64,000 bases of DNA from a phage: sequence record PZ379176.1; one strand, given 5' to 3'. Both the position numbers and the translations under genes were made by a program. The notes beneath the pieces are model-generated. The model had not been told where the DNA came from and searched no databases. It worked only from the letters and a program-made list of their open reading frames with translations. Below, piece by piece: positions 1 through 64,000 of this stretch. Positions within the stretch are counted from its first letter, which is position 1, and each line of letters begins with the position of its first letter.

Positions 1-145
1 TGGGTCGTCCGAATTTATTTCCCTTTTGAAACTTCCCATTGCTTGGGTTCATACCACGGCCTTCAAGTTCTTCCGTTACTCCGGGTAATCTTCCTGCAAT
101 CTCAGCTACCTGTGCAGGCGTGAGTTCTCCGTTTTCTCCAAACAT
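1..145 (-). CDS. hypothetical protein, N-terminal fragment (gene continues past left edge)
   Basis: Minus-strand ATG at 145..143 opens a frame running off position 1 (MFGENGELTPAQVAEIAGRL...); absent from ORF track because truncated. Confidence 0.35.
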   Translation of the reverse strand, partial: MFGENGELTPAQVAEIAGRLPGVTEELEGRGMNPSNGKFQKGNKFGRP

Positions 146-201
146 TTTATACTCCTTCTACATTATCAACAACACAAAAAGCCTCCCAAGGGAGGCAAAC
201 A

Positions 202-834
202 TTACTTACAATTACTGACGGACAGGTTAAACATCTTACCTAAAGTAACTATCTCACCCTCCCACGGAAGTTCTACACCCTTCTCTTCCTCTAAAAGAAT
301 AGAGCCGTCGACCAAAAATTTTTCGTAGTCTCGCAGTGCGTCGTCTACTAACTCACTCTTGTGAATCCACGTAATTGTTTCTGTACCATCTTCTTCGATT
401 CGAACATCACGATGCCATTCGTCTTTAGAGGTAATGTAATCATGGAGCATTTCATATTCAGCTTCTTCAATCATCTCAATCATTGCACGAGCATAGTCAG
501 GGAGGTGATCATGTTTAGTAGATTCGTATTCAACTACTTCCAGAGTAGATGGTTGTGTTTTAGTTTTAGAATTAGGGCGAGTAGTATGAATCAAATCTAA
601 CATGTTTTTGTTCTCCGTAATATTTGGTTTAAGAATACTTCCACTATACAAATCTTGTACAGCCAATCCTGAGATGTTTCCCATAGTTTCTAAATGTTGT
701 AAGCTACAGCCAGAACGACACAGCTGTGAATTGTAATCGTTAAGGTCCATTGCTTTAGTGTGGAAAGGAGAACCAGAAGGGAAACTACCTCCATAAACAC
801 CTTCCATGTTAACTGCGATTATTTGATTATTCAT
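202..834 (-). CDS. hypothetical protein (210 aa, acidic)
   Basis: ORF track; long open frame; no recognisable motif. Confidence 0.5.
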   Translation of the reverse strand: MNNQIIAVNMEGVYGGSFPSGSPFHTKAMDLNDYNSQLCRSGCSLQHLETMGNISGLAVQDLYSGSILKPNITENKNMLDLIHTTRPNSKTKTQPSTLEVVEYESTKHDHLPDYARAMIEMIEEAEYEMLHDYITSKDEWHRDVRIEEDGTETITWIHKSELVDDALRDYEKFLVDGSILLEEEKGVELPWEGEIVTLGKMFNLSVSNCK

Positions 835-1081
835 CTGTCTCTCCCTTGCTGTAATCTTTATACGTTTCTACTTTGTAAGTGCGGAATGCTCTGAAGAAGA
901 GCCAACCTAAGCTACTCACATCAATTGTAATATCGAAATCTGTTTCATCATCTAAATCAACAAGACGCCCTAGGCACGTAGCTTCCATCCCATCTTCAGA
1001 GTCACTGTTGATTACGAAAGCATATGTCTCCGTTCTGAACCGAGGCACTATCTCTGATAAAAAGTCTAATACTAAATTCAT
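827..1081 (-). CDS. hypothetical protein (84 aa)
   Basis: ORF track; overlaps start of upstream gene by 8 nt, suggesting coupling. Confidence 0.4.
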   Translation of the reverse strand: MNLVLDFLSEIVPRFRTETYAFVINSDSEDGMEATCLGRLVDLDDETDFDITIDVSSLGWLFFRAFRTYKVETYKDYSKGETDE

Positions 1082-2246
1082 AATACTTCTCCTCTGAATA
1101 AGAGTATAAAGGGCACATCATAAGACCTACCCGTAAAGGCCACCCCACATTAACACCCGTGAGAGTACCTGTATTCATTTTCGTAGTCTTCTTCAGAGAA
1201 GCTACCGTATTCATCTTCTGTCATACATCCCTCTGATAAAGTTAAGACATAAAGGGGACTTCACATTAAGGCACTATCATGTTAAGGCCATGTCATTAGT
1301 CATACTTGATACATCTTGCTATAGAGAAGCAGATGAATAAACAGAAGACTATTACTAACCAGAATACCCATTCCATCAAGGCCTATCCACCCACGTACTG
1401 AATCTCAACTTACCACATCCCTTACACTTCCATGTTGATAGGTACAAACCATGTATTCTTTCATCCCCGTAAGCTTTACGAAGAAGATAGTAATTGTGCT
1501 TACACTTCATCCGTCTAAATACTTTAATTAGATTCATTCCATCTCCACATACTTATATATAAGAGTTTAAAATTCTGATTTGACCGAGTGGGGCTAGCCG
1601 CTCGCCGCGCGTTTCCTAAAAAGGGGAGTCCTCATTTAAAAAAGGGTTATTGGCAATGCCTTTACACCTCCTTCCACGTTCCAGCGTTTCCCCGTGCCTA
1701 CTCCCCGTTATTCTTTCCCCGTGTATACCATCCTATTCATTAGCTACCCGTTTATTTAGTTCCCCTTTACTGAGTGAGAGAAAGGCTAGCACTGTATAAA
1801 CTAGTACAGGCACTACCATAAGAGGCTAATAATACCCATAAGTAATAGCCCACATCCCCCATAGTTTGAATGTAAATAGTTTCAATAGTAATGATTATGA
1901 GTGCAATAATGATATATGTATTAATTAAGTGGATGATTGTAATTCTTTTAATAATTGCTTTTATTCTTTTCTTTTTTCAGCGTGCCTTTGTGAGCGTAGC
2001 GAACGTCTTTGATGTTTGAGTTATACAATTATTTAAGTGGTATATTACTACCGCACTATCTGCCTATGTTTCCCCGTGGTCTGTTCTGCGGTTGTTGTAT
2101 CCCCGTTTGTCCTGATCTGTTGGTCTGTTACCCGTAGTGTTATAAAGTAACAATAAGAAGTAAGCTGATTCTCTGAGTATGGAAAGTTTAGTAAATTAAA
2201 TCCCTTTAGTTTTCAGTGAGTTATAGGAAAGTTAGAAAATAAATGG

Positions 2247-2274
2247 TTGACAGCCTTTTCCTTTATTATATAGT
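2247..2274 (+). promoter_or_regulatory. sigma70-like promoter (TTGACA-N16-TATAGT)
   Basis: TTGACA at 2247-2252 and TATAGT at 2269-2274, about 45 nt upstream of the first plus-strand gene. Confidence 0.6.
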
Positions 2275-2318
2275 TGCGATTGTAGTTTGTAGTTTTCATC
2301 AACCATAAGGAATATCAA

Positions 2319-3191
2319 ATGTCTAAAGTAGCGATTAACCACTTGAACAAAGCAAACGAAAGCCTTTCCTCTTTAGGCTTAACCGTTGGTAGTCCTGATG
2401 CGTGGATGGAAAACGAAAGTGCACGTAAAGGATTCAAAAACTCTGTAATGCTGGCTTGCTTGATCATTAACTCTACTGCGAACGCTTTACAGTGTGAAGA
2501 TGAAAGCACGTTCAAAGAGAACGGTTTTACCGATATGCAGGACGCTATTAATTGCTACATTCAAGCAAATTTAGATAGCTGGAATCAGAAGGATTGGCCT
2601 GAGTCATGCCGCGATGTGAAAGCTGAATTATCCCGCTTGTCTGTCATGGTTGAAGCATGGAATAAGAAAAACAAGAAACAGCCAATCAAGCCTACCGTTG
2701 CAAGTAAGATTATGAAGTCTGTTAATCTGGCAAGTTATGCACTGGTTGCAGCGATCGGTGTTAGTGCACTGGTCACATCTCTTTCTGATAAAGCTATCGC
2801 TAGTTCTACTCCTGCAACTGATGCCGCTAGTGTCTTCTCTAGTTCCATCAATAAGGGTTGGATGATTTGCAACGGTGCGGATAGTGATGGAAGTACTATT
2901 GTATTAAAAATGAAGTTTAGCAACGTAACTAATGATGGCGTTCTCTTTCAGTCTAAGACACTAGACAATCAGCCTAACAATGATCTAGTTCTCAAGCGCA
3001 CCGATAGTGACTCGGATATGGTTACATTTGGCACTGTACAACGTTACGAAGACGTTAAAGCTGTAACCAATCTAGTGAGTTATGGCCCGATCAATGAGTC
3101 GATGATTGCTACCACTGTTTACAATAACGCTAATAACGCTGTTTATACCGTTCACGTTAGTTTAGCCAACTGTATTAAGGCTAGTAAGTAA
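2319..3191 (+). CDS. hypothetical early protein with one internal hydrophobic helix
   Basis: ORF track; ATG preceded by AAGGAA; hydrophobic stretch LASYALVAAIGVSALVTSL. Confidence 0.6.
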   Translation: MSKVAINHLNKANESLSSLGLTVGSPDAWMENESARKGFKNSVMLACLIINSTANALQCEDESTFKENGFTDMQDAINCYIQANLDSWNQKDWPESCRDVKAELSRLSVMVEAWNKKNKKQPIKPTVASKIMKSVNLASYALVAAIGVSALVTSLSDKAIASSTPATDAASVFSSSINKGWMICNGADSDGSTIVLKMKFSNVTNDGVLFQSKTLDNQPNNDLVLKRTDSDSDMVTFGTVQRYEDVKAVTNLVSYGPINESMIATTVYNNANNAVYTVHVSLANCIKASK

Positions 3192-3216
3192 ATAACCTAT
3201 TTTCAGGAGTGTAAAA

Positions 3217-3483
3217 ATGGCTATCAAAGAAGTTAAGTTATCAAACGGCTTTTCTTGTTTTGTTGGTGGGCAATCTATCGAGTTTAATACACTTGATGGT
3301 CAGATAATCTTGCCTGTTATCACTTTTTGCAGGATGGAATATCAGCCTCTTAAAGATTGGCTAGCCTTTGCTGATTTCGAAATTACCCGCGATGATTTCA
3401 GATCAATCTATATTGACGGTGATTTGTCGCTGGCTAACCTGCTTAATCATGGTCTGATTGGGGATGATACCAATGGGAAATGA
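3217..3483 (+). CDS. hypothetical protein (88 aa)
   Basis: ORF track; SD-like AGGAG upstream. Confidence 0.5.
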   Translation: MAIKEVKLSNGFSCFVGGQSIEFNTLDGQIILPVITFCRMEYQPLKDWLAFADFEITRDDFRSIYIDGDLSLANLLNHGLIGDDTNGK

Positions 3484-3733
3484 AACTATTGCGTTAATTG
3501 ATACGCATAATTACGGTGGCGTTACATTGTCCTTTGATGAATCAGTCGACGCTGGTTATTTGTCTTTTCTTTCTAAAGGTGAGATACAAAACATACGCTT
3601 TCCTATTGTCTGTTTAGTGCAAGATTATCTAACTGTTGGGAAGTATTTAGCCCAACGCGGGATTCTCCTGTCGCTGGAAGAAGTGGAACAGATTAGCGTA
3701 GCATTTTTTGGCGAGAATAGCAACGATGAATAG
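3464..3733 (+). CDS. hypothetical protein
   Basis: ORF track frame; ATG at 3464 or 3473 overlapping previous stop. Confidence 0.45.
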   Translation: MIPMGNETIALIDTHNYGGVTLSFDESVDAGYLSFLSKGEIQNIRFPIVCLVQDYLTVGKYLAQRGILLSLEEVEQISVAFFGENSNDE

Positions 3734-3828
3734 TGATTATTTTTGGCGTTGCTTGTTTGGTGCGACCTTCCTGCTGTTCATTGCTGATATGCTGTATTCT
3801 TACATTCTCTAACTAAAGGTTTATTATC

Positions 3829-4194
3829 ATGGGTGTTATCAAGTTTGTAGTGAAAGTATTTGTAGGCTTCTTTCTGGTTGTTCTCCTGTTAGGTGTCCTG
3901 CTGTCATCTATGGGTAGCGTTAAGGCTGCAACATTCTCCCCTGATACGGTTGACGGTTTACAGTGTACCTATCTCGTAGAGAATTACGAAACTGGTAAAC
4001 AGTCACCTAAAGTTATTATTTTGCATGTAAATGATTTTGATCATGTGCAATCAGATAACAAAGCTATTCTGCTGGTAAATGAAACTACCGGTAAACAAAT
4101 CACGATAGATCACTTGATGCGCTCATCGTTGACGCTCTTTGATGAGTCCATGAATGAAATTGAGTCCGGTAATGGTCAATGTGTAAATCCATAG
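3829..4194 (+). CDS. predicted secreted or membrane protein (N-terminal hydrophobic signal-like segment)
   Basis: N-terminus MGVIKFVVKVFVGFFLVVLLLGVLLSSMGSVKA; SD AAAGG upstream. Confidence 0.55.
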   Translation: MGVIKFVVKVFVGFFLVVLLLGVLLSSMGSVKAATFSPDTVDGLQCTYLVENYETGKQSPKVIILHVNDFDHVQSDNKAILLVNETTGKQITIDHLMRSSLTLFDESMNEIESGNGQCVNP

Positions 4195-4470
4195 GCTTAA
4201 TCTTTCTCCTGTATTGTGCCGTAGTCATGCCTATGGTCATAATCTATCTGATGCTTTAAATCCTTCCTATAAGCCTCGCTATGAGGCTTTTTCTTTTCTA
4301 AGGTGATTGTATACCTTACTCCCTTTTAGCTCATTGTGATGCGTTATAGGCCGCTTGTTATCGCTTTACAAGCCTTTTCCTATGATGTATCACGTTCGCC
4401 CGCTCTTTTACCTTCCTATAGTGAAAAAGTTTAAAATATTTTGTTTTACCCTATTGCATCCCTCACTGAT

Positions 4471-4479
4471 TAATGTATA
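4471..4479 (+). promoter_or_regulatory. TAATGTATA motif (candidate phage-specific promoter element)
   Basis: Exact 9-mer also found upstream of genes at 36225, 42593 and on the minus strand at 52425-52433. Confidence 0.35.
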
Positions 4480-4579
4480 CTTCATTTCATCGGGTACGAT
4501 GTAAAACATACAAGGCAAGGAAACTTGCCCCGCTCTTTAAAAATCAGGCTAGAAAGTGAAAATATTCTTAAAAAGAGTA

Positions 4580-4608
4580 TTGACACCGAAAACAGCCTGA
4601 TATATAGT
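4580..4608 (+). promoter_or_regulatory. sigma70-like promoter (TTGACA-N17-TATAGT)
   Basis: Near-consensus -35 and -10 hexamers with 17-nt spacer, inside a 2-kb ORF-poor region. Confidence 0.6.
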
Positions 4609-5212
4609 GAGCATAGTCAGCGATGACTTAAAAAATCCCGCTCTTTAAAAATATGATTTGTCTTACGGGTGGCGGCGACGTCATTACTATAAGGCGCTCA
4701 GTTAATCGGTAGAATTGATTCCTGATTCATACGTGACGCAGGCGGACAATAAGCAATATCAATAAGCCTTATTTGTTCGATACTTTCAAAAGATTAATGC
4801 TTGAAAGCGCACTAGATTCCCTGAAAGACAAATCAGACTTATCATCTTGCCCTTTCGCATAGATTCACGCGAGATAAGGGAAAGGAATTAAAAGAAGATG
4901 ATAAAAAGAGTTGCAAACGTGGTTAAAGTAGTCCATACTAACCACAAGTTAGCAAAACATCGCTAACTAGTTCCCAAATCAACGTATCGCGGGAAAGGTG
5001 GCACATAGTGCAGCGATTAGTTCAGGTGTAGGCGGCCTGTTAATGAATCAGTAAGCCTTCAATGTGACAGTGATTAGCAGACACTTTAAAAGGCTAAACG
5101 CTCTTTAACAATATGAGTCATAAGTTAAGCCTCACCGCTTAATCTTCAATCAAATAAAGCTGATTGATATATCCTCCCAATAGCGGGAACGACGAAAAAG
5201 ATTAAAAAGCGG

Positions 5213-5241
5213 TTGACAGCGAAAACAACATGATTCATAAT
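5213..5241 (+). promoter_or_regulatory. sigma70-like promoter (TTGACA-N17-CATAAT)
   Basis: Near-consensus hexamers; spacer shares CGAAAAC with the 4580 promoter. Confidence 0.6.
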
Positions 5242-6162
5242 GAGCACTCACTAAGCAAATCATCGCTTCAGTGAAAAGCGTAACAACGGCTAACAGTTGC
5301 ATAGTGTGAGAAAGCACACTGATAGATTTACCGCTCTTTAATAATTTAAACATTCTCCTATATCGGTTGAATATGCTTGATGATAATAACCATCGGAAAG
5401 CATACCAGATAAAACGGCGTAAAACTCCCTAAATTATCAGGGTAAACAGTTTTACATTCCCTTACTGGAAACGTCACCATTGATAAACGGATTCATTGAG
5501 TACACGCAAAGACTTAAGCTAATCGCCCACGGTTAAGGGTAGCGGCGGTCATCGCTAACATGGTGCTACGGTGAAAGAAGTTAATCAGGGTAGGCAATCC
5601 CGACGAATTAACGCTCAATTGAGAGCGGCGGTGAATGGTTAAAAAGTGGCAAATTGCTATTTAACAATAAGGTTTAGTGTGAACGTTTACGATGTGAACG
5701 GCTTGAGATTCATCTTATGATGAAAGTACATAGTCGGTTTATGTAGTAAACTTGCCGAAAGATATAAAACGTCGGAACATTAGACGGTCAATGACTCTTT
5801 CGCAATAGTATCCCGTAGTGGGCGATGACTAGCGATTGAGAGTTGATATAAAAGGATAGGCGAGAGCGAAAGCAAAGTAAACGATATTGCCGACGGTTAC
5901 AATAACGTAACTAATTAGAGTCGGACGCACTGCCTTATTGTGATGATTGATCATCGCTATCAGGTCGGCTTCGTTTATAGCGACTAATTAAAGATACCAG
6001 ATGAAACATCACGGATAAGGGGGCGGCAAGGTTAACTCCTGATAAGACCGCCCCGCTTACCTATAACTACTTACAATGAGTGGTTATAGTTAAGTCAATA
6101 GTGACTTGAATTGCTCATAGAGAGCGGGGCAATAGCGCCCTTACAATTGAAAGGTGAATATT

Positions 6163-7062
6163 ATGGCTAAAATCTTTACTCTGGTTAACGAATCTGGTTT
6201 TAATGCTCTGGCTAACAATATCCGTAGCAATAATGCAGCGATCAAACAAGATGTTTCTAACTTCCTGTTAGGTCATTTGCAGCACTTTCGTAGCAACGGT
6301 AAGAAGTTAGATGTATTGCAGGCGGCGGTTGACTTCCTGTTAACCGAACGTTTCCGCGATATGGATGTTATTGCCACCGCGATCACTTTCTTAACTCCTA
6401 TCAAGTTTAACACTGATGCGTCAAATGGTCGTAAGAAGTGGATTAATCTGGAAGGTGAAGCGAAAGCTAAAGAAGATGCGAAAGAAGCGCAAATTAAAGC
6501 CAAAATGGAGCAAAACCGTGCCCGCTGGTCAAACGCTTTCGAAAACTTTGCATTAGGTCGTGCAATTGAAGTGGATAATCCTAACTTCTACAAAGGTTGC
6601 AATGACAACGTGGCGGCACACCTGCAAATTCCGGCGAAAAACAAGGAAGATTTTAATCAGGATATTTACGCTTTGGTTGAACGCTTGAATGCAATCCGTA
6701 TTGAAGCCAAATTACTGGCTGATGAGCGCAACGGCGCAACCAGCGATAACACTATCGCCCTGAGTGAAGAAGTTGGGAAGGTTAAAAAGTCCTTTGATTC
6801 ACTCATCAAGAAAATCACGGCCTCGACGGTAGCGATCTCGGATGATTATCTGATGAACGCATCAAGCAAGGAATTAGAATCACTCGATTCATACGCTGAT
6901 GAAATGGAAAAGACTGTTGCAGCTATGCAGGAGAAGTTAGAAAGTCTGCGCGGTCGTATCTCTTCAACGGTTGCTACCCGTACCGAACAAGCGGCGAAAG
7001 CAGAAGAGGAAGAAGTATTGCGTAAAGCGGCTGAAATTATGGCGGCACGTCAGGCGGCATAA
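6163..7062 (+). CDS. hypothetical protein, coiled-coil rich (about 300 aa)
   Basis: ORF track frame; ATG at 6163 with SD AAAGGTGA. Confidence 0.6.
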   Translation: MAKIFTLVNESGFNALANNIRSNNAAIKQDVSNFLLGHLQHFRSNGKKLDVLQAAVDFLLTERFRDMDVIATAITFLTPIKFNTDASNGRKKWINLEGEAKAKEDAKEAQIKAKMEQNRARWSNAFENFALGRAIEVDNPNFYKGCNDNVAAHLQIPAKNKEDFNQDIYALVERLNAIRIEAKLLADERNGATSDNTIALSEEVGKVKKSFDSLIKKITASTVAISDDYLMNASSKELESLDSYADEMEKTVAAMQEKLESLRGRISSTVATRTEQAAKAEEEEVLRKAAEIMAARQAA

Positions 7063-7085
7063 GTAAGACAATTTGAATAAACATA

Positions 7086-7119
7086 AGGCGCTATCTTAAC
7101 GGGTAGCGCCTTTTCTTTT
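7086..7119 (+). terminator. rho-independent terminator
   Basis: Stem AGGCGCTA/TAGCGCCT followed by TTTCTTTT. Confidence 0.6.
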
Positions 7120-7167
7120 ATCAGTGCATTGATTCAGTGCATTAATCAAAGAATTTAATCAAAGGTG

Positions 7168-7392
7168 ATGATCATGTTAATTACGCATACCACGATTTAT
7201 AGGAATCTTGTCAACGGTCAACATTACCGCCTATCTAAAAAGTATGGCGTTGAATGTAAATGTGTTATTACCGGTGAATGGTATCCGTCACCAATGAAGA
7301 TTGAAACGCTGGAACGTGAAGCGATCAGTTATATTATCACGCAAGAAACAACGTTAGGCCGTATCTTAAGAAAGCTGGGATTGAGAAAATGA
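7168..7392 (+). CDS. hypothetical small protein
   Basis: ORF track; SD AAAGGTGA. Confidence 0.4.
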   Translation: MIMLITHTTIYRNLVNGQHYRLSKKYGVECKCVITGEWYPSPMKIETLEREAISYIITQETTLGRILRKLGLRK

Positions 7393-7613
7393 TATTCAGT
7401 AGTAATTTTGGCAAGTGTCCTATTTGTGAGAAACATCGCAGCACGGGAAACCATCGCAAATGTAGTAAGATATTACAGCGCCAACGTGATAACAAACATT
7501 GGGATACTGTACACACTAACCAGCGTAAAGAAGAAGTTAGGAAAATGGCTGTTAAAGCGTCATTTGCTCAATCAACCCGTATTGAACACATTCAAAGGTA
7601 TCAAGCATCATGA
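7389..7613 (+). CDS. hypothetical small protein with Cys/His cluster
   Basis: ORF track; CPICEKH...C; ATGA overlap with previous gene. Confidence 0.4.
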   Translation: MIFSSNFGKCPICEKHRSTGNHRKCSKILQRQRDNKHWDTVHTNQRKEEVRKMAVKASFAQSTRIEHIQRYQAS

Positions 7614-7819
7614 TCACTAACATTTCAGAGTTTAAGAAAGCTCCCTCTCGTCTGTTAGGCCGTCGTGTAGTGTATCTTTATAGCAATAAAGGTAAATGTA
7701 CAACCGGACGAATTACAACGGTGAGTAGTGCCAATAAGAAACTACTAAAATTATGTGTAACTATGGATGACGGTACAATCCTTCTACGTAGTTGGAAATC
7801 GTTTAGTTTACTTGATTAA
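7610..7819 (+). CDS. hypothetical small protein
   Basis: ORF track; start overlaps previous stop. Confidence 0.4.
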   Translation: MITNISEFKKAPSRLLGRRVVYLYSNKGKCTTGRITTVSSANKKLLKLCVTMDDGTILLRSWKSFSLLD

Positions 7820-7888
7820 GTTATTTGTTCAAGCCTATCGACTTGATGGGCTTGCCCGATATAACTTATCACTGGAAGGAATAAGATT

Positions 7889-8332
7889 GTGGCTAAATCT
7901 AAAATCAGCATGAAGGGCGGGCGTTGTTTTGCTATCTCTGAACTAGAGAAAGAGAAACCGAAGGCAACTAATCACGTTAGTAAGCGTAGTTTAAAACGCC
8001 GTGCTGCAAAGGCTGAGGCTGAATCCCATGTTCCTTCCAGTGTGGCAAAACGTGTAGGCCATCGTGTCCATCGTGCTGATGCGTTGTTGTTAGCTGATCA
8101 TAAACGTTCTTTGTTACAGAGCGGGGGCGCTAAAACAGAAGAAGAGAAGAAGTTAGAAATCTTCTGTAATGGTCGCACCCGTGGTAAACAGAAGTTTAAG
8201 GGTAGCACGAAAGACCCTCAGGCATTCCCTAAGACAAGCCAGTGTGCACCTGATGTTTTCTACGCAGATAGTAAACACAAGTGGGGCGTTGAGAAATACA
8301 TTGACCCCATCAAAGAGGCAAGGGTTAAGTAG
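7889..8332 (+). CDS. hypothetical basic protein (147 aa)
   Basis: ORF track; Lys/Arg-rich; GTG start. Confidence 0.45.
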   Translation: MAKSKISMKGGRCFAISELEKEKPKATNHVSKRSLKRRAAKAEAESHVPSSVAKRVGHRVHRADALLLADHKRSLLQSGGAKTEEEKKLEIFCNGRTRGKQKFKGSTKDPQAFPKTSQCAPDVFYADSKHKWGVEKYIDPIKEARVK

Positions 8333-8413
8333 TAGGAATATAGCCCCCTCTTTTAGTACTATGACGCTCTTTCTGTAGCGTCGTGCCCTCTCCCCATTTG
8401 AAGCTTCTGCATA

Positions 8414-8435
8414 GCCGCCTTTGGGCGGCTTTTTG
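8414..8435 (+). terminator. rho-independent terminator
   Basis: GCCGCC-TTTG-GGCGGC then TTTTT. Confidence 0.6.
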
Positions 8436-8442
8436 CGTTACC

Positions 8443-8466
8443 GCCTCCTTAATTGGAGGCTTTTTT
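8443..8466 (+). terminator. rho-independent terminator (second of tandem pair)
   Basis: GCCTCC-ttaatt-GGAGGC then TTTTTT. Confidence 0.6.
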
Positions 8467-8492
8467 GTATCTATTATATAGGAAACCATGAA

Positions 8493-9305
8493 ATGAAAGC
8501 ATTTGCATTGTCAGCTATTCTAGTTTTATCTGCCATTAGTGCCCCATCCTTTGCTCATTCTGACAAATGCTCACACTCTAAACAGTGTGAAGTCCAGCAG
8601 GGGCCGAAAGGTGATAAAGGAGAACAGGGTATTCAAGGCGAACAAGGTCCGAAAGGTGACAAGGGTGATCGCGGAGAGCAGGGCTTAAAAGGTGATACTG
8701 GATCGGCTGGCATCAATGGTAAAGATGGCATCAATGGTAAAGATGGCATTGATGGTAAAGATGGCATTGATGGTAAAGATGGCATCAATGGTAAAGATGG
8801 CATCAATGGTAAAGATGGCATTGATGGTAAAGATGGCATTGATGGTAAAGATGGCGCTCAAGGTGAAAAAGGTGATTCTGGTGCAGATGGTAAGAAAGGC
8901 GAAACTGGCCTAACTGGTGCAGCAGGTTTGAATGGCGTTGACGGATTAAATGGCAAAAATGGTAAAGATGCAGATATGTCTGCCGTTAATGCTAACGCCA
9001 AATCTATCAAAGCTCTGGAACAATCCACCAACAAACGTTTTGCTTCTTTGCAAAAACAAGTAGACCGTAACCGTGATCATGCCTCTGCTGGTATTTCTGG
9101 CGTGGCTGCAATGGCTAACATCCCGCAAGTAAGTCAAGGATCTGCTTTCTCTGTTGGTGCTGGGGTAGGTGCTTACGATGGTGAATCTGCTCTTGCTATT
9201 GGTGTTAGTGCTCGTTTCAATGAAAACGTAGTAACTAAAGCATCAGTGGCAATGACTTCAGAGAGTGACGCTGTTCTGGGCGCTGGTGTAAGTTACGAGT
9301 GGTAA
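8493..9305 (+). CDS. secreted collagen-like repeat protein with YadA-like C-terminal anchor
   Basis: Signal-like N-terminus MKAFALSAILVLSAISAPSFA; long Gly-X-Y tract (GPKGDKGEQG...GINGKDGIDGKDG...); C-terminus ends GAGVSYEW, resembling trimeric-autotransporter anchors. Confidence 0.7.
   Translation: MKAFALSAILVLSAISAPSFAHSDKCSHSKQCEVQQGPKGDKGEQGIQGEQGPKGDKGDRGEQGLKGDTGSAGINGKDGINGKDGIDGKDGIDGKDGINGKDGINGKDGIDGKDGIDGKDGAQGEKGDSGADGKKGETGLTGAAGLNGVDGLNGKNGKDADMSAVNANAKSIKALEQSTNKRFASLQKQVDRNRDHASAGISGVAAMANIPQVSQGSAFSVGAGVGAYDGESALAIGVSARFNENVVTKASVAMTSESDAVLGAGVSYEW
8709..8852 (+). repeat. eight tandem 18-nt repeats (GGCAT[C/T][A/G]ATGGTAAAGAT) inside the collagen-like gene
   Basis: Direct reading: units alternate ATCAAT and ATTGAT in pairs, encoding GINGKD/GIDGKD. 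Confidence 0.9.
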
Positions 9306-9311
9306 GATAGT

Positions 9312-9338
9312 GCCTCTCCCGAAAGGGAGGGGTGTTTC
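9312..9338 (+). terminator. rho-independent terminator
   Basis: CCTCTCCC-gaaa-GGGAGGGG then TGTTTCT. Confidence 0.55.
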
Positions 9339-9415
9339 TATAAGCATCTTTTCGAGGGTGTTTATTGAAACAACAAAACAGGAGGTAGCAAGTTCTGATA
9401 ACAACGGCACAGCTA

Positions 9416-9805
9416 ATGTTGACATTGACTATTTATTATGAGGCAGGGAATCAGCCAACCGCATGTAAGGCTTTAGTTGCGGATACCGTGATAAATAGAA
9501 TGGCCCAACGAAAACTGACCGCTGAACAGGTGATAAGACAAAAGAACCAGTTTGAGTGGATTCCGGTACTATTAAAACAGGAGAAACCTTATAAACGTTA
9601 TGTAAAGCTGATTCGTGATAAAAATCCGATGACTAAGCAAGCCATTGGAGAAAGCGAGCGACTTGCTAAACGTGCCCTTAAGAAGAATTATGTTCCGCTG
9701 TACAGTGGGACTTACTTTCAGAGTAAGAGCGAAGGGGTGCCAAAATGGTATGCCAATCCTATGTATTGTGGTGATTTAGTGTTCGATAATAGCTCTAGGG
9801 AATAA
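9416..9805 (+). CDS. SleB/CwlJ-like cell-wall hydrolase domain protein
   Basis: Motif IYYEAGNQ...ACKALVADTVINRM...QFEW, as in the SleB-type hydrolase family; start uncertain. Confidence 0.5.
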   Translation: MLTLTIYYEAGNQPTACKALVADTVINRMAQRKLTAEQVIRQKNQFEWIPVLLKQEKPYKRYVKLIRDKNPMTKQAIGESERLAKRALKKNYVPLYSGTYFQSKSEGVPKWYANPMYCGDLVFDNSSRE

Positions 9806-10005
9806 TCACTAGTGCCAGATTTGACAAACTAAATTCCTTTATAAACCAACCACTTAGTAAATTTATTGAAAAAGATGGCAGTATTCTGGGACTATGGGTA
9901 ATGCTCTGTATATAGACCCTTTGAAAATTTCTTAGAAAATAAGTTTACTAAATATAACTTACTTAAATAATATTACTTTTAATCTCTGATAAAAGGGTAA
10001 ATAAT

Positions 10006-10302
10006 ATGACTTTAGAAGTATATAAATTCCTTTTTGTAAGCTGTTTAACTATCAGCGTTCTAGGATTTATTATTCTCAGAAACAAAGCAGCAAGCTGGGA
10101 GAGAATGTATAAATCCCTAGTTCGAGTGGATGAGATGTATAATGAGAAAGTTAAAGTAACACTTAACGATCTTATTATGCAAGTAGAGGACAGAAACAAG
10201 CGTCTTCAGAACCTCAACCACGAAGTGTTACGCCTTGCTCGTGCTAATGAAGACTTGCGAGTGGCTATTGCTAAACAGCAGGAGATTAACAATGAAGCAT
10301 GA
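10006..10302 (+). CDS. membrane-anchored coiled-coil protein
   Basis: N-terminal TM helix then heptad-like region. Confidence 0.5.
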   Translation: MTLEVYKFLFVSCLTISVLGFIILRNKAASWERMYKSLVRVDEMYNEKVKVTLNDLIMQVEDRNKRLQNLNHEVLRLARANEDLRVAIAKQQEINNEA

Positions 10303-10549
10303 TATTAATACAGCCCCTGTAGTCAAGCAACTGAAAGACCTGAAGGTGGGGAGTGTTTTTGAAACTGTTCCACCTAAAAATAAAATATATCTTACAGTAA
10401 AGCTAGATTCCTCAACCGTTTATTCAGCTAGTTGGAAGCCTGACGAAAGAGTAGTAGTAGATCTCACTTCGGATAGAATAACAATGTTGAGAAAAGATAC
10501 TGTTGTTCAGGTAGTTGATAATGCTCGACTTACCAATAAGGTGGATTAA
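10292..10549 (+). CDS. small paralog-family protein (member 1)
   Basis: About 80 aa; shared pattern L-x-x-L-K-x-G-[DS]-V-F with 11 other ORFs. Confidence 0.5.
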   Translation: MKHDINTAPVVKQLKDLKVGSVFETVPPKNKIYLTVKLDSSTVYSASWKPDERVVVDLTSDRITMLRKDTVVQVVDNARLTNKVD

Positions 10550-10551
10550 AG

Positions 10552-10788
10552 ATGAAAGTTAATATTAAATCCGATCGTACAATGCTTCGCTTAAATAACA
10601 TGAAGCCGGGCGTTCTATTTGAGCGTAAAGACTCTCTTTATATTAGAACCGACACACTATACGCAGATAACTATGTGAACTGTGTTGATGTGGTAACTGG
10701 AAAGCTCATGCCTTTTAAACGGGATGAAGTCTGCCAAGTACGTAGTGATCTTCACATAACCAACATAGAGGCTAAAGATGAAGATTGA
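10552..10788 (+). CDS. small paralog-family protein (member 2)
   Basis: Same family pattern; tightly packed. Confidence 0.5.
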   Translation: MKVNIKSDRTMLRLNNMKPGVLFERKDSLYIRTDTLYADNYVNCVDVVTGKLMPFKRDEVCQVRSDLHITNIEAKDED

Positions 10789-11029
10789 TCTTGAGATGAA
10801 AGCTAAAGAATTGTGTGTGGGTGATTTGAAACTTGGTGATGTATTCCAAGTTAAGGCAACATGTATTGATTATTACATGATCGTTCAGTTATATACACCA
10901 CATGTGTCAGAGACTGATCTTCGGAATGGTTGTGTAGTGCTCAGTTTAAGCACCAATCAAGTAATGAAGCTAGATTCAAACTTACCTGTTTCAGTTATCC
11001 ATGATGCAGTAATTACCAATCGGAAGTGA
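10778..11029 (+). CDS. small paralog-family protein (member 3)
   Basis: LKLGDVFQVK motif. Confidence 0.5.
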   Translation: MKIDLEMKAKELCVGDLKLGDVFQVKATCIDYYMIVQLYTPHVSETDLRNGCVVLSLSTNQVMKLDSNLPVSVIHDAVITNRK

Positions 11030-11244
11030 ATATGAACATTGAAAAGAAGGTTGTTGACGAGGCTGTTCAGTTACGATCTCTTGAAACACATGATGTATTT
11101 GTGTGGGGAGGCAGTCTGTTTCAGAAATCTGCTTATGCTGTAGAGGGCGGGGTTCGTTGTTTTAATATCTTCAACAATGAGATGCAAATCCTTCCTAACT
11201 TCGCTCATGTTAATAAACTTATCCACCTTTCTATATATCAATAA
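11026..11244 (+). CDS. small paralog-family protein (member 4)
   Basis: LETHDVFVWGG motif; ATGA overlap. Confidence 0.5.
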   Translation: MNMNIEKKVVDEAVQLRSLETHDVFVWGGSLFQKSAYAVEGGVRCFNIFNNEMQILPNFAHVNKLIHLSIYQ

Positions 11245-11254
11245 GGGCAATTAG

Positions 11255-11473
11255 ATGGAAATTAAAGTAGTTGATTATCCTAAATATGCAAATGCAGAGG
11301 ACGTTAAAGGTGGTGATGTTTTCTCTTATGATAAACGTTTCTGGCTGATGCTAGAAGATAAAACCCCTGATGGTTTGTGTAAGGCTGCTAACTTGAGCAG
11401 TGGTTCTGTTGAAGTCTTCGGTCTATCAACCACTGTTATGCCACGACCTGATCTGTGTTTATCCCAAAAGTAA
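11255..11473 (+). CDS. small paralog-family protein (member 5)
   Basis: VKGGDVFSYDKRFWL motif. Confidence 0.5.
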   Translation: MEIKVVDYPKYANAEDVKGGDVFSYDKRFWLMLEDKTPDGLCKAANLSSGSVEVFGLSTTVMPRPDLCLSQK

Positions 11474-11831
11474 CACCGACTTATAGCCCTTGTGTTTATC
11501 AGAGGGCTATGTGAGGGTGTTCCTCATTAACTTATTAATTCAGGCATATGCCACACCGCTAGGGAGAGCTTGCTCGAACATCCGGTGTTAGACTAAAACC
11601 TGTTAATTTTCGAAAGACTTTCCGATATGTAGGGGTACGTATTGGTTTGGGATTCAGGAGACTTCCTAGGGGTAGGAAGTCTTCACCAGTTGGAATAAGA
11701 GATAGCTCTAGAACCTGAACTCTTAGGCAGAGAAGGTCGGCAATGAGTACGCGGTCAGAATTAGCCTCCTGACTAGGGCTATCCCTTATATCAACTGGCA
11801 ATAATGCCTCCACTAACAAAGAGAGATAGGT

Positions 11832-11972
11832 ATGAAAGTATCAACCAAACGTATGAACCGCCCTGAACGTATGGATGCAGTAGCTAATGGTGCTCTGAAA
11901 CTGGAAGGCTTTTGGATTCATGCAATGTCAGCCATCCGTAACAAGCAAGGTAATTGGACGTATAACAGTTAA
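11832..11972 (+). CDS. hypothetical small protein (46 aa)
   Basis: ATG with SD-like GAGAGATAGG; followed by a terminator; below ORF-track size cut-off. Confidence 0.3.
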   Translation: MKVSTKRMNRPERMDAVANGALKLEGFWIHAMSAIRNKQGNWTYNS

Positions 11973-11984
11973 CAAATAAAGAGA

Positions 11985-12014
11985 GGCTGCCTTCGGGCGG
12001 CCTTTGTTGTTTTA
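11985..12014 (+). terminator. rho-independent terminator
   Basis: GGCTGCC-ttcg-GGCGGCC then TTTGTTGTTTT; same type as 41053. Confidence 0.6.
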
Positions 12015-12057
12015 ATTAAGGGACAACTCTTACTTAAACTAACAAGAGGAAGCTAAA

Positions 12058-12234
12058 ATGTCTAAGCAAACAATCAAACATACGCAATCTGGTTACTCTT
12101 ATGTCAACTCTCCTTGCTGCGGTGCTCGTATTAATCTGGTTAAGGAAGAGGTTCGTATCGTTCAGCGTGGCGCTACTGTTGTTCGTTCATGCTGTGTCTG
12201 TGGTAATGATATTTTTATCAAAGGTAAAGTATGA
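12058..12234 (+). CDS. small zinc-ribbon-like protein (58 aa)
   Basis: SD AAGAGGAAG; Cys pairs CC...CCVC; ATGA overlap with next gene. Confidence 0.4.
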   Translation: MSKQTIKHTQSGYSYVNSPCCGARINLVKEEVRIVQRGATVVRSCCVCGNDIFIKGKV

Positions 12235-12455
12235 TTATCGTTCGCTCTGAGCCTAAAGATAACACTTTTGGTAGCCTCCGTAATGGTGATGTGTTCTCTC
12301 TAGAGATAGATGGGGATACAAAACCTCCTTTATATATGAAGGTTATGCACAGACATGCTATCTGTATAAATAATCCTGAAACAAGATTTACGTTTGACAG
12401 AAGTTGTCCTGTCAAATTTTATCAAGCTACCCTAAACGTTAGGAGAGTAGGATGA
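12231..12455 (+). CDS. small paralog-family protein (member 6)
   Basis: LRNGDVFSLE motif. Confidence 0.5.
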   Translation: MIIVRSEPKDNTFGSLRNGDVFSLEIDGDTKPPLYMKVMHRHAICINNPETRFTFDRSCPVKFYQATLNVRRVG

Positions 12456-12703
12456 AAAACTTCCAAGCTGCACCAATAACTAAAGTGATTGCAGTTAATG
12501 ATGTGATGATGGCTGTTCCTCTGAACACTCGTTATATTGCAATTGACAAGATGGGATATGTATGGGCTTGGAAGATCAAGCCTAGTTATAACGCACTGTT
12601 TGATGAGTTTGTTTGTACTGGTACTTACAGTCCTACATTCTTGGGTTTGTTTAGTGAGTTTGATGGTCAGTATAAAATCATCACACTCCCTGCTTGTGCT
12701 TGA
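12452..12703 (+). CDS. small hypothetical protein (possible divergent family member)
   Basis: ORF track; ATGA overlap. Confidence 0.45.
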   Translation: MKNFQAAPITKVIAVNDVMMAVPLNTRYIAIDKMGYVWAWKIKPSYNALFDEFVCTGTYSPTFLGLFSEFDGQYKIITLPACA

Positions 12704-12710
12704 GGTTATT

Positions 12711-12875
12711 ATGTTCAAGTGGTTTAAACGTTTCTTCCATCTCCATGATTGGGAGACAATAAAAGAAGTTCGTTTACACATATATAATGAGATTGGTCAA
12801 ATAGAAGACACAGGTACTCGTTATATACTTCGATGTAAAACATGTGGTCATATCACCAAGCGAGATATGATCTAA
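12711..12875 (+). CDS. hypothetical small protein (54 aa) with C-terminal CxxC
   Basis: ATG at 12711 after GAGG; track ORF 12537 starts in an overlapped frame. Confidence 0.35.
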   Translation: MFKWFKRFFHLHDWETIKEVRLHIYNEIGQIEDTGTRYILRCKTCGHITKRDMI

Positions 12876-12883
12876 ATAATTCT

Positions 12884-12959
12884 GCGCTCTTAGCTCAATG
12901 GATAGAGCAGTAGCCTTCTAAGCTATTGGTTACAGGTTCGAGTCCTGTAGGGCGCACCA
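12884..12959 (+). tRNA. tRNA-Arg (anticodon UCU), CCA encoded
   Basis: Manual cloverleaf: acceptor GCGCTCT/AGGGCGC, D-arm GCTC/GAGC, anticodon loop CTTCTAA, T-arm ACAGG-TTCGAGT-CCTGT, discriminator A + CCA. Confidence 0.85.
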
Positions 12960-13053
12960 CATTTAGGGCTAGTATGGGTGCGGCACCAGAGTTAGTGTAT
13001 CCCTGTTGAGGCAAGTGCTTTTATAACAGTGGGAATTACTTTCTTAGTGAGCT

Positions 13054-13080
13054 TCTGGTTCGATTCCAGATAGTCCACCA
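13054..13080 (+). other. tRNA-like T-arm plus 3-prime acceptor-like sequence without a foldable 5-prime half
   Basis: TCTGG-TTCGATT-CCAGA then TAGTCCACCA; no matching acceptor, D or anticodon arm found upstream. Confidence 0.25.
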
Positions 13081-13099
13081 AATCTAATAGGAGGTAATT

Positions 13100-13399
13100 A
13101 TGAGTTGGGGTGGTGTAATATCCTTAATCTGTATCTTCCTTGTCTGCATAGCCCTTACAGGCTGCGTACAGAGCCGTCCTGATGGATGGTGTGCAGTAGC
13201 AGTGGAAGGTGTTTGTGTTTCTCGCTGGTATAAGGGTGAGAAGATTCCTTCTGGTGAAATTGATATGCGATGGAACGGAGCAACCTGTTCTAATGCTAAC
13301 CCTTCTATCAACGAAGAGAAGTCTACGCCAGACAATGTTGTGATTGATACAGCGTTGTGGTGTGGTGGCTCTGTAACAACAACCGGTAAGGAGTGGTGA
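13100..13399 (+). CDS. predicted lipoprotein
   Basis: SD AGGAGG; signal peptide ending in lipobox-like LTGC (MSWGGVISLICIFLVCIALTGCVQS). Confidence 0.6.
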   Translation: MSWGGVISLICIFLVCIALTGCVQSRPDGWCAVAVEGVCVSRWYKGEKIPSGEIDMRWNGATCSNANPSINEEKSTPDNVVIDTALWCGGSVTTTGKEW

Positions 13400-13400
13400 T

Positions 13401-13598
13401 ATGAATTACACATCCACAAAGGTGTTAATTGATTCAATTAATAGCTCCTCAGAAGCTGTACAGGAGCGTTTAATACAAGATGTTAGCAATGACATTAAGT
13501 TCTTTGTTAAGAGCCGCCTGTTAGGTTCTAAGGCTTATTACAGAGCTAAAGCAGAGCTTACAAAGAGGGTGTTTCTTTTACATGGTTTGGTATATTAA
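13401..13598 (+). CDS. hypothetical small protein
   Basis: ORF track; starts 2 nt after previous stop. Confidence 0.4.
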   Translation: MNYTSTKVLIDSINSSSEAVQERLIQDVSNDIKFFVKSRLLGSKAYYRAKAELTKRVFLLHGLVY

Positions 13599-13607
13599 GG
13601 AACTTAT

Positions 13608-13829
13608 ATGAAACTAGACTCTAAGCAGTCACTTAAAACCGTTGAGCTGTCCACGCTGCCAAACGGAAGTATTTTTGGTCATGATAAACACTTCTGGATT
13701 AAAACAGACATCATAGACGATGGATATATCACCTGTGTCAATCTTTGGAACGGTTCAGTGGATGGTTATCGCCCTAGCGCAAAGGTAGTCCCTCAGCCTG
13801 ATGCTAAGGCTGTAGGTTTAGTTTACTAA
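13608..13829 (+). CDS. small paralog-family protein (member 7)
   Basis: LPNGSIFGHDKHFWI motif. Confidence 0.5.
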   Translation: MKLDSKQSLKTVELSTLPNGSIFGHDKHFWIKTDIIDDGYITCVNLWNGSVDGYRPSAKVVPQPDAKAVGLVY

Positions 13830-13838
13830 GGAGTTCAT

Positions 13839-14012
13839 ATGAGCTGTTATGGTGGCGGTGAAGTGTGTGATGACGACGACATGGAATCCAATGGTACATG
13901 CCCTGACTGTGGGTGTGAGACATTTGATGGAGTGTCAGTATACCCTGCCTGTAGTTACTCACCAGTGATCTGTAAAACATGTGGAGATCAACCTTGTGAC
14001 CAGTCTTGTTAG
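13839..14012 (+). CDS. small Cys-rich protein (57 aa)
   Basis: SD AAGGAG; 11 Cys; below ORF-track cut-off. Confidence 0.35.
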   Translation: MSCYGGGEVCDDDDMESNGTCPDCGCETFDGVSVYPACSYSPVICKTCGDQPCDQSC

Positions 14013-14013
14013 T

Positions 14014-14238
14014 ATGTTAATAGCCTATCTGATAGGATCAGTAGTATCAGGTGTTCTGATTAAGATTATAGATGTTAAAGGTAATCAGTGTTTCAGAGGT
14101 TGGGATGGTGAGCCAGACCTCGGAAAGATAGCAGCTATGGTTTTCTTGTGGCCTATTATTGCTGTACTATTTATAGCACTCGTATCATGGGCTGCTCTTT
14201 GGGATTTCATCCTTCCTAACAAAAAGTATGAGGACTAA
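14014..14238 (+). CDS. small membrane protein (two hydrophobic helices)
   Basis: ORF track frame; ATG at 14014. Confidence 0.45.
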   Translation: MLIAYLIGSVVSGVLIKIIDVKGNQCFRGWDGEPDLGKIAAMVFLWPIIAVLFIALVSWAALWDFILPNKKYED

Positions 14239-14728
14239 TGACTGAAGAATTTTTAAAGTGGTTTGGTGATACCTTCAAAGAGTATCTATTCTCTCCAGAA
14301 GACTTTGAAGAACTGAAAACCTACACTTGGTTGGCTTGGAGAGATAGCCGACGAGAGATGAATAAGTAATATCGTGAAGGATTCTTACGAGAGTCCTTTG
14401 AGATAGGACTTCAGATCTCCTATCAAACTAACATTCATGTAACTAGCCCATAAGGGCGTTACCCTTTAATAACCCAGCCCACTAAGGGGGCGGGAGTTTA
14501 GTGCTGGATTAGCATAACGCTTATTCCTACAAAGGCAACCGATTGTTAGGTCTTACATGCAATATTAATTAATAGGATAAGGGAGGATTCGTCCCCTCCC
14601 CTATTCATAAACTATTAGGAGAGTACATTAGCTGATTAGCTGTGGAAGGTAGGCCGATATCTACAGCGTGGCCCAGAGCTAGTGTACTCCCCAATAACTT
14701 TAGGGTAAATGTGGAACAACCTTTTAAT

Positions 14729-14874
14729 TACAGGTATAGCTTATGGGACTCAGTAATGCAGAGTCTACGGTAAAGCAGTCGCCCGTGGTCGAATGACCGT
14801 ATGCCCATTGGATGCATTCCTTTGGTGATGGCTAGGGAGTCCGAGCGTAGGTTCGAATCCTACACCTGTAACCA
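14729..14874 (+). tRNA. tRNA-like element with canonical T-arm and ACCA end but about 70 nt of extra internal sequence
   Basis: T-arm GTAGG-TTCGAAT-CCTAC (14847-14863), 3-prime ACCTGTA+A+CCA; only complementary 5-prime strand TACAGGT is at 14729-14735; anticodon not resolved. Confidence 0.35.
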
Positions 14875-14902
14875 AATTGAATAATAGCTAATTGGAGGAT
14901 GT

Positions 14903-15214
14903 ATGAAAGCACGAAGAACTATATGGACTCCGATGCAGATTGAAAATCTTCGGAGACTAATCAAAGAGTACTCGGTTCAAGAAGTTGCTCAGATTATGAA
15001 TGTAACGGAGAATGCAGTTAACGCAGCTTGTACTAAATTCGGAATATCAAGAGCTTCAATCCGAGTTAAATGGTCTGAAGAAGAAGACCAGTTCCTTATC
15101 CGTAATGCTGGGTTCATGTCTATTCAGAGAATGGCTGACATGCTCGGTAGAAGTTATGCTGCTGTACAGAACAGAGCATGTATGCACCTTAACATTAGCC
15201 TCAAACTTAAATAG
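14903..15214 (+). CDS. DNA-binding protein with two helix-turn-helix-like repeats
   Basis: Two W-x-E-E-[LD] repeats each followed by HTH-like segment. Confidence 0.45.
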   Translation: MKARRTIWTPMQIENLRRLIKEYSVQEVAQIMNVTENAVNAACTKFGISRASIRVKWSEEEDQFLIRNAGFMSIQRMADMLGRSYAAVQNRACMHLNISLKLK

Positions 15215-15222
15215 GAATCAAT

Positions 15223-15477
15223 ATGAAAGTTAACGAATTGAACAAAACTATCAAGACTGTGAAACTCCACACTCTGAAGAAGGGCGATACCTTCCGGCTG
15301 GAAGAGAACGGTCCAATTCATATGGTCTGTACTGCGGCATCTACTAATTGGGTAGAAGTTGCACGAGATCGAGTCGTGTGTGTCAGACTGGAAGATGGAC
15401 ACTTAAGTGGCCCCGTTGAGGGCATCTCTGTTATTCCTGTTAAGGTTGAAGCTAACGTTATTAAGGATTCTAAATGA
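15223..15477 (+). CDS. small paralog-family protein (member 8)
   Basis: LKKGDTFRLEENG motif. Confidence 0.5.
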   Translation: MKVNELNKTIKTVKLHTLKKGDTFRLEENGPIHMVCTAASTNWVEVARDRVVCVRLEDGHLSGPVEGISVIPVKVEANVIKDSK

Positions 15478-15725
15478 AGATTACCCACAAGAAAGAAGAA
15501 GTGACCACGATTGATCTCAACTCCCTCCCCAGCGGAGCAGTGTTTAAATTCCCTGAGAGTGCTACTCTCTATGTTAAAGGGTCTGTGTCTGAAAGTCCTA
15601 ATGTAACCGTTAACTCTGATCGAACAATTACTCTTCGTCTATCCGATGGTAACGTAACAGCACCTTCTATCTGGTGCCGAGTTGTTCCTGTATCAGCAGA
15701 ACTTTTGGTGGATAATACGCAATGA
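15474..15725 (+). CDS. small paralog-family protein (member 9)
   Basis: LPSGAVFKFPE motif; ATGA overlap. Confidence 0.5.
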   Translation: MKITHKKEEVTTIDLNSLPSGAVFKFPESATLYVKGSVSESPNVTVNSDRTITLRLSDGNVTAPSIWCRVVPVSAELLVDNTQ

Positions 15726-15967
15726 AAATCATCCCAAAGAAAAAGGATAATACGGTACGATTGGAAACAATCATTCCCGGAAACCCTTTCGTGGTTCAGA
15801 ACGGAAGTGCCTCTCCTCAGTATTACATGAGGGTTGAAAATGCTTCTGGTAACATCCGTATAGCCAGTGGTTGGGTTCCTGTGGTAAACCTTTCCACAGG
15901 TGTGTTATCTGTTAAAGGTCTTGATGATCAGGTAGAAATGATTCGTATGTCAGTGGTTCAGGAGTAG
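15722..15967 (+). CDS. small paralog-family protein (member 10)
   Basis: IPGNPFVVQNG motif; overlap. Confidence 0.5.
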   Translation: MKIIPKKKDNTVRLETIIPGNPFVVQNGSASPQYYMRVENASGNIRIASGWVPVVNLSTGVLSVKGLDDQVEMIRMSVVQE

Positions 15968-16221
15968 TGCATATGAGCATTATTAACATTAAAGTTAAAG
16001 ACAAAGAGGAAAAAATCCTCCGCGTCAGAGATCTAAATATGTCAGATGTGTTCACTCTCCAAGAGTGCCAAAATCAAAAGGTTTATATGATGACAGCTAA
16101 AAGCAGGGGTTGTCAACCTGCTGGAGCTGTTAACCTAGGCACTGGAGAACTACGTGTCATCTCTGGTGATATGGTTGTTGGTGAGAAGTTTATTAAGGCT
16201 GAAATCATCTTAACTTCGTAG
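15967..16221 (+). CDS. small paralog-family protein (member 11)
   Basis: LNMSDVFTLQE motif. Confidence 0.5.
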   Translation: MHMSIINIKVKDKEEKILRVRDLNMSDVFTLQECQNQKVYMMTAKSRGCQPAGAVNLGTGELRVISGDMVVGEKFIKAEIILTS

Positions 16222-16453
16222 GGAAAACAAATGAGACGTAAAGCATATTCTTATGACGATATGATTAACCAGAAAGGCTTCGGTCAACGACAGCCTGACG
16301 GTTCAATTATCTGGTTCGTAAACGGACAGAAAAAGGTAGCTAAATAAGCCCTCTTCTCTCCTCCTTTTAGTACTATGACGCCTCTCTGTGGGCGGCCCGA
16401 TTTGCGTAGGGAATTCCCTCTACGCAGCCATAATTTTTTAAGGAATTTCCCCT

Positions 16454-16687
16454 ATGTCTAAAGTAAGCGCAATCGATGCAATCCGTCAACCGTTTCAGTT
16501 CCAATCCAAATCAACCCAAACCTTCAGCGAACCTAAGCAAATTCGCTTGGGTGGTACAGAGAAGACTGTGTTTGATCTGGCTAAAAACAAGAGCGTTACC
16601 GTAGTTGATGGTGGCACTCTGGTTAACGTTTCTCATCGCATCCGCACTGGCAAAACTGCCAAAGATCGTGCTAAGAAAGGTGAGTGA
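16454..16687 (+). CDS. hypothetical protein (77 aa)
   Basis: ORF track; follows hairpin and repeated 17-mer. Confidence 0.45.
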   Translation: MSKVSAIDAIRQPFQFQSKSTQTFSEPKQIRLGGTEKTVFDLAKNKSVTVVDGGTLVNVSHRIRTGKTAKDRAKKGE

Positions 16688-16902
16688 TGATAACACTTGT
16701 GTCTGTAGTTTACAGATTACACTATCGCCTAGATAAAGGAAAATCTTATAAATGCAAGAGTAAGACAGGGAATCTATGCTCTGTAGAGAACAACTCTGGT
16801 CAATGGGTGAATGTTCCTTGTTGCTGGTTCAGGAAAGATTTGACTAGCAAAGAGATTGACGAAATTCTTAGTGATGATTTTGTAAAATCAGGTGATTTTT
16901 AG
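16684..16902 (+). CDS. hypothetical small Cys-containing protein
   Basis: ORF track; ATGA overlap. Confidence 0.4.
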   Translation: MMITLVSVVYRLHYRLDKGKSYKCKSKTGNLCSVENNSGQWVNVPCCWFRKDLTSKEIDEILSDDFVKSGDF

Positions 16903-17137
16903 TTGTAGTAACGCCTATAGCCTTCTTCGGAGGGCTATGTGAGTTATTCTGACTCAACTAACCTAATCTTAATATATTTCCCGTATGGGGCCGATGCTAG
17001 GGAGAGGAACATTCCTCGAACATCCGTCGGATAGATATTTTAAGAGCAGGTTATCCACAGATATTGGGTAATATCTTTTTGTATTTAAAGCTTGACTCTT
17101 TTCGGAGAGTCCTTTTTTAAATTCAACGAGAGGAAAT

Positions 17138-17290
17138 ATGTCTAAATTAGATTTAAAACTGCTAGCAGCAGCGGTAGTGATTTGTGCACTAGCACTGGTA
17201 ACGCAGAGAACATCTGGATTTATTCAGTGTTTCTTTTCTGGGCAATCCACTTATCAGTGGGTTATTGACGAGTGTAAACAACAGGAGTAA
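17138..17290 (+). CDS. small membrane or secreted peptide (50 aa)
   Basis: SD GAGAGGAAA; hydrophobic N-terminus; below track cut-off. Confidence 0.3.
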   Translation: MSKLDLKLLAAAVVICALALVTQRTSGFIQCFFSGQSTYQWVIDECKQQE

Positions 17291-17292
17291 GT

Positions 17293-27045: not shown

Positions 27046-27238
27046 GAAAAGACAGGCTCTTCGGAGACTTGAAGCCAAGTATTTAATGTTACGGTGCAAA
27101 ATCAACCGACATGAACGTTTCGTTGAAGCTGCACAAACCAAAAACTTTGAATCATCAGTGGAGATGTTCAAGACCCAACTTTCTTTTTATAGGAAAGAAC
27201 AGGAACAAGTGTGGGATGAAATTCGTTCGTTCTACTAA
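27035..27238 (+). CDS. hypothetical small protein
   Basis: ORF track; start uncertain. Confidence 0.3.
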   Translation: MNLEKRQALRRLEAKYLMLRCKINRHERFVEAAQTKNFESSVEMFKTQLSFYRKEQEQVWDEIRSFY

Positions 27239-27264
27239 GCTCAAGGATTCCAAGGAGGAAGAGC

Positions 27265-29055
27265 ATGTCAAAGATCATTTTGGGAGACACAGGTTGTAAG
27301 GAATGTATCTCTCATGGTCGTGATAAAACCCACAACCACATGATTCTCTTCCGTAACGAAGAGACTGGTGAGGAGTGGGGAAGTTGTAACCGTTGTGGGA
27401 ATTACGAAGTGTTCGAAAAGGGCACTACACCTACTCCAAACGAGAAGAAAGAGTTATCCCCTGAAGAGTTGAGAGAAGTCTTAGATGATTGCTTAGAGCT
27501 TCCTCAGGGTGAACTTACTCGCCGTTTAATCCCTAAAGCTGTATCAGAGCGGTTTGAGTGTCGTATTGGCCTCAGTCAAACTGATGGTCAGACACCAGAC
27601 AGTTACTTCTTTCCTCGTGAACGTGATGGAAACATTGTCGGATATGAGGTTAAGCTGCTAGATAGTAAGAAGTTCTATTACGTCGGCAGTGTTAAAGAAG
27701 CAGATTTGTTCGGTATGGCACAAGCCCAACGTGGAGATGTGTACAACAAGAAGCTCTTCATTTTTGAAGACCCGCTATCCTGTATGTCAGGTTTCCATGT
27801 CCTTACAGCTTTTACAAATGCAACAAACATTAAACCAGCATGTGTTTCTTTACCGTTCGGTGCAGGTTCAATCTCTTCTGTGTTGTCTCGTAATCGAGAC
27901 TTCGTAAACGGTTTTGAGGAGGTTGTGCTCTGCATGGACAACGATGATGCAGGTGAGATAGCTTTAACAAAAGGTCGTTCTTTATTCCCTCATGTTAAGT
28001 TTGCTCGTATTCCTAAAGGAACTTTCCCATACAACGGTGTGGAGAAAGAGATTAAGGATGCGAATGACATGCTTCTGTCTGGTCGTGGTCAAGAGTTATT
28101 CAACATTCTCAAATATTCAGCAAAGCGGGAATCTCCTGCTGGTGCTGTAACAATCTTTGATTGCCTTGATGATGCTCTGAAGAAAGCGGAGTGGGGTATT
28201 CCCTATCCGTGGAAAACTCTTAATGAGATGACCTTCGGTATTCGATGGGGAGAGGTGGTAGCAATTGGTGGTGGAGTAGGGAGTGGTAAAACACTCATTG
28301 CTCACGAGCTGGTTGCTCATCTGTGCTTAGAGCATGGTTTTAATGGAGGTGGCTTCTTCTTGGAAGAGAAGGTAGGCATGTCTGTTAAGAACATCGCTGG
28401 TAAGTCAGCATCAATTCCTTTCCACCGACCTGATGTTGAATATGATGAGGAGGATTTGCGTAATGAAGCACTTCGTTATGCAGACAAATTCTTCTTGTAT
28501 GACAACTTCGGACAGAACGAATGGGAAGACATTAAACAGTGTATACGTTTCTGGGTAGTTGAAAACCAGTGTAAGTTTATCATCCTTGATAACATTACCG
28601 CTCTGGTGTCTCATTTAACTCCTTCAGAGATTAACACTGAAATCAGTAAGATTGCTTCCGAGCTTGCTGGTATGTGCAAAGAATTAGACTTTACCGCTTT
28701 CGTTCTATCTCACCTTAATGCTCCGGCAGGTGGTGCTCCTCATGAAGAAGGTGGACAGGTACGTGAAGTACAGTTCACTGGCTCTCGTTCTCTTATGCGT
28801 TGGTGTCAGTGTATCATTGGCTTTGAGCGTGACAAGCAAGCTGACGGCTTAGCTAAGAACCTCTCAGTCATTCGATTACTGAAAGAACGTAACTACGGTC
28901 AGACAGGTGTCTGTTATACTAAGTATATCAGTGAAACCGGTAGACTTGTAGAAAGGGAAGACTTTGAAGTTGATGAAGATAATCCATTCGTTTTAACTAA
29001 CGGAGAGGATGCAGCTTCTCTCGTCAACCAAGCAGATGGAGCTTCACCGTGGTAA
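27265..29055 (+). CDS. T7 gp4-type DNA primase-helicase
   Basis: N-terminal zinc ribbon CKEC...CNRCG, TOPRIM-like middle, Walker [10 protein letters not shown] and DnaB-like helicase motifs. Confidence 0.85.
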
Positions 29056-29606
29056 AGAAAAAGAAGAAAGTGTTTGCATTCGATATCGAGAGTAATGCAC
29101 TGTACGATGACATAACTAAAGTATGGTGTATTTATATCTTTGATGTTGAAACTGGTGAAAGGTGGGGCTATCGGCCTCACCAAATTGAAGATGGGATTCG
29201 TAAACTTACAGAAGCAGATGTACTAGTGGGTCATAATATTATTGACTTCGACTTACCTGCTCTGAAAAAGATGTATCCTTCTTTGATTAAATATAATTTT
29301 AACGTCTTTGACACTTTATGTCTTAGTCGATATCTTAAACCTGACCGTATTGGTGACAGTCCTGAGTATCCGAAAGGCGACCCTAGACGTGGCCCAAGAG
29401 GTCATGGTTTGAAGCAATGGGGTGAGTTCTTAGAGGAACTTAAAGGTGACTACGGTGAGCAAGAGGAAGCATGGGATGCTTTCACTGAAGATATGTTTAC
29501 TTATTGTGAACAGGACGTTAACTTAACTGTTAAGGTTTATCTTTTCTTGTGTGAACTCACGGGATTTGACCCTTACGACCCACCTTCATTATATTGGAAA
29601 ATGTAA
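29049..29606 (+). CDS. DNA polymerase 3-prime to 5-prime exonuclease domain (T7 gp5-like N-terminal part) as separate ORF
   Basis: [10 protein letters not shown] and YRPHQ...[17 protein letters not shown] parallel the T7 gp5 N-terminus; GTG start overlaps primase-helicase stop. Confidence 0.8.
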
Positions 29607-29607
29607 A

Positions 29608-30921
29608 ATGATTGTTATCCCGATTAACCAAATTGAAGATAAGGTTGCTCAACAACCTGATATCACTGTTGGTCGTCACTTCATTGAACAATTGATTAAC
29701 AACAACTTGATTCCAGATGGTATCTGTCCCATCATTACTGGTGGGGCTGTTCGTGATGCTGTCCTTAATAACATAGCTCCACATGACATTGATATCTTTA
29801 TTGTCAGAGGACAAACACCAAGAACTCAAAACACTTTCATCCCAACTGATCGTTGGCAAGAGCTTGGACGGGAGATTGAAAGTAATGTGAAGGAATGGCT
29901 AGAGTCACAAGATATTGAATATGCATCACTTCTTGCTGAAGCTACAAACGAATCCTATGCTGGGGGTTCTCAATTAACATTCACTGATATTATTGAGTTT
30001 CAGTGGAATGGGGTTCGTATCCAATTCATGTTTAATTATCCTACTTCTATTGAAGAGGTATTGGATAATTTTCCTATGATGTGCCGTGGTGCGATGACTC
30101 TTGACAACTTATTCATGACTTCTCACGGATATTTGGCTATGACTTCCCCTTGTCCAGTGGTTGTCTATAGTCGTGAAATCAGGTATGTTCACAAGAAGTG
30201 GCCTAACTCACAAGTGTTGAGATTTTCCTCTCCAGCAGTTGCGCATCAATACATGGCCCAAACTCGATATCTTCCCACACCTCAGCCAGTTAGTCATCTA
30301 GTCAATGGATTAGGTCAGGTTTCTCTTATTGAAGATACAACAAGTGCTCTATATTGTGTTAACCAAGACATGAGTCGATTCTTTGGAATCCCTTATGAAG
30401 AGATTCAGATTATGTCTAGTCTTCACGGTTCTGGTCAGATTCATGCGTATTGGTCTGAGGGGTTGACAAATTTAACGACTAACACGGGTGGTGATCTGCT
30501 TGGTCGAGAAGAGGAACCTAACCGACACAATGCAATTGAAGGGGTGTTTGTAGCCCCTGCAATGCGTCGAGCACAAGAGTCACGAAGAGAAAGCCCTACT
30601 CGTAGAACATCTTTTGAAGAAGCTCTTGGTATTACAAGTGATTCTATGGAGCGATGGATGGCTAGACCCTCTCGTGGTCGACCAAACGGCTTAACTGTTA
30701 GCGCACGTCAGTTCTCTGGTCAGGGTTTCGCTGTTGGTGATATCAACGCCCCTTCTCGTGTTATCTGGACTGATGAAGGTATGGAACAAGATTTGGGAGA
30801 TAGTCTCGCTGATCGCTTTATTGCTAACAACCCTGAAGTATTAGAACCTCAAACCCGTACAGTTCGGTTTGCCGATGAAGCGGGTCGTGGAATCTCTTTT
30901 GACATGGAAACAAATAACTAA
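29608..30921 (+). CDS. pol-beta superfamily nucleotidyltransferase (CCA-adding / poly(A) polymerase head-domain-like)
   Basis: ITGGAVRDAVL...HDIDIFIV matches GG-x-VRD and D-x-D head motifs. Confidence 0.55.
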   Translation: MIVIPINQIEDKVAQQPDITVGRHFIEQLINNNLIPDGICPIITGGAVRDAVLNNIAPHDIDIFIVRGQTPRTQNTFIPTDRWQELGREIESNVKEWLESQDIEYASLLAEATNESYAGGSQLTFTDIIEFQWNGVRIQFMFNYPTSIEEVLDNFPMMCRGAMTLDNLFMTSHGYLAMTSPCPVVVYSREIRYVHKKWPNSQVLRFSSPAVAHQYMAQTRYLPTPQPVSHLVNGLGQVSLIEDTTSALYCVNQDMSRFFGIPYEEIQIMSSLHGSGQIHAYWSEGLTNLTTNTGGDLLGREEEPNRHNAIEGVFVAPAMRRAQESRRESPTRRTSFEEALGITSDSMERWMARPSRGRPNGLTVSARQFSGQGFAVGDINAPSRVIWTDEGMEQDLGDSLADRFIANNPEVLEPQTRTVRFADEAGRGISFDMETNN

Positions 30922-30930
30922 GGAATAAGA

Positions 30931-31464
30931 ATGAGTTTACTAGGAAGTATTGAACTGCATGATGTAATTGACAATGGCTATCTGGATGCGGAGCATAAGT
31001 ATGTTAACGCTGCTAGTGTGGATATCCGTATTGGTGATACTATCCTTGTTGAAGAACAGGCTGATGGCATCGTTGATATTGATGCGAAAGAGAATCTTCA
31101 GTGGAAGGAAGTAAAGATTCCTGAAGAGGGTTTGGTTATCACTCCGGGTCAGTTCTTCTTGGCTCACTCTATGGAGGAGTTTAATCTTCCAGATAACATC
31201 TCAAGTCTGTTTGTTCTGCGTTCGTCTATGGCTCGTTGTGGTTTGAACCACCTTCACGCCGGTTGGGCAGATGCAGGATTTAATAGTAGTAAGCTGACAT
31301 TTGAATTCCATAACGTAACCAAGCACCACAGCTTACGAGTTCGTGCTGGTATGCGTGTTGGTCAGATGGTTATGTTTGAGCACTCTCATGCAGGGGAACA
31401 TTCCTACGCAGTGAAGGGTCGTTATAATAACTCTGAAGGTGTGGTTGCATCTAAAGGTGTGTAA
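30931..31464 (+). CDS. dcd: dCTP deaminase
   Basis: ASVDIRIGD and HAGWADAGF motifs typical of the dCTP deaminase/dUTPase fold. Confidence 0.7.
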   Translation: MSLLGSIELHDVIDNGYLDAEHKYVNAASVDIRIGDTILVEEQADGIVDIDAKENLQWKEVKIPEEGLVITPGQFFLAHSMEEFNLPDNISSLFVLRSSMARCGLNHLHAGWADAGFNSSKLTFEFHNVTKHHSLRVRAGMRVGQMVMFEHSHAGEHSYAVKGRYNNSEGVVASKGV

Positions 31465-31662
31465 ATGAAAAAGTGGATTGTTCGTGTACATGATAACACG
31501 ACTGGAGAGTTAGTAGCTGTAGATTTTGTTAAGACTCGAGAGCACGCACGTAGGGTCAAAAATCAATACAAGTCTACTTTTAGACTTAATAAGGTTACAC
31601 TAGGAAAAGCTATCGTGAATAGTGAAGGTGCTTTTTGTGTCAACAGTAAGGTTTATTACTAA
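31465..31662 (+). CDS. small protein, tandem paralog 1 of 3
   Basis: 65 aa ending in YY; similar to next two ORFs. Confidence 0.45.
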   Translation: MKKWIVRVHDNTTGELVAVDFVKTREHARRVKNQYKSTFRLNKVTLGKAIVNSEGAFCVNSKVYY

Positions 31663-31871
31663 TGAGACCAATCACTATGAGAAAATTCTGGTTAGCGAAG
31701 ATTAAGTGGGCATCAGGTGGTATGACTATGACTGCACTCCCTACTCGTCAACAAGCTCGAGATTTTAAAAAGACTATGCTTACTGGTGACGTGGTTAATA
31801 GTATCAGCATCCATAAGGCCAAGGAGTATTCTTCTGGTCGTGTTTATATCAGCGGAAAGGTACATTACTAA
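31662..31871 (+). CDS. small protein, tandem paralog 2 of 3
   Basis: 69 aa ending in HY; TAATG overlap. Confidence 0.45.
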   Translation: MRPITMRKFWLAKIKWASGGMTMTALPTRQQARDFKKTMLTGDVVNSISIHKAKEYSSGRVYISGKVHY

Positions 31872-32080
31872 TGAAAAAGATGTGGGCTATTCATGTTGTT
31901 TGGGATCTTGAGCAACACATGAGAAAAGATAACATCAAATTGTTTGACACTCGCAAAGAGGCTCGTATTGCTAAGAAACAGTTGAAGACTCTGGGCACAA
32001 TAGTAAAAAGCGCTGACATACATCGCTGGTATGAAGACCCTAACACTGGTTCTTTTATGTCTAAAGTAATTTACTACTGA
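31871..32080 (+). CDS. small protein, tandem paralog 3 of 3
   Basis: 69 aa ending in YY; TAATG overlap. Confidence 0.45.
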   Translation: MKKMWAIHVVWDLEQHMRKDNIKLFDTRKEARIAKKQLKTLGTIVKSADIHRWYEDPNTGSFMSKVIYY

Positions 32081-32152
32081 TTGGTAGTAGATATGATAAC
32101 TCTCAAATGTATATAGAGTACAATAAGAATTTGTATTTTACAGGAGAGAGTT

Positions 32153-32482
32153 ATGTTAGATTTGAGTAAAGTGGCCCCGCCCACTGAAGAGATTACAAAA
32201 TCCAAGGTGATGCAACAGTTTTATCATCGTGATATGCTTGGTCGCTTTATCAAGAATCGTGATGTTGTTGCTTGGTCTATTGGTAATCAGGGATATCTGT
32301 TGAAGGTTCTTCAGGTTACAGGTTCAACTGCTAAGCGAGTTAAGGTGTATGACCCTGAAATGGGGCGTTCTAAGTCAGTAGACCCACAGAACTGCATCGT
32401 AATTACCCAGCAGGTAATGGATAATATTGCACGTAACGTTGCTAACTCAGTTGAACTTGATGGAGAAAACCCAAATGCATAA
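32153..32482 (+). CDS. hypothetical protein (109 aa)
   Basis: ORF track; SD GGAGAGAG. Confidence 0.45.
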   Translation: MLDLSKVAPPTEEITKSKVMQQFYHRDMLGRFIKNRDVVAWSIGNQGYLLKVLQVTGSTAKRVKVYDPEMGRSKSVDPQNCIVITQQVMDNIARNVANSVELDGENPNA

Positions 32483-33038
32483 GAATGTTTTTGATTTACC
32501 TGAGATTGGTCGTGACAGCTATAGCATGTTAGACCGGTCCGACCTATCAATCTCTCGCCTTGAAACAATGCAAGGCATGATTAGTGGAAACAGCCTAGAA
32601 CACATCCTGAGCTGCTTACAAGCTAACATGGAACTCTTGCATATCAAAGCTAAAAACTACCACTGGAACGTCTCTGGTGCAGGATTTCAGGGTGTTCATG
32701 GTATGTTTGATGAGCTGGAAGATTACGCACGACAGGTAGGAGATCGTATTGCTGAACGTATGCGTTACCACTGTGTTAAAGTGGATGCTACAGCAGCTAA
32801 TTATCTTTCTCATGCTTGGTTCTCAGAGGGGAATGCTGATCTAGACATGGACGGTATGCTCTCTGATATGTGCATGACCTTGATGTGTATTATTGAGAAG
32901 ATGGATGAGTTTGATGGTGATTTAGCCTCCTACCCTGTCGATCAGAGTATGCTTCAAGAAATTAATGAAGGTCTTGGCAAGTATTGCTACTTCGTCAAGA
33001 GCAACATGTCCCATTCAAGTGGTGACGTGTCTTACTAA
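32460..33038 (+). CDS. Dps-like ferritin-superfamily protein
   Basis: LQANMELLHIKAKNYHWNVSGAGFQGVHGMFDELEDY...DRIAER matches the Dps core signature; start at 32460 or 32475. Confidence 0.6.
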   Translation: MEKTQMHKNVFDLPEIGRDSYSMLDRSDLSISRLETMQGMISGNSLEHILSCLQANMELLHIKAKNYHWNVSGAGFQGVHGMFDELEDYARQVGDRIAERMRYHCVKVDATAANYLSHAWFSEGNADLDMDGMLSDMCMTLMCIIEKMDEFDGDLASYPVDQSMLQEINEGLGKYCYFVKSNMSHSSGDVSY

Positions 33039-33098
33039 AACCTCCGCCCTGTCTCCTAACCCGAGGTGGGGCGAACTTATTTATAAGGATATAGATAT

Positions 33099-33278
33099 AT
33101 GTTATCAGCAATCGTATGGGGTATTTGGGCTATCTTTATCGGTGGTGGTATTTATTGGGCTTCTGGTAAGCTTATTGAAGAAACTCCTGATAAGAAAGGT
33201 GAGATTCAAACAGCATCAACCATCATGGTTATCGTAGCTGTTGTTATCCCATTCCTGCTTCACCTCCTGACTGCATAA
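33099..33278 (+). CDS. small membrane protein (59 aa, two hydrophobic segments)
   Basis: ATG after AAGGA; below track cut-off. Confidence 0.3.
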   Translation: MLSAIVWGIWAIFIGGGIYWASGKLIEETPDKKGEIQTASTIMVIVAVVIPFLLHLLTA

Positions 33279-33286
33279 GGATTTAC

Positions 33287-33562
33287 ATGTCTAAAGTAAT
33301 TAAGTTTTATAGTGATCAGTGTGCTCCATGTAAAGCAATGGCTCCTACCTTTGAGAAGGTTGTTAAGGAGTTTGATGTAGAAGTGGAAGAGATTAACATC
33401 CTTGAAGGTGATGGTCGTGAACAAGCTGTTAAGTATGGTGTACGAAGCATCCCTGCTTTTGTTGTGCCTGACCGTAACAGTGGTGCACACTACAGCCTCT
33501 CCGGTATGCAGACTGAAGCAAACCTGAAAGCATTTTTGGACACAGCCCTGAGAAATAAGTAA
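33287..33562 (+). CDS. thioredoxin-like protein
   Basis: Active site CAPCK and cis-Pro-like SIPAF in thioredoxin-fold spacing. Confidence 0.7.
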   Translation: MSKVIKFYSDQCAPCKAMAPTFEKVVKEFDVEVEEINILEGDGREQAVKYGVRSIPAFVVPDRNSGAHYSLSGMQTEANLKAFLDTALRNK

Positions 33563-33577
33563 TAAGGATATTCACGG

Positions 33578-34234
33578 ATGAATGAACAACTACAAGCAAC
33601 ATTAATCGAAGCTATGGGAAGTGATCGTAGCGTAGTAAACGCAGCTCGAGTTTCCTTTGGCGTAACCCGTGAAGGTGATTTAAATGAACGTGATGAACGT
33701 CTCATCAACTTCCTCGCAAGAGAGAAGCATGTTACCCCATTCCGACACCCGCAAGTCAGTTTCCGATGCAAAGCACCTATCGCAATTGCAAGACAGTTGG
33801 GCAAGCATCAGGTTGGATTCTCGTGGAACGAAATGTCCCGGCGGTATAAAGATGGAGCAGTTGAAGTCTTCATCCCTAAAGAGATTTTTGCGAGACCTTC
33901 GGACCTCCATGCAGGTTCAGGGATTCAACTCATCGACGGAGAGCGAGCTGAAGCATTAATGTTAATTAACGATGCATATGAAGCTTCTCTAGCAGCATAT
34001 GACAAGTTGATTGAGTTTATTGCACCAGAGCAAGCTCGATTTGTTCTTCCTCAGGGGATGATCACTGAGTGGGTGTGGACCGGTTCTTTGTATGGCTGGT
34101 TTGAGTTGTGTCGTCAGCGACTCTCCTCTCACGCTCAATATGAAGTTCGAGTGTTTGCTAAATCTGTAGACGAAGAGATGTCTAAGATCTACCCAATCTC
34201 GTGGGCAGCTCTGAAGAAAACATTGGAGATTTAA
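33578..34234 (+). CDS. thyX: ThyX-like flavin-dependent thymidylate synthase homolog with divergent signature
   Basis: FRHPQVSF...LGKHQVGFSWNEMSRRY resembles the ThyX RHR-x7-S-x-RY region but has KHQ where RHR is expected. Confidence 0.55.
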   Translation: MNEQLQATLIEAMGSDRSVVNAARVSFGVTREGDLNERDERLINFLAREKHVTPFRHPQVSFRCKAPIAIARQLGKHQVGFSWNEMSRRYKDGAVEVFIPKEIFARPSDLHAGSGIQLIDGERAEALMLINDAYEASLAAYDKLIEFIAPEQARFVLPQGMITEWVWTGSLYGWFELCRQRLSSHAQYEVRVFAKSVDEEMSKIYPISWAALKKTLEI

Positions 34235-34380
34235 TATTGGAAGAAGATGACGACGTGTTCTGTACCAAGTGCGGAATGACAGTGGATGATGCATATGACC
34301 CAAGTGTAGAAATTTGTCCATGTTGCGGGGTATGTGAGTATTGCTGTTCTCATAATCCAGAGGATTAGCAGGAATTTCTG

Positions 34381-34614
34381 ATGAAAATCAAACATATTAC
34401 AGATATTCAGGAGGCATTTAGGATGCTTCCTCGAAGAGAGAAGGATAAGATTAAAAAGCTTATTCAAGTTTATGGTCATACATCTAAAGATGATGTAGAC
34501 TATATGCCTTCTACTTTCGTAGAGTGTGGGATTGCTCGCGGTTTCACATTCGACCATAAAGTATTTCAGCAATTCGTTGACCACTGGAGAAAAGATGGAA
34601 AAGAAAGTCTGTAG
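34381..34614 (+). CDS. hypothetical small protein
   Basis: ORF track. Confidence 0.4.
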   Translation: MKIKHITDIQEAFRMLPRREKDKIKKLIQVYGHTSKDDVDYMPSTFVECGIARGFTFDHKVFQQFVDHWRKDGKESL

Positions 34615-34780
34615 CTTCTGTAAGAAAGAGAAACCTATCGCCAACTTCAAACCTAACCCTGTAACCGGTCTGACCCATGTCATGTGCCACTCTTGCAGGA
34701 TATATCTTGAAACAAAGCACACTATCAATAGGTTGCACTATTATCACCCAACAACATTCAAATTTAAGGTTGTGAAATGA
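34595..34780 (+). CDS. small zinc-ribbon-like protein
   Basis: CSFC...CHSC; ATG at 34595 in track frame. Confidence 0.4.
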   Translation: MEKKVCSFCKKEKPIANFKPNPVTGLTHVMCHSCRIYLETKHTINRLHYYHPTTFKFKVVK

Positions 34781-35100
34781 TTGACAGTAATACATTTAGG
34801 ACTTCAAATGGAAGTGAAATAAGTCCCGCTGAAGTAATCAATCGGCATAGAAGGCAATTGATCATCCATTCCTATTTGTATTACTGGTTGGATGACCCTA
34901 TCTGGTCTGATGATAAATGGCAACAAGTTGCTAATGATCTAGTGGAGCTGCAAGCTCTGTATCCAGAACCTACTGGAGTCTTTGACAACGAGTTTAAAGA
35001 TTGGGATGGTTCTACAGGTATGCATCTCCCACATAACGAAGCTGTTGCTTGTATGGCGACAGCTGTTTACAGACTTCATAAAGAGGTTAACGTCGCATGA
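34777..35100 (+). CDS. hypothetical protein (107 aa)
   Basis: ORF track; ATGA overlap. Confidence 0.45.
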   Translation: MIDSNTFRTSNGSEISPAEVINRHRRQLIIHSYLYYWLDDPIWSDDKWQQVANDLVELQALYPEPTGVFDNEFKDWDGSTGMHLPHNEAVACMATAVYRLHKEVNVA

Positions 35101-35297
35101 GCGTAGTTTATGTTCTAGAAAGATACGCTGAAGATCACAACAGTATTGTTGCCATATTTAAACATGCCCCGGATGTTGAGGACATTTTGAATGTGACTCA
35201 CTTAACTGATGTTGATAAAATCAAAGACCTCATCAGGAATGACAATGCCCACATAGGTGACTCTCTGTGGTCTCTTACTGAATGGACATTGTGGTGA
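35097..35297 (+). CDS. hypothetical small protein
   Basis: ORF track; overlap. Confidence 0.4.
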   Translation: MSVVYVLERYAEDHNSIVAIFKHAPDVEDILNVTHLTDVDKIKDLIRNDNAHIGDSLWSLTEWTLW

Positions 35298-35479
35298 AGT
35301 GCTCTAAATGTGAAGGAACAAACCTTCATTTAAGTAACAAGGTTATCAGAGAGCTTGCTAAAGGCTCTCCAACCAAAGGGAAGAACAAACGATTTACTAA
35401 CGTCAGGGTTTATACAGCAATCTGTAAAGACTGCTTAACTACTGAGTGTCATTACGAAGAAATTGGAGAGCGTAAATGA
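35282..35479 (+). CDS. small zinc-ribbon-like protein
   Basis: CSKCEG...CKDC. Confidence 0.4.
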   Translation: MDIVVKCSKCEGTNLHLSNKVIRELAKGSPTKGKNKRFTNVRVYTAICKDCLTTECHYEEIGERK

Positions 35480-36213
35480 GTCGTCGTCAATCACGGAAAG
35501 AATCACGGAAAGACCTTCGTCGGGAAGCACTTGTTACTCGTAAAGGTAAGCGAGAGTATGAAGAGGTGGTTTTAGCAAAGCCTGTAGTCCCTCAGAACCA
35601 GTTTCAGTCTGAGCTACTCAATGCTATTAAGACTAAACAAGTTGTGTTCACAGACGCTCCTGCGGGCTGTGGTAAGACCTTTGTAATCACTTCCACAGTT
35701 ATTGATGCACTGAAGAGCGGTAAGATTCAGAAGATCATTCTGAGTCGCCCTTCGGTTGGCATGGGCAACTCTCTTGGGTTACTTCCGGGAGGAATGCGTG
35801 AGAAGTTTGAACCATACCTGATGCCTATCATTGATGTTATTACTCAGCGATATGGTAAGGGATTCTATGAATGCCAAATCGGAAATGGTAACATTGAGTT
35901 TGTACCTCTGGAATATCTCCGTGGTCGTTCTTTCAATGATGCTATTGTTATTGTTGATGAGTTCCAGAACACAACTAAGGATGAAGCCTTCTCCATCATG
36001 ACTCGATTGGGAGAAACCTCTCAATTGTTCTGTATGGGTGATACAAACCAGCATGATATGCGTGGTCGCGAGAGTGGTCTAACTTGGGCTACTAACTTTA
36101 TTGATGAACACGATCTGTATGAGTTTGCTGAGATTGTAGATGGTGAATCAGATGATATTGTTCGTTCTGGTTTCTGTAAGGCGATTGTTAAAGCAATGGA
36201 AAAGAAAGCTTAA
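35476..36213 (+). CDS. phoH: PhoH-like P-loop ATPase
   Basis: Walker A APAGCGKTF and downstream IVDEFQN / MGDTNQ motifs. Confidence 0.75.
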   Translation: MSRRQSRKESRKDLRREALVTRKGKREYEEVVLAKPVVPQNQFQSELLNAIKTKQVVFTDAPAGCGKTFVITSTVIDALKSGKIQKIILSRPSVGMGNSLGLLPGGMREKFEPYLMPIIDVITQRYGKGFYECQIGNGNIEFVPLEYLRGRSFNDAIVIVDEFQNTTKDEAFSIMTRLGETSQLFCMGDTNQHDMRGRESGLTWATNFIDEHDLYEFAEIVDGESDDIVRSGFCKAIVKAMEKKA

Positions 36214-36224
36214 ACAGTAACTTA

Positions 36225-36233
36225 TAATGTATA
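36225..36233 (+). promoter_or_regulatory. TAATGTATA motif (candidate phage-specific promoter element)
   Basis: Exact 9-mer 37 nt upstream of ATG 36270. Confidence 0.4.
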
Positions 36234-36269
36234 CTCCTTAGTGTACACTGATATATTAAGGAGTTCTAA

Positions 36270-36584
36270 ATGGCAGATCATGTAGGAAAGAGAGATTATG
36301 CACAAGAAAGACGTACCGCAATTGCCCGTGGTGAAACAGGCGTTGGGAGCAAGAGCGGAGATGCTCAGCGCCACCGTGCACGTCGCATCGTTGAAAAGCG
36401 CGATGGAAAAGCTGCTGTCAGAGGTAAAGACGTTGGACACAAACGAGCTGTCAAGTCTGGAGGCTCTAATGCGTCAAGCAACTTACGTGTTGAATCAGTC
36501 AGCTCAAACCGTTCAAACGGCGGCAAAAGTGGTGATCGAGCTGGAAAAGCAGCTGGAGCACGCAAAGGAGCTTTAAGCTCATAA
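36270..36584 (+). CDS. basic low-complexity protein (Arg/Gly/Lys/Ser-rich)
   Basis: Strong SD TAAGGAG 8 nt upstream; AT-rich third positions; an alternative frame (36298-36576) is also open. Confidence 0.4.
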   Translation: MADHVGKRDYAQERRTAIARGETGVGSKSGDAQRHRARRIVEKRDGKAAVRGKDVGHKRAVKSGGSNASSNLRVESVSSNRSNGGKSGDRAGKAAGARKGALSS

Positions 36585-36594
36585 AGAGGTTATA

Positions 36595-36888
36595 GTGTCA
36601 GCAGAAACAAAAAGATGTACAATTCACACTTATTGTAAATTCTGTAAAGCAGAGGGTGTAAAAAGAGTTGCAACTTTAATGACCAAGTATTCTCCAAGTA
36701 GAGGATACAGGGACCACTATAAGCACTACTCTTGTAGTGATCACTCCTATCTATTAGAAGATACAGACCCGAATAGAACAAGGAGAGAGCATAACATTGA
36801 CCTGAGAGCTACTCTCAAGGAAATGAAAAATAACTCTCGAAACAACCATTACACTGAAGCTGACTATCAAACTTGGCTTCGTCTCTAG
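36595..36888 (+). CDS. hypothetical protein with Cys/His cluster
   Basis: ORF track; CTIHTYCKFC. Confidence 0.4.
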   Translation: MSAETKRCTIHTYCKFCKAEGVKRVATLMTKYSPSRGYRDHYKHYSCSDHSYLLEDTDPNRTRREHNIDLRATLKEMKNNSRNNHYTEADYQTWLRL

Positions 36889-36957
36889 AACAAAGGCTGC
36901 CTAATCAGGTGGCCTTTTCTTTTATATAAACCAAATTAAACTTCTTAGGTAATAAAT

Positions 36958-37212
36958 ATGTCTATTGTAAAAATCGTAAATATCATTGATGTAACTCGTA
37001 CCGGTAAAACTATCAGTTGGAAATTCACCAATAAGCATAGAGGTTCAGAGAACATCATTCGTTCTATGATTCAACAAAACCCAAATACAGCTCGCACTAA
37101 CGTACTCCTTCGAGGAGCTGATGGAAAATTTATCTCTTATAAGAATAAGAACGTAGAAAAATCTTTCCGTGTTGCAGTAGAAAATCTCATCCCATTCCCT
37201 AAAGGAGTTTAA
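36958..37212 (+). CDS. small protein, tandem paralog 1 of 2
   Basis: Shares GKFISYK...LIPFPKG with next ORF. Confidence 0.45.
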   Translation: MSIVKIVNIIDVTRTGKTISWKFTNKHRGSENIIRSMIQQNPNTARTNVLLRGADGKFISYKNKNVEKSFRVAVENLIPFPKGV

Positions 37213-37213
37213 T

Positions 37214-37498
37214 ATGAATAAGTTAGCTATGGTTCAAATTCGGGACACATACCCTAACCGCCCGGAGCAGAAACCGCGTACTTGGTCTTATCTGTTAGCT
37301 GAAAGTAAGACTATTGACAAATACGCTGTAGGGATTGATGCTATTCCAACTAGTATCACATTGCTCCCTCACAAAACAGCCAGAACCCATGTGATGTTAC
37401 GTGATAGCAAAGGTAAGTTTATCTCTTATCGTGATTCACGAATCAATAATGAGATTAAATCTGCTATGGAATTTTTGATGCCATTCCCAAGAGGTTGA
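37214..37498 (+). CDS. small protein, tandem paralog 2 of 2
   Basis: Shares GKFISYR...LMPFPRG with previous ORF. Confidence 0.45.
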   Translation: MNKLAMVQIRDTYPNRPEQKPRTWSYLLAESKTIDKYAVGIDAIPTSITLLPHKTARTHVMLRDSKGKFISYRDSRINNEIKSAMEFLMPFPRG

Positions 37499-37661
37499 GT
37501 GATGAAAGAATACATTTACGTAGGACAGCGCTGGTTCGGCGATGAATGGGAAGGCGGATACAGCGTTGTGAAAGCTTTTAAGTCGGAAGAAGATGCCAAG
37601 TCATGGGTCTTAAAAGACGATGTTGGCGAGAGAACTTACATTGAAGTAGAGGTGGAGTAGG

Positions 37662-38084
37662 ATGCCATTACCAGCTAGATATCCAAACCGTTTCTTAGTT
37701 CTCAAGTGGGATGATATCGAAATGAATCTCACTGAACATGAACTGGATTTGTTCCATGAATTATTATCAGAAATTCGCTCTGGTATTCCTGAACGTCAGT
37801 ATGTGGTTATCAGTGATAAACACCCTCAAGAGTTTGAAGAGGCTTGGGGTATGAAGCTGGCTTATATTCAGAGAGCTATTCAAGAAAGAGAAGAAGTTGC
37901 CAATCAGAGGGTTGTGGCTCATTTAGTACGAGAGCAACCTCGTGAAGCTAGGGCTAACCATGCACCACCTCCACCCCCTCCTTGGACAGTTGTCAACGGG
38001 ACGGTTAGGGCTTATAGTGATGAAGCTACCATGTTGAATGTAGTAGAAGATAACCAAGCCTTTACAGATTTACTTTACCAATAA
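37662..38084 (+). CDS. hypothetical protein (140 aa) with proline run
   Basis: ORF track; HAPPPPPPW. Confidence 0.45.
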   Translation: MPLPARYPNRFLVLKWDDIEMNLTEHELDLFHELLSEIRSGIPERQYVVISDKHPQEFEEAWGMKLAYIQRAIQEREEVANQRVVAHLVREQPREARANHAPPPPPPWTVVNGTVRAYSDEATMLNVVEDNQAFTDLLYQ

Positions 38085-38100
38085 TTTAAAGGAGTATAAA

Positions 38101-39944
38101 GTGAGCAACCCGGACGCTCTTCCATTTTTGACAGAGATGACTGTCGCTGATATAATCTCTAAGCAAGCAAAGCACGGAGTGAGTTTCAACCGAAGAAATG
38201 CTCGGTGGTATGTTCACCTCCTTAAAGAGATTATTGTTAATATTGACAGAGAGTTGATTCCTCTCTTACCTAAGATGAGATTAGATGGCTCTACTTACAT
38301 GAAGCCATTTAAGAAGTCTGGAGCTTTACAGAAGTGGCCTCAAGCCTATTGTGATAGGGTTGGGCTGAAAAGAGAAGATATTGGTGGAGCTTTCACCTGC
38401 GTCGAATACGTAGACTTTGACCCATCGAAAGATGCACGAGTTAAAGAAGCTCTTATGGATGAGGGTTTTCTTCCTCCAGAGTTTAACGTATCTAAGAAGC
38501 CTTGGAATACTTTCGAAATTAAGAAAGATATGCGAAAGTATGGAACATACCAAGCATGGTATACTGCTTGGATGCGAGGTAATGCTAAGCAAAAGCAGAC
38601 AGCCGAGATGGTTGACGCTGATATTAAGAAGTTCTTAGAAAAGCATTTCAGGTTTAAAACTAAGAACTATATGAAGGCTTACGTATTTGGTTTGGGATTA
38701 AACCCGAATCGCCGTAATCCTGTAACGTTTGATGAGATTAAGAAAGCACTAGCCACATCAAACAAGTGGCCTACAGCTCCTACAAACCTCGAGGAGACTC
38801 TTGAAGAAGGGTTAGGGGTGAGCTAGGGAGTGTCGGAAGTTTGCTTAAGAGACGCGTTGTAGCGGCTCACAGGCTAGGTCTTATCAGTGGACTCATAGCA
38901 AAGGAACGCGAAGATGGTAAACTTTCGGCAGAAGCTAACAGCTGCGCTACGCCGACTTTTCGATTCAAACATCGTATCGTGGTTAATATTCCCTCCCGTG
39001 GTCTGTTTGGTCACGAGTGTCGCAGTTTGTTTGAGTCTGACTATAACTCAGACAGTGATCACTCTCGTCCTTTCGTTATTACTAACGTTGTTCCTGATGG
39101 TTGTTATATACGAAAAGGTACTAACGTAATTTACGAGAAAGGTAAGCCGGGGAAGAAAGATAAACCTATAGGTGCTTACAAATATTACATACCCGCTGGT
39201 AAAGAAGTATTCTTAGGGTATGATGGTTCTGGACTTGAACTTCGTATGCTCGCTCACTACCTCATTAAAGAGTGTAGGGATATGCTTGCTGAGGCAATTG
39301 AAGAGAACAACCCAGCTAAGAAAGCTCTGGCAGAACGTGGTTTAGCTTCTGCTATTATGTATCGTGATATTCTCCTTGAAGGTGATATCCACTCCCACAA
39401 CCAGAAACTTGCTGGTCTTCCTACTCGTGACAACGCTAAGACGTTTATCTACGCATTCAACTATGGTGCTGGTGATGCTAAGCTTGGTTCAATTGTAGGT
39501 GGTGGGGCTGACGAAGGTTCAGTGATGCGAGCACGTTTCTTAGCAGAGAACCCATGTATTGCAATCCTCATTGATCGTATGACAGAGAAAGCTGCTCAAG
39601 GATACTTGATTGGAGTTGATGGTCGTAAGATTACAATGAGACGGGATGCCACTGGTAAGGTTATGGTTCATAAAGCCCTTAACACACTCCTGCAATGTGC
39701 TGGTGCTGTTGTTATGAAATATGCTATGATGTTCCTTAACAAGTGGATTGAGAAAGATAAGGTTCGTTGTGCTAAGGTAATTGATATGCACGATGAAGGT
39801 CAATTCTCAGTAAACCGTAATGATGTACAGAAACTCAAAGAGCACACCGAGCTTTGTGTTAAGAAAGCTGGCGAGTATCTGAATATGGAATGTCCTCTGG
39901 CATCTGATTGTCAGATTGGACTTAACTGGATGCATACACACTAA
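38101..39944 (+). CDS. DNA polymerase, polymerase domain (T7 gp5-like palm/fingers), interrupted by a frame break near 38805-38826
   Basis: SKQAKHGVSFN; EDGK...FRFKHRIVVNIPSRGLFGHECRSLF; DGSGLELRMLAHY; LPTRDNAKTFIYAFNYGAGDAKLG; MHDEGQF parallel T7 gp5; GTG start with SD AAAGGAG. Confidence 0.8.
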
Positions 39945-40008
39945 GGTGAGTGATGAAAGAAACCAATATCATCTACAGAACATTGAGATGTTTAGCTAAA
40001 GAGAGGGG

Positions 40009-40317
40009 ATGGAGGATTTCCTCCTCCAATATTATGAAATAGCTAAGACTGGAATTTATCCAAAATGGTTTAGTGAAGATCAAGGATTATGCTTCAACTT
40101 TCGCTGTTATAAGAGGTATTACTATTTCACAAAGCATTTAGATATTGACGACATGAAGAATATGTTTAATCAAGAAAAGTTTTTTGACCCAACATACCCA
40201 TTCGGATGTGATCAATATTTTAGAGATAGGGAAAACGGGGCACATCATAAGAATCCAAAACGACGTGCTTGGATTAAAGATACACTGAAAACTCTATATA
40301 ATATTGAGGTTGAGTGA
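40009..40317 (+). CDS. hypothetical protein (102 aa)
   Basis: ORF track. Confidence 0.4.
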   Translation: MEDFLLQYYEIAKTGIYPKWFSEDQGLCFNFRCYKRYYYFTKHLDIDDMKNMFNQEKFFDPTYPFGCDQYFRDRENGAHHKNPKRRAWIKDTLKTLYNIEVE

Positions 40318-40508
40318 TGAGTGTTCGTGGTTATTATGAATCTTGGGCCGTCTTCAGTGGTGGCTCCACTCTCGTAGCGTTAAATGGTCAACTGTGTATC
40401 TTTGAGACAGAGAACTTAGCAATAACCAAAGCAGCAGAGCTAGTTCGAAAGTTTCCAAACAAGACATTCACAGTTAAAATGATAGAAGTACCTGCATTGG
40501 TAGAGTGA
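40314..40508 (+). CDS. hypothetical small protein
   Basis: ORF track; ATGA overlap. Confidence 0.4.
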   Translation: MMSVRGYYESWAVFSGGSTLVALNGQLCIFETENLAITKAAELVRKFPNKTFTVKMIEVPALVE

Positions 40509-40691
40509 ATAAATAAGACGAATGAACTATTCTTATTGATTGGTTCGTAACAAGGAGATTGAAGTGGAAGAGATGCCATCGGATTGGTGTTATCGTCAGA
40601 GCGCCATCTGTAATGAACAAGGTCGTCTTGATGAGGCTGAGTTCTATCTAGAGCTAGCCGAACTGTGGAAAGAACGAGAGGAGAAAGAGTG

Positions 40692-40859
40692 ATGGAAGGT
40701 ATTTACCGTAAACCGCCTCCAAAATATAACATCCTTTATACTGATGCAACAGGCGAGTTTAGAAGTGTGTTAGTTTACACGGATGAAGAACGAAACCAAA
40801 TGGTTGCTGCTATTGAAGCCAATGGTGGTACAATCATGCGAATTTATAACATAACATAA
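40692..40859 (+). CDS. hypothetical small protein
   Basis: ATG at 40692 in track frame. Confidence 0.35.
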   Translation: MEGIYRKPPPKYNILYTDATGEFRSVLVYTDEERNQMVAAIEANGGTIMRIYNIT

Positions 40860-41052
40860 GGAATATCAATGACTGCTTCTGAATTAAAAGAAACCCTATC
40901 CACTGAAGAAGGTAAAGCTTTCTTCTTATCTCAAGTACACTCTATGGGTAAAGATGCCCTTCGCCAAGCAGTCGTTGAGCTTACTGGTGTAGTGATTGAC
41001 TTGAGTATTGAAAACGAAACACTTGAAGCTAAAGTGAACAGTTAAATAAGAA

Positions 41053-41076
41053 GCTGCCTTCGGGCGGCTTTTCTTG
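41053..41076 (+). terminator. rho-independent terminator
   Basis: GCTGCC-ttcg-GGCGGC then TTTTCTTG. Confidence 0.55.
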
Positions 41077-41484
41077 TCTAAAGGATTTGACATGAATATT
41101 GGTTTAGATTACGATGACACTTACACCTCAGATAAAAAGCTGTGGCGCTCTGTGGTGGCATTAATGCAAGAAAAGGGCTACGATGTACGCTTTGTAACTT
41201 ATCGCTTTGCAGAGCCTAATGGGTACGATAACCACGACATTAAGATTGATGCAGAGTGTTTGCAGATTCCTATTATCTTTTGTAATGGTGTGCAGAAGGA
41301 TGAGGTCTGTCGACAGCTAGGTTTCTTCGTCGATATCTGGATTGACGACTTCCCTGTTGGAATCCCCAAAAAGGACCACCTAGACGGTATGCTGAAGGGC
41401 GTAAGACTTAATGACCTTAGGGCAGCACCTCCTGTAGAAATAGCCGCTCCTGTGTACTCTGAAGAGCCTTTGGTGATTCGATGA
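41074..41484 (+). CDS. HAD-like hydrolase candidate
   Basis: N-terminal D-x-D-x-T (IGLDYDDTYT); otherwise unassigned. Confidence 0.35.
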   Translation: MSKGFDMNIGLDYDDTYTSDKKLWRSVVALMQEKGYDVRFVTYRFAEPNGYDNHDIKIDAECLQIPIIFCNGVQKDEVCRQLGFFVDIWIDDFPVGIPKKDHLDGMLKGVRLNDLRAAPPVEIAAPVYSEEPLVIR

Positions 41485-41644
41485 AGAAATATAGTGTATG
41501 GATTAACGAGGAAGAAGAAGGTTTTGATGAAGCTGGAGGGTGGGTGAATATCCTAAACACCGACGACATAGAAGAGGCCGAGAAGTGCGCCCTAAACTAC
41601 AACTCTGGGTATTATGAAAGAAATTGGGAATATGAGGAAGAAGT

Positions 41645-41866
41645 ATGATTTGGGTTCACACTTATAGAATTGGGAAGAAAGGGCTTACTACTATTCACAC
41701 ATCTGAAGATAGTGCTAAAGCATCTCAGGCTGTACTGAAAGGAAAGATCACACCTTATGTAGTCGCTGAAGAAAAGAAGAATCCTCCAGTTCTGGAATAC
41801 TTAGGAACAGGTAAACCTTACACAGCACTGGATGTTATTAACAACAAACAAGGAGATGTGGCATAA
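41645..41866 (+). CDS. hypothetical small protein
   Basis: ORF track. Confidence 0.35.
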   Translation: MIWVHTYRIGKKGLTTIHTSEDSAKASQAVLKGKITPYVVAEEKKNPPVLEYLGTGKPYTALDVINNKQGDVA

Positions 41867-41868
41867 AA

Positions 41869-42084
41869 ATGGAATACATTGATAAATACTCAAGTGAAGA
41901 TTCAACAAACGCTGAAGTTTTATTTATACTAAAAACAGACTGTCTTGAACATGGTCAACTTATCAATTTCATTGAGTTAGCAAAACTTAAAGAAGAGATA
42001 GATCAACTGTATAGCGATGAGCAGTCTCGTTTGTTATCACTGTCCCTTCTCGGAGATCTTACCTGTGATGGATGTACTATCTAA
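41869..42084 (+). CDS. hypothetical small protein
   Basis: ORF track. Confidence 0.35.
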   Translation: MEYIDKYSSEDSTNAEVLFILKTDCLEHGQLINFIELAKLKEEIDQLYSDEQSRLLSLSLLGDLTCDGCTI

Positions 42085-42244
42085 CTCTGAGAAAAAGAAG
42101 ATCTCAGTATTTAAAGAACCTGTAGTTTATAAAGACTCTATCAGAGATCAATATAATGAGATGTTAAAGAAACAAGCTGATTCTAATCTTCGTTATCAGA
42201 GGATAATAGAACAAACTAACTTTAAAGGTTTACTTGAATGGTAA
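42068..42244 (+). CDS. hypothetical small protein
   Basis: ATG at 42068 in track frame. Confidence 0.3.
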   Translation: MDVLSNSEKKKISVFKEPVVYKDSIRDQYNEMLKKQADSNLRYQRIIEQTNFKGLLEW

Positions 42245-42345
42245 CTTATATCCTTTACTTTTTAGCTTTCTTAGGAATAATCTTTTTATCTATTATTCTT
42301 GAATTTGGTTTAAGTAGGTTAGTTAATTATTTAGGTAATAAGTAA
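42238..42345 (+). CDS. 35-aa hydrophobic peptide (single TM helix)
   Basis: MVTYILYFLAFLGIIFLSIILEFGL...; ATGGTAA overlap with previous stop. Confidence 0.25.
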   Translation: MVTYILYFLAFLGIIFLSIILEFGLSRLVNYLGNK

Positions 42346-42592
42346 TTAATATTCTTTTAAATAGAGAATCAAAGTCCCTAGGAGTCCCTACAACCTAAAT
42401 CAAGGATTCCTTAATTCTCTATTTTTATCTCGCAGGTGGCTCCTGCCCTTCGGTACTTGCAAGGGATTCTGTGAATTGCCCAATATACAAGCCTGCAATA
42501 ACTTTATCAGCTATACAATATATACATTACTAGTGTGTTATATCTACTACCAAAGATACTTATATTATATAGTACTCTTATCGGTATAAGCG

Positions 42593-42601
42593 TAATGTAT
42601 A
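42593..42601 (+). promoter_or_regulatory. TAATGTATA motif (candidate phage-specific promoter element)
   Basis: Exact 9-mer 60 nt upstream of ATG 42661; inverted copy at 42521-42529. Confidence 0.4.
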
Positions 42602-42660
42602 CTATACATAACCGCTCAAAGAGAGCAACAATCTTTCAAATTAAATAAGGAAATTAAAAT

Positions 42661-43407
42661 ATGTCTATGATTCCAACTATCGCAACTGCTTCCCGTAAAT
42701 CCAACTACGATGTAATCCCTGATGGTGAATACGAAGCACGTATCGTTCGTGTAGTAGGTTTGGGTGTTCACAATCGTGACCCTTGGATTGACCCGAAGAC
42801 CAAAGCAGTAACTCCTAAGAATCCGGCTTTCCGTATGGATTTAGCTTTCGAGCTGATTGGTGTTGATGCTACTGGTAAAGATTCCGATGGTAAGGCATTA
42901 GAACCACGTCCAGCTTGCCAGTTCAAGAGCTATGATGTAAACCCACGAGCTAAGAACTCTGGTATTCTTGATCTTTGCAAAATGATTGACCCAAGTATTC
43001 AAGCACTGAAAGGTGATCTGTCTTGGTTCAAGGATGTTCTGTTAGGTCAGCCTGTTAACATTCTGGTTAACTCTTATACTAACAAATCTGGTGAAGTTAA
43101 AAACTCCATCAAGACCATTTCTCCAATCCCAACCAAATATCGTGCAGCAGTTGGTGAAGCTCGTAGTCCTCTGGTATTCTTCGAACCGTATGCTGAAACC
43201 GATGAGAACGTAGCATCCTATCAACTGATGTTCCCGTTCCAGCGCAACCTGCTTACTCAAGCTAATGACGCTAAGAACATGCCTCTGGCTGGTCGTGAAA
43301 TTACTCGTGCTTCTGAAACAGAGCAGAAAGAAGCTACTCCTTCAATCCCTACGATTGATAAAGAGCCTGCTTCTACTTACGAAGACGACAACGATAGCCC
43401 ATTCTAA
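42661..43407 (+). CDS. hypothetical abundant-type protein; possible ssDNA-binding protein
   Basis: Acidic C-terminal tail ending in Phe (EDDNDSPF), reminiscent of the T7 gp2.5 tail; core not recognisable by eye. Confidence 0.3.
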   Translation: MSMIPTIATASRKSNYDVIPDGEYEARIVRVVGLGVHNRDPWIDPKTKAVTPKNPAFRMDLAFELIGVDATGKDSDGKALEPRPACQFKSYDVNPRAKNSGILDLCKMIDPSIQALKGDLSWFKDVLLGQPVNILVNSYTNKSGEVKNSIKTISPIPTKYRAAVGEARSPLVFFEPYAETDENVASYQLMFPFQRNLLTQANDAKNMPLAGREITRASETEQKEATPSIPTIDKEPASTYEDDNDSPF

Positions 43408-43428
43408 TAACTCTCCTTGTTATAGCTT

Positions 43429-43452
43429 AGCCACCTCCGGGTGGCTTTTTTC
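43429..43452 (+). terminator. rho-independent terminator
   Basis: AGCCACC-tccg-GGTGGCT then TTTTTT. Confidence 0.55.
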
Positions 43453-43464
43453 GTTGGAGACAAC

Positions 43465-43815
43465 ATGCAAAACACATTAAGTGATAACTTAGGGTTTATC
43501 GTTTTCTCAGCTCTTGTATTCTTTGGTGGTATGAAGTTTAACGAATATCAAACAGACAGCAGTAATCTGGACAAAGAGAAGCACCAGCAAGAGTTAGAGA
43601 TTGAAAGAAGTAGAGCAGCTGATGAAGTTGCTCAGAGAGTTCTTACCGGTTTATCTAACTGGAAGAAGAACACGGAAACCGTTTATAAAGAGATGCATTA
43701 TGAGAAAACTAAACCAGTTTTTTATAATGTCTGCGCTAGTGATGAGTATGTCAGCTTGTTCAACGAGCGACAACAGCAGGCAATCAATGCCCTTACCAAC
43801 AAACCTAAAAGCTGA
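43465..43815 (+). CDS. i-spanin (Rz-like)
   Basis: N-terminal TM helix then coiled-coil; contains the start of an out-of-frame lipoprotein ORF. Confidence 0.55.
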   Translation: MQNTLSDNLGFIVFSALVFFGGMKFNEYQTDSSNLDKEKHQQELEIERSRAADEVAQRVLTGLSNWKKNTETVYKEMHYEKTKPVFYNVCASDEYVSLFNERQQQAINALTNKPKS

Positions 43816-43959
43816 ATGTAGGGTTGACCTGCCTCTTTTAGAAAGTGCTCAAGGAAAAGCATTAGCCACTACGTTGGAGTGGTATCAGGACCAGTACACA
43901 GAATGTGCTGCCAATCACAATGGATTGTTAGAAGCTCTGAAAGAGCGTGGAATAGAATA

Positions 43960-43960
<1 letters not shown>
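43700..43960 (+). CDS. o-spanin (Rz1-like lipoprotein), overlapping the Rz 3-prime end
   Basis: Signal peptide ending SAC then Pro-rich mature region; begins inside the Rz ORF in another frame. Confidence 0.55.
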
Positions 43961-45452
<1,492 letters not shown>

Positions 45453-45456
<4 letters not shown>

Positions 45457-45983
45457 ATAAGTTTAACCTTATGGAAGAAGAGATTGCTGATCTGTGTCAC
45501 AAATTAAGAGATAAGACCAGAACGATTTCTATGTTACGTGCAGTTATTGATAGCTATCGTAAATCTGTTGAAGAAATCTCTTCGTGTTCTGCTGATACAG
45601 AAATTCGGTATGCAATGAAAAGGTTGATAGTAAAGCCGCCAGTAGGTGAAGAGTATCCAATTTATTCCTCTGTTCCTGTAGTCAGTTTTAAGCCTACAAC
45701 TGAACAAACCAGCAAAAGAAGTCCAGCTTTAGACACTATGGTTGGGGGTGCACACTATAACCCTGAATCTAAAATCATTCAGCCTGTTGAGTTTTACCAT
45801 GCAAACCCTCAGTTGAACTTCCAACAAACCAATATGATCAAATACGCTTATCGACACAAAGATAAGAATAAGGTTCAGGATTTGTTGAAGGTTGTTCACT
45901 ACGCCCTTCTTGAGTGTGGGTTTGAATACCCTGAAGAGTATGATAACTTCCGCAATGAAATCCGTAAGCTGTTAGGAGAATAA
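45453..45983 (+). CDS. hypothetical protein (possible DUF3310-like C-terminus)
   Basis: GGAHYNPE...IKYAYRHKDKN...DLLKVVHYALL; from memory only. Confidence 0.3.
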
Positions 45984-45984
45984 T

Positions 45985-46803
45985 ATGGAAGACGTTAAGC
46001 TCCCTGAGGTAGCTATAGTGGATGCTGACGTTCTTCGATATGAAGTGGGTGCTCTTACTCAGGAGCATCCCTTTCTTGACACAGGACGTGTTCCAGTTGA
46101 TTATAATTTCATGATTGAACGACTTCAGTACAAGATTGATACAATTATAGCTCGCTCAGGATGTAGTAAGGTTGTGTTCTACTTCAGCGAAGGTGGTAAT
46201 TTCCGTTTCGATGTTGCTAAGCAGCAAGATTACAAAGCAAATAGACCTCCCGGAGAAAGACCTTTTCACTGGCAAAACGTTGGTGATTATATTAAAGGTA
46301 AGTATGAATACATAGATGTATTTGGGAGAGAGGCTGATGATGCACTAGCTGAAAGGCAACGTAGAGATAAGAATACTATCATCTGTACTAGAGACAAGGA
46401 TTTGTTGATAACTCCCGGATGGCATTATCGTTGGGCTTGTGGAGAAAGACAGAAAGAGGTTCCTCCTCACTACGTATCTGATTTAGTTTCATGGCAAAAT
46501 TTCTTCTATCAGATGCTGGTTGGAGATGGTACAGATAATATCCCCGGATGTGGAGAACGTAAAGAAGTTATGTGGGGTGGTAAGCTCCAGCTTCGACGTC
46601 AAGGAATAGGGAAGAAAGCAGCAGCTAAACTATTGGCTGGTGTTACAGATAAGTGGACCATGTATCATATAGTACGAATGGAATATTATAAGAAGTTCGA
46701 TACTGAAGATGAAGAGAAGATGCTTGAGAATGCTCGGCTGCTCTTTGTTGGTCAGACTCCGGAAGACCTGTTCGACTGGACATGGTTAGATAAATCTTGG
46801 TAA
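45985..46803 (+). CDS. 5-prime to 3-prime exonuclease / flap endonuclease (FEN-like)
   Basis: YKANR, EADDALA, TRDKDLL and GDGTDNIPG motifs. Confidence 0.7.
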   Translation: MEDVKLPEVAIVDADVLRYEVGALTQEHPFLDTGRVPVDYNFMIERLQYKIDTIIARSGCSKVVFYFSEGGNFRFDVAKQQDYKANRPPGERPFHWQNVGDYIKGKYEYIDVFGREADDALAERQRRDKNTIICTRDKDLLITPGWHYRWACGERQKEVPPHYVSDLVSWQNFFYQMLVGDGTDNIPGCGERKEVMWGGKLQLRRQGIGKKAAAKLLAGVTDKWTMYHIVRMEYYKKFDTEDEEKMLENARLLFVGQTPEDLFDWTWLDKSW

Positions 46804-46816
46804 TAAGGATATTATA

Positions 46817-46996
46817 ATGGGTAAATTTGATTATCGTTCATATGATGAAAACTCCTCCAACCGTGAATCTCGTAAAGACCAAAAGATTAAACATCAACTG
46901 TTTGATCAGAGAACTGGTCGTATTCCTCGTGAGGGTAAGGTGAGTCATCGTGTAAACAAACGAGTTTGGGAAGAAGCTGATTATGGCGAAGTCTGA
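46817..46996 (+). CDS. hypothetical small protein (59 aa)
   Basis: ATG after AAGGA; below track cut-off. Confidence 0.3.
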   Translation: MGKFDYRSYDENSSNRESRKDQKIKHQLFDQRTGRIPREGKVSHRVNKRVWEEADYGEV

Positions 46997-47384
46997 GAAG
47001 ACTCGCTGTAGTGGAATGTGGACTGAAGCTCGTTACAACTCTTTCATCAAGTCAGGGATTCGTTCTCTGACTAGAAAGTGGAAGCCTATGTTCGATGCAC
47101 TAGCAGACGCCAAGACAGAGCAGAAGATTAATCCAAAGACAGGAAGACTGGCAATGCACTTTAAGTGTGCCATGTGTGGTTCTGACCACCCTGTAAAGGA
47201 TATGGCTATTGACCACATAGAGCCTATAGTTCCCTTAGATCATGAAGCAACTTGGGATGAAATCATCTCTCGTGCTCTGTGTGAGAAAGAAGGTTTTCAG
47301 GTTCTGTGTAAAGACCCTTGTCATAAGATTAAAACAAAAGAAGAGAATGATGCAAGAAAACAATTCAAAAAAGGAAATGAGTGA
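46983..47384 (+). CDS. HNH endonuclease
   Basis: CAMCG...DHIEPI...H...CH..K arrangement. Confidence 0.65.
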   Translation: MAKSEKTRCSGMWTEARYNSFIKSGIRSLTRKWKPMFDALADAKTEQKINPKTGRLAMHFKCAMCGSDHPVKDMAIDHIEPIVPLDHEATWDEIISRALCEKEGFQVLCKDPCHKIKTKEENDARKQFKKGNE

Positions 47385-47604
47385 TGATCAAAAATCTACG
47401 CAACAAGTGCTTCGCTTTCGCTATCGCAATTGGAGAGGCGAGGTTGCTGACCGGTCCGTTATTCCACTCCGAACCTCCGTTGCTAGCTCCCGTTTTCATA
47501 ACGGTGGCAAACCTTGTTGGATTATGACAGCAATTGATGTAGAGAAAGATGAGATTCGAGAGTTCAAACTCTCTGACATTATTCAGTATTACGATTTAAT
47601 CTAG
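47377..47604 (+). CDS. hypothetical small protein
   Basis: ATG 47377 overlapping HNH stop; track frame. Confidence 0.35.
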   Translation: MSDDQKSTQQVLRFRYRNWRGEVADRSVIPLRTSVASSRFHNGGKPCWIMTAIDVEKDEIREFKLSDIIQYYDLI

Positions 47605-47931
47605 GAACTGACATGATCACACAATCAGATAAAAATAAACTCTTCGACTTAATCCACGACCTATTAGAAGCTCAGAGCTTTATCGACAATGCCGATACTT
47701 GGGAGATGGAAGCAGCTGGAAAAGCTTTTGATGAAAGTGAAGAGAAACTTACTAATTTTATAAACACAATCTAGGGGGGTTATATGAATGAAGAAGTTGT
47801 TATTCTTGGAAGTAAATCAGATTGGTTCTACGGAGGCATCTCAGGGTGCTTTGAAGATGAACGTCCAGACCTCTGAAGAAAATTGGGATGTATGACGAAT
47901 TTGATGGTTTTTAAAACTTAGAAACAAACAA

Positions 47932-47963
47932 AGCCCCTTCCTTTCGGTTGGGGCTTTTCTTTT
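47932..47963. terminator. bidirectional rho-independent terminator between convergent blocks
   Basis: AGCCCC...GGGGCT hairpin flanked by T-runs on both strands. Confidence 0.6.
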
Positions 47964-47964
47964 A

Positions 47965-50900
47965 TCACTCCTTAGGTCGAACTCTTACACGGAGTCTCGA
48001 TTGACGCTTACTGCGTTCAAGCTTCTCTGACAATGAGCCACGTTTAATCTTCGGCTTCCCTTCGTCATTAAACTTCTCCAAGAACTGCAAGTACTCAGTA
48101 CGATTCGTTGTCTTGTAAGAAGGAATCTTAATATCAGGGTTCTCTTCAATTACACGTCTCATCTTCGCTACATCATCCCTACCAAGCAACTTACTCTTAG
48201 CCTGTTCAGCTGTAGAACCAAAGATCTTCTCCAGTGCTCTGGATTTGTTACCACCTGCGGAAGAAGCACCAAGTTTAGCAATGGCAGAGTAATCATCAGC
48301 ACTAAACCAAGCTACCGGATTATCACCATACTTCTTCTTGTTTTCAGCAGCAGTCTGCAATGCACGTACAAAGCGACGGTTGTTACCAGCCTTATCTGCA
48401 CCATGAACCCTGTCTAAAACTTCAGCCACACTAGCCAACTCATCCAAGCTCTTCCCACTCAAGAAAGCTTTCTCTACTTTATCAGCAAAAACCTCTTCCT
48501 GTTGTTTAATGCTTTCCAAGATATCAGAATTTGCTTGAGATCTTTCATCATCAGGCAGAGCAGAACGAATCTTCTCCATCTCCAACTCTTCCTCTTGCAG
48601 TTTCTTAATATCAGAGTCAACCTTCTGAGCCTCCTCAATAGCCTTCCTAGTATCCGCATCCAAGTTATCAAGTTTACCTTCAGTATCTCCAGTAACCTTA
48701 ACAATCTCTTTCTCGATAGGAGTCATTGATTCGTACTTCTTAGCGAACTTCTCAACATCAGCCTCAATACGAGAGCGAGCATTCTGATGTTCAGTTGGAG
48801 TCATAGGCTTCTCGAGAAGTGCATAACGGTTATCCATATAGGAACCAGCAAACGCTTCAGCATCCTCTCTAGATATGCCCTTATCTTCCATAGTACGCAT
48901 CAGGCGGCGATGAATATCATCACGTTGACGTTGTACTGCCATAAGATCATTCTCACGCTCTTGGGCCGCTTTAAGCTCTTCACTGCGCTTAACTCTCTTG
49001 TCCACATCAAACTTGCGGTTCATCTCTTCCGCTTGCTCATACATCTTGTTCCACTTAGCCTGACGAGCATCTTCCTCTGCATCAGTTAAACGACGCTGAC
49101 GATCAAGGTAGTCTGACTCGGCGTTATGGATACGTTCAATGTAACTACGGAACTTCTCTGGAGGAACTGGAGAGTTCTTATCGTGGTGAGCAGCCAACTG
49201 TTTCAGTGTACGAGATTCCTGAGCCTCACGAACAGGTTTAGGTAAACCTTCCATCATCTTCTCAATCTCACTCTTCTGAGCTGCAATAGCCTCTAGAGTT
49301 TTACGTTCATTCTCAACAGCAGCTTTAGCATCCGAACGAGCCTGAGCCTTTTTCCTGAGTGTAGCAAGACGTTCTTCACGAGCCTGTAAATGCTTAGCAG
49401 CAGCTTCGTACTGAGAGTTCTTGTTAGCTTTGTTGAAGGCATTCACTTCTCTGTTATAGGTGTTAATAAACCCATCCCAAATATCCTTCATCTGACCAAC
49501 TTCCAAAGCCTCTTCCCTACCAGCCTTCTCTGAAGATTTAAACTTTCCATCTACAAAGTCATTCATCAATTTACGCATAGCGTCTTTCTGAGCAGGACGT
49601 AAAGGTTCTGCATCAATCAAAGTATCAATCTCAGACTGAAGCTCTTTCTTCTGGTCAACCAGCTTAGGAGCATTCTTGTTATCGAAAGCTTTATTCTCTT
49701 CTAGAGCTTGTTGGTACAGTCTATCAAACTCATCTTCACGCTGCTTCTGATACAACCTTTCAGCACGACGTTTCAGACTATCCAAGTTAGTTACGTTCCC
49801 ACCTAAACCTTTCTCTTCAGCACGTAATGCCTTAGTAGCAATGTCTTCTGGCAGACCACGTTCTTTAACCCATTCAGCAAAGTTAGTTCGTACAGTGTTG
49901 TTCTTAGCAGTAGCAATACCTTGCTGAGAAGCCAGCTGGTTACGAGCCATTTCTTCATGACGTTCAGTGTTGATAGCATTATCTTCCTGACGAATACGAC
50001 GCATCAGTTCCTTAGGATCACCTTTATAGGCCAAGAAGTTTTCAGCAGTAGCTTTAGCTTTAGCAGCCTTAGAGTACAGAGAACGAGCAAAACGTTCTGC
50101 ACGATCTTTAGTAGCCTGACGAGCAGCACTAGACATAGCAGCTAAACGTTCTACACCACTTGCCGGTTTAACGTCCTGTACAGCTTCCTTAGGAGCTTTA
50201 GGAGCACGAGCAGGTAATGGCTCAGCTTTGACTGTTGGTTCCTCTACGGTTGGTTCTGGAGCCTGTGCGGCCTCTTCTTGAGCACGTTGCTGTTCCATTG
50301 CACGACGCTCCTCTAGAGGGTTACGAGCAGGGAGAGGTTCAGCCTGTGGAGTTTGTTCGACCGGAGCTTCTTGAGCAGCCAATGCCTCTTCTTCAGCGCG
50401 ACGCTGTTCAGCCTGACGGATAGCGCGTCTTTGCGCAACTAAATCACGAGCTGTAAGAGGAGTTTCTTGAGGAGCAGAAGAAGGAAGATTTTCTTCCGTC
50501 ACAGTACTAGAAGAAGGCTCCCGAACCGGTTCGGTTTCCACGTCATTTTGCGTCTTAAATTTAATGTCATCAACAACTGGTTCTTCTTCCATTTTAGCAC
50601 GAGCTTCATCAGCAGTAGATTTAGCACGAGCAACTTCCAAATCACCACGAGCAAGAGAGCGGATAGCTTCGCTGTTAGATTCTTGTTGCTTAACACGTTG
50701 AGAGCGAGCACGCTGAGAAGAGAAGCGATTCAGAGCATACTTAGCAGCACCAAGAGTGTTCATTACCAGACTAGGTGAAGAAGCCTCACGGAATCCATCA
50801 TCAGTCAGGGAAGTCCAACCACGGTCTTGATTGCTCATGAACTTAGCTGTATTGTTCAGAGTGTAAGCATCTTGAATAGGATTAAAACCTTCAGGCATAC

Positions 50901-52386
50901 CTTTCAGTTTCTTCAACCCACCAATAGCTTTCTTCATCTCTGGAGAAACATTATCAGCCATCTTCTGTAGTTCAGCAGCTTTCTCTACAAAGTTGTTAAA
51001 GTCTTCACCATCACGAGCTTTGAATCGATTTGCTTCATTATAGAAAGTCTTGTAAGCATCAATGAAGTCACGGTCGGCTTGTGTACGATTCTTAATATCA
51101 ATCGGACTACCAGTAAAATCACCAGAAGCTCGGAGAGAGGTTAATTCACGGTCTAGATTATCTAGAACATCTGTAAGAGCTTTCGTGTTGTCTTTGGTGT
51201 AGTCAGCCATTGCATCCTTCATAGCAACAGCCTGCTTCTGGTTGTGCTCGTTATCAGCGAATGCTTTACCACGAGTCTTAGCAGGAGAAGCTAAAGGGTT
51301 GAGGCCCGGAATGTTGGAATGTTCTTTCTGAACGGAAGCAGCTTTCTCAGCACGAGCTTGGTCAGTATTAAGAATACGCTGAGCGGCAGGAGAATCTACA
51401 GCAACAGCATCTGTAATACGGAATCCATTCTCATCCAGAAGGTTCAGAGCAGAAGCAGCGTTAGCAGTTTCAGCTTTAGAGTAAGCTTCTTTCAATTCAT
51501 CAATATTCTTAGCACTACGAATCAGTTCATCATCAGCAGCAATATCGGTCTTCGCATACTCTGGAGTGTTCTTGAAGACAGCAGAATCCGGACGGCTAAT
51601 CAAACCATGAACCCCACCAACTGCACCACCGAATGCAGCACCCATAGCACCTTCTTCGATAGCACCCTCTAATACATTAGCAAAGGTTGTATCATCTCCA
51701 TGCTTGTTCTGAGCTTCAGCAGCACCTACAAGAGCACCACCTTTAGCACCAGCCACTGCGTTAGTAGCAACGTTCTGACCAATACGTCCAAGTGTGGACT
51801 CAGCTGTACCAACAGCGCCCGGAAGGATTCTCTGAGCCGCATAGTTAGCACCACCAACCAAGGCTGCATCTAGAATAGATTTATCTTCCCCCTCTTCAGG
51901 GGTTTGGTCTGCATATGCACGACCTGTCTCACGACCTGCGATGATAGCAGCAGCAGCCAATGGGTTAGCAACAGTCATACCAATATCACCAGCAACGCCA
52001 GCATACTGACCTACAGTTTTACCAATCCCATCCTCAATCTTATCCATACGTTCTTTCAGAAGATTCTGAGAGTTCTCTTGGATACGCTTACCATAACTAG
52101 TTTGTGCTCCAGCTAGATTCTCACCAATCTCAACTAAACCACCAATACCTTTAGCAGCACTAGCTGCAATATTTGCACCACCAGATTGAAGAGCATTTGA
52201 CACACCTTGAGCAAACTCACCTATAGCACCACGTTCTTCTTGTTGTGGTTGTGCTACTGGCTGTTCCTCAGGAATAGAGCCACCTGCTGCCTTATATTGT
52301 TCTCTCATTTGAGCTTGTTGCTCCGGAGAGGCATTCAGATACGCAGGAGCTTTGGAAGCTTCTTCCCACGGTTTAATGTTAGCCAT
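47965..52386 (-). CDS. large internal virion (core/ejection-type) protein, about 1470 aa
   Basis: Gly/Ala-rich hydrophobic N-terminal segments then long Ala/Glu/Lys/Arg coiled-coil; likely start ATG 52386 with SD AGGAG. Confidence 0.55.
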   Translation of the reverse strand: MANIKPWEEASKAPAYLNASPEQQAQMREQYKAAGGSIPEEQPVAQPQQEERGAIGEFAQGVSNALQSGGANIAASAAKGIGGLVEIGENLAGAQTSYGKRIQENSQNLLKERMDKIEDGIGKTVGQYAGVAGDIGMTVANPLAAAAIIAGRETGRAYADQTPEEGEDKSILDAALVGGANYAAQRILPGAVGTAESTLGRIGQNVATNAVAGAKGGALVGAAEAQNKHGDDTTFANVLEGAIEEGAMGAAFGGAVGGVHGLISRPDSAVFKNTPEYAKTDIAADDELIRSAKNIDELKEAYSKAETANAASALNLLDENGFRITDAVAVDSPAAQRILNTDQARAEKAASVQKEHSNIPGLNPLASPAKTRGKAFADNEHNQKQAVAMKDAMADYTKDNTKALTDVLDNLDRELTSLRASGDFTGSPIDIKNRTQADRDFIDAYKTFYNEANRFKARDGEDFNNFVEKAAELQKMADNVSPEMKKAIGGLKKLKGMPEGFNPIQDAYTLNNTAKFMSNQDRGWTSLTDDGFREASSPSLVMNTLGAAKYALNRFSSQRARSQRVKQQESNSEAIRSLARGDLEVARAKSTADEARAKMEEEPVVDDIKFKTQNDVETEPVREPSSSTVTEENLPSSAPQETPLTARDLVAQRRAIRQAEQRRAEEEALAAQEAPVEQTPQAEPLPARNPLEERRAMEQQRAQEEAAQAPEPTVEEPTVKAEPLPARAPKAPKEAVQDVKPASGVERLAAMSSAARQATKDRAERFARSLYSKAAKAKATAENFLAYKGDPKELMRRIRQEDNAINTERHEEMARNQLASQQGIATAKNNTVRTNFAEWVKERGLPEDIATKALRAEEKGLGGNVTNLDSLKRRAERLYQKQREDEFDRLYQQALEENKAFDNKNAPKLVDQKKELQSEIDTLIDAEPLRPAQKDAMRKLMNDFVDGKFKSSEKAGREEALEVGQMKDIWDGFINTYNREVNAFNKANKNSQYEAAAKHLQAREERLATLRKKAQARSDAKAAVENERKTLEAIAAQKSEIEKMMEGLPKPVREAQESRTLKQLAAHHDKNSPVPPEKFRSYIERIHNAESDYLDRQRRLTDAEEDARQAKWNKMYEQAEEMNRKFDVDKRVKRSEELKAAQERENDLMAVQRQRDDIHRRLMRTMEDKGISREDAEAFAGSYMDNRYALLEKPMTPTEHQNARSRIEADVEKFAKKYESMTPIEKEIVKVTGDTEGKLDNLDADTRKAIEEAQKVDSDIKKLQEEELEMEKIRSALPDDERSQANSDILESIKQQEEVFADKVEKAFLSGKSLDELASVAEVLDRVHGADKAGNNRRFVRALQTAAENKKKYGDNPVAWFSADDYSAIAKLGASSAGGNKSRALEKIFGSTAEQAKSKLLGRDDVAKMRRVIEENPDIKIPSYKTTNRTEYLQFLEKFNDEGKPKIKRGSLSEKLERSKRQSRLRVRVRPKE

Positions 52387-52424
52387 AACGTCTCCTTTTA
52401 TAAATAAAAATGTCCTACCCCCTA

Positions 52425-52433
52425 TATACATTA
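52425..52433 (-). promoter_or_regulatory. TAATGTATA motif on minus strand (candidate late promoter element)
   Basis: TATACATTA on plus strand, about 40 nt upstream of ATG 52386. Confidence 0.4.
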
Positions 52434-52453
52434 TAGAAGGCAGGACTTAGGTC

Positions 52454-54109
52454 TTATTGAGTGAACCAGCTCGTATCTTCAACAGCTGATAGAGCACCAT
52501 TAAGCTTAGGATTGGTTGCTGCACCACCAACCGCTTCTTCTGCTTGTTCAGAGAAAACACCTAGAGGGTCATAGAAACCACCAGAAGGGATTGCACGGTT
52601 GACCAATGCAGTAGCTCTCTTCTTATCCATACCAGAACCAATGTAAGCTTCAATCGTAGCTCTCTTAGCATCAGCAACACCTTTCATTGCAGAGGTATGA
52701 CCAACGTTAGCTTGCTTACGAGCATAAGCAAGAGCAGAATCAGTAGGACGCCATCCAGACTTCAGTGCAAACTTGTTGCCAACACGAACGAAGATTGACG
52801 GGTCTTCTGCAAAGTGCCCCAAGTCTTCTTCGGTAAGAGAACGAGTAGCACCGATTTCAGCCCTTGCGGAGTTCATGATAGCTTGCATGTAAGCAGAACG
52901 AGCTGTCTGATAGTCTTTATCCTTAACAGCCTTATCAGCCAAATCCAAGTCTTTATTAGACTGGTTAAACAGGCCACCTTTCTCTGCCCACTGCTTAGCA
53001 ACCGTACCTTCAGCTGTATTCTGAGCAAGACGAACTTCTTTCGGGTTAAAGTTAAAACTCTGAGCAGCTTGTTCAGCACGTTCAGCCTTGACTTGATCAC
53101 GATACCCAATCAACTCTTTCTGACGTTCAAAGTTCATATTAGCCCTTTCTTCAGCAGCACGACGAGTTTCCTCAGCACGCTCACGCATAGTCTGCTCTTG
53201 AATCTGTTGACGTCTATCCCATTCAGCATTTTGTCGTTCTTCACGAGCAGCATACAGCGCTTCTTTCTGAGCAGGGTCTACAGCTCTCATCTTCAGTAGA
53301 GACGGGTCTCCGTTAGCAATAGCAGCTGCAATCGAGTCTTGAGAGAAGCCTTGTTCAATCAGAGCATCACGGTTAGCTTCCAGTTGCTTCTTAGTCTCAT
53401 CTTGATTAGCCATTCCCTGACCAATCTGGAAAGCTTCAATAGGAGACTTACCTGACATAATGGAAAGACCTACACCCATCAAACCTGTGTAGAAACTGGA
53501 GTTTTGGTAGAATGGTTCTTTCTGTAGTTTGTTCCAAGCTTCCGAAGGGTCTTTAGCTTTCGCAACTTGCAAGATATCGTTGTTAACACGTTCCTGATCT
53601 TTAGCACGAGTAGCAGCAGCCATTCCATCACCAGTGTCTTGTCCTTGAGCAAGAGTATTAATCACACCCTGTGCCTGTTCCACCTGAGAAGGAGTAAACT
53701 CCATAGGACCAGCTTCTAGTGGTTTAGGAGGAGGTGTTACCGGAAGAGGGCCACTAGGCATAAGCCCAGCATCCTGTAAACCTTGATCAGTGGATAGGTT
53801 AGGATTAGCTGATACAGGGGCCGGTGCTCCAATATCAATACCCTGAAGACTGGTAGGAGTTCCTTGATTCTGCTGTTCCATAAGACGTTGCTGGAATCCC
53901 GGATTAACCATAGCATTCTGATCTTCCTCTGCCTGAGAGACAAGACCCGCAAGAGATGAAGGTACAGCAGGACGTTGATACATAGAAATATCTGCTGTCT
54001 GAGTAGGTCTAGCCATATAAGGAGAGGCCGAAGCCGCTCCCGGATTAACACCATAGAAAGTATTTCTCGGGTCACGACTTCTGACCTGAGCGTAAGTTGT
54101 CTGTTGCAT
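52454..54109 (-). CDS. internal virion protein (551 aa)
   Basis: ORF track; Pro/Gln-rich N-part, charged helical centre. Confidence 0.5.
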   Translation of the reverse strand: MQQTTYAQVRSRDPRNTFYGVNPGAASASPYMARPTQTADISMYQRPAVPSSLAGLVSQAEEDQNAMVNPGFQQRLMEQQNQGTPTSLQGIDIGAPAPVSANPNLSTDQGLQDAGLMPSGPLPVTPPPKPLEAGPMEFTPSQVEQAQGVINTLAQGQDTGDGMAAATRAKDQERVNNDILQVAKAKDPSEAWNKLQKEPFYQNSSFYTGLMGVGLSIMSGKSPIEAFQIGQGMANQDETKKQLEANRDALIEQGFSQDSIAAAIANGDPSLLKMRAVDPAQKEALYAAREERQNAEWDRRQQIQEQTMRERAEETRRAAEERANMNFERQKELIGYRDQVKAERAEQAAQSFNFNPKEVRLAQNTAEGTVAKQWAEKGGLFNQSNKDLDLADKAVKDKDYQTARSAYMQAIMNSARAEIGATRSLTEEDLGHFAEDPSIFVRVGNKFALKSGWRPTDSALAYARKQANVGHTSAMKGVADAKRATIEAYIGSGMDKKRATALVNRAIPSGGFYDPLGVFSEQAEEAVGGAATNPKLNGALSAVEDTSWFTQ

Positions 54110-54122
54110 ATTTATCTCCTAA

Positions 54123-55091
54123 TTAAGTACTAGCCAACCCACCGATTACACCCCCAGCTAATGCACCCCAAGGTCCAAAGGAAGAGCCACCTGCTGCACC
54201 ACTCATAGCTCCACCAAGGAAACCACCTTTGCCACCAGATGTTTTAGTAGTTGTAGTTTGTCCGAGAGCACCGTTAAGTACACCTGCTGCACCGAGTTGG
54301 TTATTGATATCTTGCCATCCCCAATTAGCTGCGTTCTGAGCATTCTGGTAGGCATTATCATATTCATTCTGTTGTTGCTGTTGTTGCTGCAACCCTGCAT
54401 TCCATTGATTCATTATTTGCTGTTGAGACAAATTAGCACCCTGCTGACCTAGGTTAGAAAGGTTAGAACCAATATTAGAAAGACCAGAGAGAGCAGCTGC
54501 CTGATTCTGTCTATTACCAGAGAGGATGCTTTCAGCTTGGCTGATAGCCGAGTTATATGCACTATTGGTAATATCTGTTGCTTGCCCTTGCATCTGATTC
54601 AGAGCATCACCTTGGGCAAAAGATTTAGCCATACGAGCACCTGAACCCTGCTGACCAGCATACTGTTGAGCTAACTGAGGAAGAGCATTACGTGCCAAGT
54701 TCTGTTGAACCTGTTCATTATTAGCTGTAATGGCTGCTTGCACAGCGTCATCATCATACAGTTGACCAGCGAGAGCACCAATCTGTTCTCCAGTAATCCC
54801 ACCTTGTCCAGAGAGGCTCTGATAGCCTTTATAGGCATTATCCAGATACCCTAACCCTTGACCTGCTGCATCCATGTATTGCTGTGAGAGAGTGCCCAAA
54901 GCGCCAGATTGTGCTAGGTTATTAAGTGCCTCTGTCTGATTGTTATTAAACCCTACATTGTCACGATAGACATAATCCCCTGAACTAGTATTACCAATCT
55001 GTTGGTTAAGCTGGTCAATATACTGTTGAATGTATTCAGGGCGAATCATTTGGGAAGTAGTTTTACTACCCCCGCCTCCGAAAAGTCCCAT
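54123..55091 (-). CDS. Gln/Asn/Gly-rich low-complexity virion protein (paralog 1)
   Basis: Q/N-rich with QQQQQQQ run and Gly-rich C-terminus; resembles adjacent ORF. Confidence 0.5.
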   Translation of the reverse strand: MGLFGGGGSKTTSQMIRPEYIQQYIDQLNQQIGNTSSGDYVYRDNVGFNNNQTEALNNLAQSGALGTLSQQYMDAAGQGLGYLDNAYKGYQSLSGQGGITGEQIGALAGQLYDDDAVQAAITANNEQVQQNLARNALPQLAQQYAGQQGSGARMAKSFAQGDALNQMQGQATDITNSAYNSAISQAESILSGNRQNQAAALSGLSNIGSNLSNLGQQGANLSQQQIMNQWNAGLQQQQQQQNEYDNAYQNAQNAANWGWQDINNQLGAAGVLNGALGQTTTTKTSGGKGGFLGGAMSGAAGGSSFGPWGALAGGVIGGLAST

Positions 55092-55103
55092 ATCAAATCT
55101 CCT

Positions 55104-56156
55104 TTAGTTTGCTCCAAATGCCCCTAAGACACCACCTAAGATATTACTACCTGCTGTGGATAACCAGTTAGACTGACCTCTCTGTTGAGAAAGATTAGAA
55201 CCACCAATCATAGGACCAGCCATTCCAGATTGCCCACCTGAGTTGTTATAGGAACTCCAAGCATTCTGAGTCTGTTGATTAGGAGAGAAAGCACCCATAC
55301 GACCTGCAATACCTAATCCAGTGATACCAGCACCTAGGAGCTGTTGTCCAGTATTAACCCCCGGAGCAGCATTCTTAATCGTGTACCCAGCCATTGGGCT
55401 TACACTATTTAATACATTAAGTTGGTTGTTAAGCTGATTCCACCCATACTGTTGAGAGCCAATAGCGTTCTGCCAATTAATATCAGCTTGAGCTTGGGCT
55501 TGTTGCTGTTGTAGATTACCAGCCATGAGTTGATTCTGGATAGCTTGTTGAGTTGCCTGAACACCTTGAGCACCAAGATTGAGATTCTGTCCAGCCAATC
55601 CTGACTGAGCACCAAGTAAGCCCCTCTGGAAGTTTTGGTCTTGTTGAAGAGCACTGATTCCCATATTCTTGCCACTGATAGTACGAGCTAAGTTTGTATT
55701 AGCACTGTTCAGAGCAGCACCTTGAGCAGCAGCTCTACGGAGAGAGCCTGAATCAGAACCATTTCCGAGGGATACATTGGAAGCTGCCTTACTAGTCGCT
55801 TGAGCAAGAGCTGAGTTATTCAATCCTTTACTAAAGTTATTAACACCATCAGCAGTTAGACCACCACCATTGACAATATTCTGATACTGCTGTGCAAGAG
55901 AATTTAATTGGTCCAACCCTTGCTGTGTACGAGGCGTGTACATATCAGCCAATTGCTTCTGAGTAGTAGAAGCTGCTAAGTTGTTCAGAGCACCCTGTTG
56001 GTTGCCATTAAACCCAGCCAGTTGTTGGGAGATGAATCCCGGATCGTTGTTCTGCATATTCTGAGCATTAGCAACAATCTGCTTCAGCAGGGCATCAACC
56101 TGAGAGGAAGGGGCCACTGTGGTTTTGCTAGAAGCTGATTTTCCAAATAAAGACAT
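55104..56156 (-). CDS. Gln/Asn/Gly-rich low-complexity virion protein (paralog 2)
   Basis: Similar composition and Gly-rich C-terminus. Confidence 0.5.
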   Translation of the reverse strand: MSLFGKSASSKTTVAPSSQVDALLKQIVANAQNMQNNDPGFISQQLAGFNGNQQGALNNLAASTTQKQLADMYTPRTQQGLDQLNSLAQQYQNIVNGGGLTADGVNNFSKGLNNSALAQATSKAASNVSLGNGSDSGSLRRAAAQGAALNSANTNLARTISGKNMGISALQQDQNFQRGLLGAQSGLAGQNLNLGAQGVQATQQAIQNQLMAGNLQQQQAQAQADINWQNAIGSQQYGWNQLNNQLNVLNSVSPMAGYTIKNAAPGVNTGQQLLGAGITGLGIAGRMGAFSPNQQTQNAWSSYNNSGGQSGMAGPMIGGSNLSQQRGQSNWLSTAGSNILGGVLGAFGAN

Positions 56157-56175
56157 AAGTCCTCCTTAAAGATTA

Positions 56176-56958
56176 TTACTTTACACCAATGCTAGCCAAA
56201 CGTCTGAGCACTGCTTGTGTTTGTGGACTGTACTGAGAACCTGCTGCATGTGGTGCACTTGCCCTCTGAACTGTTTGAGAAGTCGGAGGTTTACCAGCAA
56301 GCATAGCAGCTACACCTAATACTGCATTACCAAAGTTCTGTTGAGGCTTCTGATCTTCCCCTTCCTGCACTTCATCAGAGTAAAACTCTACTGGATTTCC
56401 TCCTAAAGCACCTGTCTTAGAAGCAGTAATGTCTGCCTGAGTTGGAGCTTGTGCGGCTTTCTCTCTATCTAACAAGTCAGGACTAAACTGATTGACTGGT
56501 TGAACAGCTTGCAAAGCTCCAACAGGGTTAGCAATCTGAGAAGCTGCATCACCATAGAAAGGAAGAAAGTGTTTATTGTTCATGGAGTCAAGAGCTTGTG
56601 GAGTAAATCCCTTTTTACCAGCGAACATTTGCTTAGCACCACCGATACCTTCTGAGTAACCAACCATTGCTTTCTTAACATCACCATTAAAAGCCTTTAA
56701 GTTATCTCGAATATAACGAGCACCCATATCAATATTCTTTGCTGGGTCAAGTCTGTCTTCTAGTTTGTAGCCGTAGTCTTTAGCCAACCCTTTACTGATC
56801 TGCATTAAACCTACAGGACCAGTTCCAGAAGCCACTGTAGGACGACCACTAGACTCCCTTTGGATTACAGCATGAATCAAAGCAGCAGGAATCCCATACT
56901 TCTTTGAAGCCTGTTGAACCATTGGGTCTAGTTCTTCAATACCCATCTTAATTGCCAT
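56176..56958 (-). CDS. soluble lytic transglycosylase (SLT) domain protein
   Basis: IHAVIQRESSGRP...GLMQISKGLAKDYGY matches the SLT catalytic-Glu region. Confidence 0.7.
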   Translation of the reverse strand: MAIKMGIEELDPMVQQASKKYGIPAALIHAVIQRESSGRPTVASGTGPVGLMQISKGLAKDYGYKLEDRLDPAKNIDMGARYIRDNLKAFNGDVKKAMVGYSEGIGGAKQMFAGKKGFTPQALDSMNNKHFLPFYGDAASQIANPVGALQAVQPVNQFSPDLLDREKAAQAPTQADITASKTGALGGNPVEFYSDEVQEGEDQKPQQNFGNAVLGVAAMLAGKPPTSQTVQRASAPHAAGSQYSPQTQAVLRRLASIGVK

Positions 56959-56970
56959 AATATCTCCTTG

Positions 56971-58002
56971 TTATAGTCCAGCAAAAACCTTAGCTGCATT
57001 TATTACAGGAACTGATAAATTAACTACAGTATCAGCTCCTAGGTCGTAATTTTGATCCCACTGAAACAGATATCTTCCATAGCCAGTTCCTATGCTAGAG
57101 CCACTCATTGTGTGAGATCTCATTTGCTGATATCTCCACCCACTACCTCGACCTTTTATTGCACCTATTCCAGAAGTAAGAGGTATCATAGGATATGCCA
57201 TACCAGTGTTGCCCCCTCCCGAACCAATAAAATTGTCTACAGTGAAAGGTGTTCTATTAGTAGAGAAGACACATTGAGTTGTCCCAGGAGAATATATGTT
57301 TAACCCACCATTATGCTCAGGAACACCAGCTCCGTTACAGAACACAGCGACTCTAACAAAGACAGAACCACCTTCGTTAGTGTTACCATTGACATAAGGC
57401 CTATTCTGATAGACTCGAATAACCCTATCATCAGATGTGTAAGATAAACCGATCCCTCCATCAGACCAATTAGCAAACACAACAGCATTGGTCATATTGA
57501 ACCCACCAATATTTGGTATCTGAAGGGAGTTGTTTATGGTCCCCTGCCAAGCCCAAATACATTGACCAACAACCCCACTATCAGAGATTGAGAAATAATC
57601 TGCTGTATTTGAGAAAGTGATTCCATAGTTTCTGTCAGCTCTAGGCCATATTTGGTATACGTTGAACCCACAGTCAAATAGTGGGTTACTACCGGGATTC
57701 TGGTTCAGAGTCACCCTAAAAGATGAGTTATTTTCTACATAGATGTTATTTACACAATAAACATCAGGGACTAAGTTAGGAGGGACTTCCCATTGCCAGC
57801 ATAGAGAACCAGTAGGAACAATAACTATCTGACCGCTACCATCCCATCCACTAATAGGGAAAGATCTCCCTGCTCCGTTAAAGTTAAAACTCCCTCTTAT
57901 ACTATTTTTGAACTGAGGGAAAGTGCTTCCACTGTCTATAAAAAGAGGGGCTGGTGTAGCTGGTCCCGGCCCTACTGGTTGTGTCCAAATTCCATATGCC
58001 AT
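56971..58002 (-). CDS. virion structural protein (343 aa)
   Basis: ORF track; Gly/Asn/Ser-rich; position in late block. Confidence 0.5.
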   Translation of the reverse strand: MAYGIWTQPVGPGPATPAPLFIDSGSTFPQFKNSIRGSFNFNGAGRSFPISGWDGSGQIVIVPTGSLCWQWEVPPNLVPDVYCVNNIYVENNSSFRVTLNQNPGSNPLFDCGFNVYQIWPRADRNYGITFSNTADYFSISDSGVVGQCIWAWQGTINNSLQIPNIGGFNMTNAVVFANWSDGGIGLSYTSDDRVIRVYQNRPYVNGNTNEGGSVFVRVAVFCNGAGVPEHNGGLNIYSPGTTQCVFSTNRTPFTVDNFIGSGGGNTGMAYPMIPLTSGIGAIKGRGSGWRYQQMRSHTMSGSSIGTGYGRYLFQWDQNYDLGADTVVNLSVPVINAAKVFAGL

Positions 58003-58003
58003 A

Positions 58004-59038
58004 TCACCAACTCCCTATCCTAATTCTCAGAGCACCACTTCCATCGTAGAAGTCTATCCTGTTTCCATTCATCCACAACTGTGCCCCACCTGTACCACCC
58101 ATAACAAAATCACCACCAACAGTAAGTCTCCAGTTAGAACCCCACATAGAACCAGCAGTAATCTTATCCGCTGATAAGTTCTGAATCTGAGCATTGGAGA
58201 TAGATACGTTATCAATCTGTGCCCATTGGATTCTAGCGTTAGCAATCTGGGCTGTTGTGATGTTGACGTTCTTTATGTCAGCGAATTCCATCCTAGCTCT
58301 ACCACCCTCAAACACAAAAGGTGTGTTACCAGAGTTGCCATCACCAACAATAAACTTGTTAGCTGTTACTTGGAATTGACTGTTTGTTCCGTTGTTAGTT
58401 AACTTGACCCCAGCATATCTTCCGTTTACTGTAGAGTTAACTCCCCATGTAGCTTCATACTCAGAAAGCTTCATATACTGAGAGAGGCTTCCGTTAATAT
58501 TTTGAATCTCTGTCTGAACTAAAGCAATCTCTTGACCTTGGTCGTTGACAATACCTTCTACCGTTTGAATCTTAGTTGTGTTACCCTCAATACTTGTTTT
58601 AAAGCCAGATACAGTGCTTTCTAATTTTACAGGAGGTTGAACAGAATTATCCCAAATATCTTCAGTGGAGAGATTCCCCATCTGTGTTTGGATATCGGCA
58701 ATAGCTGTCTCTATCTCTGTAGTAATTCTATTCTCAAGCTCATCAAATTGTAAGTTCATCGCATGAAGAGCTTTGATACGAACATCAATCTCATCGTGAA
58801 TCTCATCAATAGCTTGGAACATTTGGTTAGTAGCTGTGCTGACTTTCTGTAGCTCGTCATATACGGCTACGTTATATGTTTCTGTGTCCTGTACATTATT
58901 GAGAAACCCAACGTTGTACGGGAGTGTGGTGTTATTACGACCAGTGTTCTTACGAAAACCACCTGCACCCATAAGTTCCTCCAAAACAATAAAAGGGGCA
59001 CGAAGCCCCTTGTTGTTATCTCCGTCCGCCAACAGCAA
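58004..59038 (-). CDS. tail fibre or host-specificity-like protein (344 aa)
   Basis: Coiled-coil N-part then repetitive Asn/Gly/Thr-rich C-part. Confidence 0.45.
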   Translation of the reverse strand: MLLADGDNNKGLRAPFIVLEELMGAGGFRKNTGRNNTTLPYNVGFLNNVQDTETYNVAVYDELQKVSTATNQMFQAIDEIHDEIDVRIKALHAMNLQFDELENRITTEIETAIADIQTQMGNLSTEDIWDNSVQPPVKLESTVSGFKTSIEGNTTKIQTVEGIVNDQGQEIALVQTEIQNINGSLSQYMKLSEYEATWGVNSTVNGRYAGVKLTNNGTNSQFQVTANKFIVGDGNSGNTPFVFEGGRARMEFADIKNVNITTAQIANARIQWAQIDNVSISNAQIQNLSADKITAGSMWGSNWRLTVGGDFVMGGTGGAQLWMNGNRIDFYDGSGALRIRIGSW

Positions 59039-61835
59039 ACTCTATCGTTAACCCATTGATAGCAGCATTACTGTTAACATCATTATCTATAACATTATAG
59101 AAAAGGTATGGATGGTTCAGTCTCACTGAGACATGCCTGTCAACACCAATCGTATAAGTCTTAGACGTGTGTGGGTGTCCATATTCATTTGAGAATTGAC
59201 TACCTCCAGCTTCAAAGGTATAAGTACCTGAGCCAGTTGTCTGAGGACGGAATCTGTTAATATGCTTCTGATTCCACTCATTCGTCACATTATCAAAATC
59301 TATACCAGTCCTCTCCAATCTCATCTCCAGAGGTTTCTCTATAACAGTATCATTTAGCCTGTCATAGAAATAATCAAGAGCCCCTACATCCACTTGATAG
59401 AATCCCCTCAAGAACGAGCCTACTATCGTAACCCTCTGCCTAAAGTTTGTTGCATCCTTTCTCCAAACAAGTTCTTTGATAGATGGGTCATCCCAAGTGA
59501 TCTCTTGGAAGTCAGACCAGATTGGACCTCTCTCTAAAACAGGAGGGTCAACCAGACCGATACACTGAGCATAAGGGATAGTACGGAAAGACCAAGTATC
59601 AAACTCATAATTCCATACAGCAGCTTTAGTACAAGCGAAGCTTTCTTTCGGCTCTCCCGGACCTACATAGAGAACCCAAACTTCTTTCTTATCCTGATGC
59701 AAGTGTACTCGAGTTGCTAGAGGGTTAACCAGACACACCTCGTTAATCAGCATGTTCTTGACACGGTTAGATGCAATTGACTTCTTGGTTGCACCATTGT
59801 GTAAGATTACATCGTTCTGAGTAACTACGAAGTGACTGCCTTCTACTTCAACCACACACTCAGGAGCAAGGATACCAGAGTCGTTAAAGAGCTTCTTGAA
59901 CATTAGAGGTTGGTACGTGTTATTAGTCGGAGAACCAATATACGTTTCAAACTCTGTATAAACAAACAAGTAATCTTTAAGAGGTAGGATATCAATCAAG
60001 CTGCCGTTAGAGTCAGCTAAATCAATGTAACCAGCATATCCGTTCTCTAGAGCCTGAGTCTGCCCTACAATGTTAGAAGCCAAGTCCGAAGACACAACTC
60101 TATCATAGGCAAAGTCATCCCACAGTGTAGGAGCTTTGTTCTCGTTGGCAAAGTTAGACCAACGAAGACGAAGTGGATAGTTAGTGGTAACACCAGAAGC
60201 ATTAGCCTCTCTCATATTCAGAGCAAAAAGACGGTTGTTAAAAGATCTCACTCTTTCACATTTCCAGTTAAACTTCTTGACTGAAGGGTTTCCATCATTA
60301 TCAACAACTGTTTGCTCACCCCATCCCGGAAGGTCTACAAAGTATTCTGATTCGAATTCTTTTACCTGAGGAGTTTCATAGTGAGTTGTAGCAACTGCAC
60401 AGTTAGAGATAACAGCGTGATACCAAGGGTAGTCATCAAAAGCATCGTAATCCTTCTGAGTCATTTGGCTGACAGTACATGTTACAGTAATCTCCCCTTT
60501 ACGAAGAGCAACCAGTTTGATAGATTTACCAGTAACTGAAGTTGTAGAAACATAACCAGTCTTATCAACAGACCACTGATAAGAATAATCACCTTCTGGG
60601 GAAGCTGTAGCTGTAATAACTATTTCCTCACCAACATCAAGAGAAGCGCTGACAACATCTAAGGTTACGGATGACAAAGGAGTTGCGAACAAAGAAGCTC
60701 TTGCAAAACCCTCAATATCATTTACGTTAGAATAGTCGTAAAAGCTGTTACCTTCGTACATACCAGATGTGTCAATACCAGACATAGGCTCAGCAAAATA
60801 AACCGTCTCTTCACTTTCAGAAGGAGTTACTACTTCTTCCTCTTGTGATTCAATTGGTTCTGATGCAGGTGCAGCAAATGCCATAGCACTTGTTCTCATC
60901 GCCCTTCCAGCTAAATCTACTCGTACAGTACAGACAGCAACCCTATTACCTTCTTCAGTGGTAGCTGTAATCTCAGTAAACCCAGCGAGTAGAGCGTTGA
61001 CCGTCCCTTGTGTACTGGTCCCTGATACTGTTGCAATATTTGGATTAGAAGAGGTCCAAGTAATGTTTTGATTAGGGGCGTTAGCGGGAGAAAGGGTAGC
61101 AGTTAAGATGTATTGAGAACCTCTACTAACTATCACATCTGACTGACTTAAAGTGATACTGTCAATCTGAGGAATGGAAACAACCTCACAAGAAGCAGTC
61201 TTCGTTCCATTATCAGCAGTGATTGTTACATTGCCCTCACCATTAGCAGTAATAACAGCAGTTAGGGAATTAGCGTTAGGGGTTACGGATACAATAGAAG
61301 CATTATTGCTGGACCAAGTTACAGGGGTTTTACCAGTAACAGCTGTAAGAGTGGTAGTCCCTCCTTTACGGATAGTAACAGCATCTTGACTCAAGAAGAT
61401 GCCTGAATCGCCATCTATAATGTTAACAGCAATCTGAGCCACTACAGAATCATCAGCAGTAGATATGGTTACTACAAGATTACCCTCTCTCTCAAAAGAT
61501 GTTAGAGTAGCAAGTTTAGAATCACTAGGGTCTACTGTAACACTCCCATAGGTTGAATTACTAACCTCCCAAACAAGATCGGTATTGTTAGCATCAGCAG
61601 GAAGAAGAGAAACTTCTAGATTCTTAGTCTGATTGAAGTTCATTGAGATAGTTGATTCTTTAGGAACGATTTGAGAAACGACTGGATAAATCTTAATTGA
61701 GGCAGAAGCCTTTTTAGTGACTGTAGCAACCTTACGGCTAATATCAGTCAAGCTTTCATCTGTCAGTTTATATAACTTCTTATCTGTACCTACAATAAGA
61801 AAGCTATTACCTGCGCTATAATAATCGAAAGGCAT
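59016..61835 (-). CDS. large structural protein with about four Ig-like (Big_2-type) domains
   Basis: Repeated about 80-aa units of Ig-like type; large C-terminal beta-rich region. Confidence 0.55.
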   Translation of the reverse strand: MPFDYYSAGNSFLIVGTDKKLYKLTDESLTDISRKVATVTKKASASIKIYPVVSQIVPKESTISMNFNQTKNLEVSLLPADANNTDLVWEVSNSTYGSVTVDPSDSKLATLTSFEREGNLVVTISTADDSVVAQIAVNIIDGDSGIFLSQDAVTIRKGGTTTLTAVTGKTPVTWSSNNASIVSVTPNANSLTAVITANGEGNVTITADNGTKTASCEVVSIPQIDSITLSQSDVIVSRGSQYILTATLSPANAPNQNITWTSSNPNIATVSGTSTQGTVNALLAGFTEITATTEEGNRVAVCTVRVDLAGRAMRTSAMAFAAPASEPIESQEEEVVTPSESEETVYFAEPMSGIDTSGMYEGNSFYDYSNVNDIEGFARASLFATPLSSVTLDVVSASLDVGEEIVITATASPEGDYSYQWSVDKTGYVSTTSVTGKSIKLVALRKGEITVTCTVSQMTQKDYDAFDDYPWYHAVISNCAVATTHYETPQVKEFESEYFVDLPGWGEQTVVDNDGNPSVKKFNWKCERVRSFNNRLFALNMREANASGVTTNYPLRLRWSNFANENKAPTLWDDFAYDRVVSSDLASNIVGQTQALENGYAGYIDLADSNGSLIDILPLKDYLFVYTEFETYIGSPTNNTYQPLMFKKLFNDSGILAPECVVEVEGSHFVVTQNDVILHNGATKKSIASNRVKNMLINEVCLVNPLATRVHLHQDKKEVWVLYVGPGEPKESFACTKAAVWNYEFDTWSFRTIPYAQCIGLVDPPVLERGPIWSDFQEITWDDPSIKELVWRKDATNFRQRVTIVGSFLRGFYQVDVGALDYFYDRLNDTVIEKPLEMRLERTGIDFDNVTNEWNQKHINRFRPQTTGSGTYTFEAGGSQFSNEYGHPHTSKTYTIGVDRHVSVRLNHPYLFYNVIDNDVNSNAAINGLTIEFAVGGRR

Positions 61836-61873
61836 AGAAACGAAAGACAGAGGGGTTAAATCCTTATCTTCAT

Positions 61874-62032
61874 CTACATAAGAAAGAGGGGCATTGCCCC
61901 CGTCTTAAATACTCTCTGCTCAACAAATCGAGCATTTATAGCATTAGTGAAAGCATTAGGAGCTAAGTCTGTCGGAGCCTGATCAGCGATAACGCCTACA
62001 GCACCTAACGACTTTATTGGATACAGCGCCAT
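61874..62032 (-). CDS. hypothetical small protein (52 aa)
   Basis: ATG with AGGAGG SD between tail-fibre and Ig-domain genes; below track cut-off. Confidence 0.25.
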   Translation of the reverse strand: MALYPIKSLGAVGVIADQAPTDLAPNAFTNAINARFVEQRVFKTGAMPLFLM

Positions 62033-62041
62033 AATTCCTCC

Positions 62042-62845
62042 TTAGCTAATACGTCTCCAAATGTGAGCCGCTCTGAATGGTGGCAAAGTATTAATAGGTT
62101 GACGAGAGATATCATCACGACCAAGACTTACACTACCAGAGATTGTATGAGTGTGAGTATCATTATCAGTTCTCTGACTATATCCACCACCCGGACTATA
62201 CCAGTTTGGCGAGCTGTTATGACCACTAGCATCTCCACGACCAAATACCATATTGTGACTGTGAGTATTACTGGATAGAGAGAAGCTGGAGCCATTAACT
62301 GTCATCAAAGGTACGTTCTCAGTTCGAATAGTATTGAAGACACGACCACCAGTACCACCTGCTTGGAACTCAACTCTCTGAGCATTAGGAACAGAGCCAT
62401 CGGGGTTTACTACACCAGTACCCATAATGACACCAGTCACTTTAGCCCAAGAACCAAATCCTAAGGAGATAGAATCACCGGGGTTAATGTCTTCTTCAGT
62501 GATATAGTAAGAACCAATTCGATAGAGCTTATTCTCCATCCAGTTCTTCATGAACGCTTCCATCTGACCTTTAGTAACAACATCCTTGTCACCAGTCCCC
62601 GGAGTGACGTTCTTAATCATTAGACCACCAACATCCATTGCATCGCCAGTAAACTTAAGCTTCTCTGACATAATCTTAAAGGTGTCAGAATCTATATCAA
62701 CTGGCTCTGTAACATTGGGGAATGTGTTCTGTAGTGTTTGTTTAATGAGGCGGATTTGAGCCGCCCCTTCGTAGATGTAATCTCTATCTCTAGGATAGAG
62801 TGGGTTTAAATCGGTAATAACTACCGCATTAGTTTCGATAGCCAA
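62042..62845 (-). CDS. tail fibre protein (collar-domain type)
   Basis: MIKNVTPGTGDKDVVTKGQ and C-terminal PPFRAAHIWRRI. Confidence 0.6.
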   Translation of the reverse strand: MAIETNAVVITDLNPLYPRDRDYIYEGAAQIRLIKQTLQNTFPNVTEPVDIDSDTFKIMSEKLKFTGDAMDVGGLMIKNVTPGTGDKDVVTKGQMEAFMKNWMENKLYRIGSYYITEEDINPGDSISLGFGSWAKVTGVIMGTGVVNPDGSVPNAQRVEFQAGGTGGRVFNTIRTENVPLMTVNGSSFSLSSNTHSHNMVFGRGDASGHNSSPNWYSPGGGYSQRTDNDTHTHTISGSVSLGRDDISRQPINTLPPFRAAHIWRRIS

Positions 62846-62857
62846 ACGGCACCTCCA

Positions 62858-63349
62858 TTAATATTTACCTTCGGTATAAAGATTAGCTTCTGCAACTCTT
62901 CTGTTATGAAGACCCTGACTTCTCTGCTTCTCTCCCTTGACCGTTATTTTATCCCAACGAAGAAATTCGGAATAAACATCCCCCTTAACATCTCCATTGA
63001 TTACTTTCCTTAACTTAGATGTGCTCAAAGCACCACTGCCAACGTTGAAGTTGAAAGAAGTGAGTGCATCAAACTCATGAACTAGCAAAGGAACCTTTAT
63101 GTTCTTCTGAGTAGCACGAACAGAGTCTTGTGTGTCTCTATCTAGCAGAGCTAGACAATCCTCTATAGAATACGTTAATCCTTGTCTAACCGGATAACCA
63201 TTCATATCACGCGTAGCCCCTACACATATAGTCCAGATACCTGCGGAATCTTTATAAGCCTTGGTTCTCATACCCTCATGCTTCATGATGAATTCCATTC
63301 CAGCTGGGCTTAAGTTTAGTTGTACAGGTGGCAATGCGGCGTTATCCAT
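62858..63349 (-). CDS. GH24 (T4-lysozyme-like) lysozyme
   Basis: E-x8-D-x5-T triad in HEGMRTKAYKDSAGIWTICVG; no signal sequence. Confidence 0.75.
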   Translation of the reverse strand: MDNAALPPVQLNLSPAGMEFIMKHEGMRTKAYKDSAGIWTICVGATRDMNGYPVRQGLTYSIEDCLALLDRDTQDSVRATQKNIKVPLLVHEFDALTSFNFNVGSGALSTSKLRKVINGDVKGDVYSEFLRWDKITVKGEKQRSQGLHNRRVAEANLYTEGKY

Positions 63350-63378
63350 TTCTAACCTCCTTTTGTGGTCCCTTTAAA

Positions 63379-63597
63379 TTAAGGTAGTATCTTTCTCAGA
63401 GCGTTAGATTCAGCATCAGGACAAATAACAACTAGATTATTTTGAATGGTTCGCTGCTTACATTGAGAACTAAGTTTCTCTACTGGAGCAGGTGCTGTAA
63501 CTAATGGATGAACTGCGCTTACAGGGATTGCAGTAGATACCACGACTCCTGCACCTAAACAAACTAAACCATATACAGCTTGTTTCATCATTTTCAT
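63379..63597 (-). CDS. small membrane-anchored or secreted protein (72 aa), possibly lysis-associated
   Basis: Single N-terminal hydrophobic segment; immediately upstream of lysozyme. Confidence 0.4.
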   Translation of the reverse strand: MKMMKQAVYGLVCLGAGVVVSTAIPVSAVHPLVTAPAPVEKLSSQCKQRTIQNNLVVICPDAESNALRKILP

Positions 63598-63661
63598 TTG
63601 AGTGTCTCCTATAAATTAACCTCTTGGGATATATTAGTTTCATTACCTATTCACTAGTTTA

Positions 63662-63686
63662 ACTTCTAAAAGCCCCCGAAGGGGCA
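63662..63686 (-). terminator. rho-independent terminator (minus strand)
   Basis: GCCCC-ttcg-GGGGGC then TTTT on minus strand, after the stop at 63692. Confidence 0.5.
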
Positions 63687-63691
63687 ATCCT

Positions 63692-64000
63692 TTACTTAGC
63701 AGCCAGTTGAGCTTCTAACTCTTCTACACGCTTCAGCAAATTCTGAACAACCTGCATAGTGTCAAGTAGCATAGGAGTTGTGTCTAACTCTTTCTGCTCT
63801 TTCATAGAATCGCCGTTTCCAGTTCCGGGATACTTACGAGTCTTGACATACAGAGGTTCTACCGTCTCTGCCTGCTGTGCAATGATACCACGACGAGATC
63901 GATTCTTCTCATCATCGTTGTAAACAAAGGATTTGAACTTCAGTCCTTTTATTACTTCAATAGCTCTTTCTGCATCAATATCAACAATGTTATGTTTCAG
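63692..64000 (-). CDS. tail fibre / tailspike C-terminal intramolecular chaperone (peptidase S74-type) domain, partial
   Basis: Minus-strand translation ...DIDAERAIEVIKGLKFKSFVYNDDEKNRSRRGIIAQQAETVEPLYV...LKRVEELEAQLAAK* matches the endosialidase-chaperone pattern; open to window edge. Confidence 0.6.
   Translation of the reverse strand: MKHNIVDIDAERAIEVIKGLKFKSFVYNDDEKNRSRRGIIAQQAETVEPLYVKTRKYPGTGNGDSMKEQKELDTTPMLLDTMQVVQNLLKRVEELEAQLAAK

Follow-up and report, generated by a model that had tools for sequence, protein, structure and literature searches.

A predicted overlapped two-component spanin of Kuravirus encoded far from the endolysin and the putative holin

The overlapping gene pair and its surroundings

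Two overlapping genes for small envelope-targeted proteins, predicted to be the inner-membrane (i-spanin) and outer-membrane (o-spanin) subunits of a spanin, lie on the plus strand at 43465-43815 and 43700-43960 of the window, that is, the whole 64,000-nucleotide stretch of phage DNA analysed here (sequence record PZ379176.1). The features of the locus, in order of position, are as follows.

42593-42601, plus strand: promoter element of the gp36 holoenzyme, exact match (TAATGTATA), with the gene-40 homologue beginning 60 nt further on
42661-43407, plus strand: gene-40 homologue, 248 aa, PHROG 6599 (function unknown), with an acidic C-terminal tail (...YEDDNDSPF)
43429-43452, plus strand: hairpin resembling an intrinsic terminator, with a 4-nt loop on a 7-bp stem (5 of the pairs G-C) and TTTTTT on its 3' side
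43456-43459, plus strand: Shine-Dalgarno sequence GGAG of the i-spanin gene, 5 nt ahead of its ATG
43465-43815, plus strand: predicted i-spanin gene, 116 aa, homologue of phiEco32 gp39 (ATG start, PHROG match, hydropathy, homologue alignment)
43489-43533, plus strand: coding segment of the predicted i-spanin transmembrane helix LGFIVFSALVFFGGM (hydropathy)
43700-43960, plus strand: predicted o-spanin gene, 86 aa (67 aa mature), homologue of phiEco32 gp38 with corrected start (ATG, lipoprotein signal, PHROG match)
43700-43759, plus strand: predicted o-spanin signal peptide and lipobox Cys codon (MRKLNQFFIMSALVMSMSA followed by C; signal pattern)
43700-43815, plus strand: dual-coding overlap of 116 nt, comprising the last 38 i-spanin codons and the first 38 o-spanin codons
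43960-44400, plus strand: macro-domain (Appr-1-p processing) gene (PF01661, E 8e-11)
44372-44401: sigma-70-like promoter with 11/12 matches, 3' of the macro-domain gene and followed by the gp36 homologue

The window derives from a Kuravirus, a phiEco32-like podophage, and its best match is Shigella phage ShigP1, with 97% identity over 24 kb, so that it represents either a new isolate or a mosaic within a well-sampled genus. In a nucleotide comparison with a 1.5-kb query covering 43000-44500, ShigP1 was 100% identical and Escherichia phage phiEco32 98.3% identical, and the 98 matching phage records all belonged to E. coli/Shigella Kuravirus podophages of the subfamily Gordonclarkvirinae. Open reading frames of at least 150 aa are arranged in two convergent blocks, one on the plus strand extending to about 47.9 kb and the other on the minus strand from 47965 to the end.

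The predicted i-spanin has a single hydrophobic segment at residues ~9-23 and none elsewhere in a hydropathy scan. Its hydrophobic core is short (~15 residues; best 19-residue Kyte-Doolittle mean 1.55), and in the annotation of phage Paul, whose i-spanin is identical, TMpred places the transmembrane domain at residues 8-23. An N-terminal helix spanning residues 3-25 also appears in a single-sequence AlphaFold2 model, the models of the two subunits being of low confidence (pLDDT 56 and 59). The periplasmic domain is mostly helical and contains one conserved cysteine, C90, in the motif FYNVCxxDxYxxxFNE. Along its whole length, the protein aligns with PHROG 1152 ('Rz-like spanin'; E 2.7e-37). A GTG at 43441 was rejected as an alternative start, as it falls inside the terminator hairpin and the ATG and GGAG are kept in relatives.

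Relative to the first gene, the second is read in the +1 frame; it shares 116 nt with the first and runs for 145 nt beyond the stop codon of the latter, as had been described in the original prediction of an Rz1-like frame that starts inside the Rz frame and extends past it; the arrangement is that of the 'overlapped' class. The N-terminus of the encoded protein, MRKLNQFFIMSALVMSMSAC, has the organisation of a lipoprotein signal, in which a basic n-region and a hydrophobic core lead to the lipobox MSAC, with the lipidation residue at Cys20 and a serine at position +2 (MRKLNQFFIMSALVMSMSA followed by CST). Read from the sequence, the +2 serine is an outer-membrane sorting residue, with no inner-membrane retention signal. 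Lipoprotein signal prediction had been put forward as a check and its outcome was favourable: when all ATG-started open reading frames of at least 50 aa were scanned in six frames, a strict lipoprotein-signal pattern picked out the o-spanin frame and nothing else in the 64-kb window, against a mean of 0.07 matches in mononucleotide shuffles of the window, and the identical Paul protein carries a LipoP SpII site at 19/20 with a score of 18.03 in that phage's annotation. After the signal come a flexible linker and a helix at the C-terminus; Cys69 is kept in all compared homologues and Cys40 in some only. The best PHROG match is to family 2425, which is labelled 'unknown function' (E 3.5e-27), with a weak match to PHROG 456 'Rz-like spanin' (E 1.3e-3). 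The Shine-Dalgarno sequence ahead of 43700 is weak (AAGAG).

Selection on the two frames was assessed by comparing the window with TH43 and HC-25922, relatives that are ~80% identical. In the part coding for the i-spanin only, codon position 3 takes 27 of 48 differences from TH43 and 26 of 50 from HC-25922, and in the part coding for the o-spanin only, position 3 of the o-spanin codons takes 27 of 42 and 25 of 44, respectively. Divergence within the overlap is 6.9-10.3%, compared with 22-30% on either side, a drop of about threefold. The position-3 bias in each unique part and the lower divergence of the overlap together indicate that both frames are coding, as predicted for dual coding; both are under purifying selection, and an overlapping pair of this kind is far beyond chance.

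Relatives, earlier descriptions and the spanin assignment

The pair has already been catalogued and is conserved throughout the genus. Kongari et al. 2018 (PMC6139136) list phiEco32 as having an overlapped ('ovl') two-component spanin, with the i-spanin at 35417-35768, the o-spanin at 35272-35533, an overlap of 116 nt, protein lengths of 116 and 86 aa and a mature o-spanin of 67 aa; the overlap and the protein lengths in the window equal these values. The same survey predicted 61% helix for the i-spanin periplasmic domain and 46% for the o-spanin, and placed the phiEco32 i-spanin in a 'JH2' family with Felix O1-like phages and the o-spanin in a separate four-member family consisting of NJ01, ECBP2, KBNP1711 and PhiEco32 (PMC6139136). 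The phiEco32 gp39/gp38 pair is the same system, with 10 differences over 480 compared nt of the spanin region, and gp036/gp035 of phage Paul, annotated as i-spanin/o-spanin by the Center for Phage Technology, are 100% identical in protein sequence. In both phages, as in the window, the two proteins have these lengths, the genes overlap by 116 nt, a terminator lies upstream of the pair and the macro-domain and sigma-factor genes lie downstream of it, with no difference of substance. The genome announcement of phage Paul does not mention lysis genes, and overlapping spanins, with a TMD at the N-terminus and a lipobox, are also described in a 2026 Kuravirus paper. The overlapped plus-strand pair originally proposed is in this way borne out by the identical Paul proteins and the phiEco32 entry of Kongari 2018.

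Beyond the genus, tblastn detected homologues of both subunits with ~28-41% identity in Felix O1-like myophages, Erwinia Kolesnikvirus, 9NA-like Sashavirus, Proteus Gorganvirus and others, many of them annotated as i-spanin/o-spanin; the Felix O1-like i-spanins are 31-34% identical, with E-values of about 1e-8. Six loci were extracted, and in every one the o-spanin start codon falls within the i-spanin gene and opens the +1 frame, the two genes overlapping by 107-164 nt; each of these o-spanins has a basic n-region, with the lipobox Cys as residue 20 or 21. The Felixounavirus, Kolesnikvirus, Sashavirus and Gorganvirus pairs therefore share with the window pair homology, the +1 overlap, the lipobox Cys and one invariant periplasmic cysteine per subunit, which the homologue alignment places in FYNVC...FNE of the i-spanin and in Y..C...N.L of the o-spanin. 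By analogy, these invariant cysteines are candidates for the disulfide links known in other spanins. The genomic setting of the family varies. In Ounavirinae, too, the pair is distant from a lysis cassette, with a homologous macro-domain gene coming after it, and in Felix O1-like phages it is found near rIIB. Sashavirus differs in having the pair within its holin-endolysin cassette: in the Center for Phage Technology annotation of Sashavirus Sergei, the homologous pair closes a holin/antiholin-endolysin-holin cassette, a position which ties this spanin family to lysis.

P2 LysB/LysC is the prototype of the overlapped class, in which, as here, the o-spanin gene opens within the i-spanin gene, in a different frame, and ends beyond it, and it likewise consists of an inner-membrane protein and an outer-membrane lipoprotein; no sequence similarity to it was detected, and the P2 pair belongs to the lysis cassette, whereas that of the window lies in the block opposite the endolysin. 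Lambda Rz/Rz1 is alike in predicted topology and in the roles of its subunits, pairing a type II protein of the inner membrane with a small lipoprotein of the outer membrane that is read from the +1 frame, and the lambda model of outer-membrane disruption after peptidoglycan degradation would also apply here. Lambda Rz1, however, is fully embedded in Rz, whereas the o-spanin of the window extends beyond the i-spanin stop, and the Rz1 periplasmic domain is unstructured, whereas the window protein is predicted to be ~46% helical. Spanin genes kilobases distant from the endolysin or holin gene also occur in T4 and in Proteus phage Privateer. The separated class has T4 as its prototype, with non-overlapping spanin genes, unlike the overlapping pair of the window. 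The lysis genes of T4 are scattered over the genome. In Proteus phage Privateer, the spanins are 12 kb from the endolysin, placed after structural genes and not in a middle cluster.

Against the description of two-component spanins in Summer 2007 and Kongari 2018, the locus displays an i-spanin with an N-terminal transmembrane helix, a lipoprotein o-spanin, overlapping genes and selection on both frames. On these localisation signals, this architecture and homology to other predicted spanins, 43465-43815 and 43700-43960 very probably encode the two-component spanin of Kuravirus. A Pfam scan of both proteins returned no Rz/Rz1 family up to an E-value of 1, with sub-threshold DUF matches only; membership of the lambda Rz/Rz1 family is therefore ruled out, and 'Rz/Rz1' as applied to this pair is a functional label. 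A literature search found no report on complex formation or lambda Rz/Rz1 complementation for this spanin sequence family.

Transcription context and the other lysis genes

In phiEco32, the late structural genes are oriented against the early and middle ones, and the middle cluster comprises the DNA polymerase, nucleotide-metabolism genes and the sigma factor gp36 (PMC8948821). The consensus for the gp36 holoenzyme is tAATGTAtA, and its promoters are located upstream of genes 6, 13, 26, 40, 58 and 68 (PMC8948821). The element at 42593-42601 corresponds to the published P40, heading an operon that includes the spanin genes (39 and 38); this P40 unit opens with the gene-40 homologue, the immediate upstream neighbour of the spanin pair. 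Motifs with up to one mismatch to the gp36 consensus are not enriched across the window (20 found, 20.45 expected), so that the P40 assignment rests on position and on the literature. Two one-mismatch motifs, TAATGTCTA at 43958 and TAATTTATA at 63610, were set aside as chance-level matches with mismatches in the core AATGTA. A sigma-70-like promoter hit at 43700-43728, within the i-spanin gene, was likewise discarded, promoter-like sites being rarer in the region (6) than in shuffles (9.2), as was a weak terminator-like site at 43818-43832, the regional terminator count being near expectation (3 against 1.9).

The terminator hairpin between gene 40 and the i-spanin start is annotated as a terminator in phage Paul, and the 58-nt spacer that includes GGAG is nearly invariant in relatives in which the flanking coding sequence is ~22% different. 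The hairpin probably attenuates transcription into the spanin genes. The spanins would then be middle-class products made by read-through of the attenuating terminator, a temporal class suggested by the cluster description and promoter list of PMC8948821. At the distal end of the pair, the ATG of the macro-domain gene shares a base with the TAA stop of the o-spanin, which suggests translational coupling of the two. The pair sits among middle, replication-type genes and not in a lysis cassette, a point against reading it as a spanin.

The endolysin, the putative holin and a second muralytic protein of the window are found at the following positions.

56176-56958: SLT-domain muralytic protein of the virion/injection module (PF01464, E 1.3e-23)
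62858-63349, minus strand: endolysin, 163 aa, GH24 phage lysozyme, homologue of phiEco32 gp17 (PF00959, E 3.7e-32)
63379-63597, minus strand: putative class III holin, 72 aa, single-pass, homologue of phiEco32 gp16 (PHROG 11161 'holin', E 2.3e-48)

The endolysin lies 18.9 kb from the o-spanin stop on the opposite strand, a separation found genus-wide. The claim that the only lysozyme is about 19 kb away on the other strand thus holds as to distance and strand, with the reservation that the SLT-domain protein, probably virion-associated, is also muralytic. The N-terminus of the endolysin is not hydrophobic (best 19-residue Kyte-Doolittle mean 0.82), which makes it probably soluble and holin-dependent. 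The 2026 paper called the endolysin SAR-type and reported that predictors give the holin homologue a signal peptide only and no TMD; the hydropathy scan of the window endolysin gave no support for a SAR domain.

It had also been stated that no canonical holin is evident near the spanins, where only a 35-aa hydrophobic peptide and, much further on, a 72-aa membrane protein were noted. Both frames are as described. The 35-aa peptide at 42238 is a gp41 homologue (PHROG 24970, unknown function), and nothing was found linking it to lysis. The 72-aa protein, however, adjoins the endolysin gene, 29 nt upstream and co-oriented, and its counterparts in relatives are annotated as 'holin' (in Paul as 'holin class III'); the 72-aa protein has one hydrophobic segment at residues 7-34 (Kyte-Doolittle mean 2.13) and is confined to Kuravirus-like phages, with 99 records. 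A conventional holin-endolysin pair is therefore present, its holin being putative, and only the spanins are displaced from it. The gp16 and gp17 homologues lie between tail-fibre genes, downstream of gene 13, and a late promoter has been mapped before gene 13; we infer that this promoter drives them. As first proposed, lysis functions are accordingly spread over both transcriptional blocks, with the spanins on the plus strand and the putative holin and the endolysin on the minus strand, and this layout holds throughout the genus.

Proposed mode of action and alternative readings

Under the general spanin model as in Kongari et al. 2018 (PMC6139136), the i-spanin would insert in the inner membrane by its one N-terminal helix, with the helical domain reaching into the periplasm, and the o-spanin, translated from its own +1-frame start inside the i-spanin gene, would be exported, lipidated on Cys20, cut by signal peptidase II and sorted via the +2 Ser to the inner leaflet of the outer membrane. 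The periplasmic domains would bind each other and the resulting complexes would span the periplasm through the peptidoglycan mesh. Given the position of the genes in the middle cluster, downstream of P40 and past the conserved terminator, the complexes would probably accumulate modestly and harmlessly, well before lysis. In the lambda model, spanins act only once the wall is degraded. If the same applies here, early or middle synthesis would be harmless and timing would be set by the late holin: the gp16-like holin would give the gp17-like endolysin access to the wall, the genes of both lying 19 kb away in the late block, and degradation of the wall would free the spanins to breach the outer membrane, a step for which the current model invokes membrane fusion. 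The analysis itself establishes the arrangement of the genes, their targeting signals, selection on each frame, kinship with curated spanin families and the genomic setting; complex formation, expression timing, terminator read-through and the lysis function are all parts of this proposal that we infer.

Two variants concern the wiring around the spanin and are, taken jointly, improbable. The terminator, together with pairing of CUCUCC (43411-43416, in the nearly invariant 58-nt spacer) with the Shine-Dalgarno sequence GGAGA of the i-spanin, may impose both attenuation and translational masking on a middle-class spanin, so that spanin output would be throttled. Instead of forming holes, the 72-aa 'holin' may be secreted or signal-anchored, in which case the trigger for release of the apparently soluble endolysin would have to be sought elsewhere, with candidates including the small two-TMD proteins at 13981-14238 and 33099-33278.

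It is very unlikely that the two genes encode a genuine inner-membrane protein and outer-membrane lipoprotein with a role outside lysis, such as superinfection exclusion or envelope remodelling in mid-infection. Such a role would fit the location of the pair in the middle cluster, near the sigma-factor and macro-domain genes and 19 kb from holin and endolysin, as well as the i-spanin, for which no coiled coil is predicted; the Kongari et al. 2018 tables list none for that of phiEco32, unlike lambda Rz (PMC6139136). However, homologues of both subunits end a canonical lysis cassette in Sashavirus, and the window has no other spanin candidate, yet the host is Gram-negative. Displacement of spanins is moreover documented, in the separated class of T4, in Privateer (12 kb) and near rIIB in Felix O1-like phages.

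That only the i-spanin-like gene is real, the frame at 43700 being a chance one or its true product a 57-aa protein from 43787 without a signal peptide, is the least credible alternative and can be dismissed: several public records do annotate only the short o-spanin form or nothing, and the Shine-Dalgarno sequence before 43700 is indeed weak, but the 29 codons upstream of 43787 hold a complete lipoprotein signal that is kept in ~30%-identical homologues and has no counterpart elsewhere in the window (0.07 in shuffles), and the overlap diverges by 7-10%, as dual coding predicts.

In RefSeq phiEco32 gp38 and in ShigP1_00076, the o-spanin start has been placed at 43787, an internal ATG, giving the 57-aa protein that lacks the signal, and this short form is an annotation error and not a biological difference. 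Errors of this kind are common: according to Kongari et al. (PMC6139136), o-spanins in overlapped or embedded architectures are commonly missed or misstarted, 196 not having been identified and 64 having been given wrong starts among 528 systems. The overlapped o-spanin can be recovered by reading the sequence alone, though several GenBank/RefSeq records truncate or omit it, and correct o-spanin starts serve the curation of phage-therapy genomes and the engineering of lysis timing; beyond annotation quality, the pair matters little. Within the genus, the spanin genes consistently fall in the middle cluster and those of the putative holin and the endolysin in the late one, a dispersed arrangement for which other phages offer precedents.

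Muralytic and membrane proteins beyond the spanin pair

Besides the annotated endolysin (62858-63349, minus strand), the following encoded proteins are predicted to act on the cell wall or to lie in or across the envelope:

56176-56958, minus strand: 260-aa protein with an SLT lytic transglycosylase domain (PF01464, E 1.3e-23), among the injection/virion genes
13981-14238, plus strand: 85-aa protein with two predicted transmembrane segments, early/middle block
33099-33278, plus strand: 59-aa protein with two predicted transmembrane segments, early/middle block
8493-9305, plus strand: ORF with a signal peptide, collagen triple-helix repeats (PF01391, E 6e-22) and a YadA-like membrane anchor (PF03895, E 2e-19), early region
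13100-13399, plus strand: 99-aa lipoprotein with lipobox LTGC (PF24052 'Phage lipoprotein family', E 1e-34), early region

Because of the SLT-domain protein, the endolysin is not the sole muralytic enzyme encoded in the window. The annotated 'holin' (63379-63597, minus strand), a putative Kuravirus holin, starts with basic residues; next comes a hydrophobic stretch of 23-28 residues, whose end, ...PVSA|V, looks like a signal-peptidase site. For the homologue of this protein, a signal peptide is all that a 2026 paper reports. The 85-aa and 59-aa proteins, neither of which had a match in Pfam, share a similar topology with class II holins and antiholins; both, however, are encoded in the early/middle block. 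The 8493-9305 product is a phage-encoded trimeric-autotransporter-like outer-membrane protein. The 13100-13399 product is a second lipoprotein besides the o-spanin, and the two are unrelated.

Gene 40 and the spacer preceding the i-spanin

The homologue of phiEco32 gene 40 (42661-43407, plus strand; PHROG 6599, unknown function) carries an acidic C-terminal tail, ...YEDDNDSPF, which recalls the C-termini of single-stranded-DNA-binding proteins, and the strong terminator 3' of this gene fits a product made in large amounts. The intergenic region between the gene 41 and gene 40 homologues contains motifs on both strands (42512-42529, minus; 42593-42611) that resemble the promoters used by the phiEco32 sigma factor gp36, with exact TAATGTATA at 42593 (plus) and 42521 (minus) and one-mismatch copies at 42512 and 42603 (both minus). 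The minus-strand copies point away from every annotated gene.

The 58-nt spacer separating gene 40 from the i-spanin (43408-43464, plus strand), which contains a terminator hairpin, is nearly invariant even in relatives that diverge by about 22% in the coding sequence on either side. In the predicted RNA fold, the i-spanin Shine-Dalgarno GGAGA (43456-43460) would pair with CUCUC (43412-43416) of the spacer.

The macro-domain gene and its neighbourhood in relatives

43960-44400, plus strand: macro-domain gene, next after the o-spanin

Within Kuravirus, the insertion of an HNH homing-endonuclease gene close to the spanin and macro-domain genes of SU10, KM01 and CHD5UKE1 splits their alignment to window positions 43000-44500, and in the related phage SU7 the match to the o-spanin starts only from residue 13. 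Homologues of the macro-domain gene (24-25% identity) were found in two loci that carry a homologous spanin pair, at 3781-4566 of L007 and 2778-3560 of L008 (E 3e-9 and 5e-6). In Erwinia Kolesnikvirus the homologue comes immediately after the homologous spanin pair; in Felix O1-like phages it lies four genes past that pair. This arrangement suggests a spanin and macro-domain block common to podophages and myophages.

Follow-up and report, generated by a model that had tools for sequence, protein, structure and literature searches.

What is the function of two adjacent proteins, 322 and 350 aa long, that consist mainly of Gln, Asn, Gly, Ala and Ser and are encoded in the virion block of a phage? 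Their genes lie on the minus strand of the window (the whole stretch of phage DNA that was analysed, 64 kb), exactly where an earlier note had placed them, with an AGGAG-type Shine-Dalgarno sequence 6-9 nt before the ATG of each. That note had read the products as disordered, possibly phase-separating or channel-lining ejection proteins, duplicated and perhaps heteromeric, and its description of their composition is accurate: the five residues dominate both proteins, both carry poly-Q runs, and both C-termini are Gly-rich; the C-termini are hydrophobic as well. Q, N, G, A and S together account for 62% of the 322-aa and 63% of the 350-aa protein (31-42% in eight neighbouring late proteins), charged residues for 9% and 7%, respectively, and the Shannon entropy falls to 3.66 and 3.63 bits, as compared with 3.97-4.16 in the same eight neighbours. 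The shorter protein contains QQQQQQQ (aa 235-241) and GGGG, the longer one QQQQ and GGG. The usual criterion for a 'Q/N-rich' protein is at least 30 Q/N per 80 residues; here the best 80-aa windows hold 35 and 34, which places both proteins in this class.

The 'low complexity' of the pair is only compositional. We found no repeat structure in the two genes beyond the CAA/CAG run that encodes the seven glutamines, and across homologs a single Q of that run is invariant, the rest being variable, while the Q-rich helix is kept. Both genes are under strong purifying selection and are not free low-complexity sequence: dN/dS is 0.04 for the 350-aa gene and 0.05-0.08 for the 322-aa gene, as low as that of the neighbouring SLT enzyme, and the two families keep 14 and 25 invariant columns among homologs at 35-45% identity. 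A prion-like protein would be expected to show weak positional constraint and no regular secondary structure; the dN/dS values, the invariant columns and the helices predicted, at low confidence, by AF2 (see below) are the opposite of that expectation.

By sequence, the window belongs to a phiEco32/SU10-like Kuravirus, and the two genes are those of already published ejection proteins of phiEco32/SU10-type coliphages. Global alignments of the 350-aa protein gave 97.1% identity with SU10 gp21 and 99.4% with phiEco32 gp23, and those of the 322-aa protein 99.4% with SU10 gp22 and 98.4% with phiEco32 gp24; both proteins match phrog_4287 (E=1.4e-117 and 3.4e-109, respectively). Lengths (350 and 322 aa) and gene order are identical in SU10, phiEco32 and the window, and nothing of substance differs between the window and its Kuravirus orthologs. 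The window is a mosaic here, with the 322-aa gene closer to SU10 and the 350-aa gene closer to phiEco32. Existing labels vary: 'hypothetical', 'DNA injection protein' (as for phiEco32 gp24) or the PHROGs category 'DNA, RNA and nucleotide metabolism', phrog_4287 itself being annotated as 'DNA ejection protein'.

The earlier note had regarded the two as ejection proteins and had named absence from virions as the observation that would speak against this. It was right, and the point is known experimentally for the near-identical SU10 proteins: gp21 (350 aa) and gp22 (322 aa) were both detected in virions by mass spectrometry (PMC9509320; PMC4281155), and SU10 gp20-24, found in virions by the same method, are absent from genome-release intermediates (PMC9509320). 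Packaging in the head and departure at genome release have thus been shown for proteins 97-99% identical to ours, and this degree of identity lets us carry both properties over to the proteins of the window. In the SU10 virion maps the ejection proteins have no resolved density, and no residues of gp21 or gp22 were modelled (PMC9509320); neither has a published structure or specific role. The features that we discuss are collected in the table.

Table. Genes and predicted protein features of the ejection cassette in the 64-kb window.
Feature	Position	Strand	Residues and sequence	Basis or remark
260-aa SLT lytic transglycosylase, first cassette gene	56176..56958	-		Pfam SLT E=1.3e-23
350-aa Q/N/G-rich ejection protein, paralog A	55104..56156	-		ortholog of SU10 gp21, phiEco32 gp23
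Hairpin-tip motif equivalent to that of the 322-aa protein, 350-aa protein	55707..55760	-	aa 133-150, GSDSGSLRRAAAQGAALN	
First glycine-zipper hydrophobic segment, 350-aa protein	55287..55343	-	aa 272-290, QLLGAGITGLGIAGRMGAF	
Second glycine-zipper hydrophobic segment, 350-aa protein	55107..55166	-	aa 331-350, WLSTAGSNILGGVLGAFGAN	
322-aa Q/N/G-rich ejection protein, paralog B	54123..55091	-		ortholog of SU10 gp22, phiEco32 gp24
Predicted helical-hairpin tip, 322-aa protein	54597..54647	-	aa 149-165, GSGARMAKSFAQGDALN	G149, S150 invariant
Q7 run, 322-aa protein	54369..54389	-	aa 235-241	within conserved Q-rich helix
C-terminal glycine-zipper hairpin, 322-aa protein	54126..54236	-	aa 286-322, GGKGGFLGGAMSGAAGGSSFGPWGALAGGVIGGLAST	
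551-aa ejection protein, SU10 gp23 ortholog	52454..54109	-		phrog_12130; 95.5% identity
~1,473-aa giant ejection protein, SU10 gp24 ortholog	47965..52386	-		phrog_14629; 97% identity

The place of the pair between the SLT protein and large internal proteins (ORFs of 551 and 1488 aa) is as the earlier note had it. The SLT protein is 98% identical to SU10 gp20, itself a virion and ejection protein (PMC9509320). The giant protein, listed as an ORF of 1488 aa, probably starts at the ATG at 52386, which a Shine-Dalgarno sequence precedes. This cassette (SLT, ~340 aa, 322 aa, ~550 aa, ~1,100-1,500 aa) is conserved down to ~40% identity; it was found, from the SLT gene through the pair and the ~550-aa gene to the giant one, in L008 and L010, in both of which the 551-aa gene is conserved beside the pair. 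The order of one or more small membrane-type proteins, a ~500-aa protein and a protein of >1,000 aa matches those of P22 (7-20-16), T7 (14-15-16) and LUZ24 (53-(52)-51-50). Judged from gene order only, the 551-aa protein is a candidate periplasmic-tunnel subunit and the ~1,473-aa protein a candidate inner-membrane/cytoplasmic subunit.

That the two genes are duplicates of one another is also borne out, since their products are 29% identical over the full length (E=3e-12, BLASTP, composition-adjusted) and both match the same PHROG. Both paralogs keep an N-terminal motif, MxLFG...SKTT, and a motif at the predicted hairpin tip, G-S...R...AQG-ALN. They have opposite net charges (+7 for the 350-aa and -8 for the 322-aa protein), and this opposition is conserved: the net charge is negative in 27 of 27 proteins of the 322-aa type and averages +4.5 in those of the 350-aa type. 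The paralogs co-occur, and ten homolog pairs across the two families have contigs of equal length. Because of this strict co-occurrence, the conserved opposite charge and the common hairpin-tip motif, the heteromeric pair that had been suggested is plausible; the two paralogs probably assemble together, whether in alternation within a single ring or in rings nested inside one another.

What kind of assembly this may be is suggested by a remote relative and by a second, putative one. The first is LUZ24 gp53, which the profile of the 322-aa family matched in hhalign with 94.6% probability (E=6.6e-8, score 59.6, ~213 columns), as compared with a score of 14.0 +/- 2.7 (max 25) in 100 shuffles (z ~17); at the profile level this protein is a remote homologue of the 322-aa family. 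LUZ24 gp53 is a virion protein of 313 aa, similar in size to the Kuravirus pair and about twice as long as T7 gp14, and it shares with the 322-aa family a GGSK..KTTS..P.Y N-terminal motif, a TTSSGGG linker and a glycine-zipper C-terminus. Unlike the Kuravirus proteins, it is present in single copy and has an N-terminal extension of ~25 aa. The LUZ24 genes run gp53, gp52, gp51 (505 aa) and gp50 (1,055 aa), the last two products being virion proteins, and those of the window run 350, 322, 551 and ~1,473 aa. In BLASTP the 551-aa and 1488-aa proteins showed no significant similarity to gp51 and gp50, so that homology of the whole cassette with that of Bruynoghevirus rests on the small protein and on gene order. 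From its length, position and genus, LUZ24 gp53 is the apparent counterpart of Pa223 gp56, whose role as an outer-membrane channel is a bioinformatic proposal (MemBrain and an AF3 nonamer). The tail hubs and adaptors of Kuravirus and Bruynoghevirus are mutually closest structural relatives (Pa223 preprint).

The second, putative relative is P22 gp7, to which the sequence match of the 322-aa family is weaker than to LUZ24 gp53 (hhalign probability 68.5%, E=4.6e-5), with a score of 40.4 as compared with 14.5 +/- 2.5 (max 22.8) in 100 column shuffles. At relaxed MAC the two families align collinearly as far as their C-terminal ends, where GPWGALAG lies opposite TPWGAGIG. The profile of the 350-aa family, taken alone, matched neither LUZ24 gp53 nor P22 gp7, and the assignment of this protein to the gp7 type therefore rests on its paralogy to the 322-aa protein. 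Negative controls run against the family profiles (T7 gp13, gp14 and gp15, P22 gp20 and gp16, LUZ24 gp49 and gp52) stayed at noise level. Other likenesses and differences are: (i) P22 gp7 has a similar composition, with 58% QNGAS and 10% charged residues, and is the product of the first small gene of the P22 ejection operon. (ii) It is 229 aa long, so that the Kuravirus proteins have ~90-120 extra helical residues. (iii) Host OpdA removes an N-terminal propeptide of 20 aa from it, and the Kuravirus proteins begin about where mature gp7 begins. (iv) In situ, gp7 forms a dodecameric helical-hairpin barrel held together by a Q/N hydrogen-bond network, with a V-shaped two-helix anchor at its C-terminus embedded in the outer membrane. 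(v) The twelve chains alternate between two conformers, gp7-o and gp7-i, and so fit the six-fold tail hub; P22 thus has one gene and two conformers where Kuravirus has two genes.

T7 gp14 and gp73 of the N4-like phage DEV, both outer-membrane pore proteins, correspond to the pair in presumed function and in their place within the operon. They are small, membrane-active, alpha-helical proteins that are expelled first and form pores in bilayers, but are half the size (~150-196 aa) and less Q/N-rich (13% Q+N in T7 gp14), and T7 gp14 showed no detectable relationship to either family profile (hhalign probability 0.1%).

The C-terminal regions of the two proteins bear on a membrane role. In the 322-aa protein the last 37 residues are more strongly conserved than any other part of the family, have 10 overlapping [GAS]xxxGxxx[GAS] motifs (aa 285-321) and align to the P22 gp7 C-terminus ...GSSTPWGAAIGGGIGLLGSLF; they are predicted to form a membrane-inserting, V-shaped two-helix element. 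The V-shaped pair of glycine zippers around a PWG turn that characterises gp7 is found in this protein, with GGFLGGAMSGAAGGSSFGPWGALAGGVIGGLAST corresponding to AIGGGASGAIAGAGLAKLIGSSTPWGAAIGGGIGLLGSLF of gp7. Of the Pfam glycine-zipper families, which were checked as PF13441, PF05433 and PF13488, Gly-zipper_YMGG (E=0.15, 12 bits against a gathering threshold of 28.9), Glycine zipper 2TM (E=0.2) and Gly-zipper_Omp (E=6) all stayed far below threshold when the last 44 residues of the 322-aa protein were the query, and none matched the C-terminus of the 350-aa protein. The latter has two zipper segments, split by a ~40-aa Q/N/G-rich linker, and no PWG turn. Its first segment has the highest hydropathy of the protein (KD19 1.16) and nearly invariant columns in the family, and the second, picked out by the hydropathy and motif scan, is conserved among close homologs; the zipper motifs stand at aa 276, 337 and 341. 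The motif of the first segment recurs in long fused homologs. Tandem (G/A/S)xxxGxxx(G/A/S) motifs in hydrophobic segments thus occur in both proteins, with a modest maximum hydropathy (0.93-1.16).

The hairpin-tip motif of the 322-aa protein, with its invariant G-x-G-S, lies opposite GGLGST of P22 gp7. The latter motif is invariant too and belongs to residues 90-126, the 'fingertip' by which gp7 docks on the tail hub. BLASTP aligns the tip motifs of the two paralogs with each other, and L130, G131 and R140 of the 350-aa protein are nearly invariant. AF2 monomers, at low confidence (mean pLDDT 41 and 37), show continuous helices over residues 18-252 and 19-275, including the Q/N-rich stretches, each broken at the conserved G-S loop (128-136 in the 350-aa and 145-149 in the 322-aa protein). 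Both proteins are therefore predicted to be helical, and a helical hairpin is not established by these models. The suggestion that the proteins line a channel agrees with the glycine-zipper hairpin at the C-terminus and with LUZ24 gp53 as a remote homologue and P22 gp7 as a putative one.

Direct database searches gave no further relatives. Neither protein had a credible Pfam match (only 'Muted' at E=0.26) or a match at E<=1 to PF25688, the gp7 family carried by all gp7 homologs; NCBIfam matches were at chance level for both, and the best PDB sequence match, with the two single proteins and the 322-aa family profile as queries, had E=0.55, in a copy of the PDB sequences that contains no P22 gp7 entry. 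Foldseek comparison of the 322-aa model with the PDB yielded nothing but long helical hairpins of a generic kind (E>1), and we regard these matches as meaningless. Distant homologs carry Peptidase_S74, which had prompted a tail-fibre/coiled-coil reading; this was rejected, as the window proteins do not have that domain and their orthologs exit the virion at genome release.

From these comparisons we favour, if narrowly, the view that the pair represents duplicated and enlarged subunits of the P22 gp7/Bruynoghevirus gp56 type, which would start the trans-envelope DNA channel by docking on the nozzle and inserting into the outer membrane. Once the tail needle is lost, the E proteins would pass through the portal-nozzle channel and, at the nozzle tip, refold into long alpha-helical hairpins packed side by side as a barrel, in which the many Gln and Asn side chains would link neighbouring subunits through a network of hydrogen bonds and the scarcity of charge would suit a position close to the membrane. 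Contact with the six-fold nozzle would be made by docking of the conserved hairpin tip (G-S-x...R...AQG-ALN), and the C-terminal glycine-zipper helices, with GxxxG repeats flanking the PWG turn in the putative membrane element of the 322-aa protein, would enter the outer membrane and form an alpha-helical pore there. The product of the upstream SLT gene would cut the peptidoglycan, and the 551-aa and ~1,473-aa proteins, encoded downstream, would extend the channel over the periplasm and the inner membrane. The paralogy, the cassette conservation, the purifying selection, the predicted helicity, the remote homology to gp53, the weaker match to gp7 and the opposite charge of the pair are new in this analysis.

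How the two paralogs would share this task is a separate matter. A specific and tentative version has the acidic 322-aa and the basic 350-aa proteins alternating as 6+6 in a hetero-dodecameric barrel on the six-fold nozzle, with glycine-zipper helices from both contributing to an alpha-helical outer-membrane pore; by analogy, the duplication would then have hard-wired into two genes, again tentatively, what P22 does with two conformers. If true, this barrel would be the first outer-membrane channel of a phage ejectosome that is an obligate hetero-oligomer, and a worked example of a symmetry mismatch resolved through gene duplication.

Alternatively, and about as doubtfully, only the 322-aa protein is a gp7-like anchor and its 350-aa paralog forms a separate coaxial or stacked ring, either as a lumen liner or membrane-proximal chamber like the P22 gp20 N-terminus or as a basic collar that binds lipid A/LPS phosphates, as proposed for DEV gp73. 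Such a division of labour would agree with the restriction of the gp53 and gp7 matches to the 322-aa profile, with the different C-terminal layout of the 350-aa protein (a ~40-residue gap between the zippers, no PWG) and with its conserved positive charge beside a negative partner. Moreover, the outer-membrane pore of P22 is built from two proteins, with 24 gp7 and 12 gp20 helices, and a single copy suffices in the related groups Grimontviridae, Lahexavirus and Bruynoghevirus. The N-terminal and hairpin-tip motifs common to both paralogs suggest, on the other hand, that both contact one partner.

It is improbable that the main job of the pair lies in the head, as core or portal-barrel proteins that organise or retain the DNA end, with their release incidental and no membrane role. 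The portal barrel of SU10 does enclose unassigned density (PMC9509320), and in P22, according to the Pa223 preprint, the E proteins lend stability to the portal barrel and take up capsid volume; but conserved, hydrophobic glycine-zipper C-termini and low charge are ill-suited to a DNA organiser, and pre-ejection and channel roles are compatible, both coexisting in P22 and T7.

Least probable, and very much so, is an intrinsically disordered, prion-like condensate, lubricant or plug in the capsid or channel with no folded wall, which the Q/N content of the best 80-aa windows, the very low pLDDT (37-41) and the missing density in SU10 virions could accommodate, but which, like the disorder and phase separation proposed in the earlier note, is unsupported in the face of an enzyme-like dN/dS, many (nearly) invariant columns held in register, a poly-Q run conserved only as a Q-rich helix, helices predicted, at low confidence, across the Q-rich stretches (~residues 18-275) and putative homology to ordered helical-barrel proteins, P22 gp7, the nearest characterised relative, being an ordered dodecamer. 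The lack of density for these proteins in the SU10 maps nevertheless leaves room for an unresolved or partly unfolded state within the capsid.

Structural work on T7, P22, DEV and Pa223 is actively addressing how short-tailed phages build the conduit that takes their DNA through the Gram-negative envelope, and in the kuraviruses the nozzle has been solved while the five ejection proteins are still unplaced. The practical value of our results lies mostly in better annotation, with a hypothesis for the SU10 system as a further gain; the outline of present knowledge is unchanged. The link to gp7 and gp56 would give the pair a concrete, testable role, namely nozzle docking, a polar-zipper barrel and outer-membrane anchoring, and would account for its odd composition without disorder.

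The region shares 94–96% DNA identity with phiEco32, SU10 and some 70 further coliphages of the genus Kuravirus (Gordonclarkvirinae), and the two adjacent genes encode proteins of 350 and 322 aa that are orthologous to SU10 gp21 and gp22 (97.1% and 99.4% identity) and to phiEco32 gp23 and gp24 (99.4% and 98.4%), respectively. Both match phrog_4287 (E=1e-117 and 3e-109) and bear the name 'DNA ejection protein' in RefSeq and PHROGs. The general function of the pair is already known from SU10: gp21 and gp22 were found in phage preparations by LC-MS/MS, with coverage of 53% and 49% (Mirzaei et al. 2014, PMC4281155), they are tabulated as 'in virion: yes, MS: yes' (Siborova et al. 2022, PMC9509320), and the ejection-protein assignment was repeated in a 2023 genus review. 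Thus, the earlier note was right to place ejection proteins in this virion block, as had been published for the SU10 orthologs from mass spectrometry of virions; absence from virions, the observation it named as refuting, had also been checked in SU10, where both are present. What is new here is incremental: the paralogy and conservation of the pair, the evidence against disorder, the remote homology links and the charge asymmetry.

The two genes and their neighbours in the window
Feature	Coordinates	Strand	Remarks
343-aa DUF6453 protein	56971-58002	minus	directly upstream of the SLT gene
SLT transglycosylase	56176-56958	minus	
350-aa ORF	55104-56156	minus	AGGAG-type ribosome-binding site upstream
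322-aa ORF	54123-55091	minus	AGGAG-type ribosome-binding site upstream
551-aa protein	52454-54109	minus	
Giant protein	47965-52386	minus	1,473 aa from this start

Both the coordinates and the composition first read from the sequence were confirmed: two adjacent ORFs rich in Q, N, G, A and S, separated from their neighbours by only 12–19 nt, with glutamine runs (Q4 in the 350-aa protein, Q7 in the 322-aa protein) and Gly-rich hydrophobic segments at both C-termini. These five residues make up 63% of the 350-aa and 62% of the 322-aa protein versus 31–42% of eight neighbouring late proteins, charged residues account for 7% and 9%, and sequence entropy is 3.63 and 3.66 bits versus 3.97–4.16 in eight late neighbours. 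At the DNA level, the two genes contain no repeats except the CAA/CAG stretch coding for Q7.

The two proteins are constrained, predicted to be helical, and paralogous, and not free low-complexity sequence. They align over their full length (BLASTP, 29% identity, E=3e-12 with composition-adjusted statistics) and share (i) an N-terminal MxLFGG..SKTT..P motif; (ii) a G-S-x..R...AQG-ALN loop; (iii) a W-Q-N...W-x-Q-(L/I)-N-N helix; (iv) a TTT..SGGG linker; and (v) glycine-zipper C-termini. In alignments of homologs down to 35–45% identity, 14 columns are invariant among the 350-type and 25 among the 322-type proteins; the poly-Q run itself is not kept, in contrast to the Q-rich helix that surrounds it. 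Relative to SU10 and phiEco32, dN/dS is 0.04–0.08 for both genes, and equally low for the adjacent SLT enzyme. AlphaFold2 models from shallow alignments, of low confidence (mean pLDDT 41 and 37), predict near-continuous helices over residues 18–252 and 19–275, with a break at the conserved G-S loop and a non-helical C-terminal tail in each paralog. Separately, the ancestry of the pair is mosaic: the 322-aa gene is nearer to SU10 (dS 0.057 versus 0.130 to phiEco32) and the 350-aa gene nearer to phiEco32 (dS 0.065 versus 0.312 to SU10), and these opposite nearest relatives imply recombination within or close to the 12 nt that separate the genes.

At the profile level, the 322-aa family appears specifically linked to gp53/gp56 of Bruynoghevirus and, more tentatively, to P22 gp7. 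Its profile matched LUZ24 gp53 with an hhalign probability of 94.6% and a score of 59.6, versus 14.0 ± 2.7 (maximum 25.2) in 100 shuffles of the target. LUZ24 gp53 is a 313-aa 'phage particle protein', with virion proteins of 505 and 1,055 aa encoded downstream, and like the 322-aa family it has, within the match, an N-terminal GGSK..KTTS..P.Y motif and a glycine-zipper C-terminus. From length, position and genus, we infer that it corresponds to Pa223 gp56, proposed from TM prediction and an AF3 nonamer to be an unusually large 'gp14-like' outer-membrane channel (2025 preprint). The 322-aa profile matched aligned P22 gp7 homologs with a probability of 68.5% (E=4.6e-5, score 40.4; 100 column shuffles, 14.5 ± 2.5, maximum 22.8). 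At a relaxed MAC threshold this alignment is collinear as far as both C-termini, pairing the invariant G-S loop with the invariant GGLGST of gp7, and the 322-aa C-terminus '...SSFGPWGALAGGVIGG' with '...GSSTPWGAAIGGGIGLL' of gp7. The negative controls (P22 gp20/gp16, T7 gp13/14/15 and LUZ24 gp49/gp52) remained at noise level. The 350-aa family profile alone matched neither LUZ24 gp53 nor P22 gp7, and the Pfam gp7 model PF25688 matched neither window protein; hence membership of the gp7 family is tentative, although the resemblance is specific.

P22 gp7 shares the composition of the window proteins (58% QNGAS, 10% charged) and is ordered. In a 2026 in situ cryo-EM preprint, mature gp7 is a dodecamer of helical hairpins upon the hexameric tail hub, in which neighbours alternate between two conformations, gp7-o and gp7-i, and a 'fingertip' (residues 90–126, at the hairpin turn) is wedged between hub subunits; its 24-helix bundle is knit by an extensive Gln/Asn/Tyr/Ser hydrogen-bond network, and its V-shaped C-terminus provides two outer-membrane helices per chain, which form the pore together with 12 gp20 helices. 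The odd composition of the window proteins thus has an ordinary structural explanation: their Q/N residues would form inter-subunit polar zippers of a refoldable helical barrel, and their G/A/S residues tightly packed glycine-zipper membrane helices. That they are instead disordered, possibly phase-separating Q/N-rich polypeptides, as the earlier note had suggested, is very improbable, for although they are Q/N-rich by a crude criterion (34–35 Q/N per 80 aa) and the pLDDT of both models is low, the idea is opposed by strong purifying selection on both genes, position-by-position conservation among homologs, predicted helicity and homology to proteins that form ordered barrels. None of the five SU10 ejection proteins is visible in cryo-EM maps (PMC9509320), but such missing density is common to P22-type ejection proteins and says nothing specific about condensates.

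The pair has been held together across deep divergence. The same cassette (SLT, ~334–350-aa, 322-aa, ~500–560-aa and 1,100–1,490-aa proteins, in this order) is found on L010, an 86-kb phage contig of divergent sequence from a metagenome (pair 43% and 52% identical), and on L008, an E. coli chromosomal contig that also has capsid and portal genes of SU10 type (39% and 42%), and in ten further homolog pairs both members come from contigs of equal size. Related C3-morphotype phages, from the Grimontviridae (GAP52, SE131, Privateer) and Lahexavirus, encode just one member of the family, of ~410 aa. An exhaustive HMM search returned 390 relatives at E<1e-3, many of them proteins of 850–1,650 aa with the phrog_4287 module as their first ~300 residues.

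Several of these relatives deserve mention in their own right. The chromosomal locus (L008 1–20969; contig DAHCAP010000002.1, 389 kb, GCA_023211535.1) carries SU10-type major capsid and portal genes, a terminase gene and the full SLT/334-aa/322-aa/498-aa/1,113-aa cassette; in local BLASTP alignments, its proteins are 25–42% identical to those of the window. The locus may be a prophage-like relative of kuraviruses, which are themselves strictly lytic. Dozens of metagenomic proteins of 650–1,650 aa (for example P0144, P0145, P0146, P0151, P0154 and P0174) open with the ~300-aa phrog_4287 module, which contains the glycine zipper 'GGTSSTTSPGPS..LGQVAGAGLTGLGILG', and continue with extended linkers rich in Pro, Gly and Ala and then other domains, in one case an SLT domain at 635–725; they look like ejection protein fusions. 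One phage match is annotated 'internal virion protein D'. In place of the second glycine-zipper tail, the ~410-aa Grimontviridae members (GAP52_022, L004 8974–10206; SE131, L007 8986–10224; P0125) carry a basic C-terminal extension. At aa 328–383 this extension matches Pfam Peptidase_S74 (endosialidase intramolecular chaperone) at a borderline level (22.1 and 20.5 bits versus a cut-off of 22; E=1e-5 for P0125), which is unexpected on an ejection protein.

The SU10 orthologs are packed into the head and leave it together with the genome (PMC9509320). We propose that, upon release of the needle, both proteins would leave via the portal-nozzle channel and, at its tip, refold to form a barrel of hairpins, with the G-S loop docked on the six-fold nozzle and the C-terminal glycine-zipper helices of both inserted into the outer membrane. 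The SLT protein, encoded upstream, would open the peptidoglycan, and the 551-aa and ~1,473-aa proteins would supply the periplasmic and inner-membrane parts, roles suggested by a gene order like that of P22 7-20-16, T7 14-15-16 and LUZ24 53-51-50.

Two neighbouring genes merit comment. The giant ORF (minus strand, 1488 aa) opens with an ATG at 52431 that lacks a Shine-Dalgarno sequence. The ATG at 52386 is preceded, at a distance of 6 nt, by AAAGGAG, and a product starting there has the length annotated for SU10 gp24 and phiEco32 gp26, so that 52386 is probably the true start. The protein has glycine-zipper-like hydrophobic segments of its own near the N-terminus (aa 143–168 and 253–280; KD19 up to 1.49), with weak Gly-zipper_OmpA/YMGG matches (E=0.02–0.1), and its SU10 ortholog is labelled 'Nuclear Pore Complex' in the authors' table (PMC9509320). 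The 343-aa protein matches DUF6453 (E=1.7e-25) and phrog_1265 ('membrane protein / moron'); that it lies in the tail/ejection block and is conserved in L010 points to a virion role rather than a moron.

Both paralogs retain the N-terminal motif and that of the hairpin tip. They have net charges of opposite sign, and this opposition is conserved: from −2 to −10 in all 27 of the 322-type sequences and +4.5 on average for the 350-type (positive in 16 of 20), a pattern that fits a hetero-oligomer. In an attractive version of this idea, a 6+6 alternating ring, two genes would fix the two conformers that P22 makes from one. Nested or stacked rings, in which the basic 350-aa protein would line the lumen or bind LPS phosphates, fit equally well. 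This alternative gains support from the different layout of the 350-aa C-terminus, which lacks a PWG turn and has ~40 residues between its two zipper segments. The conserved charge asymmetry makes the heteromer idea testable.
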